From Eledone cirrhosa (taxonomy: Eukaryota): a stretch of 64,000 nucleotides of DNA. The stretch's first letter is position 1. Each line of letters starts with the position of its first letter. The notes under the pieces were generated by a model. It made no database searches. It was not told the origin of the DNA and saw only the letters and a program-made list of their open reading frames with translations. The stretch covers positions 354,516,001-354,580,000 of the forward strand of contig OZ024742.1 in assembly GCA_964016885.1 (NCBI GenBank), read 5' to 3'. Below are positions 1-64,000 of the stretch, one piece after another. The translations under genes were made by a program, and so were the position numbers.

Positions 1-368
1 TTTCTGTGTGTAGGTTCTATTTTTATTTCTATGTTCTCTAATTTACCCTTATGTTCTATTTTAGCATGTTGGTGGGGTACAGATGATTCTTTACTATCTT
101 GAAACACTCGCCAGTGTTCATTTATCCGTTCCCACATACTACGAACTGTCTCACCTATGTGCACTATATTCTTATCTCTACATTGTCCTTCAGTACATCT
201 TATGCTATATACTACATTTCTAGCTTTACACTTAATATGGAGGCTTAATTTACAGATTATACATTTCTTATCAATACAGGGAGGTCTTTGAAAAGGGTTT
301 GTATTGCTAATAATATGATGGCGTAGGACAGAACAAAGGAGAGGCACAAAACAAAGAAAAAATCCCTA

Positions 369-411
369 GTCACTGAAGAGGTCACAAAATGTGTGACGAA
401 AGAACTTTGAC
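369..411 (+). ncRNA. Type I hammerhead ribozyme motif (family H1)
   Basis: GTCA-CTGAAGA-G-GTCACA(AAATG)TGTGAC-GAAA-GAAC-TT-TGAC: helix I GTCA/TGAC, core CUGANGA, helix II, GAAA, minimal helix III, CUU site. Related copies at 39160 and 53295. Confidence 0.65.
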
Positions 412-634
412 AATATATGAACTATCGTCTGGTGGTGGAACCAACCAACCTGAAATTCATAAATTCCTAAATTTAAAATTTAATTTATAATAAATTGAAG
501 TGAAAGCATCTGGTGCGTGTGTTTCTTATTGGCAACATGACCCTCCCAAAGTATAACAATATCGGTTTCAACACGCAGTCTCAGATAAAGTATCTTGCTA
601 AACAAATTCACATACGATATATATATATATATAT

Positions 635-697
635 ACTCTTTTACTCTTTTACCTGTTTCAGCCATACGGCTGAGGCCATGCTGGGGCACCGCCCTTG
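635..697 (-). mobile_element. 3' fragment of a SINE
   Basis: Minus strand reads AAGGGCGGTGCCCCAGCATGGCC...GAAACAGGTAAAAGAGTAAAAGAGT, a SINE-like 3' end with a short tandem tail, between (TA)n tracts. Resembles an abundant octopus SINE from memory, not verified. Confidence 0.5.
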
Positions 698-700
<3 letters not shown>

Positions 701-768
<68 letters not shown>

Positions 769-769
769 G

Positions 770-855
<86 letters not shown>

Positions 856-875
856 TTATATATATACATATATAA
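701..875. repeat. (TA)n/(TATG)n microsatellite
   Basis: Direct reading; source of the spurious YIYI ORFs. Confidence 0.98.
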
Positions 876-1162
876 ATAGATTAGTAATGATATATATATG
901 TGTATGTGTATTGGTCTGTGTGCGTGTGTGTGTGTTTGTGGGAGGGTGTGGAATAGGTTTTCCTATGTACACAGAGAGAGAGATATATATGGTTGAACAT
1001 ATATTCAACGACATGCATATATATGTATATATATAAATGGATATTATTATTATTATCAATATTATTATTATTATTATTCTCTACATTCCTTACATTAAAC
1101 TAAAATATGTTGACAATCTTTTAATAATGTCTTCCTTGTGAAATTTGTGGTCTTAACTAATG

Positions 1163-1222
<60 letters not shown>

Positions 1223-1223
<1 letters not shown>

Positions 1224-1581
1224 TAGAAAGTGAGGTTTTTTTTACAAAATGAAAAATAACCGAGGTGTCCTACACGAGTGAAAGTATAAAGAAAAAGAGA
1301 TGAAATCGAAAATGCAACTGGAGTCTTATTTTTAAAAAAAATATATATATTTATTTGGTTCCTTTGCCGGTTCCGCAGTTCTTCTGCTTTTCAAAAGGTG
1401 AGTTGAGATGGAGGGTCAGTGGTTTTTCTCACATCTCTATTGTGAGAAAAACCACAGACCCTCCATCTCAACTCACCCTTTGAAGAGCAGAAGAATGCGA
1501 AACCGGTAAAGGAACCAAATAATTATATATATTTAAAAAAAAAATAAGACTCCAGTTGCATTTTCGATTTCATCTCTTTTT

Positions 1582-1586
<5 letters not shown>
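1223..1586. repeat. (TA)n-flanked palindromic repeat (family H2) with a hammerhead-like motif in each arm
   Basis: Arms ~1288-1433 and ~1441-1585 are inverted copies; motifs at 1361-1398 (-) and 1476-1512 (+). A shorter palindromic copy lies at 2025-2205 and another copy at ~60445-60589 plus 61666-61730. Confidence 0.85.
1476..1512 (+). ncRNA. Variant type I hammerhead motif (U3 core)
   Basis: CCCT-TTGAAGA-GCA(GAAGAA)TGC-GAAA-CCGG-TA-AAGG: palindromic CCGG helix III and GUA site. Sister copies read CCTT-TTGAAAA. Confidence 0.55.
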
Positions 1587-1648
<62 letters not shown>

Positions 1649-1654
1649 GTACAT

Positions 1655-1998
1655 TTTTTCTTCTAACAACTTTGATTGTGTACCTAATTGTGTATGTTAA
1701 CTATATGTCTAGTCAATTTCTACGGGCTGTTAGAAATACTGGGTATATCTTCTGTGGCTGTGGATCGCGGATAACATAGATATCATTTATTTGTCTATTG
1801 TTTCTTCATAGATACATGTTAAACTTATAGCCTCGTTTAATTGATTTTTATGTGGTTTCATTATGCTGATTGGGAGAAGAAATACTGTATATATTTTATC
1901 AAATGATTCTATGGACTTACTTTCTTATATATTGCTCTGATTGTTGATTATTTAATTGATTAATTCGTCATTGAGCCACACCCTGAAAGGTTGCCAAA
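1655..1998. repeat. Dispersed repeat with an inverted partial copy at 2651-2783 and a direct copy at ~3130-3400
   Basis: Near-identical text, e.g. GCTGATTGGGAGAAGAAAT and GGATCGCGGATAACATAG; ends abut (TA)n. Confidence 0.85.
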
Positions 1999-2200
1999 AA
2001 CATATATATATATATATATATATATTAGAAAGTGAGGTTTTTTTTACAAAATGAAAAATAACCGAGGTGTCCTACACGAGTGGAAGTATAAAGAAAAAGG
2101 GATGAAATCGAAAATGCAACTGAAGTCTTATTTTTTTTATAAATATATATATTTAAAAAAAAATAAGACTTCAGTTGCATTTTCGATTTCATCCCTTTTT

Positions 2201-2266
<66 letters not shown>

Positions 2267-2327
2267 CCCAAGGCTCTGCTACTATCAACACTATAAACAC
2301 AGATCTGGCATATCTAAGAACTGACTA

Positions 2328-2383
2328 ACTGCCTGATGAGGTCATAGCCATTTACTGGCTATCATCGAAATATACATAGCAGT
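2328..2383 (+). ncRNA. Type I hammerhead ribozyme (H3)
   Basis: ACTGC-CTGATGA-GGTCATAGCCA(TTTAC)TGGCTATCATC-GAAA-TATACA-TA-GCAGT: all core nucleotides present, helices I and II pair, AUA site. Confidence 0.85.
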
Positions 2384-2423
2384 AAATAAAGGATTATGAG
2401 TTCATGCAATTGACTTATGTTTC

Positions 2424-2469
<46 letters not shown>

Positions 2470-2501
2470 GAAACATAAGTCAATTGCATGAACCTTTATT
2501 T

Positions 2502-2557
2502 ACTGCTATATATATTTCGATGATACCCATTGAATGGCTATGACCTCATCAGGCAGT
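2502..2557 (-). ncRNA. Type I hammerhead ribozyme (H3, inverted copy)
   Basis: Minus strand ACTGC-CTGATGA-GGTCATAGCCA(TTCAA)TGGGTATCATC-GAAA-TATATA-TA-GCAGT. Confidence 0.8.
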
Positions 2558-2617
2558 TAGTCAGTTCTTAGATATGCCAGCTCTGTGTTTATAGTGTTGA
2601 TGGTATCAGAGCCTTGG

Positions 2618-2653
<36 letters not shown>

Positions 2654-3778
2654 GCAACCTTTCAGGGTGTGGCTCAATGACGAATTAATTAATTAAATAA
2701 TCAACAATCAGAGCAATATATAAGAAAGTAAGTCCAGAGAATCATTTGATAAAATATATACAGTATTTCTTCTCCCAATCAGCTCCCATAGCTCTATCTA
2801 GTTTATGTATATGTAATCCTCTATATTTGATATACTCCCGTAAGGTTGATTGAAACTTTAGGCTGTATTCGGCTGCGCTCTCCAGCAACCAGCCTATTCG
2901 CCGTCAGGCACCAATCACAATATTTCTGACCTGACCACTAGCCATGTGACAATTCTTAGTCATTTTGAATTCGTTTCTGGCGGGGATCATTTAAGAAAAA
3001 TCTCTGTCCAATTGAGTTTGTTTCCTGATGATTTTGAAACTTGTTGATTTATCCATGATCGGATATTTCCGAAAAGCGAATGAAATCTTCGGGGGTAGAA
3101 CCATGAATTGGGGTATGTTTATGTACAGCTTTTCTTCTAACTTTGAGTTTGTACCTAATTGTGTGTGGTTAATTATATGTCTAGTCAATTTCTAAGGGCT
3201 ATTACAAATACTGGGTAAAACCTCTGTGGCTTTGGATCGCGGATAACATAGCTATCATTTATTTATCTATTGTTTCTTCATAGGTACATTTTAAACTTAT
3301 AGACTCGATTAATTGTTTTTTTATGTGGTTCATTATGCTGATTGGGAGAAGAAATAATGTATATACTTCAGGAAATGATTCTATAGACTTACTTTCTTAT
3401 ATATATATATAATATTATTAATAACATTGGATTCGTTTTCAATTATGTAAACACCCTCAATTTTAAAGCCATGTCAGTGGAATGGACACTTCATCTTGCT
3501 CTTGTGTTTGCATGTAAACAGAACTGTAGACATTAACGTTTCTGGGTATCACCCTCCATCAGTACAGCTCACTGTTCACCTGCCAACTGTCAGATATAGT
3601 GAAAATATATGCTACTTTCAAACTTATACAGTGACTGAATGGCCTGATTTGCATATTAGCAGACTGGCTGATCAGTCACACCTGCATATTAGCAGGTCCA
3701 TTGATCAGCCAGATTTCCATATCAGCAGACTAGCCAGCATTCTCCTCTATACGAGCGATAAATGGCCAGATAAGCCAC

Positions 3779-3859
3779 ATTCTTTTCTTTTTCTTTTCTT
3801 TTCTTTTCTTTTCTTTTCTTTTCTTTTCTTTTCTTTTCCTTTCTTTTCTTTTCTTTTTT
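3779..3859. repeat. (TTTTC)n microsatellite
   Basis: Direct reading. Confidence 0.95.
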
Positions 3860-4801
3860 ATTTGAATGTGGCTAAGCCGGCAATTTATCGCTCGTATACA
3901 GGAATGTGAGTGGCCAGTCTGCTGATATGGACTGTGACACTTTGTGGTTGCAAACAGTTTTTGGAGTATGTCCATGTCAGTTGAAGGCCGCAGAAAGCAG
4001 GCAAAAACCGGCTTCCAGGAACACTGTTAAAAAAAGCATTGTTCATCAGTCAGGTTCATTCCCAGCACTGTGATCTTCGTAATCCTGTCACCTTACAGAT
4101 TCTGATGGTTTCTTTTACGCTTATTTCAAAAGTGGCGCTCGTTGATATGCTGCACAAAACAGATCAACAGATCAACTGAATATTTCTGTTCTATGGTAAA
4201 ATACTTCAAAACGTCAAGACACGATGCCACAGGCAAATCAGAACTCACTCCTCGGAGCGGCAACAAGTATGTATGCAAATCAATTACTAGCATTTAAAAG
4301 ATATTAATTGTTAATATAAGATAAACGACTAGCGGTTATATAAATGAATATAAATGGCTCAATCAGTTCTGCACTTTTAGATGATAAAAAGTGCTATTAT
4401 CCTGTATTTGCCAAAATCGCATTTCTCTGAAAAGCCATCAGCTTTCTCTATTACTATTCAATTGGAAAGTAAGGCAAAATTATGTTTTTAAGTGCCAAAT
4501 ATATAACTTGATATATAACTTAATATGTGTTACAAAATTCGACCTTTTAATGAAGTATTCGGCAAATATCTTGTCAAATATAGTTAATATTTCCGCTCAA
4601 GTGTTGGCACCGCTATATAAAATCGTTAAAGAATGACAAGTCGTCCATAAAAAGTCATTGACATGACCGACTAACTTGGAGTTTTGAGTTATGTCTTGCC
4701 AAAATATAAGTTAATTACTGTCGATTTAAGCAACAGTCTCTAGGAACTAATGTCTTTGTCTAGAATTGGAATGTAGTGCATTTACAGAGAAAATTTGACA
4801 T

Positions 4802-5000
4802 GGTGGATTGGCAGTATCGGTAGAGGGTCGGGCGCCATGTTTTGACGTATATAGTTACGGCCCTTGCTATTCTGAGTTCAAATCCGGCCGAGGTTAACTG
4901 TGCATTTCATCATTACGGGGTTGATAAAATAAAGTACCAATAATGCACTGGGTAATTGCTGGTCTTGTGCCAACAGTAGAAACAATTATTATTTTTATTA
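4802..5000 (+). mobile_element. tRNA-derived SINE with (TTA)n tail (family S1)
   Basis: A-box-like TGGCAGTATCGG, B-box GAGTTCAAATCC, conserved central block GCATTTCATCATTACGGGGTTGATAAAATAAAGTACC. Homologous to 29037, 34998, 35232 and 37348. Confidence 0.85.
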
Positions 5001-6889
5001 CGCATCATTACTGCTTCACCGAGCACAGCTCTGTGTGCCTTGGTTATGAACAGTATAGTTTTTGGTGGTGTTGTTTCTATTGTATTTATTGTACATTTCT
5101 TAATATGTGGGTAGTGTCTAGTAGCGCTATCTTTTGTATGCTGTATATACCTGTAAGTCCTGTGATTTTGGCTATGTATTTTTCTCTGGGTTTTATTTTT
5201 TATCATTCATAGAGAAACTATTAATATAAATATTATTTCTGTTTTCAATTTCCGCATTTGAGATATTTCTATCTCTAGATCTATATATTTGGATAATGTC
5301 TCTATTTCCTTGGAAGATATATTGTCGTAGTGGGGATAGATACATTTAGTAGAATGCATTACTTTTCTTTGTGGTCTTTGACTATAATATCTGGTTGTAT
5401 ATGTATGTATTGGCATATCCCAGAGAATGTTTGTTTTATCATTCTATGGGACATTTTTTCTAGCGTGTGTTTGTGCCATTTCTTGCTTTAGGTATGCTGG
5501 TATAATTCCCACTGTATTGTGGTTGTGGCTAGATTCTTTTTTGGTTAGTGCGGGGCAGCCAGATACTATATGGTTCATTGTTTCTTCCCTATCTCCACAT
5601 ATTCTACAGTTACTTATAGTGCTTGTTGTCATTATGTACTTCTAGTAGTTTCTTGTAAGTAGACGTCGGTCCTACGTAGCAATTAGAAATCCTTCCGTCC
5701 CAGCTTTTAGACCAGTGCTTCGGAACCAGTTTTGTGTTAGTTTTTGATTGTCCTCTTCCTTTCTATTTAACATTTTGGGTATTGGCCATGTAAACATTTT
5801 TCTTGACATTTTACATAGCATTCTGGGTGTCAGTTTTCAATTTAAATTTCCGGTCTTTCACAATTTCTACTTTTTTCTCTCTTTGTTTTCATTATCCTCG
5901 CAATTAGTCCAGTTGTTGTTTCGAATTTGTTGGCTTCTTTGAAGACAGAAAACAGTTTTTTTGTTCATGTTTCGTGGCTATTTGTATCATGTTTCCTTTG
6001 TTTTTTATTAGGTATTTTTGTAGTCCTACAGTAGTTATCTATATGAGATTTATAGTTGCATAAGTCCCCTTCCTCCTTGTGTTCTTGATAGGTATACTCT
6101 TCTACATCTGATTATGTATGGTGTATTCTAAATACGGTCATTATTTTTTTTGCTTTTCTCTATCTATTCCAGCTAGGGTCTGTTCTTTTAGTGTCCAGTA
6201 CAAAATGTTAAGAATGTAGTTCATTACTAGAATTGCAAATGGGTTGATGCCTAACACCTTATTCTTTGCATTTAGTTCACATTTGAGCATTTACCTGATT
6301 CTTCCATAGTATTATTTCCTAAACTTTTCTTTCATTTGTGTGTGTGTTCATCTAGTTCATTGATTCTTAAGTATATGTATGTCTAAGTTTGATCAAGTTC
6401 TCTTATTTCTGTTTCTTTATCTAAAATGATAAACATGCTTTTCTCTTTAAAGCTGCTTCGGCATATGTTTCTAATCCAAATTTCATAACATTTTTTCTGA
6501 ATCTGTGTACAGTTTGGAGCATTGTTAGGACTTGTCTTTCACATGTAGCCTAGAGTTTAGATTAACCATATATAGGAGATGGTTAATTTATACCCTAGCC
6601 TATTTCTGATTTGAGTTTCAGATAGTGCAGTTAATGCTAGGCAAAAAAGCAGTGGTGTTAGGGAGTCTCTTTGAAATATGCCTCTGTTGATTGTGATAGG
6701 CTCTATTTTTATTGTTTTATCCTTTATTTGTGTCAGCAAAATTTTTGCCATTTACTCATGGCGTGTTTCATAAATGTTGTTATTTTTGCTGATACACTAT
6801 TCATGTCTAGTGTTTTCAGTATACATGTTTGTGGAATATTGTCAAATGCTTTTTGGTCATCAACCGAAACCTTGCGGAATATTTTTCTG
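5001..6889 (-). mobile_element. Heavily decayed, 5'-truncated R4/Dong-like non-LTR retrotransposon (copy A)
   Basis: Fragments RGIFQRDSLTPLLFCLAL (RT), CRICGDREETMNHIVSGC (CCHC finger) and KYIDLEIEI (RLE region); many stops and frameshifts; TTA at both ends. Confidence 0.85.
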
Positions 6890-6925
6890 TTATTATTATT
6901 ATTATTATTATTATTGTTATTGTTA

Positions 6926-7417
<492 letters not shown>

Positions 7418-7777
7418 GTACTTTCAGTCTCAGTCGTTGATGGTAGTTAACTGGAAAGTTTGTTGAAATGAATATCAAACGACTACCAACAGCCTCAGAT
7501 ATTCAGGACGTATCGGAGGGTTCTTGCTGTTCCCAGCAAGCATGTCTTTTGAAGCGTTCCAAAAAGCGGGGCGGGGCCACATTTTTTTAATCATCCCTAG
7601 AAACCTTTTGAGATAGTACCTAGTGCGCCTATGACAATCGGGACCACTTTGACTTCATGGCAGTTCCAAATCTTTTTTACCTCCAACTTTAAGTCCTGGT
7701 ATCGGTTAATTTTCTACCTCTCCTTCTCTTACATTCTCGTGTCGAATGAGCATATCCACAATCAGGCACGATCTTTT
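7418..7777 (-). mobile_element. 5'-truncated 3' end of R4/Dong-like family B (copy B2)
   Basis: Homologous to B1, but shares diagnostic bases with copy B4 (TGTTGAAATGAAT, GGGACCACTTTG). Confidence 0.9.
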
Positions 7778-7848
7778 TATTATTATTATTATTATTACTA
7801 TTACTATTATTATTATTATTACTATTACTATTATTATTATTATTATTA

Positions 7849-10800
7849 CAGTTGCATTCATCTTGCTTTCTGTTCATACGAGTTATCACCAAGTCACAAC
7901 CAGTGACCTCAAGAGACAACAAGGTCCGCCATGTTCAAGAAAGAACATACACACTCACACATGCATCTTTAGTGTTTAGACTTGTGATGTACTTATATTG
8001 ACAGAATCTTCCTTAGTATATGGGCAGTTCGCATTAGTACTATCTTTTGTATTTCTCCTATATGCCGGTTTCCTGGGATTTTCGATAAGTAATCATTAGA
8101 CCCCTTAGGTATCATACCCAGAGCGCCTACAACCACTGGTATTGTTTTAGTTCTCAATTTCCACATTTTTCAAATTTCTATCTCCAGATCCTTATACTAG
8201 CTCAATTTTTCAAATGTTTTTATAGATACATTCTTGTCTATTGGAACAGACATATCAATTAGCAGGCATACCCTCTTTTTGAAGTCCTTCAATATTATAT
8301 CAGGTCTATTTGCATCTATTTTTCGGTCTGTTTGGATGCTAAAGTTCCACAAGATTGAGATGTGATCTTTTTCAAGTATGGGAGGTGGTTGATGCTCACA
8401 CCAATTCTTTTGATGGGGCAGGTCAAAATGCTTACACATTATCCAATGTATGTATTGTGCAGCTCTGTCATGCCTGTTTAGGTATTCGGTTGGAGCTATA
8501 GGACTGCACATTGAAATTATATGGTCAATGGTCTCTGGTTGTTTTTTACATACACGGCATAATGGGCTGCATCCATTTTTTATTATGTTGGCTTGGTAAT
8601 TTTTTGTTGGCAGACACTGATCTTGTGCTGATATAATCAGTCCTTCAGTCTCCGATTTCAGTCCAGAGGATGCTAACCACTGATGGGTTAAAGTTTTGTC
8701 AACATCAGGATTGTTAGCTCGCTCTGGGTATTTTCCATACAGAGGCTTTTCTTGCCATTTCTTAGCCAGTTTCTGTAGCAGTTCTTTCTTTGCAGTTACT
8801 CTTACCTTCTTTGCTTTTTCTGTGTTTTCCATTTCAGCAGTAAATGGGACTTCTGAAATTTGTAGTCCATTACTGTATCTTTGTGCATCTTTTGTAATGG
8901 AATATGATCTTTTGATTCTTTCGTGTTTCAAAACGATTTTGATCATCCAATCATGTGATTCCCTTAGATATGTAGATAATCCAATTGTTGCAGTTTTCAA
9001 CGCAATGTCTAACTGGATTAACCCACGTCCTGCTTCTTTCCTAGGGAGATATATTCTATCTATATCTGCCTTAGGATGATGCATTCTGTGCATGGTTAAG
9101 AATTTTCGAATGTTTGTATCGAGCCTACGGATCTCTGTGCTTGACCAGTTGATGACATTGTAACTGTAGGTTACTACTGGTGTGGCAAGCGTGTTTATGG
9201 CATCGATCCTATTCCTTGCATTCAATTCCGTTCTTAAGATTGCTTTTACTCTGCGGTAACATTCCTTCCTTATCCTTTCCCTCATTGTCGAGTGCTTGAT
9301 TCCGTCTCCTTCACAAACACCTAGATATTTGTAAGTTTTTTCTTGATCAAGTTCTCTTATCACGTTCCCCCGATCAAGATTAATGTCTGAACTCTTCAGC
9401 AGCTTTCCTCTAGTGAACGTTGCTTTGGCGCATTTGTCTAGTCCAAACTCCATTTTAATCTCATCACTGAACTGCTCCACAGTGGATAATAGCCCTTGCA
9501 ATTGTTCATCATTTTTTGCAAATAGTTTCAGGTCATCCATGTAGAACAAGTGATTAATGGTTTTGTCATAGACTTTATATACATGTTTTGTTTCATTGAG
9601 CATTTTACTTAATGGTATAAGTGCGATGCAGAATAAAAGCGGTGATAAAGAGTCACCCTGAAAAATTCCACAATTAATATTAACTTCTCCAGCTTCCAGT
9701 GATTTTGTTTCACTATTCAAAAGGAGTGTCGTTTTCCATGTCTTCGTACTGAATGACAAAAACCTCCTGGCAACGGGGGATATTTTGAAAATCTCTAAAC
9801 ATCTTTCAATCCAACTGTGTGGCAAACTATCGAATGCTTTTTTATAATCTATCCAAGCAATCGATAGATTTTTGTGTCTATTATGACAATCTTCCAGTAT
9901 CATTTTGTTAACCAGAAGCTGATCCTTACAGTCATATGAGCCTCGTTTACACCCTTTCTGCTCAATGGGAAATAGGTCATTTGTTATCAGGTGGTCATAT
10001 GTGTATTCAGTTAGGACTGATGTTAAAATGTTATACATTGTAGTCAAGCAAGTTATTGGTCTGTAATTTTTGGGATTGTTTGTCTCATCATTCTTCGGAA
10101 GCAGGAATGTAATGCCGTTAACTAGCCATGATGGTATCTTTTCTGGCTCCTTAACTATTTCATTGTAAAGTTGGGCTAACAGCTCATGAGATTCTGTGAA
10201 GGCATTTATCCAAAAGTTTTGTATTTTGTCTTTTCCTGGGGATTTCCATTTGCTGGTTTTTCTTAAAGCCAAGCGCAACTGTTCAACTGTTATATTTTCC
10301 CATATTTGTTCCTCAAGGTGAGCTCTATCTTTCATTTGTCTGTCTATCCATGGGGCATGTATGTTATGAACTTTTTCTTCGGCCCAGATCTTTTCCCAGA
10401 ATTCTTGCACTTCCTCCTTGGGTGGTATTGATTTAGCAGTTATTGTTGACTTACCAATTTTTCTGTAGAAGTTCCCTTGGTTGTTTTTGAACATATTATT
10501 GTCCTTATAGAATCTAGATCGTTTTTCAAAGCGCCTTATACGAGCAGCTTTGGCCAACACTTTTTGATTGATTATTTCTATCAGCATGTCTATGTCACTT
10601 GTTGATTTTATACTGTACTTTTTTTTCAAGTTTCTAAGTTTAGTTTGTTTAACATGTTCACCTACTTTATAGTTTGTTAAAATGTCTATGTCAGATCGGA
10701 GAAGGTTTATTTGGCGATTGATGTTCTCTTGCCAAGTAGATTTTTTGTGGGAATTCATTTGTTTTTTCATCTTCACTCCACATAAGTGAGTGGTGACTTT

Positions 10801-11648
10801 AGCCGATGCATAATAGAGATGATTTAAATCAGTAATGTTTAGTTTGTTTGTGATGATAATGTTTTTGAGAATTATGTTAGTCTTGTGTATTATCTTTTGG
10901 TTCTGTTTGGAGATCTGGATCTTAGGGAGGGTGTCTCGTTGCCCCATGTCAGATCCTTTCATTTTCATCCATTCGATCATAATTTCATCCTTCAAGTTGT
11001 CAAGTTCATTCTCATTCATTTCTTTATCATTTACGCTCTCATTATTTTCATTTGGAGTTTCATCTTGAGCATGCACTCCCTCCACTTTTTCGATCCTTTC
11101 TTTAATTTGTTCTGTTGCCAGTGATTCCGCCCCAACCCTGGGATTCGAAGTGTTACAATTTACCTCGTTTTCACTGACACATGTTTCATTTTCCCTTCGC
11201 TGACTTTGTGCTAATAGCTTGATCTGATCAATTTCTATATCAGTTAGTCACTTTTTTCTTACAATATTTATTCGTATATTGGCTAGTTTGTTGCTGTCAG
11301 TATAGTCTCTGTTTTCGGGATGTTTCTTTTTCCAGTTGATATATGTCTGTTCTGTATTCGATGCATTTGATGGGTAGTACATGGCAGTGTAGAAAGCCTC
11401 AAGGACTTCTTTATTATCTTCCCTTGACCATTTTCTCTCTTTTTCTTTGGATTTCTTGGTGGTGTGCATGGAGGGCCAACAGTAGGAGTATTCCGGTTAT
11501 GGGAGGTCTCCATCTCCTAAGTGATGGGAAGGTTTGAACCATTAGCTGATTTTTCGAACCCAGTCTGGTTCCTCTCTGAGGGACGCGGCCCTGTTTTACC
11601 CGGGTGGCGGCCGATCCGGTATGAGATTTTATCATTAGACATTTACTT
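7849..11648 (-). mobile_element. Near full-length R4/Dong-like non-LTR retrotransposon (family C)
   Basis: Single-ORF RT+CCHC+RLE architecture, bounded by (TTA)n on both sides; sequence distinct from family B. Confidence 0.93.
8197..11085 (-). CDS. Reverse transcriptase + CCHC finger + restriction-like endonuclease polyprotein (962-aa open segment; N-terminus broken, premature stop near the C-terminus)
   Basis: KSPGKD, NYRPITCL, WIDYKKAFDS, GIFQGDSLSPLLF, YMDD, YKYLG, CRVC..ETIDHIISMC, NRPD..ID motifs. The RLE tail YKDLEIEI...PVVVGALG continues past the stop; the N-terminal W-rich segment is at 11248-11469. Confidence 0.9.
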   Translation of the reverse strand: MEGVHAQDETPNENNESVNDKEMNENELDNLKDEIMIEWMKMKGSDMGQRDTLPKIQISKQNQKIIHKTNIILKNIIITNKLNITDLNHLYYASAKVTTHLCGVKMKKQMNSHKKSTWQENINRQINLLRSDIDILTNYKVGEHVKQTKLRNLKKKYSIKSTSDIDMLIEIINQKVLAKAARIRRFEKRSRFYKDNNMFKNNQGNFYRKIGKSTITAKSIPPKEEVQEFWEKIWAEEKVHNIHAPWIDRQMKDRAHLEEQIWENITVEQLRLALRKTSKWKSPGKDKIQNFWINAFTESHELLAQLYNEIVKEPEKIPSWLVNGITFLLPKNDETNNPKNYRPITCLTTMYNILTSVLTEYTYDHLITNDLFPIEQKGCKRGSYDCKDQLLVNKMILEDCHNRHKNLSIAWIDYKKAFDSLPHSWIERCLEIFKISPVARRFLSFSTKTWKTTLLLNSETKSLEAGEVNINCGIFQGDSLSPLLFCIALIPLSKMLNETKHVYKVYDKTINHLFYMDDLKLFAKNDEQLQGLLSTVEQFSDEIKMEFGLDKCAKATFTRGKLLKSSDINLDRGNVIRELDQEKTYKYLGVCEGDGIKHSTMRERIRKECYRRVKAILRTELNARNRIDAINTLATPVVTYSYNVINWSSTEIRRLDTNIRKFLTMHRMHHPKADIDRIYLPRKEAGRGLIQLDIALKTATIGLSTYLRESHDWMIKIVLKHERIKRSYSITKDAQRYSNGLQISEVPFTAEMENTEKAKKVRVTAKKELLQKLAKKWQEKPLYGKYPERANNPDVDKTLTHQWLASSGLKSETEGLIISAQDQCLPTKNYQANIIKNGCSPLCRVCKKQPETIDHIISMCSPIAPTEYLNRHDRAAQYIHWIMCKHFDLPHQKNWCEHQPPPILEKDHISILWNFSIQTDRKIDANRPDIILKDFKKRVCLLIDMSVPIDKNVSIKTFEKLS

Positions 11649-11681
11649 TATTTATTATTATTATTATTATTATTGTTGTTA

Positions 11682-14600
11682 TTCCTTGAATCTCAGTCAT
11701 TGATGTTGGTTAACTGGAAAGTCCGTTGGATTGAATATCAAGCCACTACCTGCAGCCTCAGATATTCAGGACGTATCGGAGGGTTCTTGCTGTTCCAAGC
11801 AAGCATGCCTATTGAAGCGTTCCAAAAAGCGTGAAGGGGCCGATTTTCTTTAACCATCCCTGGAAACTTTTGGAGATAGTCCCCAGTGCGCCTATGACAA
11901 TCGGGATCACTTTGACTTCATGGCAGTTTCAAATCCTTTTCACCTCCCACTTTAGGTCCTGGTATCGGTTAATTTTCTCTCTCTCCTTCTATTGCACTCT
12001 CGTGTCGAACAGGCAGGCCACATCCACAATCAGACACGTTCTTTTTTCTTTGTCCACAACCACCAGCTCAGGTCTATTGTGTTCCAGTTTTTTGTCCGTC
12101 TGTATCATAAAATCCCACAGCACCTTCACCTGATTGTTCTCCATCACCGCCTCTGGCCTATGCTCATACCATTTCTCAGAATGTGGTAAACTGTTTACTT
12201 TGCACAGGTGCCAGTGGATCACCCTGCCCATCACATCGTGTCTCCAGCCCTTATAGTGGGTCTGGGCTAGGTGTTTACACTCGGACACAATGTGAGCCAC
12301 AGTCTCCTCTCTCTCTCCACAGATCCTGCACAGTGGGCTAGCCTCCTCCTTGTAGATATGGTGCTTCAACCACTTCGTTTTGAGGGCCTGCTCCTGCGCA
12401 GCCATTAGCATTCCTTCTGTAGCCTTTTTGAGGTCTCCTCTTCTCAACCAGTTCCATGTCTGTGGATCTCTAAATTCAGTTTTCTCAAAGAAGGTACTAT
12501 GAAGGGATTTTCCCTTAAGGCTGCTCTTCCTCCTTGATGTTATTTCCTCCTTGGACATCCCCTGGCCAACTGTCCCCTCCTTCAGTACAGTTCTGAGCAT
12601 TGGCTCCTTACTATAGGTCACGTATTTGTATAGGTTGTTTTTCTCCATCTGAACACAGTCCTCTATGCTGATAAGACCTCTTCCACCCTCAGATCTCCTT
12701 AGGTAGAGTCTATCGACATCACTCCTCTTGTGGAACATGTTGTAGATAGTCAATAGCTTCCTAGTCTTCCTATCCATTTCTTTTTGTTCAGCAACATTCC
12801 ATCTCAGAATTCCCGCACTGTACCTAATAATAGACACAGCTCGGGAATTTACTGCGCTTATGGCATTTCTGCGGTTCAGATGTGACTTCAATACGCTCCT
12901 TACTCTTCGAAAGTATTCAGTTCTTAACAATTCCTTCATGTTTTTGTTCTTTATGCCATCAGCCTCCAGAACGCCCAAATACTTGTATCCTTCCTCAGAG
13001 TCAATTTCCTTTATCATCTCACCTGTTGGTATCTGGATCCCGTTACTTCTGCTCAACCTACCCCTCTTCATCACAATAACTCCACATTTACCAATACCAA
13101 ACTGCATACATATATCACTGCTGAAAATACGGACAGTGTCAACAAGCACACCCAACTCCTTCTCACTTTTCCCGAAGAGCTTAAGATCGTCCATGAAGAG
13201 GAGGTGATTGATGGTAAGCTCTCCCCTTCCCAACTTGTATCCTGCTCTCACTTTTCGCAGCATAATGGTCAAGGGCATCAGGGCAAGGACAAACAACAGA
13301 GGGGACAGGCTATCTCCCTGGAAGATACCTCTCTTGATCTTCACGCTTCCCAAGGATACTCCAGTTGATGTCAACTCTGTCTCCCAGGACCCCATACTCC
13401 TGCCTAGCAACTGTCTGATGTTATCTGCCACCCTGAAGATCTCCAGGCTTTTGGTGATCCAGGAATGAGGCACTATGTCAAATGCCTTTCTGTAGTCTAT
13501 CCATCCCATGGCAAGATCAGTGTGTCTCCTCCTGCAATTCCCCATTACCATCTTATCAATAAGTAACTGGTCCTTTGTACCACGTGACTTCTTTCGGCAT
13601 CCTTTCTGTTCGTCCGGTAACAAGTTGTTTGTGTGGAGGTGATGGCAGATTTCCTCAGACACAATGCTCGTCAACAGTTTCCACATTACGGACAGACATG
13701 TGATAGGTCTATAGTTGGTAACATCATTACCCTTGATTCGGTCTTTCATTATCAGAACTGTGGTACCTTTTGTCAACCACTCTGGCACCTCACCCGACAC
13801 CAAGCAGTCATTGAACATGGCCGTCAGCTTCGGGTGGAGGGATGTTAAATGTTTAATCCAATACCCCTGCACACCATCTGGGCCTGGTGATTTCCAGTTG
13901 GTTAGTTTTTTGGCCTGCCCCTTAAGAGTTTCAACTGTGATACTCAAATCAGTTTGTTGTTGTGCCTGCTCACCGATCTCCCTCTGTACTGTCTCAATCC
14001 ACCCTGCCTGGGCATTGTGTCTAACATCCTGCTCCCATATTCCTCTCCAGAATGTTTTAGTTTGCTCCGCCCCAGGGATCAAGTCGTTGCCTCTTTTTTC
14101 CCCTCAAGCTGTCCAAACAGCATCTTCCGGTTGTTGTCGAACATACGGTTCTGTTTATACTGACTGACTCTGTTCTCGTATCGCCTGATTTTTGCACTCT
14201 TTGCTACAATGCGTTGCTTCAGTTCCTCTATGATAATATTTAGCTTTTTCCTCCTAGTTTTGTATTTTATTTCCAGTCTATTTTTAGTGCCTATGTTTTT
14301 TAGTGTCCCATTCAGTAGTGACTCAAGCTTTCCTATGTCATTTCTCATTTCCCCGATTTGCCCACTCAGTCGCCTCTTCCACCACGGCTCTGCTCTTTCT
14401 TGTCTGTTGTTTCCTCTCGCTTTTATACCAAGTAGTTTCCTCACCGTATTTGCTGTTGCTTTGAGGATATTGTTGCACTGGTGAAGGCTCCTCGCCTCAA
14501 GGTATGGGATGACTTTGTTTACCTTAGCTGTTGTTTCTTTTAACTTTTTCCTGTCTACAAATCTTAGGTGCATAGGTCTCCCACTATCATTGTTCAATTC

Positions 14601-16197
14601 ATCTACCACTAAATTTAGGATGTCAACCGAATCTTGTCCTAGCCCGTCAGCATTCATCTCCTCAGTGGCCGTATCTCTGTTCCAGGTATTATTTATCTCA
14701 GTATTCAGATCATTGTCTGCTTCGGGTGGTTCCTCCGTTCTCAGGAACTCTTCACCTTCATTTCCCACTGGCTCGCTTGTCTGGCATACTACACCCGCCA
14801 TCTCCAAGCCATTCTCTCTGCTCAGTTCCTCCAGTTCCAGCTCGCTTATCCATCCATTAGTTCTTATTACCCGAGCCTGCCCGGCCAATTTTTGTTCATC
14901 TAATTTAAATAAACCAATCTCGTTCCATATGTTATGCATCCGTCTCCTGTAGCCCCTCTCCTTGGGGTTACTTTTCAGGTAACATTGCATAACAGTTCTA
15001 TTCAATTCTTTCGTCCAGTTGGTTCTGGCCCCTTTCCTTCTTCTCCTTCCTCCAACATCAGCAGTATTTGGTTGACAGTCAGGTTCCTGCTGCTGAGCCA
15101 GGGGGCACCTGTTGGGTGAGAGTCTGTCACATGACGTTCTAGTCTCCATTTCACCGTTATTCGAACTGTTTATGTTCGATATTTAAACACTCTTATCGAG
15201 GATTGGCGAATGTATGGTTACATATCCATCTGTGGATCCGCCATTCCACTCGGCCCTTGTGTGGCATTATCACCACGCTGTATACGAACACACATAAACA
15301 AACAAACACACAGGCAGAAAGGGCCCCAACAATGAATAAGCATAAGTTTCATTGTAATGTAGTGTTCGAATGTCTGACTTAGTTTTTGTTTTTTAAATTT
15401 TAGTTTCCCCCCCCCCCCTCTTCTCTGTCCGTCCGCCTGCTTCTCTCTTCATTCTTATTTTCTTTACGTTTTTTTTTTTTTTTTTTTTTTTTTTTGTTTT
15501 TCTCTGTTTGTTTTTCTCGTTTTTTGCTGTTGTTGCTGTGCTGCTTTGGTTTTGTTGTTTGTTTTTTCTTTTTTCTTTTGAGTCTATCTATATATTTTGA
15601 TGCCTTCCTCTTTTTTAGCAGTAGGGATTCTATAATGTGGTGGCAGCAGCCAGCTAAAGAAGTGGGTGACTGGCGGCGGTAGCGATACTGAGACAGTGGT
15701 GGTGGTGATGTCGATACCGAGGCAGTGGTGGCGGTGATGTGACCGTATTACTGTAGTGATGGTGCTGTAGCGGTGGTAGCAGTGAAGGAGTGAAGGGCTG
15801 GTGGCGGCGGTGATGGGATAATGGTTGTAATGATGGTCGTAGTGAGCGGTGGTGGTTTAGTGTACACAGCTGATGGGGTGGGTGGTGTATCTAGTTTCTG
15901 GTGTTGGTGAGTTTGGCTGTTCTATATAGTGTAGACAGAGGAGGAGGGGGGGGTTCTTCTTCCATGTATAGCCATTTTCTTTTTTGGATATACAGTGTAC
16001 AATACAAAGTTGAATATTTGAATATTTGAGCCTTATAACAATATATTTTGGGTCCGAATTTTTTGGGGCTCAAGCCGGGTGCTTTACGTAGCAATTGTAC
16101 TAAGAGTTGTTATTTCACAAATGATTTAAATATGTTAAAAATTCAAAACTTACGGGAGCGATTTCATGACCTCCGTCACCTCGTGCGTCTTCTTCCC

Positions 16198-16198
<1 letters not shown>
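11682..16198 (-). mobile_element. Full-length R4/Dong-like element, family B (copy B3)
   Basis: 5' end AGGGAAGAAG abuts (TAA)n and is shared with B4; ~1-kb 5' UTR, one long ORF, ~75-bp 3' UTR. Confidence 0.93.
11758..15149 (-). pseudogene. RT-RLE ORF of copy B3 (one frameshift at ~14080, one stop at ~11989)
   Basis: ORFs 14079-15149 and 11989-14082 join; motifs KSPGPDG, NYRPITCL, GIFQGDSLSPLLF, FMDD, CRICG..ETVAHIVSEC, NRPE..VD. Confidence 0.92.
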
Positions 16199-16258
<60 letters not shown>

Positions 16259-16280
16259 CATTATTATTATTATAATTATT

Positions 16281-19200
16281 GTTTTTGTGTCTCAGTCAAT
16301 GATGTTAGTTAACTGGAAAGCTTGTTGAAATGAATATCAAGCCACTACCTGCAGCCTCAGATATTCAGATATAGCTGTTCCCAGCAAGCATGCCTTTTGA
16401 AGCGTTCCAAAAAGCGTGGCGGGGCCAATTTTCTTTAACCATCCCTGGAATATTTATGAGATAGTTCCTAGTGCGCCTATGAAAATCGGGACCACTTTGA
16501 CTTCATGGCAGTTCCAAATCTTTTTTACCTCCCACTTTAAGTCCTGGTATCGGTTACTTTTCTCCCTCGCCTTCTCTTTCACTCTCGTGTCGAATGGGCA
16601 GGCTACATCCAAAATCAGGCACGATCTTTTTTCCCTGTCCAAAACCACCAGGTCAGGTCTATTGTGTTCCAGTTTCTTGTCCGTCTGTATCCGAAAATCC
16701 TACAGCACCTTCACCTGATCGTTTTCTATCACCGACTCTGGCTTATGTTCATACCACTTCTCAGAATGTGGTAAGTTGTTTACTTTGCATAGGTACCAAT
16801 GGATCACCCTGCCCATCACATCATGTCTCCAGCCTTTATAGTGAGTCTGGGCTAGGTATTTACACTCGGATACAATGTGAGCCACAGTCTCATCTCTCTC
16901 TCCACAGATCCAGCACAGTGGGCTAGCCTCCTGCTGGTAAATATGGTGTTTCAACCACTTCGTTTTGAGGGCCTACTCTTGCGCAGTCATTAGCATTACT
17001 TCTGTAGCCTTTTTAAGGTCTCCTCTTTTCAACCAGTTCCATGTCTGTGGATCTCTGAATTCAGTTTTCTCAAAGAAGGTACTATTAAGGGATTTTTCAT
17101 GAAGGCTGCTCTTTCTCCTTGTTGTTATTTCCTCCTTGGACATCCCCTGGTTAATTGTCCTCTCCTCCAGTACAATTCTGAGCATTGGCTCCTTACAATC
17201 AGTCACGTATTTGTGTAGGTTGATTTTCTCCATCTGAACACAGTCCTCTATGCTGATAAGACCTCTTCCACCTTCAGATCTCCTTAAGTAGAGTCTATCG
17301 ACATCACACCTCTTGTTGAACATGTTGTAGATAGTCAATAGCTTCCTAGTCTTCCTATCCATTTCTTTCTGTTCAGCAACATTCCATCTCAGAATTCGCG
17401 CACTGTACCTAATGATAGAAACAGCTCGGCAATTTACTGCACTTATGGTATTCCTACTGTTCAGATGTGACTTTAATACGCTCCTTAATCTCCGAATGTA
17501 CTCAGATCTTATCAATTCCTTCATTTTATTGTTCTTGATGTCATCAGCCTCCAGAACACCCAAATACTTGTATCCTTCTTCAGAGTCAATTTCCTTTATC
17601 ATCTCACCTGTTTGTACCCGGATTCCGTTGCTCCTGCTGAATTTACCCCTCTTCATCACAAGGACTCCACACTTACTAATACCAAATTGCATACATATAT
17701 CATTGCTGAAAATACGGACAGTGTCAACAAGCACATCCAACTCCTTCTCACTCTTCCCGAAGAGCTTAAGATCCTCCATTAAGTGGAGGTGATTAATGGT
17801 AAGCTCCCCCTTTCCCAACGTGTATCCTGCTCTCACTTTTCGCAGTATAATGGTCAGGGGCATCAGGGCAAGGACAAACAACAGAGGGGATAGACTATCT
17901 CCCTGGAATATACATTCTCTTGATCTTCACGCCTCCGAAGGATTCTCCAGTTGATGTTAAGTCTGTTTTCCATGAGTTCATACTTTTGCCATCCCATGTC
18001 TATCCATCCCATGGCAAGACCATTGTGTCTCCTCTTGCAATTCCTCATTACCATCTTATAAATAAGTAACTGGTCCTTTGTACGACGGGACTTCTTTAGG
18101 CATCCTTTCTGTTCGTCCGGTAACAAGTTGTTTGTGTGGAGGTGATGGTAGATTTCCTCAGACATAATGCTTGTTAATAGTTTCTACATTACGGACAGAC
18201 ATTTGATAGGTCTATAGTTGGTAACATCATTACCCTTGATTCGGTCTGTCATTATCAGAACTGTGGTATCTTTTGTCAGCCACTCTGGTACCTCACCTGA
18301 CATGAAGCTGTCATTGAACATGGTTGTCAGTTTCGGGTGGAGAGGTGTTATATTTTTAATCCAATACCCCTGTACACCATCTGGACCTGATGCTTCCCAG
18401 TTGGTTAGTCTTTTGGTCTGCCCCTTAAGAGTTTCAACTCTGATACTCAAATCAGTTTGTTGTTGTGCCTGTTCACTAATGTTCTTTTGTACTGTCTCAA
18501 TCCACACTTCCTGATCATTATGTTTAACATCCTTCTCCCATATTCCTCTCCAGAATGTCTTAGTTTGTTCCGCCTCAGGGATCAAGTCGTTGGCTCGTTC
18601 CTTCCCTTCAAGCTGTCCAAACAGCATCTTCTGGTTGTTGTCAAACATGCGGTTCTGTCTATACGGATTGACTCTGCCCTCGTATCGCCTAATTTGTGCA
18701 CTCTTTGCTACAATCCGTTGCTTCAGTTCCTCTATTATAATATTTAGCTTTTTCCTCCTAGTTTTGTACTTTATTTCCAGTCTATTTTTATTGTCTATGT
18801 TTTTTAGTGTCCCATTCAGTAAGGAAACAAGCTTTCCAATGTCATTACTCATTTCCCTGATTTGACCATTCAGACGTTTCTTCCACCAAGGTTCTGATCT
18901 TTCTTTTTTTGTTGTTTCCTCTCGCTTTTATGCCAAGTAATTTCCTCATCGCATTTGCTGTTGCTTTGAATATATTGTTGCACTGGTGAAGGCTCCTCGT
19001 CTCAAGCTATGGGATGACATTGTTTACCTTAGCTGTTGTTTCTTTTAACTTTTTCGTGTCGACAAATCTTAGGTTCATAGGTTTCCCACTATCATTGTTC
19101 AATTCATCTACCACTAAGTTTAGGATATCAACCAAATCTTGTCCCAGCCCGTCAGAATTCATCTCCTCAATGGCAGTATCTTTGTTCCAAGTATTATTTA

Positions 19201-20518
19201 TTTCAATATTCAGATCATTGTCTGCGTCGGATGGTTCCTCCGTTCTCTCAAACTCTTCCCCTTCGTTTCCCACTGGCTCATTTGCCTGGCATACTCCACT
19301 ATCCATTTCCAACCTAATCTCTCTGCTGAGTTCCTCCAGTTCCAGCTCGCTTATCCACCCATTAGTTCTTATTACCCGAGCCTGCCCGGCCAATTTTTGT
19401 TCATCTAATTTAAATATACCAATCTCGTTCCAGATGTAATGCATCTTTTTCCTATAGCCTTTTTCCTTGGGTTTACTCTTCAGGTAACATTGCATAACAG
19501 TTCTATTCAATTATTTCGTCCAGTTGGTTCTGGTCCCTTTCCTTCTTCTTCTTCCTCCGATACCAGCAGTATTTGGTTGACATCCAGGTCCCTGCTGCTG
19601 AGCCAGGGAGCACCTCCTGGGTGAGAGTCTTTCACATGACATTCCAGTCTCCACTTCACCGTTATTCCAACTGTTTAGGTTCGACATTTAACCACTCTTA
19701 TCGAGGACTGGTGAATGTATGGTTACATAACCACCGGTGATTTCATCACCTCCAGTGATTTGATCACCCTCGGTGATTTTAGCGTGGCACTACCACGCTG
19801 TAGACGAACATAAATAAACAAACAAACAGGTAAAAATCCCCAAACTAAGCACAAGTTTCATAGTAATGTAATGTTTGAATGTCTGACTTGTTTTTTTTTG
19901 CTTGTCTGTCTCTCTATTTGTTTTTCTTTTCTTTTTTTCTTTTCTTTACGTTTTTCGTTGCTGCTGTGGTGTTTTTATTTTTATTTTTAATTTTTTTATT
20001 TGTTGACCGGGTCATCTAATCAGTCTATTTATATCTTTTGATGCCTTCCTCATTTAGTGGGAGTACTATGATGCCTGTCTTAGCAGGAGGTTGTGGGAGA
20101 GAATAGCGGCGGTAGCGATAATGCGGCAGTGGTGGTGGTGATGTGATCGTAGTACTGTAGTGATGGTGTTGAATTTGAAGTAGAAATAGAAGTTGAGATA
20201 ACTTGACTAGAGTTTTTGGCGTGGTAGTGGTGATGGTGGCGGTGGTGTTATTGGTGGTGAAATTATTTGCCTGTCTGTCCACTTAGCCATTTTCTCATTT
20301 TCGACTATAACATTTCTGATCCAAAATTAAATATTAAATATTGGGGCCCTATGCCGTAGTGTCATGCGTTGTTGCCTGCTGAGGGTAAAAAACTGTAATC
20401 TTATATTTCATTTGAAATAATAAATATTCTATCACAGATGTTTTAAATAAGTAAAAATCAAAAACTTACGGGAGCGATTCCATAACGATATATATCCACC
20501 ATGTGTGTTTTCTTCCCT
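16281..20518 (-). mobile_element. Full-length, more decayed R4/Dong-like element, family B (copy B4)
   Basis: ORF fragments 19007-19510, 18184-18852, 17863-18165, 16973-17881, 16700-16954 and 16454-16648 are colinear with B3; FMDD mutated to LMED; internal deletions. Confidence 0.93.
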
Positions 20519-20538
20519 ATATTATTATTATTATTATT

Positions 20539-20820
20539 GATATGGCCGCACATGTGTGAAGACAGTACAAATCTGCGGGGAAAAAGGTTCGTAACTTTAA
20601 GCTGTTTTAAAGTGTCATTGTTTGTATTTTCTTGTCGCTAACGAAACTTAAGGTACACATCTTGATTTAAAGAGAGGGATACTTCTCAATATTCGGGCTT
20701 TTTGCCCAAATATTCAGATTTATTTTTTTTAAATTTCGAAGAAAATCGCTTCCCCACCAAAAAAAAATTATGAACATTGTCGACCTTGAAACGGTAAACA
20801 ACGTTCAGGTCAAAGTTTAA
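20539..20820 (+). mobile_element. Probable orphan 5' UTR fragment of a Tx1-like element
   Basis: AATATTCGGGCTTTTTGCCCAAATATT resembles AATATTTGGCCTTTTGGCCCAAATATT in the 5' UTR of copy D3 (~29315-29340); TTA on both sides. Confidence 0.45.
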
Positions 20821-21060
20821 TTATTATTATTGTTATTATTATTAATATTATTATTATTATTGGCGACCTACTTAGTAAATGGTATAATAGTGAGCTCCGC
20901 AAAGGTTTGTTATTTTCAGTTGTTTAAAATTGCCATTTATGTAAAAATATTATTGTTAACAGTTTATAAGTGCACATACATGGATTTCTGAAAAGGACAA
21001 TCAAAAAGTGTGCGGCCTTGAGCGCAAAATTTAAACTTTTATAATTATCCAAAAAAAATC

Positions 21061-22910
21061 ATGGCCGACTCGCAGCTGAACCCAATAGCTGAGAGCCTTC
21101 CTCATAAACTAACACCTCACACCGACACCACCATTGTAAATATTACCACGTTTGCCAACACTAAAAATATAAGCAGTAGCAATATTTTTAATTTGTCTCA
21201 GACAGACATTTATTTCCCGCCATTACCAATGAGTGCAGGTGTTGAAGCCGCCCCCACCCCACCCCACCCCACCAACACCACTGCAACAACTGAAACAAAA
21301 GAAAAAAATAAATTATCTCGTGATATCGAAACGAATTCAGCCAAAATAAATTCTTCCACACCGAACACCACTGACGCCACCACCACCACAACTGAAACTA
21401 AAATTAACAATAACAAAAATAACGATAACAACAACAGCAACAATGAGAATAAGAAAACCCTGTATTTTGCCAGAGTAGTGAGAAAGTGCGAAGCATTCCA
21501 ATTAACTCATGAGGAATTAGAAGAAGCTAAAAAATGGTAAAGAAAGATGGGTACAGGGTCAGCCCCCACCCCCACACGCACACACCTAATAAAATGGAGC
21601 ATCGGCGCCTATGCACCGTGTCTTATTAGACGATTAACATAAAATCGCGCCGAGTGGAACGGGCATCCGAGTCCCAAATCCAAAAAGCTTTGGGACATGT
21701 GTGGGCAAAAAAAACCCACATGAGACTTGGGCAGAAATATGGAACCGTGGACGTTTTATTTTAAGAAGTGACGACTTCACACTAGTCCCAAGCTATTGTG
21801 GCCAGAGACTCGTGAAAATCAGGGTGACCCACATTCCACCGGCCATCGAAATTCCCTGGCTAATGGCTGCCGTCCTCATCGGCATCGAAGCCAACAGCAA
21901 GATAATCGAAATAGCGAAACAAAAGCAGGAGAACTGGTCCGGATCTGGGATGGAGCTCCTGATCCAAGCGTACCAAAAAAGCATTGAGGAGATCCAAGAG
22001 GTAATAGACCTCACTGACGGCAGCCACCTCACCGTAATCGTCGAGGGCAGAAGGCCTATGTGTGTCGTCTGTGGTGAAGGAACCCACCTAACGTCTTTCT
22101 GCCCTCAGACTAAAAGGTTGCGGCCACCTCTCTTACCCACCCCAGTGACTCAACAATCAACACCACCAGCAGCAGAAATGGCAACAACAACTGTAGCAGC
22201 AACAACAGAAGCAACTGTAACAGCAACAACCCCAGCAACAGTAGCAAAACCAACGCCTGTGGAGGATTTTACACACCCCGACTTATCGCAACTGCAGACA
22301 TATTGTGACGACGAGGAGTGGGAAACGGCATCAGAAAAAAGAAATGAAGAAAAAGAAACCAAAAAAGAAAAAATCCCCTTCATCCCCCCTCCAAAAACAA
22401 AATACAGGGGGAAACAAATATACTATCAAACAAAACAGTTAGGACAGCTATGCCACTGTCCACACCAGCATCACCAATCCCATCACCACAAACACCAACA
22501 CCATGACCATCATTAACCGCAACACCGCCATCACCAACACCACAAATGTCACCAAAAAGCGAAACAGAAACAAACCCACAATAAACGCAAACAAAACAAA
22601 ACAACCAAAACGATACACACTACACAGCATTAAATTTGAACAACAACCAATTATTACACTAAATCCAACACAACACCAGCATCACAGAAAAAGATACACA
22701 ACAACCCAAATGTTCACACCACCTCTACACATACAAATCACTCGCATTACACAGAAAACGTACACGACACTAAAACAAAAACTCCCCAAAGACATCGGAG
22801 ACTTCCGACAAGCACTCTCCAGGCTAATTTATAAGGACATCCTTCTGGAGGAGGCCACAAGCAGTGAAAAAGATGGAGAAACCAACCTTCCTCTACGAGA
22901 AGTAAGGTAA
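21061..22910 (+). pseudogene. Tx1-like ORF1 (gag-like, CX2CX4HX4C knuckle), disrupted
   Basis: CVVCGEGTHLTSFCP in ORF 21701-22516; N/T-rich low-complexity ends; homologous to 29411-31320. Confidence 0.8.
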
Positions 22911-22944
22911 GTGGTCTTTCCCATCTTTTCCACGCCATTTCAAC

Positions 22945-25900
22945 ATGACCTCACTCAGAATAGGCAGCATAAATGCGCGTGGCTTGGGGTCGTCATGGAA
23001 GCAGGGCTACCTGCTCAACGACCTCAGGTCACCGAACATAGATGTAGTGGCCAACAACGAGACCAGAATCTTCGACGCACGGGCCGTCGCACCGATCTTC
23101 GGCGGCTACGATGTGTACGCATCTCCCAGTCGTCCTGGATCGGGGGGTGGAGTTGCTGTGCTTTTTCGGAGAGGTATGGATCTCGCCATACGGGCCATCT
23201 TCCTGGACCCAGAGGGTAAGTTAGTGGTGCTGGACATGACCAGCGGAGTTGGGCAAGCTATCAGGCTAGTGGCCGTCTGGAGACCTTTCTTGGAACGTCC
23301 CGCTCTTTAGTGTTAGTGTGCGACTGGAACGGGATCTTAGATGCAATCGTTGACTGTGTGGGATTGGCGGATAGGGGAGGAGGGTGTAAGAGCCTCACCA
23401 ACCTGCTCAGGCGTTTTGAACTGTCTGACAGGTACCAATTGGATTTACCGAAAGCCAATGTGGAATTGGAGAAATCGCATAGGGTCTTCCAGATCATATC
23501 TAGATAGAGTATTTTGTAGGCAAATAGTTAGGTCTAGGATAGGCTGTCCACAATTCAAGATAGTCAGCTACACGGACCACAAATTCGTGATCTGTGTGCT
23601 TGACTTAGATAGGCTTCATAGACGAGGACCCGGCTACTGGAAGCTAAACGCGTCCTTACCAGCACGCAAGGCCTACAGAGACCGGATTAGCGAACTGGTT
23701 AAGCGAGCGTTGACGGGGGCCATCGTCAAAAACAAATGGTGGTTTGCTCTGAAATGAGCGATTAGAATAGGGTTCATTAGGTTTAGTAAGGCTTTAGCAA
23801 TAGACAAAAATAAAGCAGAGGTAGAACTAGTTAGAAAATTAAACGAGGCGCTTAGCCAAGGCATCGCGACCGACGTACTTGCGGCGAAATTGGCCCTTGA
23901 CCAATTCTTGAATGCAAAGCACGAAAGCTACGTTGTCAGAGCTAGGGTGCGTGCTCTCAGACACGAGGGGACAAAAGCTGTTCAATGGGCCCGAGTGGCG
24001 GAGGCGCGTTGCGCAACAAAGCCACCATCCGGTCTTTGGTGGACCAGTACGGGGCATGCTACTCGATCCCGGGCAAATGTGTGAAGTTTTCCAGCCACAC
24101 TTCGCACAGCTGTTCGGGTGCATCGGCGGGCCGGATCGAGGAATGGACTTTAGTGTCTACCTCGACGGACTGCCGGGCTCTCGACCACTGAGGTGGAGTG
24201 TTGAGAAAAGCCGATAACCGCCGCTGAAGTACGGGAGGCAATCACTGGCTGCACAAGGGGTAAATCGCCTGATTTAGATGGTCTGCCCTATGAATTTACG
24301 TACAAATGCCAGACTTGTTCGGAGGCCTCTTGTCGGACGTCTACTGCAACTAGCAACAGAACGGGAGAAATCCCAGATATGTGAGCCGAGAAGCTGTGGC
24401 GCTGCTGAGAAAGGATCCGAACAAGGGGGATAACATAGATAATTTTAGGCCCATAACTCTGCTAAAGACGGAGTTAGTTCAAGATTTTGTCCAAGGTTGG
24501 CGCTTGTCGTTGGTGGTCTGGTGGGAGAGGCGCATACATGCACCATTCCCGAGAGATCCATCCACGACAACCTCCACCTCCTGCGATACATCGTAGAGAG
24601 GGTAGCTAGGGAACCTGGCACGGGTGGGTCTTTGATCAATTTAGATCAGTCGAAAGCTTTCGGGTCGACCAACGTTACCTAGCGGCAGGCCTGAGAGCAG
24701 CTGGCTTTGAGCCCGTCTTCAGAGGCTGGATCGCTGCCATGCACAGCGAGATCTGCTCTGTGGTGAGAGTGATCGGTCACCTTTCGTAATCGTTCAACAT
24801 CATGCACTCGGTCCGCCTAGGATGTCCCCTCTCGCCCCTCTTGTACGTATTGACTCTCGAGCCATTACTTCACAAACTGGAGACGTTGAGGTGGTTCCCG
24901 CGCGAACTAGGATGCGGAAGATCCGTGTCAGCATATGCCGACGATGTCACCGTAGAGGTGTCGAACGCCAAACACATCGAGGCGATCGGCACTACACTAA
25001 GAGAATACGAAGCGGTGACAGGAGCAATGATCAACCAGGAAAAGTCAGTGGGCCTGCAGCTCGGCACCTGGAGAGGTAGGTCCATGCCGTCCAACAGCAT
25101 CGTCGGGCGCTGGACGGACGGACCGGTTAAATTGCTAGGGTCTGGTTCGGTCCGGTCCTCCAGACGGACAAAAACTGGGACGAGCTGACGAGCAGGGTGG
25201 CTTCTCTCACCCAGAAATGGGCCGAGAGGAAGCTATCCCTGAAAGGTCGAGCGGAGGTGGATAACGCGTACATCGCGTCCTTTATCTACTACCGCCTGAC
25301 CGTCGTACCTTGTCCTAAGCCCCGCCTGACTGCGCTGGAGCGTTTGCTCTTTCGCTTTTTGTGGAAGGGACGCGCTCCGATGGTCAGGCGGTCCATCTGC
25401 TGTCAACACCCGTACGTGGAGGGATGGGCATGCCGTTGCTGATAATGCGCAGACACGCGCTCAGGCTACTCCATCGCCACCTCTTCCTCGACGGTGCTCA
25501 GGTGTGGTCACCGTTTGCTAGACGCGTCTTTCCCCAGCTCGTCTCATTGACGGAGCTGCAGTCCCGGGTGAAGCGAAGATCGAGATGGAGCGCTTGGAGA
25601 CTGGAATGTCTTCAGGCGCTCACAGCCCTCGACCAATCGGGCAATGTGATCGGTGGAAACTCCACTGTGGCGTTATATAGAGGATTAGGGGAGGGGAAGA
25701 GCGACGACATACTTGGAGAAACTCTAGGCGTCGACGAAAATCATCTAGCCAATCTCTTCGGAAGAACTTTCGGGCCGGGGCCTATGGACAACTTCCAGAA
25801 ATCCCTGGCCTGGCAGTGCTACCGAGGAGTTTGCCAGTTCGGAATAAACTGTAAAAACATGGAGGTGCCGTCAGCGAGGCATGTCCGAGATGCGCGCAGT

Positions 25901-26271
25901 GCGACGAAACCGTCCTGCACGCACTCGTCCAATGTCAGACAGTGCTGACTCGTGGGATTATGTCGAACACATGCTGTCACGTGTAGGACGGATCCAGCTA
26001 TCAGCTGAGTCCATCGTGAGGATTGTCACGCCCTCTTCCTTTAGCCGGGAAGTGCAGGCAGGTTTTATCTGTCTGGTGGACACGTTTGAAAGGGCTGAAG
26101 ACGAGCACTTACCTCTTCGGTGATGCCCTGATTAACTTTTTCGAATTTCATTTGAAAAGGAAAATCAGGGTAGAGATGGAAGTGCTCTCTTCCCAGCATT
26201 TTGTTGAAAGATGTGTGAGGTAAGCAAGTATGGCCCGAGTGAATGGGCCTACTCTGAGTATGTGTCTGTAA
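22945..26271 (+). pseudogene. Tx1-like ORF2 (APE endonuclease-RT-zinc finger), multiply frameshifted
   Basis: SINARGL, NET, DWN, SYLDR, TDH, GYWKLN (APE); NFRPITLL, LDQSKAF, VRLGCPLSPLLY, YADD (RT); LSLKGRA. Confidence 0.9.
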
Positions 26272-26517
26272 ATTAAAGGTGGAAAACTGAGAGAGGGCAC
26301 TTGCCCTGGTGGTCAGGGTCACTGTGGCCTTTTAATGGGCTTTCTCCAGAAATGTTCCTCGGAAGTCTCCCGCCTATTGGGGAACTTTTCATTGTTATTT
26401 TTTGTTACATCCTGTTTTTGTTCGTTTACACGCAGAAATGCCCATTTGTACCGTCCTGTATTGTCCTGCACTGTTCTTAATGTCTAATTATGTAAACCCT
26501 TGTGGTTAATAAAGAAA

Positions 26518-26577
<60 letters not shown>

Positions 26578-26579
<2 letters not shown>

Positions 26580-29036
26580 CCATGGAAGTCGAAACAACCG
26601 ACCTTCACAAGACCCGGGAGGTAAGGAAACCTTCCCTCTCTCTCTCTTAGCTTACCAATATGGCCATATTAAGAGTAGGAAGTATAAATGTTCGCGGCCT
26701 GGGGTCACCCTGGAAGCAGGGTCGCCTGCTCAACGACACCGGTTGCTGGAAATGGATGTGTTTGCCGTAAGCGAGACCAGAATTTCCGACACGCGCGCAC
26801 TAGCCCCCATTTTTGACGACTATCAGAACTTCGCAATGTTAGCAGGCCGGGATGGGGGGGGGGCAGTGCTCTTTAGGAAAGGACTGGATCTCGAGGTAAG
26901 GTCGATCTTCCGGGACCCGGACTGTAAGTTGGTGGTCTTGTATGTGAGCAGTAGCGAAGGTGGTGCTTTTAGACGGCTGGCCATCTACGGCCCTACAGGG
27001 ACCGGAACACCTGACTTCTTTAGGCGCCTGGAGACCTTTCTGGGTACGTCTCGCCCTTTACTGTTAGCGGGGGACTGGAATGGCATCTTAGACGCACGCT
27101 GTGTGTGTGTGGGAGTAGCTGATAGGAGCGCGGGGTGCAAAAGCCTCAAGCACCTATTCAGCCAGTTCCAACTGTCAGACAGGTATCGACTAGATATCCC
27201 CAATGTGCCAGTATGGACATGGACCAACCGAATGGGGTCATCTAGATCGTATATAGACAGGATCATCATTAGGAAAATAGATAGAAATAGTGTGCGCTGT
27301 TAACTTTTTAAAACGGTCGCCTATTCAGATCACAAATATGTGATCTGTACGGTCGACCTAAATAAAACGCGGAGCTTAGGAACAGGTTACTGGAAGCTGA
27401 ACATGTCATTTCCGGCCCGTAAGGCTTACAGGGACCGAGTCAAGAATTTAGTTATGCAAAAGTTGACAGGGGGGATCATCAACAGCAGATGGTGGGTGGC
27501 TCTCGAAAGAGAGTTTATAGTAACTTCGATAGAATTCAGCAAAGAACTAGCGTTAGAGAAAAATAGAAAGGAGGGGGAGCTGGTAGATAAGTTAGACAAG
27601 GCTATTTGTAGTGGCATCGCAACTGACGTGCTAGAAGCGAGAATGGCATTAGACCATTTCTTCAATGCCAAACACGAAGGTTGCATTGTCAGAGCTAAGG
27701 CGCGTGCGCTGACAAACGAGGGAACTAAAGATGTTCGATGGGCCCGCGTGGCGGGGGCGCAGCGTGGTAATAAAACCACAATTCGGTCGTTGGCGGACCG
27801 AGACGGACACGAGATAAGCGATTCCAAGCGGATGTGTGAGGCCTTTCGCCAGCACTTTGCTCGGTTGTTCAGATAGAGTGGCGAGTCAGAGAGAGTAGCG
27901 GATTTCAGTCCCTACTTTGACGGCTTGCCGCGCATCACGACGGTCGACGCTGAGCGCTGAGAAAGGCCGATTACTTCAGCCGAAATTCAGGACGCCCTTG
28001 TCGGCTGCATGAGGCGCAAGTCACCCGGTTTGGATGGCCTGCCCTACGAGCTTTACGTACATATGCCAGACTAGTTCTCCGAACTCCTCTAAGCACTCTA
28101 CTGCAACTGGCAACAGAATGGGAGTATTCCCACTTCCGTGAGCAGGGGAGTGGTGACGCTGATAAGGAAAGACGAGAACAAGAGGGATACATTAAACAAC
28201 TTCAGGCCCATAACCCTGCTCAACACAGAGTTTAAGATTTTGTCCAAGGTGTTAGCAAATAGACTGGCGCTTGTCGTCGAGGATTTGGTTGGGGAGACGC
28301 AAACTTGCGCAATCCCAGCCAGGTCCATACACGACAATCTCCACCTCATGCGATACATCATAGAGAGGGTGGGGTGTAAACCTGGCTTCGGCCCTGTCTT
28401 TAGAAGCTGGATCGTTGCAATGCACAGCGACACATGCTCGGTGGTCAAGGTTAATGGCCACCTCTCGGAACCATTTCGGCTATCCCGATCAGTCCGTCAA
28501 GGGTGCCCTCTCTCTTCCCTTCTGTACGTATTGACTCTCGAGCCTTTACTGCGAAAGATGGGGCTGTTGCAGGGCATCCCGCTCGAACCGGGACGTGGAA
28601 AGGCGGTGTCGGCTTATGCGGACGACATCACCGTGATGGTGTCAAACACCTCAGAAATCGAGGTGGTCGGCACCTTATTGCTGGAATATGAAAGGTTGAC
28701 AGGAGCCAAACATAACCCGGAAATGTCGGTGGGCTTGCAGCTCGGAACCTGGAGAGGCAAGCCCATGCCGTCCAACAGCGTCGTGGGGCGCTGGACGGAC
28801 GGACCGGAAAGTTGCTCGGGGTTTTGGTTCGGACCAGACCTCCAGGTGGAAAAGAATTGGGACGAGGTAACGAGCAGAGTAGCCAGTCTCACCCAAAAAT
28901 GGGCTGGCAGGAAGCTATCACTGAAAGGTCGCGCGGAGGTGGCGAATGCGTACGTCGCGTCCGTCATCTACTACCACCTGACTGTCGTGCCTTGTCCCCG
29001 TCCGCGCCTCGTCAAGCTGGAACGGCTCCTCTTCAA
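26578..29036 (+). mobile_element. 5'-truncated and 3'-deleted Tx1-like element (copy D2)
   Basis: APE (SET, GDWN, SYIDR, SDH) and RT (NFRPITLLN, VRQGCPLS, YADD). A deletion at ~28390 removes the DQSKAFDRV motif; the copy ends abruptly in a SINE body. Confidence 0.9.
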
Positions 29037-29200
29037 GCAGCATAGAGTTACAGCCCTTGCCATTCTGAGTTCAAATCCCGCCGAGGTTAACTTTGCCTTT
29101 CATCCTTACGGGGTCGATAAAATAAAGTACCAGTAATGTACTTGGTAATTGCTGGCCTTGTGACAATAGTAGAAATAATTATTTTTATTATTATTATTAT
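29037..29200 (+). mobile_element. 5'-deleted S1 SINE with (TTA)n tail
   Basis: B-box GAGTTCAAATCCC plus GCCTTTCATCCTTACGGGGTCGATAAAATAAAGTACC block. Confidence 0.88.
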
Positions 29201-32200
29201 AGGTCTAAGCAGTAAGTAGCTTTATTTGCCTGTTAAAATTATTTGTTGTTAAATATTTCTTGTTGTGTAACGGATATAAGCCCTTAGACTTTGCCCCGTG
29301 AAGGGGAAAGTATAATATTTGGCCTTTTGGCCCAAATATTTGAACTTTTTTTACATGTTAAAAAATTGACGAAGAAAAAAAAAAACATTGCTGAGCCACG
29401 CCCCACAGCGATGTGTCGGCTATCGTGCGACAACGACGTAGAAGTTGGGAGGAACGCTCCAGTGAAATTAACACATATAGATAACACAAACACCACTACA
29501 AACAAAGTAAACAAAGACACCAATGATACCAATAATAATTTTAATTTTGAAAAAAAATTACAGTAACAGCGACAACGAAAATACAGATAACAACAAAAAA
29601 ATAACAAATACAACAACAATATCAACACCACTAACATGAAAACAAATAGCGACAACACCAACGGCAACAATACCAACTGCACCGATAACAACGGTGGCAA
29701 CAAAGACAACAATGATAACAGCGACAGTGCTAACAACAACACCAACAAGAACAACGTCAACAACACCCTCAACGAAAATAAGACCACTTTCGCTGCGGCA
29801 GCAGCAAAAAGGAGGCCATGCTTCAACATGGACCTCTCAAACAAAGATGAAAAGTTGGCCCAGGCATGGAAGCTCATCAAGCAAGAGCAAACTTCGGCCA
29901 ACTTAACTGTCCCGGTAGAAGCTATTGAGGCAGTGGAGCGCAAAACGGTGCATTATAGATGCATCTATGCACAAACCAAAAGGGCAGCCTTAATCCCACA
30001 AGAAGATGTCGAAGTCGCGATGATTGCATCAGAGAAGACACCCAATACATAGAGAGAGGCAGACAGTACGGCACCATTTCGGTGTTGTTCAAGTCAGAAG
30101 CCCTCGCTGTGAAACACGCTATGACTCCTTGCAAAACCAGCAGTGTCATAATGTACCCCTCCCAGAATCCCACCTGACTTGACATGTGGTGGCTTCTGGG
30201 ATGTGTGATTGTGAACGGGACGGTTACAGTCCCTATAGAAGTGACTAGACCGGCCAGAGAGGACTGGTCCGGGGTTGACCTGGAGATCCTTCTCCCTATC
30301 TGGCCCGAGAATGTGAAGACAATCCCGGACCACATCCGCCTTCAGAATGGGACTGTCATTCACATTATGACCGAAGGCAAAAGGCCGCAGTGTTTTGTTT
30401 GTGGGGAAAACACCCATTTGCGAGACTTCTGCCCTCAACTGCTGAAAGAGGGATGGGGTCGAAAAGCTCCACTGCTGCCGACGCCAATGTGTGGACCACA
30501 ACCAACACCTGCACCGGCAAAACCACCAACAACAACGCCAATAGAAAGACCACCACCAACATTGACAACCCAGGGGGGAAACAAGGAAAGCTGTCAAATT
30601 CCCCTCCACCCAAAAATACACACACCAATAAAACCTTAAACATACATACAAACACACTTACAGACACAGACCCCTCATCTACAAGTAGTGAAAAGGAGGG
30701 AAATCCAAAATCCCCCAAAATACAAAAAGGAAACACAAAAAGAAAAAAAAAATTCAACAAAGCACAAAAGCACCCACAATAAAAAATGCAGACACCACCC
30801 ACGCAAACATTTCTCCAATAACACCAGCATCAACACCACCATCAACATCACCAGAATCTCCCAAACGCAAACAACCGAAACAGACGCAAGAACAAATATA
30901 CACACAAACATCTGAAATCACAGACACCGCACTCAAAACAAACACAGATACAACCTAAACAACACCACCAAAACCATCACTACCACAGCCACGTAAACAA
31001 ATAAAATCACACCAACAAAATATACAAAACGTCGTGCTCGTCAGGAGGGCCAACAAGGAACTGATGGCCCTCGTTGCATGAAGTGAAAATATACAAAAAG
31101 AGGTGGACATTTTTAAATCGAGAATATTTCGCGTGCCGGAAGATTTGGTTCTGGTGCGAATGTAGCTCGACATATTCAAAGAAATACGAGACAGCTTTCC
31201 TCGGGACGTGGGAACCCCGAACGTAAAACCTACTTCAAGACTTTTAAAGGGGTTCCCAAAAGAAACGCCACTAACTATGGAGGTCGAACAACCCGACCTT
31301 CACAAGAGCCCGGAAGGTAAGTAAACCTTCCTCTCTCTCTGTTTAACCTGCCAACATGGCCGTATTAAGAGTAGGATGTTTAAATGTTCGAGGCCTGGGA
31401 TCGTCCTGGAAGCAGGGTCACCTGCTCAACGACCTCAGGTCTATAGAAATGGATGCAATTGAAGTCAGCGAGACCAGGATTTCCGACACGCGCGCACTAG
31501 CCCCCATTTTCGACGACGATCAGATCTTTGCATCTGTTATCCGGCCGGGAATCGGAGGCGGTGTGGCAGTGCTGTTCAGGAAAGGCCTAAATCTCGAGGT
31601 AAGGGAGATCTTCCGGGACCCGGACGGGAAGTTGGTGGTCCTGAACGTGAACAATAATGAAGATGGTGCCTTTAGACTGGTGGCCGTCTATGCTCCTACT
31701 GGGGCAGGACGGCCGGACTTCTTTAGACGCCTGGAAGCCTTTCTGGGTACGTCTCGCCCTTTACTGTTAGCGGGGGACTGGAACGGCATCTTAGACGAAC
31801 GCTGGGAATGTGTGGGAGTATCCGATAGGAGCGGGGGGGGGGGGTGCACAAGCCTCTAGTACCTGATCAGCCAGTTCCAACTGTCTGACAGCTACCGACT
31901 AGATTTCCCTAATGTGCCAGTGTGGACCTAGGCTAACCGCATAGGGTCATCTAAATCGTATATAGACAGGGTATTCATTAGGAAAATAGACAGAAATAGT
32001 GTAAGTTGTCCACGTTTTGAAACACTCGCCTATTCAGATCACAAGTTTGTGATCTGTATGGGCGACCTAGATAAGACGCGTAGGTTAGGACTTGGTTACT
32101 GGAAGCTAAACATGTCATTTCCGGCACGTAAGGTTTACATGGACCAGGTCAACAATTTAGTTAAGAAAAAGTTGACAAAAGAGAGATTAGAGTAATGTCG

Positions 32201-34977
32201 ATAGAGTTTAGCAAAGAAGTAGCATTAGAGAAAAATAGAATGGAGGGGGAGTTGGTAGATAAGTTAGAAGAGGCTATTGGCAGTGGAATTGCAACTGATG
32301 TGCTAACGGCGAGAAAGGCATTAGACCATTTCTTCAATGCGAAGCACGAAGGTTGCATTGTCAGAGCTAAGGCGCGTGCCCTGAGAAACGAGGGAACCAA
32401 AGCTGTTCGATGGGCCCGTGTGGCAGAGGCGCAGCGTGGTAATAAAACCACGATTCGGTCTTTGACGGATCGAGACGCGTACGAGCTAAGCAATTCCAAG
32501 AGGATGTGTGAGGCCTTTCTCCAACATTTTGCTCGGTTGTTCAGGGGAAGTGGCGGGTCAGATATGGTGGCGGACTTCAGTCCCTACCTCGATGTCTTGC
32601 CTCAACTCTCGACGGCTGAAGCTGGGCGCTGCGAGAGGCCAATTACTTCAGCCGAGATTCAGGATGCCCATGTAGTCTGCATGAGGCGCAAGTCACTCGG
32701 TTTGGATGGTCTGCCCTATGAGCTTTACGTAGATATGCCAGACTTGTTCTCCAATCTCCTCGAAGCCCTCACTGCAACTGGCAGTAAAACGGTAGTATTT
32801 CCAGTTGTGTGAGCCGGGGCGTAGTGACGCTGATAAGGAAAAACGAGAACAAGAGGGACACATTAGACAATTTCAGGCCCATAACACTGCTCAACATAGA
32901 GTTTAAGATTTTGGCCAGGGTGTTAGCGAAGAGGTTGGCGCTTGTCGTCGGGGATTTGGATGGGGAGGCGCAAACTTGCGCAATCCCAACCAGGTGCATA
33001 CACGACAACCTCCACCTAATGCGATACATCATAGAGAGGGTCGGGTGTAAACCTGGCTTCGGTGGGTCTCTGATCAATTTAGTTCAATCGAAAGCATTCG
33101 ATAGGGTCGACCATCTGTACGTGGAGGCTGTCCGCAAGGCGGCTGGCTTGGGCCCAGACTTCAGAAGCTGGATCGCTGCAATGCACAGCGGCACCTGCTC
33201 GATGGTCAAAATTATGGGCCACCTCTCGGAACCGTTTCAGGTCTCCCGATAGGTCTGTCAAGGGTGCCCTCTTTCCTCCCTTCTGTACGTATTGACTCTC
33301 GAGCCTTTACTGCGGAATCTGGAGCTGTTGCACGGCATCCCACTCGAACCGGGACGCGGAAAGGCTGTGTCGGCTTATACGGACGACATTACCGCGATGG
33401 TGTCGGACACCTCAGAAATCGAGGTGGTGGCCAACTTATTGGAGGAATATGAAACGTTGACGGGAGCACCTGGAGAGGCAAGTCCATGCCGTCCAACAGC
33501 GTCGTTAGGCGCTGGACGGACGGACCTTAACAGTTGCTAGGGGTTTGGTTCGGGCCAGACCTCCAGGTGGATATGAATTGGGACGAGGTGACGGGCAGGT
33601 TAGCCAGTCTCACCCAGAAATGGGCTGGGATGAAGCTATCACAGAAATGTCGGGGGGAGGTGGCAGACGCGTACATCGCATCCGTCTTCTACTACCGTCT
33701 GACTGTCGTCCTTTGCCCCTGTGTGCGCCTCGCCATCTTGGAGCGGCTCCTCTTCAAATTCTTGTGGAGGGGTCAGGTTCCGCTGGTGAGGCCATCCATC
33801 TGCTGCCAGCACCCTCTATGTGGAGGACTGAGCATGCAGTGGCTAATAATGCGCAGGCACGCGCTGAGGCTGCGGCATCTCCAGATATTCTGCCTAAAGG
33901 TGAACAGGTGTGGTCGCCGTTTGTCAGACGGGCCTTTCCGCAGCTCGTTTCTTTGACTGAGTTGCAGTCCTGGGTCAAAGAGAGACCGAGACTGGGTGAC
34001 TGGCATCTGGAATGTTGCCAGGCACTCACTGCCCTCTACCATGCGGGCAATGCTGTCAGTGGAACTTCCACTCTCAAGTTCTATAGAGGATTAGTGGTGG
34101 GCAAGTGCGACACGCACTCGGAGAGGCTCTGGGAGTCAACGAAGTCGAACTAACCAGTCTGTACCGGAGGACTTTCGAGCCGGGGATGATGGATCATTTC
34201 CAAAAATCGCTCGCTTGTCAGTGCTAACGGGGGGCACTGCCAGTTCGAGATAAACTCTACAGGCACGGAAGTGCTGTCAGACGGACCTGCCCGAGATGCG
34301 CGCAGAGCGACGAAACCGTTCTGCACGCACTCGTCCAGTGTCCGTGCATTACTGACTTGTGGAGTTATGTTGAACAGCTGTTGTCGCGTGTAGAACGGAT
34401 CGGGCTATCGGCCGAGTCCATAGTGAAGATCGACCCGCCGCCTTCTTTTGGCCAGGAAGGGCAGGCAATTTTACTCTGTCTGGTGGTAGTAGCGAAAGAG
34501 GTTGTATGGTGGACGAGGTTGAAAGGACTGAAGACAGACACTTTTCTCTTCGGCCAATCCCTCATCAACTTTTTCAAGTTTCACTTGGAAAGGAAGGTGA
34601 GGGTGGAGAGAGAAGTGCTTCTCCCCAGTACATTTGCTGAAAGTTGGGTGAATGTGGCGAGAATGGCCCGTGTGAGTGGGCCTACTCTGGTCATGCGGAT
34701 GTAGGTAGATAAATTTGAAGAGGAGAAGGGTGCCCTTCCAGGGTGCTCTCGAACCGTCGGGTCGTTCAGGACTGTTGGGGTACCTGAGCGAACCATAGGT
34801 GGTCATCCCAACTATTGGGGAATTTTTTCTTGTAATTTTCTTGTTACTTTATTGTTAGTTTGTTATTTTTACTTTGTTTATTGATATTGTTTACTCGATT
34901 TTTCTGTAGAACCCCACTGTCCCAGTCTTTTGTATTGTCCCCTATATGTCGGCCGGTGTGGCCAATAAATGAAATCA
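29201..34977 (+). mobile_element. Full-length decayed Tx1-like element (copy D3)
   Basis: ORF1 remnant ~29411-31320 with CFVCGENTHLRDFCP; ORF2 remnant 31356-34704 with LNVRGL, GDWN, QSKAFDRV, YTDD and C-terminal CPRC..ETVLHALVQC; AATAAA then (TTA)n. Confidence 0.9.
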
Positions 34978-34997
34978 TTATTATTATTATTATTACA

Positions 34998-35230
34998 GGG
35001 AGGTGGATTATCCGTATCGTTAGATCATCGGTCAACATGCTTTGCGCTATTGACTTTCACCTCTATAATTTCTGAGTTCAAATTCGGCCGAGGTTTGTTT
35101 AGCCTTTCATCCTTATGGGGTCGATAAAATGAAGCACCATTAATGTACTCGGTTCGAAAACATGGATTTTCCACCCATTAAAATCAATGACCATGTGCCT
35201 ATATCAAATACCATTATTATTATTATTATT
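34998..35230 (+). mobile_element. Diverged S1-type SINE with (TTA)n tail
   Basis: GAGTTCAAATTC B-box and GCCTTTCATCCTTATGGGGTCGATAAAATGAAG block. Confidence 0.8.
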
Positions 35231-35231
35231 G

Positions 35232-35445
35232 CAGGGGGGTGTAGCAATACCTGTGGAGCGTCTGACAACATGCTTCGCGCTATATAGTTAGAGCTCTTTA
35301 TGTTCTGAATTCATCTAGCGCCGATATTAAGCTTTGCCTGTCATCCTCGCTGGGCCGATAATATAAGGTACCAGTTATGTACTGAAGTTGGTTTAATCGG
35401 CTTTCCCTTTCCCCAAAAATTGTTGGCCTTTCCAAATTTGCTGAC
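35232..35445 (+). mobile_element. Older diverged S1-type SINE
   Basis: Degenerate B-box TGAATTCATCT, CTTTGCCTGTCATCCTCGCTGGGCCGATAATATAAGGTACCAG block and TTGTTGGCCTT tail. Confidence 0.65.
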
Positions 35446-35499
35446 ATCCAGAAGCTATTCAAAGTAATTTTATTTCCTTCTACCCGTGTGTGTGTACTC

Positions 35500-35700
35500 A
35501 TCTATTCATCAGATTGTTACAACAGAACAAGATCACCTGCTACCTTTTCATGATGGCCTGCAAGTTTCATTCTTCTCTGCCTTATCTTTTATCTTAGAGA
35601 AATGTTCTGTGAAATGTTTAGAGCCATGTGCATACATTCTTGTATAGCAGCCATCAATTCTTTTTCCTTGTCACTTTGTCATAGTCTCAGCTTATGATCC
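35500..35700 (-). mobile_element. Decayed LINE fragment (RTE-like C-terminal region)
   Basis: Minus-strand translation contains MALNIS...KIRQRRMKLAGH, typical of the RTE-group post-RT region. Confidence 0.4.
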
Positions 35701-36329
35701 TTAAATTAGATCAGACCCTACTGTTGCAATATCCGTGATTTACCTACACTGTCATTATATTTAAGACTGGAATTCGTCTTAATTAATATTCATTTAGGAT
35801 CACATAATAATCAATACACATAATAAGTAATACATTAGCAGCTGCATGGATTGTACGTTGCTGTATATATACATATAGGTTTATGTATGTTGTTTAGCTT
35901 GCAGTTGTCTAGAATACTAATAAATGTTTCTATTATACACACAAAAACAAAGGAAATATTGAACCCGGTATGTGATTTGTACTTCGTTTTATCGAAGAAT
36001 GAAAGACAAAATAGACACCGAGAGTGATTTGAACTTAGTTAGCCGGAATAAATATTGCCAATAATTACTCCTAAGTACCAATGGGTGTGTAAATATACAG
36101 TACTTATAATGCGATATATTTGAGTAGTTGTTAGTACGCATCTCAGTAATTTCTGTTGCTTCATTCACGGCTCTGCTACTAAATGTTTTGTCTCAAATCC
36201 TGGACACTGTGCTATACTTATTGGGTCTGCTCGCCATAGCCCGCTAGTTATTGAAATCGAGATGAAAAAAGGGAATACGCACTATATTGCTTCACTCTAC
36301 CTGCTGTCCAGTCTAAAACGTCTCTCTTA

Positions 36330-36595
36330 AGCCAGAAAACAAGTTAGGCTGTTGTTTATCTCGGTTTCGTGGCTTGTAGCTATTGATATTACAAGACCCC
36401 TTACTAGACAGGTAGACAGTCCATCCCAGATTCAATCCCCCAGCTATTGGTGGTACTCAATTTCATCTGAGTATCCTGGAACAATGGAAATTGAAGTGAT
36501 TTCCTCAAGTACTAAACACGCAAGCCAGCGCAAGAATCGATAACACGACATTATGATTGTAAGTCCAACACTTTTACCACTAGGCCACGTGCCTA
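36330..36595 (-). mobile_element. tRNA-derived CORE-like SINE
   Basis: Minus strand A-box TGGCCTAGTGG, B-box-like TATCGATTC, CORE-like TACTTGAGGAAATCACTT. Confidence 0.65.
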
Positions 36596-37347
36596 CACGC
36601 TACATTATAATTAATGTAAGACTCATTATAATCACCGCGTGATTTCATGCTTTCCTTACCTAGCAATGTTTTGAACAATTGTATTTGTTGCTCAACAATT
36701 TTCTTTGAAACAACATTGTTTGCCATAGTTGTAATTTATACGTCGGGGATATTGTATTCATAGATCTTTCCATTTTGAGCACTGTACACGGTATCAAGTA
36801 TATTACACGGTTTTATTGTTTTATTAATAAATATATATCAAAAACATGTTTTCACATCCGTCAGAATAAACATATTTGTCTCATCTGGAAACGAAATGAA
36901 AAAATCCAATTTTAACATACAATTTTAATATTGAAAATTTGAACTTTTAATGAAGTTAAATGGTTTAATGTCATTGAATGTGTTATTAACAAAGATGTTA
37001 TTAAAACTGATCAAACTTATTTGAAATTTCCCAAGGCTAAAATTTTACCAAAACTAATATTGATTAGCAAACATTAGAAAATATATGGATTAGCGAACAT
37101 AAAAACAATCTAGTGTTACTGTAACGACGTATGTTTAAAGCAAACACATATAAACCGAAAATGTATACCTCGCCACGATTCTTGTTTATGATGATGGGGC
37201 CTCAGGATCTGGGTTCTTGTTCAATACATAGCTGAAAGATTATAATAATTGTGTTATTACTATTTTCTGTCAATTATTTTTGTTTCCCATTCACAAAGAA
37301 CAGAATTGCCAAATTCCAAATGAGAAAAATATTTGGTAAAATGGTGA

Positions 37348-37541
37348 AATAATTATTTCTACTTTTGGCACAAAGCCAGCAATTATCCCAGTGCGTTATT
37401 GGTACTTTATTTTATCGACCCCGTAAGGATGAAAGGCAAAGTTAACCTCGGCGGGATTTGAACTCAGACCATAAAGGACCGTAGCTCTATGCTGCAAAGC
37501 ATGGCGTCCGACCCTCTACCGATACTGCCAATCCACCGCCC
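37348..37541 (-). mobile_element. Full-length S1 SINE
   Basis: Reverse complement aligns end-to-end with 4802-4990. Confidence 0.9.
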
Positions 37542-39149
37542 TAATGCTACGCGTCCATTGGTGCCACGTAGAAAACAAGAGCATCAGGTAATCTGAGAAT
37601 AATCTCCATTTTCATTTCCTAACTAAAGGACATTAAAAGCATTAGATATAAATATTTAACAATTATTTAACTACGCGAATAGTCATCGTAGAGCTGTTGC
37701 CTCTAAACATCATCTGCTACATTTTCATGTAAAATTTCTACATATTGTAAGATTAAACGACAGTCCATTAGAGATTTTATACTTTGCCATTCCCACATAA
37801 TCTTTCAAGGCTGAGAATAATGCATCAGTGATGAGATGTTTCGTACTGTAACTTAGTGTGAAGGATATATGGTCATTAATGCTGTTCTTCATTCGCCACC
37901 AGTGCCCTGCTAACAGGACACGAGTTGACAAGTTGTAAGTAATAATCACGTGCAAGAAACATATATATGTAAGAAAGTGTTGAGAATAGTGTTTTAGTTA
38001 AAGGCAACTTGACGATAAACGTTACAAATATGATAAAAAAACATTGGTATATAAAAAAACATTACAGTTCTTTATATATTTATATATCCCGGCATAACAT
38101 CTATTCATCAAACTATTTTCCTTAATTGAACCTCCAACGAAGGGATTTCGGTACGAAATATAATGTAATACAAATAAGTTTAAGGAAACATCTGAAGACT
38201 TTTGTTTAAACTGTGAGAGCCTTCAAATATAACAAATATTTATATGAATACGAAGCATACGAAGTTTCATTATTGTCATTCAGTCAAATAATGTTTCACT
38301 GAATAAAAAAAAAATACGACAAAATATCACAGGATATTAAGAATGTTAACATCATTATATATAGATCTAGTCTCTATGTTGAAATCTACAGGATGCAGTA
38401 AGAATATCATTCTACATTCCTTACTACTTGTTTGATTTTTGCAATCAAGTGATCGTCATTGATTCGTTGATTATCTGTTGAATATTTTAGTTAATGTTGT
38501 TTCATTTTCATGAATCTTTCAAGATTGGAATGATATTGCAGACATTTTCAGTCGCGATTCTGGACAGAATGCTTTATTATTTATTATGAACATTCGTCTA
38601 GATGTTGAGAGAAACATTTCTGAAATATTCTGTTTATTGATAAATTCATGTTTGAGTGTAAATCTGAAAATGTTTCGAAATACATGTGTTGATTTATATT
38701 GCATTTAATCTACTGACCAATGCATGTTTTATTAGTTAGTCAGATGAGAAGAGTCATATCTAATGATATTTCTAGATGCTCACAGTTTAAACAATGGGGT
38801 TTATGTGCAATTTAAACTTATTAGAGGACCTCAATAAAGACACAAATATATACACATACATACATAAAAACACACAGGTAAACTCACTCATGCACACACA
38901 TAAACATACATACACACAGGCAATCTCACATATACATACACACACATGCACACACTAAGACACAAATACATTCAACTCACACATAGACAAAAAAACTCAC
39001 ACATAGAAACAACAACATACATACACAATTACACACATACGTATATAAACACATATAAAATACACATACACACGTCAACAAACACATACAATCACATACA
39101 AAAACACACAAAAAGGATGGTGGAGTACAGAAAAAATGAGAGAATAATA

Positions 39150-40903
<1,754 letters not shown>

Positions 40904-41074
40904 GAAAAATGGTATGGGAACAAAACAGCGAAACAGTACAAACAAAGGTTTATTAGTTTCAGGCTCGTGAGAGTGGAGGGGTTTTCGGGCTTAAGCCCTT
41001 CTTCAGGAGAAAAGTGGGTAGGAGGAGAGTTCCGAGGGTGTATGGGGGACTGGTGGAGACACACACACACACAC

Positions 41075-41129
<55 letters not shown>

Positions 41130-41133
41130 TATG

Positions 41134-41760
41134 TCAGGTCACCACTTGGTGCTACTGGTAACATGTATCCCAGTACAACCTGTCTCATGGTCGGGTCGTT
41201 GGCGACTTAACTGGCAACCCCACCAAGGTTTCTTGGTGAGGAGGGTGACTTTGGACATCCTGCAGGACTAAAAACAAAACCTGTCAAAGGGCAAAGGAGA
41301 TCTTAAGAGTCAATGGCCATCCAAAATCACTGGGAGAGATGACCCCTTAGCCTTTGTCAAGGCAGAATTCTAGGAGAAGGAAAACTCTGATATAACACCT
41401 GCAACCCTGATGGTATCCAATGCTGTTGACTTGTTCTTCTTTTTGGTAAATATCATCTTGGTTAAGAGAGTGGGACTGGCTTTGTGCAGTGCCTTTGCTC
41501 ACTATAAAAGCTTCACGGCACAGGCATTGCTTTATATCTGGAGATCTCTCTGCACTCGTCGTCACATGGTACCAAAGGCAAAGCCCTATGTGTCATGTCA
41601 ATAATTGTCACAATTGTAGTGTTTGTACCAGAGTTTTCAAGTCGCTGGCTGGACTAAAAAGTCACACTCGTTCAGCGAATCGGTAGGGGTTCTCCTACAT
41701 GGATATAAAGTAGTGGCCGTACTCGAAAACGAGTTGGCAGCCACCATGTATGTATATATG
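41134..41760 (+). mobile_element. Internally deleted RTE-like non-LTR element in (TATG)n
   Basis: RTE-type 5' UTR motif CTAGGAGAAGGAAAACTCTGA; C-terminal finger CSVCTRVFKSLAGLKSH then stop; 3' hairpin ACTCG-AAAA-CGAGT; (ATGT)n tail. Confidence 0.65.
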
Positions 41761-41783
41761 TATGCATGCATATATATATAAAA

Positions 41784-42298
41784 TAATTAAGTCAAATATG
41801 TAAAATTTGGCTTCGTTTATTACCAATTATAGATATAGTGGTATATATATTTCGGTGACAGCCATCATTGTCTGTGGTCTCTTCAGACAGTCATAATTGG
41901 TGTGGAAGGACAGGTCCACATGTTGTTGAAGTGCGTTTTAATCCAGCAATACGTCGATATGTCTAGCTCCTGCTGTTGTTGTTATTTCTCTGAGGAATTG
42001 GAATCATATGAGTTAGAGCAAAGAAGTTTCGGCGTCATAGGACACGTCGTATCCCATTGGTCAGTTGTGAGAACATTCCTCAGTCAAAAGTCTATAGAAA
42101 TCTTTCTGTTGTAGTAGAGTTTGTTTAGGTACAGGTGACCTCCTCCATTGTGTTGGTAGTGGTAGTGGTGTATGGTTGTTTACTGAGACCTCAGTAAGCA
42201 CATTGGAGCACTCGACGAGGTACGCAATTTGGTTGGTTTACTCCGGAATAATGTAAAATATTTAAGTCAAAGATGTAAAATGTGTCTTGTTTTATCAC
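41784..42298 (-). repeat. H3-related hammerhead repeat: one ~475-bp monomer plus terminal redundancy
   Basis: AAGTCAAA(T/G)ATGTAAAAT recurs at a 475-bp spacing (GTCAAA at 41791 and 42266). Hammerhead 41837-41891 (-): CTGAAGA-helix II-GAAA-TATATA-TA, helix I partly decayed. Confidence 0.75.
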
Positions 42299-42496
42299 AA
42301 CATATACTCAAAATGTATATATATATATATATATATATATAAATATACACGGGTGTGTATGATTGCGTATAGAAGATTATATCAATAAAAGCAATTACAA
42401 CTTTGTCTGGTTTATTCGTTATATTTACAATCCTCTTAAATTATAATGATATTATAATGAAATAATATGGTAGAATATTAAATGTTAAGTGTTAAT

Positions 42497-42535
42497 TGAA
42501 CAAGTACTTTCATGCTTTCGCTATCTTCTGGTTCA
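42497..42535 (-). ncRNA. Hammerhead-like motif in the PLE 3' region (pseudo-LTR)
   Basis: TGAAC-CAGAAGA-TAGC(GAAA)GCAT-GAAA-GTAC-TT-GTTCA: helix I, palindromic helix III and CUU site, but U4>A in the core and a weak helix II. Confidence 0.55.
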
Positions 42536-42937
42536 TATTGAGTGGTGACAGTAAAGTTTGCAATTTCCAATTGTAATCAGATGGGTAAATCTTATGCCTT
42601 ATATACAATAAAAGCGGCTACAGAATGCCACGTTTTGCAAACTGTATTTCGACCAATCGGTGTGTAGTTTCACCGGATTACTAAAGCTGATAGGTTTAGG
42701 TGTCACGGTTGATTGAGCATGTCTAACAAATTCTATTTGACCCTATCCAAAGCACCAATTGTTTTGCTATTTTAGAAATGATGAAAATAGCATTTTCTAG
42801 GGTTTTTAACAAAAGTATTTAGTAATCATCACCATCAACATCACTTTTATTATTATTATTGTTGTTGTTGTTGTTAGTGGTGGTAGTCGACAAGGTTGTA
42901 GGCGTAATCATAGTAGGAGTAATAGCCCTTAGCATTA

Positions 42938-43228
42938 TTATTGTTCATTTAGCTTGGGTTCAAATTTATAAATAAAATGATTTTCTTTATTTTTTCTCTT
43001 GACTTCACTTGGGCTGTGTAATTTGTAGAATGGAAATATTATAAATATTCTCTGACCACATGTTGCTAGATGGTTACTCAGGGGTATCTGACGGACATGT
43101 GTGTCTCTGCTTTGCTGTCGGTGCACCCGTGCACGTTGCGATAGTGCATTTCCAGTTTGACCGACATACAGTTCTTCACAATTCGGGCATTTAATGCAGT
43201 AAATTATATTTCTGCTTTTGCAGTTCAT
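42938..43228 (-). pseudogene. GIY-YIG endonuclease domain of the PLE
   Basis: IIYCIKCPNC..LYVGQTG..RARVH..HL..E..FI...PKLN. Confidence 0.9.
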
Positions 43229-43673
43229 ATTTGCATTTGGGAATATTTTTCCAGTGTTTCGTGTTCATATATCGACCAGTGCGTATGGATTGACATGTGA
43301 CACATCGACTATCATTGCATTTAGATACAGCGAATGATTGGTCTTTGTTGTTAAGGTCAAACTTTGCCTTTGTTAGTAATTGCTTCAAAATTGTCGGCTG
43401 TCTTTTACTAAGCATCAAAGCTCGTTCTGTGATTAAACCTTTTAATTCATTACTTTGAGCAATGGTTGGTAGGTTTGCTTTGGCAGTGTTGAAGATATTC
43501 TGGTGACATGGGTTGTGTGTCATTATAAATGGTATGACCACTTCTTGGTTTCTTCTTCCTTGGGTTGTCTTAATTTGTTGTGTAGGTATTTTTATAGCCC
43601 GCTGTATAACATTTTCTATAAGTAGAGATGGATATTTTTGTTTGAGCAAACATTCTCTCAGTTCTGTTAGGCG

Positions 43674-44118
43674 TAAAGGAAAATAATGTTTGTCGATGAA
43701 TGGCCAATACATCGTTTCCCTTTGTAGAAATAAATGACTCCAGAAGGGGGGGGGGTTGAACAGTAAAAAATTAACGATCCTTTATTAAAATGCGACATTT
43801 AATAAATTATGTACAATGTCAATTCAAACATACCTTGTGGGTTAATAGAAGTAGTGTAATTATATTCTCCGGTGCAGAAATAACGAAGGAATAAGCGAAT
43901 GCCTATTAGTCGAGATATCGTGGCGTCCTTGATCCGAAGGAGGGCATTTTCACATAGTCCCTCACGAAGCGAGCATGGTCAATATTTTTTTGAGGAGCGA
44001 ATCCTTTCACGTCTGTTTATGTCCGCGTCTGTGACCGGATGTATCTTGCCTCCGCTCTCTGAAGCGTTGTTATGGGGAGGCAACTGCTAGTTGCTAAGCG
44101 ACCATCTCAGTCAATACA
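43674..44118 (-). repeat. 3' LTR
   Basis: Direct repeat of 48893-49342 with scattered substitutions. Confidence 0.95.
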
Positions 44119-44570
44119 TTCACCTCGGAACAGATTTTTTGTCGAAAAATCGTTAACGATGAAGCGAAGGACCCACGAGGTAGTTTACAAAATGTAGAAG
44201 CATGTATCAACAAATTATGAAAAAAAGAAATAGGTTCATGTCTGCAAGCATTAACACAGAAAAAATGTACAGCAAAAGATGCAAAATGCATGAAAAGATA
44301 ACACTCTTCGCAATAAAGGGGCTCCAAATGCGATAAACAAAAAAAAATTATTTTGCTAGGCAATGAAAATGCCATATGTAGCATAGCTGTAAAAATGCGC
44401 TAAAAAAAAATGGATTGTGTCAGAATTGACAACAGTCGTAATGTTACGAAAAATAACATATATTGACACTGCCGTAGGCAGTCAGGAATCAAAAAGCAAC
44501 ACAATGAAATATACAGCAAAAACAATTGGAAGAAGAAAATAATACAATTCAGTTTATATCACTGCATAGC

Positions 44571-47500
44571 TTACGGGGCAAATGCACCCTTCGCCCAGAA
44601 CGGGTCGTAGCTCTGTATGTTGATGGTAGGGGGGGGAGAAGAAATAGGCGTATGTGGCAAAGAAAAAGAAAGGGGCATTTGAGTTTCAAGCGTCATTGTG
44701 TCATTGTCCAGGTTTGCTCGTTTGAGACGATCAAATGAAACCGTTTCCCTGGAACCCCGAATGTCCAGTGTGAAATGTTTGTCTGTGCGAGCAAGCACAC
44801 GATAGGGTCCAGAGTACGGCCGTTGAAGAGGGGGTCTCACGGCGTCGTCTCTAACGAACACATGTGTCCACAAGGCAATATCCATTGGGACGGCAGTTTT
44901 TACAGTTTGCTTCCTAGTGTCCATCGGTGGTAAATCCTGGAAGTAAGAATGAAGCCGGGACACGTAGGAAGCGGGATTCTGCGAAGCAAGATCAACAGGA
45001 GGAAGCATTTGCCCCGGAAACGCAAGAGTAGTACCATAAATCAATTCGGCCGGGGAGAACCCAAGGTCCACCTTTATTGTCGACCGAATACCTAACAACA
45101 CAATAGGTAGGTACTCACTCCAACGTGAAGAGTCCATTGAAGCCCTTAAAGAGGCTTTAAGCTGTCTATGAAATATTTCCACCATTCCGTGTGATGCTAT
45201 ATGATATGCCGTGGTTCTTATGCGAGTAGCGCCAATAATTTGTGTTAATTCACGGAAGAGGTTCAATTCAAATTGACGACCGCGGTCTGTTGTTATTGTG
45301 GTTGGTACTCAAAAACGAGCGATCCATGCAGATACGAGAGTACGCGCTGTCGTTTCAGCAGTGATATCAGTCATAGGGAGGGCTTCAAGCCAACGCGAAA
45401 AACGGTCAACGATCGTCAACATATACGAATAACCACGACTAATCGGCCACGGGCCGACGATGTCCACATGAATGTGACGAAATCTGGCATCAGGACAGGT
45501 GAAAGTTCCGAGAGGAGTTTTAATGTGCTTATGAGCTTTTGACTTTTGGCAAGCGACACAGGAACGGCACCAAGCAGCAATGTCACGTCTCATATCAGGC
45601 CAGACAAATCTGGATGTTATGAGTTTTACTGAGGCTGATACTCCTGGGTGAGAAATGCCATGTAAAGCGAGAAACATAGTTCGTCGATGACCAACTGGGG
45701 CGAGAGTTCGTGGTGAGTCCAAGAGATATCACATAGTATCTGTCCGTCAGTGGTTGATAAAGGAAGGTATTTCATATTGCAGTTAATGAACTCCGGCGAT
45801 GTGCAATCCAAAGATTCAAGCGAGGGTTGGTCAATGGTCAATTGACGCAAATCTATATCGTTAGACGACGAGATCGAAGCTATCGGGAGGCGAGACAACG
45901 CGTCTGCCGCAGTATTCAAAGCACCCGGAATATGTTGAATATCATGTGTGTATTGGGAAACAAAATCCAGATGTCTAGTTTCCCTAGGCGAATAGTTGTC
46001 AGATGTTGATCTTAAAGCGAAAATCAACGGTTTGTGATCTGTGAAAATAGTGAACGCTCTCCCGTCCATAACATGGGAGAAATGTTTCACAGATAAATAA
46101 ATTGCTAAAAGCTCACGCCCGAAAGTACTATAACGATTTTCAGCAGGCTTTAGCTTTCTGGAAAAAAATGCCAGTGGTTGTTGTAAACCATCGCACTTCT
46201 GTTGCAAGACTGCGCCCACGGCGGTATCCGACGCATCAACACAGAGCGATAGCTCGGCGTTGGGTACTGGGTGGGCGAGCAAAGACGCGCTCGCTAACGC
46301 CTTTTTCACTTTTTTAAAATCCTCAAGCTGCGTTTTATTTAAGGAAATGTCCATATTCTTACGCCGGCAATTTTTAAAAATTTCTGTCAACGAGAACAGC
46401 AAGTTGGAACAATTAGGCACGAATCGCCTGTAAACAATTTACAAGGCCTAAGAATTGACGTAATTGTCGCAGTGAACTTGGCGGAGGCAAATCCGATACT
46501 GCCTTAACCTTCTCAGGAAGAGATCGAATACAACCGGCGTCAATCAGATGGCCTAAAAATGTTAGTGAGGTGGAGCCGAAAACACACTTGGAATAATTAA
46601 TACGAACATTATATCTCTGTAAACGACGTAATACAAGATCCAGATGCTTGGAATGTTGTTCAGAAGAACTAGCAATCAGTACATCATCGATATACGTGTA
46701 AAGAAAATCGAGACCACGAGTGACATCATCCATGAATCGTTGGAGGGTACTTGCAGCATTTCTAAGTCCGAAAGGCATAGTGAGGAACTCGAATGATCCG
46801 AAAGGAGTGGCAATAGCAGTCTTTGGAATATCCTCCTTTTTAACCGGAATTTGATTATAAGCGCGGACCAAATCAAGCTTAGAAAAGATTCTGCAACCCT
46901 GCAATGACGATGCGAAATCCAGCAAATGCGGTATTGGATAACGGTCAGGCACAGTAATCGCGTTTAAGCGTCGGTAGTCAGCCGTCGGTCACCAATCACC
47001 AGAAGATTTAAGTACCATATGTAGAGGCGATGCCCAAGGACTTGTGGAACGCCGAATTAATCCTAATTCCAGCATGTGGTCGAATTCAAGACGTGCAGCT
47101 TTCAACTTCTCTGCAGATAATCTTCGAGGACGTGAGAAAACAGGTGGACCTGTAGTGGATATAAAGTGTTCAATCACATGATCCGGACTAGCAATTCGTA
47201 ATCTTCCTTGCGTCAGCTGTGGGTATGATTTTAACAAACTGTGATACTGGCTGCCCACTTCAGCCAAGAGAAAAGCAGGGCTTACTGTGGCGTTCTCCGG
47301 CTTTGTACCCTCGAACGATAGGCCTGTATTAGCTAAAAAAGTCGTTGTCTGCGGATGTCAATCGACAAGGAAAAATGGTGGAGGAAATCCGCTCCAAAAA
47401 TGGCGTATGGCAAGTCGGCGATAGCAAACTTCCACTTCCATTCACGACGCAAATGTTTAAATCGAAGAGGAAGCGAAATGTGCCCGTACGTTCGAATGGC

Positions 47501-47630
47501 CGTGTTGTTGATTGCTCGTAAATTAATATTTGATTCAGATGGGTTTTTTTTTGAGATAACTGACTGGCCAAATACTTAGTGACGCGCCAGTGTCGACAAG
47601 AAACATTTTTTGACTGCAGATCGTACACAA
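44571..47630 (-). pseudogene. pol: Gypsy pol (protease, RT, RNase H, integrase), frameshifted
   Basis: FLVDTGAS (~47580-47605), [71 protein letters not shown]. Confidence 0.93.
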
Positions 47631-47699
47631 AAAATGACGGTTTGGTCGAGTTTCCCAGAGTTCACTAGCCGCCCCTAGTGGCTCAGATTGGCGTTTTCC

Positions 47700-48500
47700 G
47701 AACTCCTATAGTTACAAGACGCCCGACTACCTAAGTTAACATGATACCAACAAATCCAAGAATTACTGCTGCTTGAAGTGTAGTGTTGGCGAGGAACAGA
47801 GACGGTGGCGAACGGTACTCGTAGCGGTTTCGAGGAATAGCAGACGGTGGCGAACGGTACGTTAAACGTTGAGAAGGCTCTCTGTGTTGTACGGTCAAAT
47901 CCTCCACTTTTTTGGTGAGCGCTTCGATCATCTCCAGCAGTTTGCTGTCGGCCACAGAAGAATTGTGTGGGGGAACAGAAGAAGAAGCCACACAAGGACT
48001 ATGCCGACTGCTGTTAGAGTCCACCTCTAGTATTCTATCCGCGGTTGCGGCAAGTTGATCTAACGACTCCCTCTCCAAATTATTGACAAAGACCATTTGC
48101 GCACTTGGCGGTAAACGGGAGAAAAATAGCTGTTTAATGAAAGATGTATCAATTCCTTGGGAGTCGCTCAACTCACGTGATGTCACAAATAGGAGGTTGG
48201 CGTTCTGTCACCCATCCTGGCATCCTCCAATAATTCCCGAAAACGGCTCTCCACAGACCTAGTATTCCTACGAAGAATTTCTAGTTTTAATGAGCCATAG
48301 GTTACATCTTCAGCTAAATTCGTTATAACATCCTTTACGGAATATGCCAAAGAAACAGGCATGCCGTTAATAAGCACCTTCAATTTATGCTGATTTTTGG
48401 TTTGGGTCAAATCGAAATAGAACTCGAGCTGCGAAAACCATAATTTGATGTCGCCTGCGAAGGTCGGAAATGATGTGGATTCATGATAACCGAAGGTTTG
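47700..48500 (-). pseudogene. gag: Gypsy gag remnant
   Basis: LWFSQLEFYF (~48415-48445), GDRTPTSYL, LFFSRLP and LAATADRI motifs upstream of the protease. Confidence 0.8.
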
Positions 48501-48875
48501 AAGAATCCAAGATGGCCGGTTGAGAAAAAAAAAATGCTTTTGATGAAGACGCCCTCACGTGGCACGATGCAGCCAATCAGATTGCTGGGATTGAAGAAGA
48601 TACACTGTGCGCGGGAAAACCGCAAAAGGAAGAAGACACGCAGAATGGCGGGAAAATGTCGGCCATTTAAAAAATGTTCATGAGGAAATGACGGTGAAAA
48701 TCAGGAAAGAAAAAATGTTCACAGTGTAAACAGAGAACAGAGTTTAGAAAACTTGTTTTCCTTCTTCCTTTTTAGAAGGCTTGCATTTAAGAGTTTTTTT
48801 TGTTTTTTTTGGAAAAGTTTTGGATTCAAACCAAAGAAATTTTTTTTTTTTTTAAAGTATCCGCGTATTGGGAAT

Positions 48876-48891
48876 AACGCCAGGGTCACCA
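48876..48891 (-). promoter_or_regulatory. Primer binding site (tRNA-Trp-like)
   Basis: TGGTGACCCTGGCGTT one base inside the 5' LTR; resembles the complement of the tRNA-Trp 3' end (TGGTGACCCCGACGT). Confidence 0.75.
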
Positions 48892-48892
48892 A

Positions 48893-49342
48893 TAAAGGAA
48901 AATAATGTTTGTCAATGAATGGACAATACATCGTTTCTCTTTGTAGAAATAAATGACTCCAGAAGGGGGGGGGGGGGGGGTGAACAGTAAAAAATTAACG
49001 ATCCTTTATTAAAATGCGACATTTAATAAATTATGTACAATGTCAATTCAAACATACCTTGTGGGTTAATAGAAGTAGTGTAATTATATTCTCCGGTGCA
49101 GAAATAACGAAGGAATAAGCGAATGCCTATTAGTCGAGAGATCGTGGCGTCCTTGATCCGGAGGAGGGCATTTTCACATAGTCCCTCACGAAGCGAGCAT
49201 GGTCAATATTTTTTTGAGGAGCGAATCCTTTCACGTCTGTTTATGTCCGCGTCTGTGACCGGATGTATCTTGCCTCCGCTCTCTAAAGAGTTGTTAAGGG
49301 GAGGCAACTGCTAGTTGCTAAGCGACCATCTCACTCACTACA
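48893..49342 (-). repeat. 5' LTR
   Basis: Begins TGTAGTGAG and ends CCTTTA on the element strand. Confidence 0.95.
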
Positions 49343-50370
49343 GGCGTTTTTTCCTGGTATTCGTATCTTCTACAATGGTACAAATTCTTCTGGCTAGGCA
49401 GTATGCGATGTTGCGTTTTGTATGAGGTGGATAACACGTCTTAAAATTCAGATATTGATGGGTGTCTGTGTGTTTATAATTTACAGCAGTGTTAATGGTG
49501 GTGTCGTTTTTGATTATCATTATATCTAGGAATGGTAATTTCGTACTACTCATCTCTTACGTGAATTTGGATATATGGGTGTAGGTTATTCAGGGGGATA
49601 TTGAACTGATCCAGAGTATCTAGAGATTCTGTTCAGATGATGAAACAGTCGTCAAGGTATCTCTTCCAAGACTTTTCAAAGTCAGTGCTATATTTTTCCT
49701 CTATTCCTTGGTAGAGTTGTTGTTTTAAGTATCCCATTACAGAGTTCGCGTAAACGGGAGCAAACTTCGTTCCCATCGCTGTGCCTCTAATTTGGATGTA
49801 ATTCTTTCCATTGAAGAAGAAAGTGTTCTTTTCCAGAATAAGTTTGACTGCGACTAATATAAATGATGCTGTGAATCTGGTGGGAATCATTTCTCTATGT
49901 TTTTCAACCCAGTATTTAACCACCTTTATTCCTAAATCATGTGTAATGTTGGTGTAAAGGCTTACCACTTCAAAACTAAGTAGAAGTGAATTCGTTTCCG
50001 GGGTTTGGGGTAGATGTTAAAAATAATGCTAACAAGAAAAGAAAAATAATATACACAATACCAAAAAAAGAACTAATTAATTATTATTAATAATGGTATA
50101 TCGTGCAATGGCCTTACTCGAGAACGAGGGTGGGGGGACGTTTTTCGAAATATATACTACTGCGTTCACATATTGATTTATTTAGTTTCAGAAGATCTCG
50201 TTAAGGGAAAAAGCAGATATTCTTTGCTTTAACTTTAATCTGTTATTTTAATAAATATAAATATGGCAGCGATAATGAGGGACAGAGACCGCTGGAGAGA
50301 ACTCGTCCATGGATCTCGGGAATTTTACCCACCCTAGAGAATATATATATATATGTGTGTGTGTGTGTGT

Positions 50371-51325
50371 ATAAAAGAGTAAACGCAGGTAAGCATTAAA
50401 AAAAAAGGATGTTATCCTCGTATTTACGACATTGGTAAGTGCAACCTTATATTGCTATACTGCAAATAGCAGCCACTCAATAACAATTGTTGTTCCCTCC
50501 AAATTTTCAAAATGATGAATAAGTTACTCTAAAACGTTCCTAATATATAAAAAAACATTTTTGGGGGAATTGTATTTACTAGTATAGAGAGAGAGGAAGG
50601 GGGAGAGGGATTAGGAAGTAGAGCGACAAACGGAGGAGTATAGAGAGAGAGGGGAAGGGGATGAAGAATTAGGAAGTAGGTGACAAACGGAGGTAGATGG
50701 GGGGGGGTAAGGTGGAAGGATTCCTCGATCAGTTTTGAAACGTTGACTTGATGTTGTCAATTTACAGTGTAGAGTGTTAAAGAGAATTAAATTGTTTATC
50801 GAGGAATCCTTCCACCTTACCCCTCCCTCCACCTCCGTTTGTCACTCTACATCTAATTCCTCTCCCCCTTCAACTCTCTCTCTATACTACTCCGTTTGTC
50901 CCTCTACTTCCTAATTCCTCTCCCCCTTCTCCTCTCTATATACTACTCTGTTTGTCCCTCTACTTTCTAATTATTCTCCCCCTTCCTCTCTCTCTATACT
51001 ACTCCGTTTGTCCCTCTACTTCCAACATCTTCTCCCCTCCTCCTCTCTCTATACTACTCTGTTTGTCTCTCTACTTCCTAATTATTGTCCCCTTTCCTCT
51101 CTCTCTATACTAGTAAATACAATTCTTCAAAAAATGTTTTTGTATATATTAGGAAACTTTTACGAGTAACTTATTCATTATTTTGAAAATTTGAGGGAAC
51201 AACAATTATTATGGAGTGGCTGCTATTTGCAGTATAGCAATATAAGGTTGCACTTACCAATAAAACGGTCGTAAATACCTGGATAACATCCTTTTTTTAA
51301 TGCTTACCTGTGTTTTCTCTTTTAT
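50371..51325. repeat. Fold-back (long inverted repeat) element with an internal ~55-bp minisatellite
   Basis: Arms ~50371-50730 and ~50798-51325 are reverse complements; the unit CTCTCTATACTACTCCGTTTGTCCCTCTACTTCCTAATT.. occurs ~2x in the left arm and ~5x in the right. Confidence 0.88.
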
Positions 51326-51506
51326 TCTTTATACTCCAAGATTGAGCATAATTCTTACAAACTTGTCGAGTTACCCCTAACTGTACGTTGGAACCATCCA
51401 TAAAACTGGCTTTCTTAACCACGAACTGGATTACAATAAGCAATGTTCTGCTTCCCTAACTATATGTGCGTATATACATACACACACACGCATACACACA
51501 CACACA

Positions 51507-51597
<91 letters not shown>

Positions 51598-51601
<4 letters not shown>

Positions 51602-51765
51602 TTATTAAAATAACATTTTAGAGTATATGCAAAGAATCCCGCTTTCACCCTTAACGGGATCTTCTGAAACTAAAAAAATCAATCTGTGAACACAGTGGTA
51701 AATATTTCTAAAAACGAATTAAACGATTCTTTGCTTAAACTTTAATCTGTTATTTTAATAAATAT
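51598..51765. repeat. Short (TA)n-anchored dispersed repeat (also ~50165-50257, 61905-62025, 63922-64000)
   Basis: Shared TATTTATTAAAATAACAGATTAAA...TTTCACCCTTAACGGGATCTTCTGAAACTAA; this copy has an inverted terminal duplicate. Confidence 0.85.
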
Positions 51766-51865
51766 TTGCTTTACGGTTCTTATATATTTGGTATATATTT
51801 ATCCTTATCGAGCCCTCTTTCGATTTTAGTCTTCAAATTTATTATTATTACTATATATATAAAAA

Positions 51866-52057
51866 ACAAAGGTGTTCCCCCGAAAAACCAGTATGACTCT
51901 AAAAACCGGTTTGTCTGTGTGTTTACATACAGAATAGCTGGGCCGCTCACTGTAAAGCGACCAGCGAAAGACTTGGTACACCTACATATGTATACGTGTG
52001 TGTATTCATATACACACTAGTATTTCAGTATGCATATGTAGATGTACATTTTTAACT

Positions 52058-52061
<4 letters not shown>
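51866..52061 (+). repeat. Diverged partial copy of the 466-bp monomer
   Basis: Aligns with 54792-54982 (AAAGGTGTT...CCAGTATGACTCTAAAAACCGGT...GTACATTTTTAACTTAA). Confidence 0.85.
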
Positions 52062-52108
<47 letters not shown>

Positions 52109-52127
52109 TATATATATATATATATAT

Positions 52128-52499
52128 GTAAAATAAAGTTAAATAGAAGTCAAATGATTAAAATTTAGCTTCGTTTATTACTGCTATATATATTTCAGTG
52201 ACAGCCATCTTTGGCTGTGACCTCTTCAGGCAGTTTGAATTAGTATGGTATAGACAAGTACATATGTTGTTTAGGTGTATGATATTGTCAATACTCTGAT
52301 ATGCCCAGTTCCTTGCTGGGTTGTTAATTCACTGGGGAACTGGAGTATAGCAGTAATAAACGAAGCTAAATTTTAATCATTTGACTTTTATTTAACTTTA
52401 TTTTACACTACTCCGGAGTAACCAAACCAACCTGCGCACTTCGTCGAGTGCTCCAGCCTGCATACTGAGGTGTTGGTATACAACAAACATAAACTCAAA

Positions 52500-52500
<1 letters not shown>
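52128..52500. repeat. H3-related repeat with an internal inversion
   Basis: 52128-52188 is the reverse complement of 52346-52406; remaining segments match both ends of 41784-42298. Confidence 0.85.
52180..52234 (-). ncRNA. Type I hammerhead ribozyme (H3-related)
   Basis: ACTGC-CTGAAGA-GGTCACAGCCA(AAGA)TGGCTGTCACT-GAAA-TATATA-TA-GCAGT; helix II covaries with 2328-2383 (T-A to C-G). Confidence 0.85.
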
Positions 52501-52530
<30 letters not shown>

Positions 52531-52956
52531 TAATATTAAGGATACTATTTATAGTTATGTATATACTATATACAACTATAAACAGGTAAGGTCAGTAATG
52601 TATTACTACCTTATTTCCAGTAAGAGAAATAGCTCAATGTAAGAACATCATGTGTTATACAGAGCAGTAATATAGAATACACAAGAATCAAAGCTATGTT
52701 AGAACATTTAATTGCTGACAATTGTTTTTCAAGCATAGGCTTGGATTCTTCGGAGCATTATTAAAAATGTTTTTACATATAATCAGCCTCCTATTCTGCT
52801 GAATAGTCATACAGATACATATTGTAGACAACAGTGTGTGATTGGTAAGATTCAAAATTACAATCCAAAGCATTTGGTGGAGCATGTGACAGATAATACA
52901 AGAGCGTCTAGTACATAAATAAAATTAAAGAGACAGTACGTGCGTTAGTCGTTCTG

Positions 52957-53007
<51 letters not shown>

Positions 53008-53119
53008 TCTTGATTGTACTTGATTTGCAAATGTTCTTATATATATATATATGTATATATATGAAAGGTATAGAAAATATTGTAGCAAAAAGCCTATATA
53101 TATATATATATATAAATAT

Positions 53120-53355
53120 ATACATCGTTTATGTACTTGATTTGCACATTTTCTTCTTTGAAATTTGTATCGAAAGAGATATTGTCAGACAATCATGCTG
53201 CCGATAAAAAATACACAGCTTCTAGTTTTCACATCAATTTATTACAAATTTCCAACTGGTTGGTTTCATTACCGGATTGTTATTGATTTGTTTATCTGTT
53301 TATTTCGTGACACATTCTGTCACTTGCTCAGTAACTAAAATGTTATTTTATTTGA
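53120..53355 (-). repeat. Family H1 repeat, inverted, hammerhead decayed (CTGAGCA)
   Basis: Reverse complement matches 39150-39360; helix II GTGACA/TGTCAC is retained. Confidence 0.75.
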
Positions 53356-53359
53356 CATA

Positions 53360-53438
<79 letters not shown>

Positions 53439-53725
53439 AATAACGAAACGAAATTAAATTTCGTTTCATTTGTAACTCACTTTTGTATGACTGACGCTTA
53501 AACAATTAAGTTAAAAATGTACATCCACATATGTATACTGAAATACTAGTATGCATATGAATACACACGCGTGTACATATGTAGATGTACCGACTTTTTC
53601 ACTGGTCACTTTACTGTGAGTGTCCAGCTATTCTGTATGTAAACACACAGACAAACCGGTTTTTAGAGTCATACTGGTTTTTGAGGAAACACCTTTCCTC
53701 TATTCTCCAGAAAGCCAGACAAGGG

Positions 53726-53768
53726 ATATTGGACTAGTTTCGATGTTGTTACATCTCATCAGCAATAT
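53726..53768 (-). ncRNA. Type I hammerhead ribozyme, intact consensus
   Basis: ATATTG-CTGATGA-GATGT(AACA)ACATC-GAAA-CTAG-TC-CAATAT: perfect helices I and II, GUC site, palindromic helix III. Confidence 0.93.
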
Positions 53769-54191
53769 TTACCTATCTTCCGGCCTTTCTAGAGAATCGT
53801 GAAAGCACATATCGTTATATGCTTATTCTATGAAAATTAGTAGTGGGCAGACCAATTTGCATAGAGCGTGAGTACGTACCGGTTCAACGGAGACGATAAA
53901 AACAAATAACGAAACGAAATTAAATTTCGTTTCGTTTGTAACTCACTTTTGTATGACTGACGCTTAAACAATTAAGTTAAAAATGTACATCCACATATGT
54001 ATACTGAAATACTAGTATGCATATGAATACACACACGTGTACATATGTAGATGTACCGACTTTTTCACTGGTCACTTTACTGTGAGTGTCCAGCTATTCT
54101 GTATGTAAACACACAGACAAACCGGTTTTTAGAGTCATACTGGTTTTTGAGGATACACCTTTCCTCTATTCTCCAGAAAGCCAGACAAGGG

Positions 54192-54234
54192 ATATTGGAC
54201 TTGTTTCGATGTTGTTACATCTCATCAGCAATAT
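54192..54234 (-). ncRNA. Type I hammerhead ribozyme (second unit)
   Basis: As 53726-53768 but with CAAG in helix III. Confidence 0.9.
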
Positions 54235-54719
54235 TTACCTATCTTCCGGCCTTTCTAGAGAATCGTGAAAGCACATATCGTTATATGCTTTTTCTATGAA
54301 AATTAGTAGTGGGCAGACCAATTTGCATAGAGCGTGAGTACGTACCGGTTCAACGGAGACGATAAAAACAAATAGCGAAACGAAATTAAATTTCGTTTCG
54401 TTTGTAACTCACTTTTGTATGACTGACGCTTAAACAATTAAGTTAAAAATGTACATCCACATATGTATACTGAAGTACTAGTATTCATATGAATACACAC
54501 AAGTGTACATATGTAGATGTACCGACTTTTTCACTGGTCACTTTGCTGTGAGTGTCCAGCTATTCTGTATGTAAACACACAGACAAACCGGTTTTTAGAG
54601 TTGAACCGGTACGTACTCACGCTCTATGCAAATTGGTCTGCCCACTACTAATTTTCATAGAAAAAGCATATAACGATATGTGCTTTCACGATTCTCTAGA
54701 AAGGCCGGAAGATAGGCAA

Positions 54720-54762
54720 ATATTGCTGATGAGATTTAACAACATCGAAACTAGTCCAATAT
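54720..54762 (+). ncRNA. Type I hammerhead ribozyme (inverted unit)
   Basis: ATATTG-CTGATGA-GATTT(AACA)ACATC-GAAA-CTAG-TC-CAATAT. Confidence 0.88.
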
Positions 54763-55020
54763 TCCTTGTCTGGCTTTCTGGAGAATAGAGGAAAGGTGTT
54801 TCCTCAAAACCAGTATGACTCTAAAAACCGGTATGTCTGTGTGTTTACATACAGAATAGCTGGACACTCACAGTAAAGTGACCAGTGAAAAAGTCGGTAC
54901 ATCTTCATATGTACACGTGTGTGTATTCGTATGCATACTAGTATTTCAGTATACATATGTGGATGTACATTTTTAACTTAATTGTTTATATATATAAATG
55001 TTACACATAAACACACACAA

Positions 55021-55093
<73 letters not shown>

Positions 55094-55101
55094 TAACGAT
55101 A

Positions 55102-55206
<105 letters not shown>

Positions 55207-55347
55207 CGAAGGAAATGTGGTAAGGAACCTGGTGGACCATAACGCACCGAAGTACTCAATACTAAGGGTAGTAGCGTGGATAATAGGAACTAGTAAGACC
55301 CCGACGGCTGAGCTCGAGCCGTTTCGACGTCGGTTCTTACTTGTTCC

Positions 55348-55376
<29 letters not shown>

Positions 55377-55378
<2 letters not shown>

Positions 55379-55591
55379 AACATATGAAACAATCACAGGG
55401 GATAATTTGTAAAGGTGGGTAACTAATTAAAGTTTAACTAAAACTTCAAAAATAGATACGTTATAAATTGATTAATCAATTTATAAGGCATCTAATTTTG
55501 AAGTTCTAGTTAAACTTTAATTAGTTACCCACATAGCTGTGTGTACTTACACACTTTTACAGATTATTCCCTGTGGTTGTTTCATATGTTT

Positions 55592-55592
<1 letters not shown>
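55377..55592. repeat. Spacer-less palindrome between (TA)n tracts
   Basis: Centre TTATAAATTGATTAATCAATTTATAA at ~55461-55486; arms pair out to AAACATATGAAAC/GTTTCATATGTTT with one insertion. Confidence 0.88.
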
Positions 55593-55677
<85 letters not shown>

Positions 55678-55683
<6 letters not shown>

Positions 55684-55877
55684 ATACCTTGGGGGGGGGG
55701 GCATGTTGCCAATAAGGAACACACGCACCAGTTGCGTTCACTTCAATTTATTATATATTTATAAATTTATAAATTTACAAATCTACAAACTTATAACATG
55801 ACCCTCCCAAGGTATAACAATATCGGTTTCAACACACGATTTCAGATAAAGAATCTTGCTAAACAAATTCAGAAACG

Positions 55878-55880
<3 letters not shown>
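55678..55880. repeat. Repeat with inverted segment, homologous to 481-620
   Basis: 55678-55765 is the reverse complement of 481-561; 55795-55880 is a direct copy of 533-620. Confidence 0.85.
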
Positions 55881-55951
<71 letters not shown>

Positions 55952-56096
55952 AGAAATTAAAAGATTGTTAAAAAAGTTCCATCTTTCAATTAATTATTTT
56001 AACTTCCTCTTATATACACTCCAGTCCAATAAATTGTTGAGTGCTACTTATCCGATATATGCATAGTTTTATTGTCCTACAATAAAACTCATCTCG

Positions 56097-56172
<76 letters not shown>

Positions 56173-56179
<7 letters not shown>

Positions 56180-56915
56180 ATATATGTAGAAATAAACACA
56201 GTAAATTATGCGTTTAAAATTACGAGGGTAGATTATACTACAAATGTTTCATATATTTAAACTGAGGCATACAGTAAGATACAAGATTGCCTATACATAC
56301 CGTATCAATCTACCGTCGTAATTTTAGACGCATTTTTACTGTGTTTATTTCTACATATATTAATATTATAATGATCAGTATTTATACTTTTTAATTGCAG
56401 GGTATCAATATGAGTTAATAACTCTATATTTTATTTATTTGTATTTTGGCTCGCTATATAGGTGAGCTTATAAGATGAGCGTAATTAGGCTATTATTTCT
56501 AGCATAATCACTCACACCACATATAGCTTTCAACCCGCGAGGTACATTATTTACTTCCGTGAGTTCTTGTTAGTTGTGATTTGTTTCATTTAATCTAATC
56601 TCTCGCTGATGAAATGCCTAAGGATTATCTGTTACAAACACAATTTTCGTGGCGAAACAGATTAAATCTTTAGTCTGCCCGAGAGATGTAATCATTATTG
56701 ATACGGTATGTATAGGAAATCTTGTATCTTACTGTATGCCTCAGTTTAAATATATAAAACATCTGTGGTATAATCTACCCTCGTAATTTTAGTGCAGAAT
56801 TTATTCTGTTTATTTCTACATATATTAATATTATAATGCTCAGTATGTATAATTTGATCTTGTTAATTACCGGGTATCAATATGAGTTAATAACTCTATA
56901 TTTTATTTATTTGTA
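56173..56915 (+). mobile_element. Retrozyme-like unit: ~465-470-bp period (1.3 copies) with an inverted 5' segment
   Basis: 56311-56444 repeats at 56776-56915; 56173-56309 is the reverse complement of ~56697-56832; hammerhead at 56599-56686. Confidence 0.75.
56599..56686 (+). ncRNA. Type I hammerhead with long helices II and III, cleavage triplet GCC instead of GUC
   Basis: TCTCTCG-CTGATGA-AATGCC...GGC-GAAA-CAGATTAAA(TC)TTTAGTCTG-CC-CGAGAGA. Confidence 0.7.
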
Positions 56916-56918
56916 TAT

Positions 56919-56979
<61 letters not shown>

Positions 56980-56987
<8 letters not shown>

Positions 56988-58964
56988 AATAACAGGAGGC
57001 TGGACTGGTGTAATTCCTTAAAAGGTTTATTATACTATGATCATTTCAATGACCCGGTTCTGTATAAAACGATGACATCATCAGTTATTGGAAATATAAC
57101 GAAGGAATATAATAGACACGATCCATTGCCTGAAAATCAGAGACATAAGGGCGATCGAACATTTACCAGGTTCTGCCTCGGTCGGTCGCCCTCAAGTGGT
57201 GATTATTACGCCTACTTATGTCCATCTGGTGAGGACGTAGGCTTATAGTGCACTACTACCACACCGTCAAAGACAGAGGCCACCATCGAAGTCAGATCAC
57301 AATCAAGCTGGTCCTACATGCTAGAAAGTGCCGCGAAAATATCAAAGAACATATATCTTTAACAGTTCTATATATAGAAATATATAGTGGTCGTCTGCAT
57401 GGTATAATGTATGGACAGGAATTACGATTAACAATTATGTTTAGAATTAGAATATGCCATCTAAGATGAAATTAGAAAAATAAGGTTTAGTTTATAGTTA
57501 AAGAATTTACAGAAGGAGGCTTTTATGAAAAAGTTTAAGCGTATTATAGATAGTCACGATGAAGTTTCATGGTAGAATACAGAATAAAAATTAAGCCCAT
57601 GCTTAACGGTCAATAACCAGCGATCCGAGCGCCAGGCGTGCAGTCGGGAAAGCGGCCACAGCCGTCGGATCAACGCGTGTACCAAACGATTATTAGTTAT
57701 TCACACCCGTGATGTGAAGTTGAAAGTGGTAAAATCTGATGAAATGAGCAAATAGACTATAAGTAGTCCCCAGCTGGTCCGGGTTATATGTCGTGCTTCC
57801 TGGGTGTGTAAAGGGAGTGAATAAGGGTACAGAGAGTAATATTCTAAGGACGTGTGCTAATGAGTACAATGATACATATATAATGAGAGTAAAGCGAATA
57901 AATAAATGCATAAATAAAACCGTAAGTAAAATACATAAAAACATAAATAAAATGCAGTCATACCTAAGATGGTGATGTAGGGAGTAAAAGGGAAGTATAT
58001 AAGAACAAATCGAAGAAATCACGATACAGAAGAAATAAAATACAGATCAAGGTGCAGTAAATGGGCAATATATAGCACGGTTGGAGAATGCAAGGTTATA
58101 CATATAGATATAGAGGATGGAAGAGTAGCAATGGTATCAGGTGATACCTAGTGTATGTTCGATTCTTAAATTTCAATATGAATCCCAAAAGCTCTGAAAT
58201 ATAGGATAGGGAATTCAGTCAATACAATACAGCGTATAGTAGAATATGTTGATTCTTTGAAGAATCTATGAGGTCTGACGGAGTCTGAATATTCCCGACA
58301 GGGAAGCAGCAATGCATAGTCCAGGTGGGCGGTAGATAAAGCTGAAAGCAGCCAAAATCCGAAAGGTTCGTAGTTAGTCCTATGCTAGTGATAGCTGTAC
58401 AGTGGAATCAGTGTTGCTGTTCATTAATACATCAGAAAGCGCTCGACATTTCCTGTAGCATTATTTATTTAGGTGTGTTGTTTCACCAGTGGATAGAAGT
58501 TTAACGTTTCTAATTGTTAATCGTAATTTCTGTCCCTACATTATACCATGCAGAGGCCCATATATTACTATATATAGATATGTTCAAGATATATGTTCTA
58601 TGATGATTTTTTGCGGCACGTTCTAGCACTCGTGGCCAGCTTGATTGTGACCTGACCTCAACGCTGGCCTCTGTCTTTGACGGTGTGGTAGTAGTGCACT
58701 ATAAGCCTACGTTCCTTCACAAGATGGACACAGGTAGGGGTAATAATCACCACTTGATGGCGACCGACCGAGGCAGAAGCTGCTAAATGTTCGCTCGCCC
58801 TCATGTCCATGTCTCTGATTTTCAGTTCCATGGATTGTGTCTGTTCTATTTCGAATACCTTGTGATGTCACCGGATTCATACTGAACAGGGTCATTGAAA
58901 TGGCCATAGTATAATAAACCTTTTTAAGGAATTACACCAGTCCAGCCTCCTGTTATTTTATAAT
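56980..58964. mobile_element. Probable PLE remnant: ~460-bp inverted pseudo-LTRs around ~1.1 kb
   Basis: 56980-57437 and 58511-58964 are diverged reverse complements, each with a decayed hammerhead (57032-57088 -, 58855-58912 +) followed by AATAAA. Confidence 0.7.
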
Positions 58965-59084
58965 AAGTAACTCCGTAGTCGCACCAACAACTGCACAAAT
59001 GAAGACAGGTGAGTTGCATTACGTTGATGTATCCATACGGAATGACAAGTTCTATCCAGTGGTGAACCAACAAACCTAAATAAG

Positions 59085-59176
<92 letters not shown>

Positions 59177-59219
59177 TGTGTGTGTGTGTGTGTGTGTGTA
59201 TAGGTTTGTTATTCTTATT

Positions 59220-59923
59220 GATTTATTATTTTAAATCGAGACAGGCACACCATATTATTTTAAAATAGTATTTTTCAACCTAGCCGACTTGGTTATTTAC
59301 AATTCGAACACGTGTCTACTTGTATCAGTTTTTATCCCTCTCATATATTCATTTGTATTACACGGCTCGGAAATATTCCCTTATTTGAGCTATTTAATTG
59401 TAAGATACTATTTCAAGTTTATAACTCAATATATAATATTCTCGGCTCCATACGTAGAGCTAATTTTAGTCCCATAAAACCGGCTGCTATTTTTAGCGGT
59501 ACGAGTATGGGACGGGCTAGGCGCAGTGACACATGTGCGTTCTACAACAGATATCTCTCAGTCTTCTTAAGTATTTTGAAGTGAAACGTACCAATGTCTG
59601 GATACCCACAGAAGAGCACAGGAATAGTGACTTTCACTTAATAATTGTTGTGAAACAAATTTAGAATTGGTCCGAGTATCACAGCCATTGCCAATATAGG
59701 TTGGCTATTTTTTAATGATTTATTATTTTAAATCAAGACAGGCAAAGCATTTTATTTTAAATTAGTATTTTTCAACCTAGTTAACTTGGTGATTTGCAAT
59801 TGGAACACATGTCTACTTGTATCAGTATATATACCTCTCATATATTCATTTGTATTACACGGCTTTGAAATATTCCCTTCTCTGAGCTATTTAATTGTAA
59901 AAGACTATTTCGAGTGTATAACT

Positions 59924-59930
<7 letters not shown>
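59220..59930 (+). mobile_element. Retrozyme-like unit: ~497-bp period (1.4 copies) with a decayed hammerhead at 59601-59680
   Basis: 59220-59434 repeats from ~59717. Motif GATACCCA-CAGAAGA-GCACAG...TTGTTGT-GAAA-CAAATT(TAG)AATTGG-TC-CGAGTATC. Confidence 0.65.
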
Positions 59931-59980
<50 letters not shown>

Positions 59981-60482
59981 CAACTCTCTCCATCCACTTT
60001 TCTTGACCATTATCTTTTGTTTGGCACAACATTTTCTAAATGGCTATAAACAATTTCCAAAATACGGGCAGGAAATTTAATGTACTCGCTCACGTGACAG
60101 TCATAATTTCATTTATATCCAATCAAATAACATTTATAAAAAAAACCTTCGTGAGTCACTTTTTAAGTAAAATGAAATCCAAACTCAAACTGGTGCGAAA
60201 GCTGACGTACTAATTCAAGTGACTGCATCAACCAGCGACACTTCATTCATATATGAAAAAACAACCTGAGACCCACTATCCCCTTTCTTTCTTTGAATGC
60301 AAATATAATATGCACTTTGTTAACGCGAGCTGGTGCGAAATTTATTATGCTTATTTACCAACCAACCAAAAAATTTCTTTAAAAACCTGGCATTTCGAGC
60401 CACTTTTTTCCATATAACACAGAAGTAACATTCAAAGCCCAACCAGATGTGAAAAAAATCACAAACCCTACATCTCGATTCT

Positions 60483-60520
60483 ACTTTTGAAAAGCAGAAG
60501 AACTGCGATACCGGTAAAGG
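60483..60520 (+). ncRNA. Variant hammerhead motif (U3/A8 core, family H2), with GAAA read as GATA
   Basis: ACTT-TTGAAAA-GCAG(AAGAA)CTGC-GATA-CCGG-TA-AAGG. Confidence 0.45.
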
Positions 60521-60589
60521 AACCAAATAAATATATATATAAAAAAAAAAAGAATCCAGTTGCATTTTCGATTTCATCTTTATTTCTTA

Positions 60590-61559
60590 CTAGCATTAAA
60601 GCCCGGCGTTGCTCGCATCAGTAAGTTAACACATTTAGGTTGCACCACCCATTTTATGGCAGCACTTTTTTGTCTTCCAGGCACTGGGTGAATGGATTGC
60701 AGACCTGTACTGCCGATTCAGGAGCTGCACCAGAAGTGACAGTTGTAGTCTCGCCTATGGATATTATCTCTGTGCAAATAAGTGTTGAAATCTATGGTTT
60801 CACAGTACTTGCGCAACACGCGCGTAGACGATGCCAGCCGAACAACAGAGCTGCGATGGAGTTGTTCTGTATGGTTGTCTAATATGTGTTTTCTAAATTT
60901 AAGACATTAAGGAGGGCTGTGATATGTGGGAGAGTTAGCTGCTGTTTCTAGCATGTTTAGTGACCTCACAGAGGATATATGTTTTCTAAATTTCAGACAG
61001 TAGGGAAGGGTATGATATGGGGGAGATGTATCTGCTGTTTCTAGCAGGTTTAGTGACCTCATAGAGGATATTATTGTGTATAGTAAATAAACTCATACTT
61101 CTTTTTTCCGCGTTCGTTGAGAGATGTTCTTAAAAAGATTTATCGCTATTTTTTTGGTTGTTGAATACATTTTACTGTTGCTTTTGAATATTTGTTGTTT
61201 CCACCCAAAAACAAACGTTCTCTCTCTCACTCACTCTCTTCTCTCTCTTCTTTCTTCGACGTTCCTAAAGGAAGTTTGTAAGTTTAAGCGTATACAAGAG
61301 AAGTTGCAGCATGTACGTGTATGTAGTTTTATCGAATGTTAAGGGAGTAGAAAGAGGTAATCAGATTGTATTAGAGGTGTAAAGCGTCATGTATTTAGTT
61401 TTATAGATTATTTCCGTAATTGCGGGTGACTTTCAAATAAATAAATAGTTATTGACTTAAGCTAACACATTTACAACATTCTTACAGAGGTTGAGTTGAA
61501 TCGGTTTGAAATTCTGCAACTGTATAGACAAGGAACATGCACACACACACACACACACA

Positions 61560-61630
<71 letters not shown>

Positions 61631-61661
61631 ACACACACAACAACAATCTGCCTTTTATAGA
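60590..61661 (-). mobile_element. Non-autonomous Helitron inserted into an H2 repeat
   Basis: Minus strand begins A|TCTATAAAAGG and ends GCAACGCCGGGC...GCTAG|T with no TSD; the flanks rejoin as the H2 repeat. Internal (GT)n and a ~97-bp tandem duplicate at 60882-61070. Confidence 0.8.
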
Positions 61662-61735
61662 TAATGATACTTTCACTCGTACAGGACACCTCGATTACTT
61701 TTCATTTTGTAAAAAAAACCTCACTTACTAGTATA

Positions 61736-61844
<109 letters not shown>

Positions 61845-61845
61845 C

Positions 61846-61902
<57 letters not shown>

Positions 61903-62168
61903 TTATTTATTTATTAAAACAACAGATTAAAGTTGAATCAACGAATTGCTGTTTTCACTGTTAACGGGCTCTTCTGAAACTAAAAAGATCAATCTGAACC
62001 CAGAAGTAAATATTTCGAAAAACGTTGCAACCGAAGGACAACAAGAATACGATAATTTGGTTTGTGAATACGTTCCTTCTCAATTAACGGAAAAAAAGGG
62101 AAGATAATACGTCATTATATGGAACGCTGATCATTATATGCTTATATATATAAGTGTGTGTGTATGTG

Positions 62169-62203
<35 letters not shown>

Positions 62204-62429
62204 AGTATGCATGTATACGTACATACATATATGTATACAGACGTACAGTAGCATGCACATATATATATATATATACATATATACATACAGGTACACATAC
62301 ATATATGCACGTATCAGTTTAGCGGCGCTAACGTCGCTTTGTTCGTTTGTAAACAAACTGAACAGCCTGAATTTATGCCATACGGTGTTAAGGCAACCAC
62401 GTCACCTTTTTGTTCAACACTGACACAGG

Positions 62430-62474
62430 AACGATGTACTAGTTTCAAGCTTGTTAGCTATCATCAGCATCGTT
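62430..62474 (-). ncRNA. Type I hammerhead ribozyme
   Basis: AACGATG-CTGATGA-TAGCT(AACA)AGCTT-GAAA-CTAG-TA-CATCGTT: GUA site, U.U mismatch at the base of helix II. Confidence 0.88.
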
Positions 62475-62885
62475 TACCCATCTGCCAGATAGTTGAACGT
62501 TCGAAAGTATATACTTTCCTTATGAAAATTAACGGCTGAGCAGCCTAATTTGCATATTGAGTGAGTTAAATCGGTCAGGCATACCGAAAACGATAAATTG
62601 AAACAAAATGAAAACGAAATTTCATTTCTCACTCTTAGTATGGCACTTACTTAAATGTAAGTATGCATGTATACGTACATACATATATGTATACAGACGT
62701 ACAGTAGCATGCACATATATATATATATATACATATATACATACAGGTACACATACATATATGCACGTATCAGTTTAGCGGCGCTAACGTCGCTTTGTTC
62801 GTTTGTAAACAAACTGAACAGCCTGAATTTATGCCATACGGTGTTAAGGCAACCACGTCACCTTTTTGTTCAACACTGACACAGG

Positions 62886-62930
62886 AACGATGTACTAGTT
62901 TCAAGCTTGTTAGCTATCATCAGCATCGTT
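62886..62930 (-). ncRNA. Type I hammerhead ribozyme (second unit)
   Basis: Identical to 62430-62474. Confidence 0.88.
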
Positions 62931-63529
62931 TACCCATCTGCCAGATAGTTGAACGTTCGAAAGTATATACTTTCCTTATGAAAATTAACGGCTGAGCAGC
63001 CTAATTTGCATATTGAGTGAGTTAAATCGGTCAGGCATACCGAAAACGATAAATTGAAACAAAATGAAAACGAAATTTCATTTCTCACTCTTAGTATGGC
63101 ACTTACTTAAATGTAAGTATGCATGTATACGTATATATATATATATATATATATTTGTCCACATGTCAAAAACAACGCATCCTAAGATTTATGGCTTAAC
63201 GAACGCTTCAAACAAGAGTAGCTTTGGAAGACAGGCAGACAGTCGTTCATGCATTCATGCATATATGCACAGGACGATTTCACTGTATGAACGATAAACG
63301 TTGTCTTGTAAATAAATCAATTTTATGATGGATAACGAAACAATGAGCGATGACTACAGAATATCACGTTGAACGAACTTGGCATATATCACAAGGAATT
63401 GGGAGATATTCACACAACATCAGCGACGGGCTTACATATTGAAGCATATCTGAGGATATTTTGATTCCAGAGACAGGTTCGATTAATAATATATATTTCG
63501 TCAAGCTGAATGACAGGGAAACATATGTA

Positions 63530-63690
63530 ATCTATATATCTAAAACAGAGTCTCTGTCTGTCTGTATATCTGTATGTCTGTCTGACTCCTTAAAGCCCGA
63601 GAACCACCCGACCGATTGTTTTCAAATTTCACACATGTAATACTTATGGTGAGTGTTTTTAGCAAAAATAATTTGAAAATGGCAATGGCC
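63530..63690 (+). mobile_element. Probable 5' end of a non-autonomous Helitron
   Basis: A|TCTATATATCTAAAA, then (CTGT)n, then ACCGATTGTTTTCAAATTT; same layout as the 5' end of 60590-61661; no 3' CTAG end recognised. Confidence 0.5.
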
Positions 63691-63858
63691 TACGGACCGC
63701 ATTAGACGATTTAGCGATGTCTCTCTATAATTCTTAGTCTTTCTTTTTAGATAGATACATAGACATAACGTTGCGCCCTTATAATATCTGTATGTATGTC
63801 CGATGTCTGCATTACGACAATATGATGCTGTGTGTGTGTGTATATATATGTATATGTA

Positions 63859-63928
<70 letters not shown>

Positions 63929-64000
63929 TAAAATAACAGATTAAAATTTAAGCAAAGAATCGCTGCTTTCACCCTTAACGGGATCTTCTGAAACTAACAA

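What the first reader, a model, noticed from the sequence alone, without database searches (positions are those of the whole stretch)
62201..63132. Second, very recent 456-bp hammerhead dimer
Seen: two units identical by eye, including the length of an internal (TA)n run, plus ~20 bp of a third. Each has AACGAUG-CUGAUGA-UAGCU(AACA)AGCUU-GAAA-CUAG-UA/CAUCGUU. Inference: identity of the units fits a single rolling-circle copying event or a very recent duplication. The U.U pair at the base of helix II departs from the usual purine-pyrimidine pair and may slow cleavage.
Basis: partly seen in the sequence, partly recalled or inferred. Interest (0 to 1): 0.7.

Follow-up and report, generated by a model that had tools for sequence, protein, structure and literature searches.

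The report
Young hammerhead retrozyme dimer in microsatellite
Two identical 456-base repeats inside a TA microsatellite each carry a hammerhead ribozyme motif and belong to an abundant repeat family of a known kind (animal 'retrozymes'), which is likely cut out as small RNA circles and likely copied back into the genome by Penelope-like jumping genes; the odd U-U pair is already known from other hammerheads.

Summary
Observation confirmed. Positions 62199-63133 hold 2.05 identical 456-bp units (0 of 479 differences), each with a minus-strand type I hammerhead, between two (TA)n tracts. The unit is about 60% identical to the window's 466-bp family, with 7 of 21 hammerhead pairs changed on both sides. 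It is very abundant in public reads, and the excisable monomer folds far better than shuffles. This is a new member of the animal non-LTR retrozymes. The U10.1-U11.1 pair is not new (Perreault 2011; axolotl HHR_Amex2, efficient as a dimer), and a deep contig from a second sample carries it. Cleavage, expression, circles and the dimer in long reads are untested. Rolling-circle copying cannot be told from copying of an uncut multimer or from local duplication. The one fresh lead is that three of four RNA-sense 3' ends of both families fall within about 9 nt of one site. The sister family's end motif matches (18/22) the TA-abutting end of a Penelope-type repeat nearby. This suggests fixed internal priming by a Penelope-like reverse transcriptase; the sample is small and the test post hoc.

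The parts
62199..63133 (-). Whole insertion: 2.05 identical 456-bp units; RNA-sense 3' end at 62199-62201, 5' end at 63133
62437..62892 (-). The one complete cut-to-cut monomer (456 nt), the predicted released RNA; linear fold -148.5 kcal/mol, z -7.7, 0 of 100 shuffles as good; circular fold -144.2
   Evidence: release is predicted
62876..62946 (-). Upstream type I hammerhead: helix I with internal loop, CUGAUGA (62923-62917), helix II with loop (U)AACA(A), GAAA, predicted cut between 62893 and 62892 (GUA^)
62420..62490 (-). Downstream identical hammerhead; predicted cut between 62437 and 62436
62903..62916 (-). Helix II with U10.1 (62916) and U11.1 (62903) at its base; G-C in the sister family, so both sides differ; same at 62447-62460
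   Evidence: second-sample contig 18 of X7
62894..62899 (-). Palindromic helix III ACUAGU (1-2 bp as a monomer, 6 bp if paired with the copy at 62438-62443)
   Evidence: sequence; duplex -4.8 kcal/mol; dimer pairing inferred from PMC4209133
62668..62772 (-). Alternating purine-pyrimidine tract predicted to form a long hairpin (also 62212-62316); the array's 5' end falls in its 3' arm, where it resembles (TA)n
62521..62556 (-). Conserved block TATGCAAATT...TAATTTTCATA (also 62977-63012): among the longest identical runs between the two families; the two arms pair as an RNA hairpin; contains a perfect octamer ATGCAAAT
62171..62200 (.). Left (TA)n tract abutting the RNA-sense 3' end
63132..63154 (.). 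Right (TA)n tract abutting the 5' end; a target-site duplication cannot be read inside TA
53433..54988 (.). Homologous 466-bp sister family: 2.5 units (minus, 53433-54601) joined to an inverted partial unit (plus, 54600-54988), both outer ends at (TA)n; G-C helix II base
51868..52060 (+). Fragment of the sister family ending at a (TA)n tract
41781..42315 (-). Repeat with a Penelope-type minimal hammerhead; holds the only two non-family matches of 17/22 or better to the sister family's 3'-end motif (41801, TA-abutting, 18/22; 42276, 17/22)
   Evidence: link to a Penelope ORF not shown
43043..50016 (-). Broken Penelope-like ORF in two parts (50016-49371 and 43649-43043) matching an RT + CxxxRCxxC + GIY-YIG protein

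Best explanation
This is a young insertion of an abundant animal non-LTR retrozyme family: 2.05 identical hammerhead-bearing units inside a TA microsatellite, whose minus-strand transcript is predicted to cut itself as a two-unit ribozyme and likely to be circularised, and which was likely copied into DNA by a Penelope-like reverse transcriptase. Shown: identity, motif, compensatory pairing against the sister family, abundance, TA flanks, and Penelope-like remnants in the same window. Inferred steps: (1) read-through transcription of the minus strand; (2) the two ACUAGU palindromes pair to make a 6-bp helix III, so cleavage needs both units, and U-U slows but does not abolish it; (3) the 456-nt monomer is ligated by a host ligase, as shown in vitro for axolotl and mussel; (4) a Penelope-like endonuclease nicks (TA)n, reverse transcription starts at a preferred internal site just 3' of the purine-pyrimidine hairpin, runs twice round the circle and ends in that hairpin, where the copy resembles (TA)n. 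Family membership about 0.9; the whole route including a circular template about 0.6.
For: 0 of 479 differences. 8 descriptor hits against 0.01 by chance. 7 of 21 pairs change on both sides against the sister family, 82 of 84 cells pair, 0 of 500 shuffles reach this, and slid controls pair 33-44% (in effect two lineages). Helices I and II form in both units of the array transcript (5 of 6 helix I pairs 0.79-1.0, the core-proximal one 0.58; helix II pairs 0.91-1.0). Monomer z -7.7. The two families are 298 of 490 columns identical, score 331 against shuffled 124+/-12, and start at different phases, so the unit is circularly permuted. Depth over the unit in X1 is 2.6e5-1.4e6 (bins 62772-63122) against 6 for a single flank contig, and 138,891 of 12,467,656 X21 reads were laid. 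4 of 4 RNA-sense 3' ends abut (TA)n, 3 within about 9 nt (simulated p about 0.004), all 4 within 75 nt (p about 0.017). The inverted segment in the sister array is a Penelope hallmark (PMC8557442). Two internal start sites with no homology to the target were shown for a Penelope-like enzyme (PMC11167929).
Against: No cleavage or circle was shown here. Rfam does not list the 456-bp motif. It has both a weak helix III and U-U, whereas axolotl HHR_Amex2 pairs U-U with a stronger helix III. 8 of 9 Xenopus retrozyme dimers gave no cleavage product in vitro. The Penelope-like enzyme used uncut RNA and did not need the ribozyme. The 18/22 end motif belongs to the sister family; this family has only ACAT...ACTTA. 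ACTT occurs in the last 25 nt of 13 of 88 TA-flanking ends against 8.7% background, so it is barely enriched on its own. BLASTN found no longer similarity to the Penelope-type repeats (best E 0.027). The end clustering is post hoc, and two of the four ends come from one array.
Confidence: 0.6

Rival explanations
1. Same family and same Penelope-like enzyme, but the template was a linear, uncut read-through transcript of an already tandem source locus; the weakened ribozyme hardly cuts and no circle is needed.
For: In vitro the Penelope-like enzyme starts internally on unprocessed RNA, and ribozyme mutants insert normally (PMC11167929). The hammerhead has two weakening features. A young source array would also give identical units, and 74,251 of 138,891 X21 reads are 99% or more alike over their laid part. 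Preferred 3' ends fit equally well.
Against: Compensatory changes in three helices and an intact core across about 40% divergence imply selection for cleavage. The monomer is strongly self-paired, like known circles. Linear copying cannot lengthen arrays.
Confidence: 0.2
2. A 1.05-unit insertion was later doubled in DNA by unequal exchange or slippage between its 23-bp terminal repeats, or older units were homogenised by conversion.
For: Identity is equally expected; 23-bp direct repeats flank a 1.05-unit form; Li et al. discuss local amplification of such repeats.
Against: The sister array (2.5 units plus an inversion) looks like a single multi-unit insertion; 23 bp is a short substrate (general knowledge). 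Even 1.05 units needs a circular or multimeric template.
Confidence: 0.12
3. The second unit is an assembly duplication; the genome holds one unit here.
For: Perfect identity. could not test the junctions, because 62655-62761 and 63118-63164 were skipped as repeats, only contigs and 150-nt reads were available, and only one unit was laid.
Against: The window has no N and resolves a 1.5-kb (TA)n tract, which suggests long reads (inference). The sister family has diverged tandem units. The junction sequence aligns with the interior of the sister unit. About 52,000 X21 reads have a median 50-51 loose letters before 63073/63074, which fits a start at the GCATGC site of a following unit (enzyme inferred); this shows the junction sequence in the family, not at this locus.
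Confidence: 0.04
4. The conserved octamer block is a DNA promoter element, so that the unit is self-transcribed like newt satellite 2 (snRNA-type promoter); this can be true alongside the best explanation.
For: A perfect ATGCAAAT lies in all 5 full copies of both families, within one of the longest identical runs. Newt satellite 2 has an snRNA-type promoter (one sentence in PMC2220036).
Against: The two conserved runs pair with each other as an RNA hairpin in both families. The spacing to the hammerhead differs by 13 nt between families. The octamer is not enriched in the window (10 against 5.8+/-2.5). A review states that retrozymes seem to lack promoters (PMC7761336).
Confidence: 0.15

Closest known systems
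Metazoan non-LTR retrozymes (Cervera & de la Pena 2020, PMC7229834; Li, Clavereau & Pollet 2026, 10.64898/2026.07.22.740005)
   Same: Non-coding tandem units with one type I hammerhead each, GC under 50%, high copy number, strongly self-paired monomer, co-occurrence with Penelope-like elements; meets Li's 'two consecutive complete hammerheads, MFE below -5' rule.
   Different: 456 bp is just above the 150-450 bp quoted in 2020 and inside Li's 51-972 bp. Insertion into (TA)n and clustered 3' ends were not reported in the parts I read. Circles and cleavage are untested here.
Axolotl HHR_Amex2 / Rtz_353 and HHR_Amex1 (PMC7229834)
   Same: U-U at the base of helix II (Amex2); single pair plus palindromic tetraloop in helix III (Amex1).
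   Different: Here both weakening features are in one ribozyme. No sequence comparison with the axolotl repeats was made.
Canonical metazoan type I hammerheads acting as dimers (PMC4209133)
   Same: Helix I 6 bp, helix II 4 bp, helix III 1-2 bp with a small palindromic loop.
   Different: U10.1-U11.1 instead of G10.1-C11.1.
Penelope-like elements with endonuclease (Neptune/Nematis/Naiad TA targeting, PMC8557442; anole PAc internal initiation, PMC11167929)
   Same: Microsatellite insertion, inverted truncated segment, two preferred 3' ends.
   Different: No ORF; canonical rather than minimal hammerhead; the two end sites are about 60 nt apart rather than a 30-40-bp tail; no extended similarity to Penelope-type repeats in the window.

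Membership tests
Type I hammerhead ribozyme | Core CUGAnGA, GAAA, UH with A15.1-U16.1 | tested here: met
   CUGAUGA, GAAA, GUA in both units
Type I hammerhead ribozyme | Helices I and II form and are conserved by pairing | tested here: met
   two lineages only
Type I hammerhead ribozyme | Usual G10.1-C11.1 pair (common, not obligatory) | tested here: not met
   U-U; known tolerated natural variant
Type I hammerhead ribozyme | Rfam hammerhead model at gathering score | tested here: not met
   none at gathering score; sister family 31.9-36.1 bits to HH9, this family not listed
Type I hammerhead ribozyme | Self-cleavage at the UH site | not testable with these tools
   needs an in vitro assay
Non-LTR retrozyme | Tandem units of a few hundred bp, each with a complete type I hammerhead | tested here: met
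Non-LTR retrozyme | Non-coding, low GC, no LTR arrangement | tested here: met
   no ORF of 120 aa or more at the locus; GC 0.34; PBS and PPT were not searched for separately
Non-LTR retrozyme | Many genomic copies | tested here: met
   summed contig depth is not a copy number, only an order of magnitude
Non-LTR retrozyme | Highly self-paired monomer | tested here: met
   z -7.7, partly owing to the purine-pyrimidine tract
Non-LTR retrozyme | Expression as linear and circular monomer RNA | not testable with these tools
   no suitable RNA run was available
Non-LTR retrozyme | Target-site duplication (when present) | tested here: inconclusive
   both ends lie in (TA)n
Non-LTR retrozyme | Co-occurrence with Penelope-like elements | tested here: met
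   ORF remnant matching an RT + GIY-YIG protein; minimal hammerheads
Penelope-like element pseudo-LTR | Adjacent RT-GIY-YIG ORF and minimal hammerhead | tested here: not met
   no ORF beside the array; canonical hammerhead
Newt satellite 2 type snRNA promoter | Functional octamer plus proximal element driving transcription | tested here: inconclusive
   octamer conserved but explained equally by an RNA hairpin; host snRNA promoters were not available

The most novel reading that the evidence does not exclude
These retrozymes carry a short cis signal, shared with this genome's Penelope-type repeats, that makes a TA-targeting Penelope-like reverse transcriptase start at one of two fixed internal sites on the RNA circle. 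That would name the helper enzyme of an animal retrozyme and show rolling-circle copying with a fixed start, where a 2020 review says that metazoan retrozymes show no motif pointing to their helper. The doubly weakened (U-U plus palindromic helix III) ribozyme would act as a dimer-only switch that spares the circle.
Probability: 0.3. Interest if true: 0.6.

Novelty: new member of a known kind. Interest (0 to 1): 0.3.

Why it matters
As flagged, it adds one more retrozyme family and one more U-U hammerhead, both known kinds. Its value is as test material. An intact two-ribozyme locus in a young, very abundant family, with TA-flanked ends that can be mapped genome-wide, could settle two open points: which retroelement mobilises animal retrozymes, and whether the template is a circle or an uncut multimer.

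Tried and rejected
No whole genome is held, so copy number, end positions and U-U frequency could not be counted genome-wide. The look-up of sequencing runs: 23 runs listed, no RNA holder listed; this is no evidence on expression. In one search the TA-rich junctions were skipped, and no head-to-tail or empty-site joint was among the 15 joints shown (93 hidden). X21 joints and loose ends fall at AATT sites and were rejected as library chimeras. The end of X1 contig 4 near the right junction is uninformative. Positions 62903 and 62916 are not among the 40 variant rows shown, but 89 rows are hidden, so family-wide U-U frequency is unknown. Family pattern: 0 hits in viral and metagenome contigs. 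U-U pattern: 2 viral and 32 metagenome hits, none with a type I helix I of 5 or more pairs and no family homolog; the G-C pattern gave 8 viral hits, 4 with such a helix. Types II and III were not scored. Nested folding cannot show the dimer helix (probability 0 by construction), and cofolding two 71-nt motifs preferred another duplex (-42.1 against -34.8 kcal/mol), so dimer folding rests on literature. Rfam miRNA hits are TA/CA-repeat noise. No solved structure matched P0001. Earlier-finding look-ups by place and sequence were empty. PMC2837043, PMC544870 and PMC8490949 passages added nothing.

Full report
Observation. The array runs 62199-63133: 479 of 479 bases are identical at lag 456, giving 2.05 units with 23 bp of a third. 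The internal TA run is 17 nt in both units. The hammerhead is on the minus strand, with C3 at 62923 and 62467. My descriptor found 8 motifs in the window and 0.01 per window in 100 Markov controls. Rfam has no hit at gathering score, and its E-value run lists Hammerhead_HH9 only for the sister family. Both ends lie in (TA)n tracts (62171-62200, 63132-63154).

The ribozyme. The unit is homologous to the 466-bp family at 53433-54988 (298 of 490 columns; score 331 against shuffled 124+/-12). Across the four distinct motifs, 82 of 84 cells pair and 7 of 21 pairs change on both sides; 0 of 500 shuffles reach this and slid controls pair 33-44%. This is in effect a comparison of two lineages. The extended helix I, its internal loop and the UAACAA loop are kept. 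In the array transcript helices I and II are predicted in both units. Helix III is A-U, C-G around UA, that is the palindrome ACUAGU. Cervera and de la Pena describe this as the usual metazoan type I form, weak alone and active when two copies pair (PMC4209133). My folds cannot show that pairing, and a cofold preferred another duplex, so this step is inferred. The array holds exactly one cut-to-cut monomer (62437-62892), which folds with z -7.7.

The U-U pair. It replaces G-C on both sides. It is in print: Perreault et al. report natural U10.1-U11.1 hammerheads and call it the best-tolerated mispair (PMC3088659). About 60,000 axolotl HHR_Amex2 motifs have it; they cleave 22% in 1 h as monomers and much better as dimers (PMC7229834). 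It is not private to this locus. X7 contig 18 (another sample; 62892-63013, depth 204) has one difference, and its distance from the contig end places it at 62926, outside helix II (inferred from two tables). The two hammerhead variants shown are mild: 62926 gives G-U in helix I and 62930 lies in the internal loop. 89 rows were hidden. What differs from the axolotl case is that U-U and the weakest helix III occur together.

Abundance and age. In X1 the summed depth at 62926, 62930 and 63053 is 2.9-4.2e5, against 6 for a 471-nt flank contig, a ratio of 5-7e4. The tool warns that this is no copy number, so I read it only as very many copies. In X21, 138,891 of 12,467,656 reads were laid, a share biased by the reduced-representation library. 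Units differ at 0 of 479 sites here and at 10 of 703 in the sister array (p=0.007; upper bound 0.62%). The X1 flank contig differs from the window at 3 of 471, so the insertion may be as young as standing variation, but it cannot be dated. The dimer itself was not tested, because the junctions were skipped.

How it moved. Four RNA-sense 3' ends of the two families abut (TA)n. On this family's monomer they map to 238, 241, 232 and 297; three within about 9 nt has simulated p about 0.004 and four within 75 nt p about 0.017 (post hoc; two ends share one array). One X7 loose end shows a short TA run at about position 294. The sister array has an inverted truncated segment, as Penelope-like insertions do, and these elements often target microsatellites (PMC8557442). 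An anole Penelope-like enzyme nicks AT-rich DNA and starts at two internal sites with no homology to the target, on uncut RNA (PMC11167929). The window holds a broken Penelope-like ORF (47-67% to P0001, RT plus GIY-YIG) and repeats with minimal hammerheads at TA tracts. The sister family's 22-nt end motif has only two non-family matches of 17/22 or better on either strand, both in one such repeat, and one (18/22) is at its TA-abutting end. Against this: the 456-bp family keeps only part of the motif, no longer similarity exists, and that repeat is not shown to belong to the ORF.

Rivals. Copying of an uncut multimer (0.2), later DNA duplication (0.12) and assembly error (0.04) all give identical units. 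8 of 9 Xenopus dimers did not cleave in vitro, so activity is not assured. The conserved octamer block may be a promoter, as in newt satellite 2, but its two conserved runs pair as an RNA hairpin in both families.

Comparison and novelty. The element fits animal non-LTR retrozymes on every sequence feature I could test; circles and cleavage are untested. Penelope-like helpers were proposed in 2020 and supported by Xenopus sequence homology in 2026. A 2020 review says no motif points to the helper (PMC7761336). I found no report of TA targeting or fixed 3' ends for retrozymes in searches or in the passages read; the library lacks most subscription papers.

What I saw of each paper. 10.64898/2026.07.22.740005: parts 1-3 of 5 (abstract to discussion); supplements closed. 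PMC7229834: parts 2-4 of 6 and passages; its supplement, with the model figure and repeat sequences, was unreadable and may bear on targets and ends. PMC4209133 and PMC11167929: parts 1-2 of 4. PMC3088659: passages and section 8. PMC8557442, PMC7761336, PMC2220036, PMC2837043, PMC544870 and PMC8490949: passages. Coats 1994 and Lunse 2017: reference titles only. The restriction-enzyme reading and the R4/Dong, Tx1 and gypsy labels are recalled, not from a call.

Verdict. Real, young and very likely a retrozyme; the flagged peculiarities are known. New member of a known kind, interest 0.3. The end-signal lead deserves a genome-wide count.

Noticed in passing
window 53433-54988: Sister 466-bp retrozyme array, 2.5 units joined 5'-to-5' to an inverted partial unit; the inverted part starts about 11 nt from the phase at which the main part ends. 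One unit has CAAG instead of the CUAG palindrome.
   Followed up: yes
window 2265-2620, 41781-42315, 52128-52500: Repeats with Penelope-type minimal hammerheads (extra base after A9, long helix II, TATATA loop) abutting (TA)n; the pair at 2265-2620 is tail-to-tail around a TA tract; 41781-42315 has about 475-bp terminal redundancy and may be a second retrozyme-like unit.
   Followed up: partly
window 43043-50016: Penelope-like ORF split by an LTR retrotransposon (gag/pol-like ORFs 44571-48554; matching repeats near 43700-44120 and 48900-49340, seen by eye).
   Followed up: partly
window 8197-35000: Stack of non-LTR retrotransposon ORFs beside (TTA)n tracts; two hit Pfam RVT_1; R4/Dong-like and Tx1-like labels are recalled.
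   Followed up: no
window 6890-7848: 493-bp two-unit tandem with (TTA)n at unit boundaries; no CUGAnGA on either strand.
   Followed up: partly
window 50139-50250, 51606-51716, 61915-62024, 63929-64000: Short TA-adjacent repeat family flanking the finding, with CAGAAGA...GAAA around a small hairpin; no helix I found by eye.
   Followed up: partly
window 3556-3760: Repeated ATTTGCATATT-like motifs with a 15/16 match to the octamer block (E 0.09-0.14); probably chance or an unrelated element.
   Followed up: no
window 39360-40900: 1.5-kb (TA)n tract with scattered variants, fully resolved.
   Followed up: no
L005, L006, L009, L010 (match sites): Viral contigs with complete type I hammerheads with an AACA loop and G-C base; L040 and L041 have U-U with four further helix II pairs but no type I helix I.
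   Followed up: no
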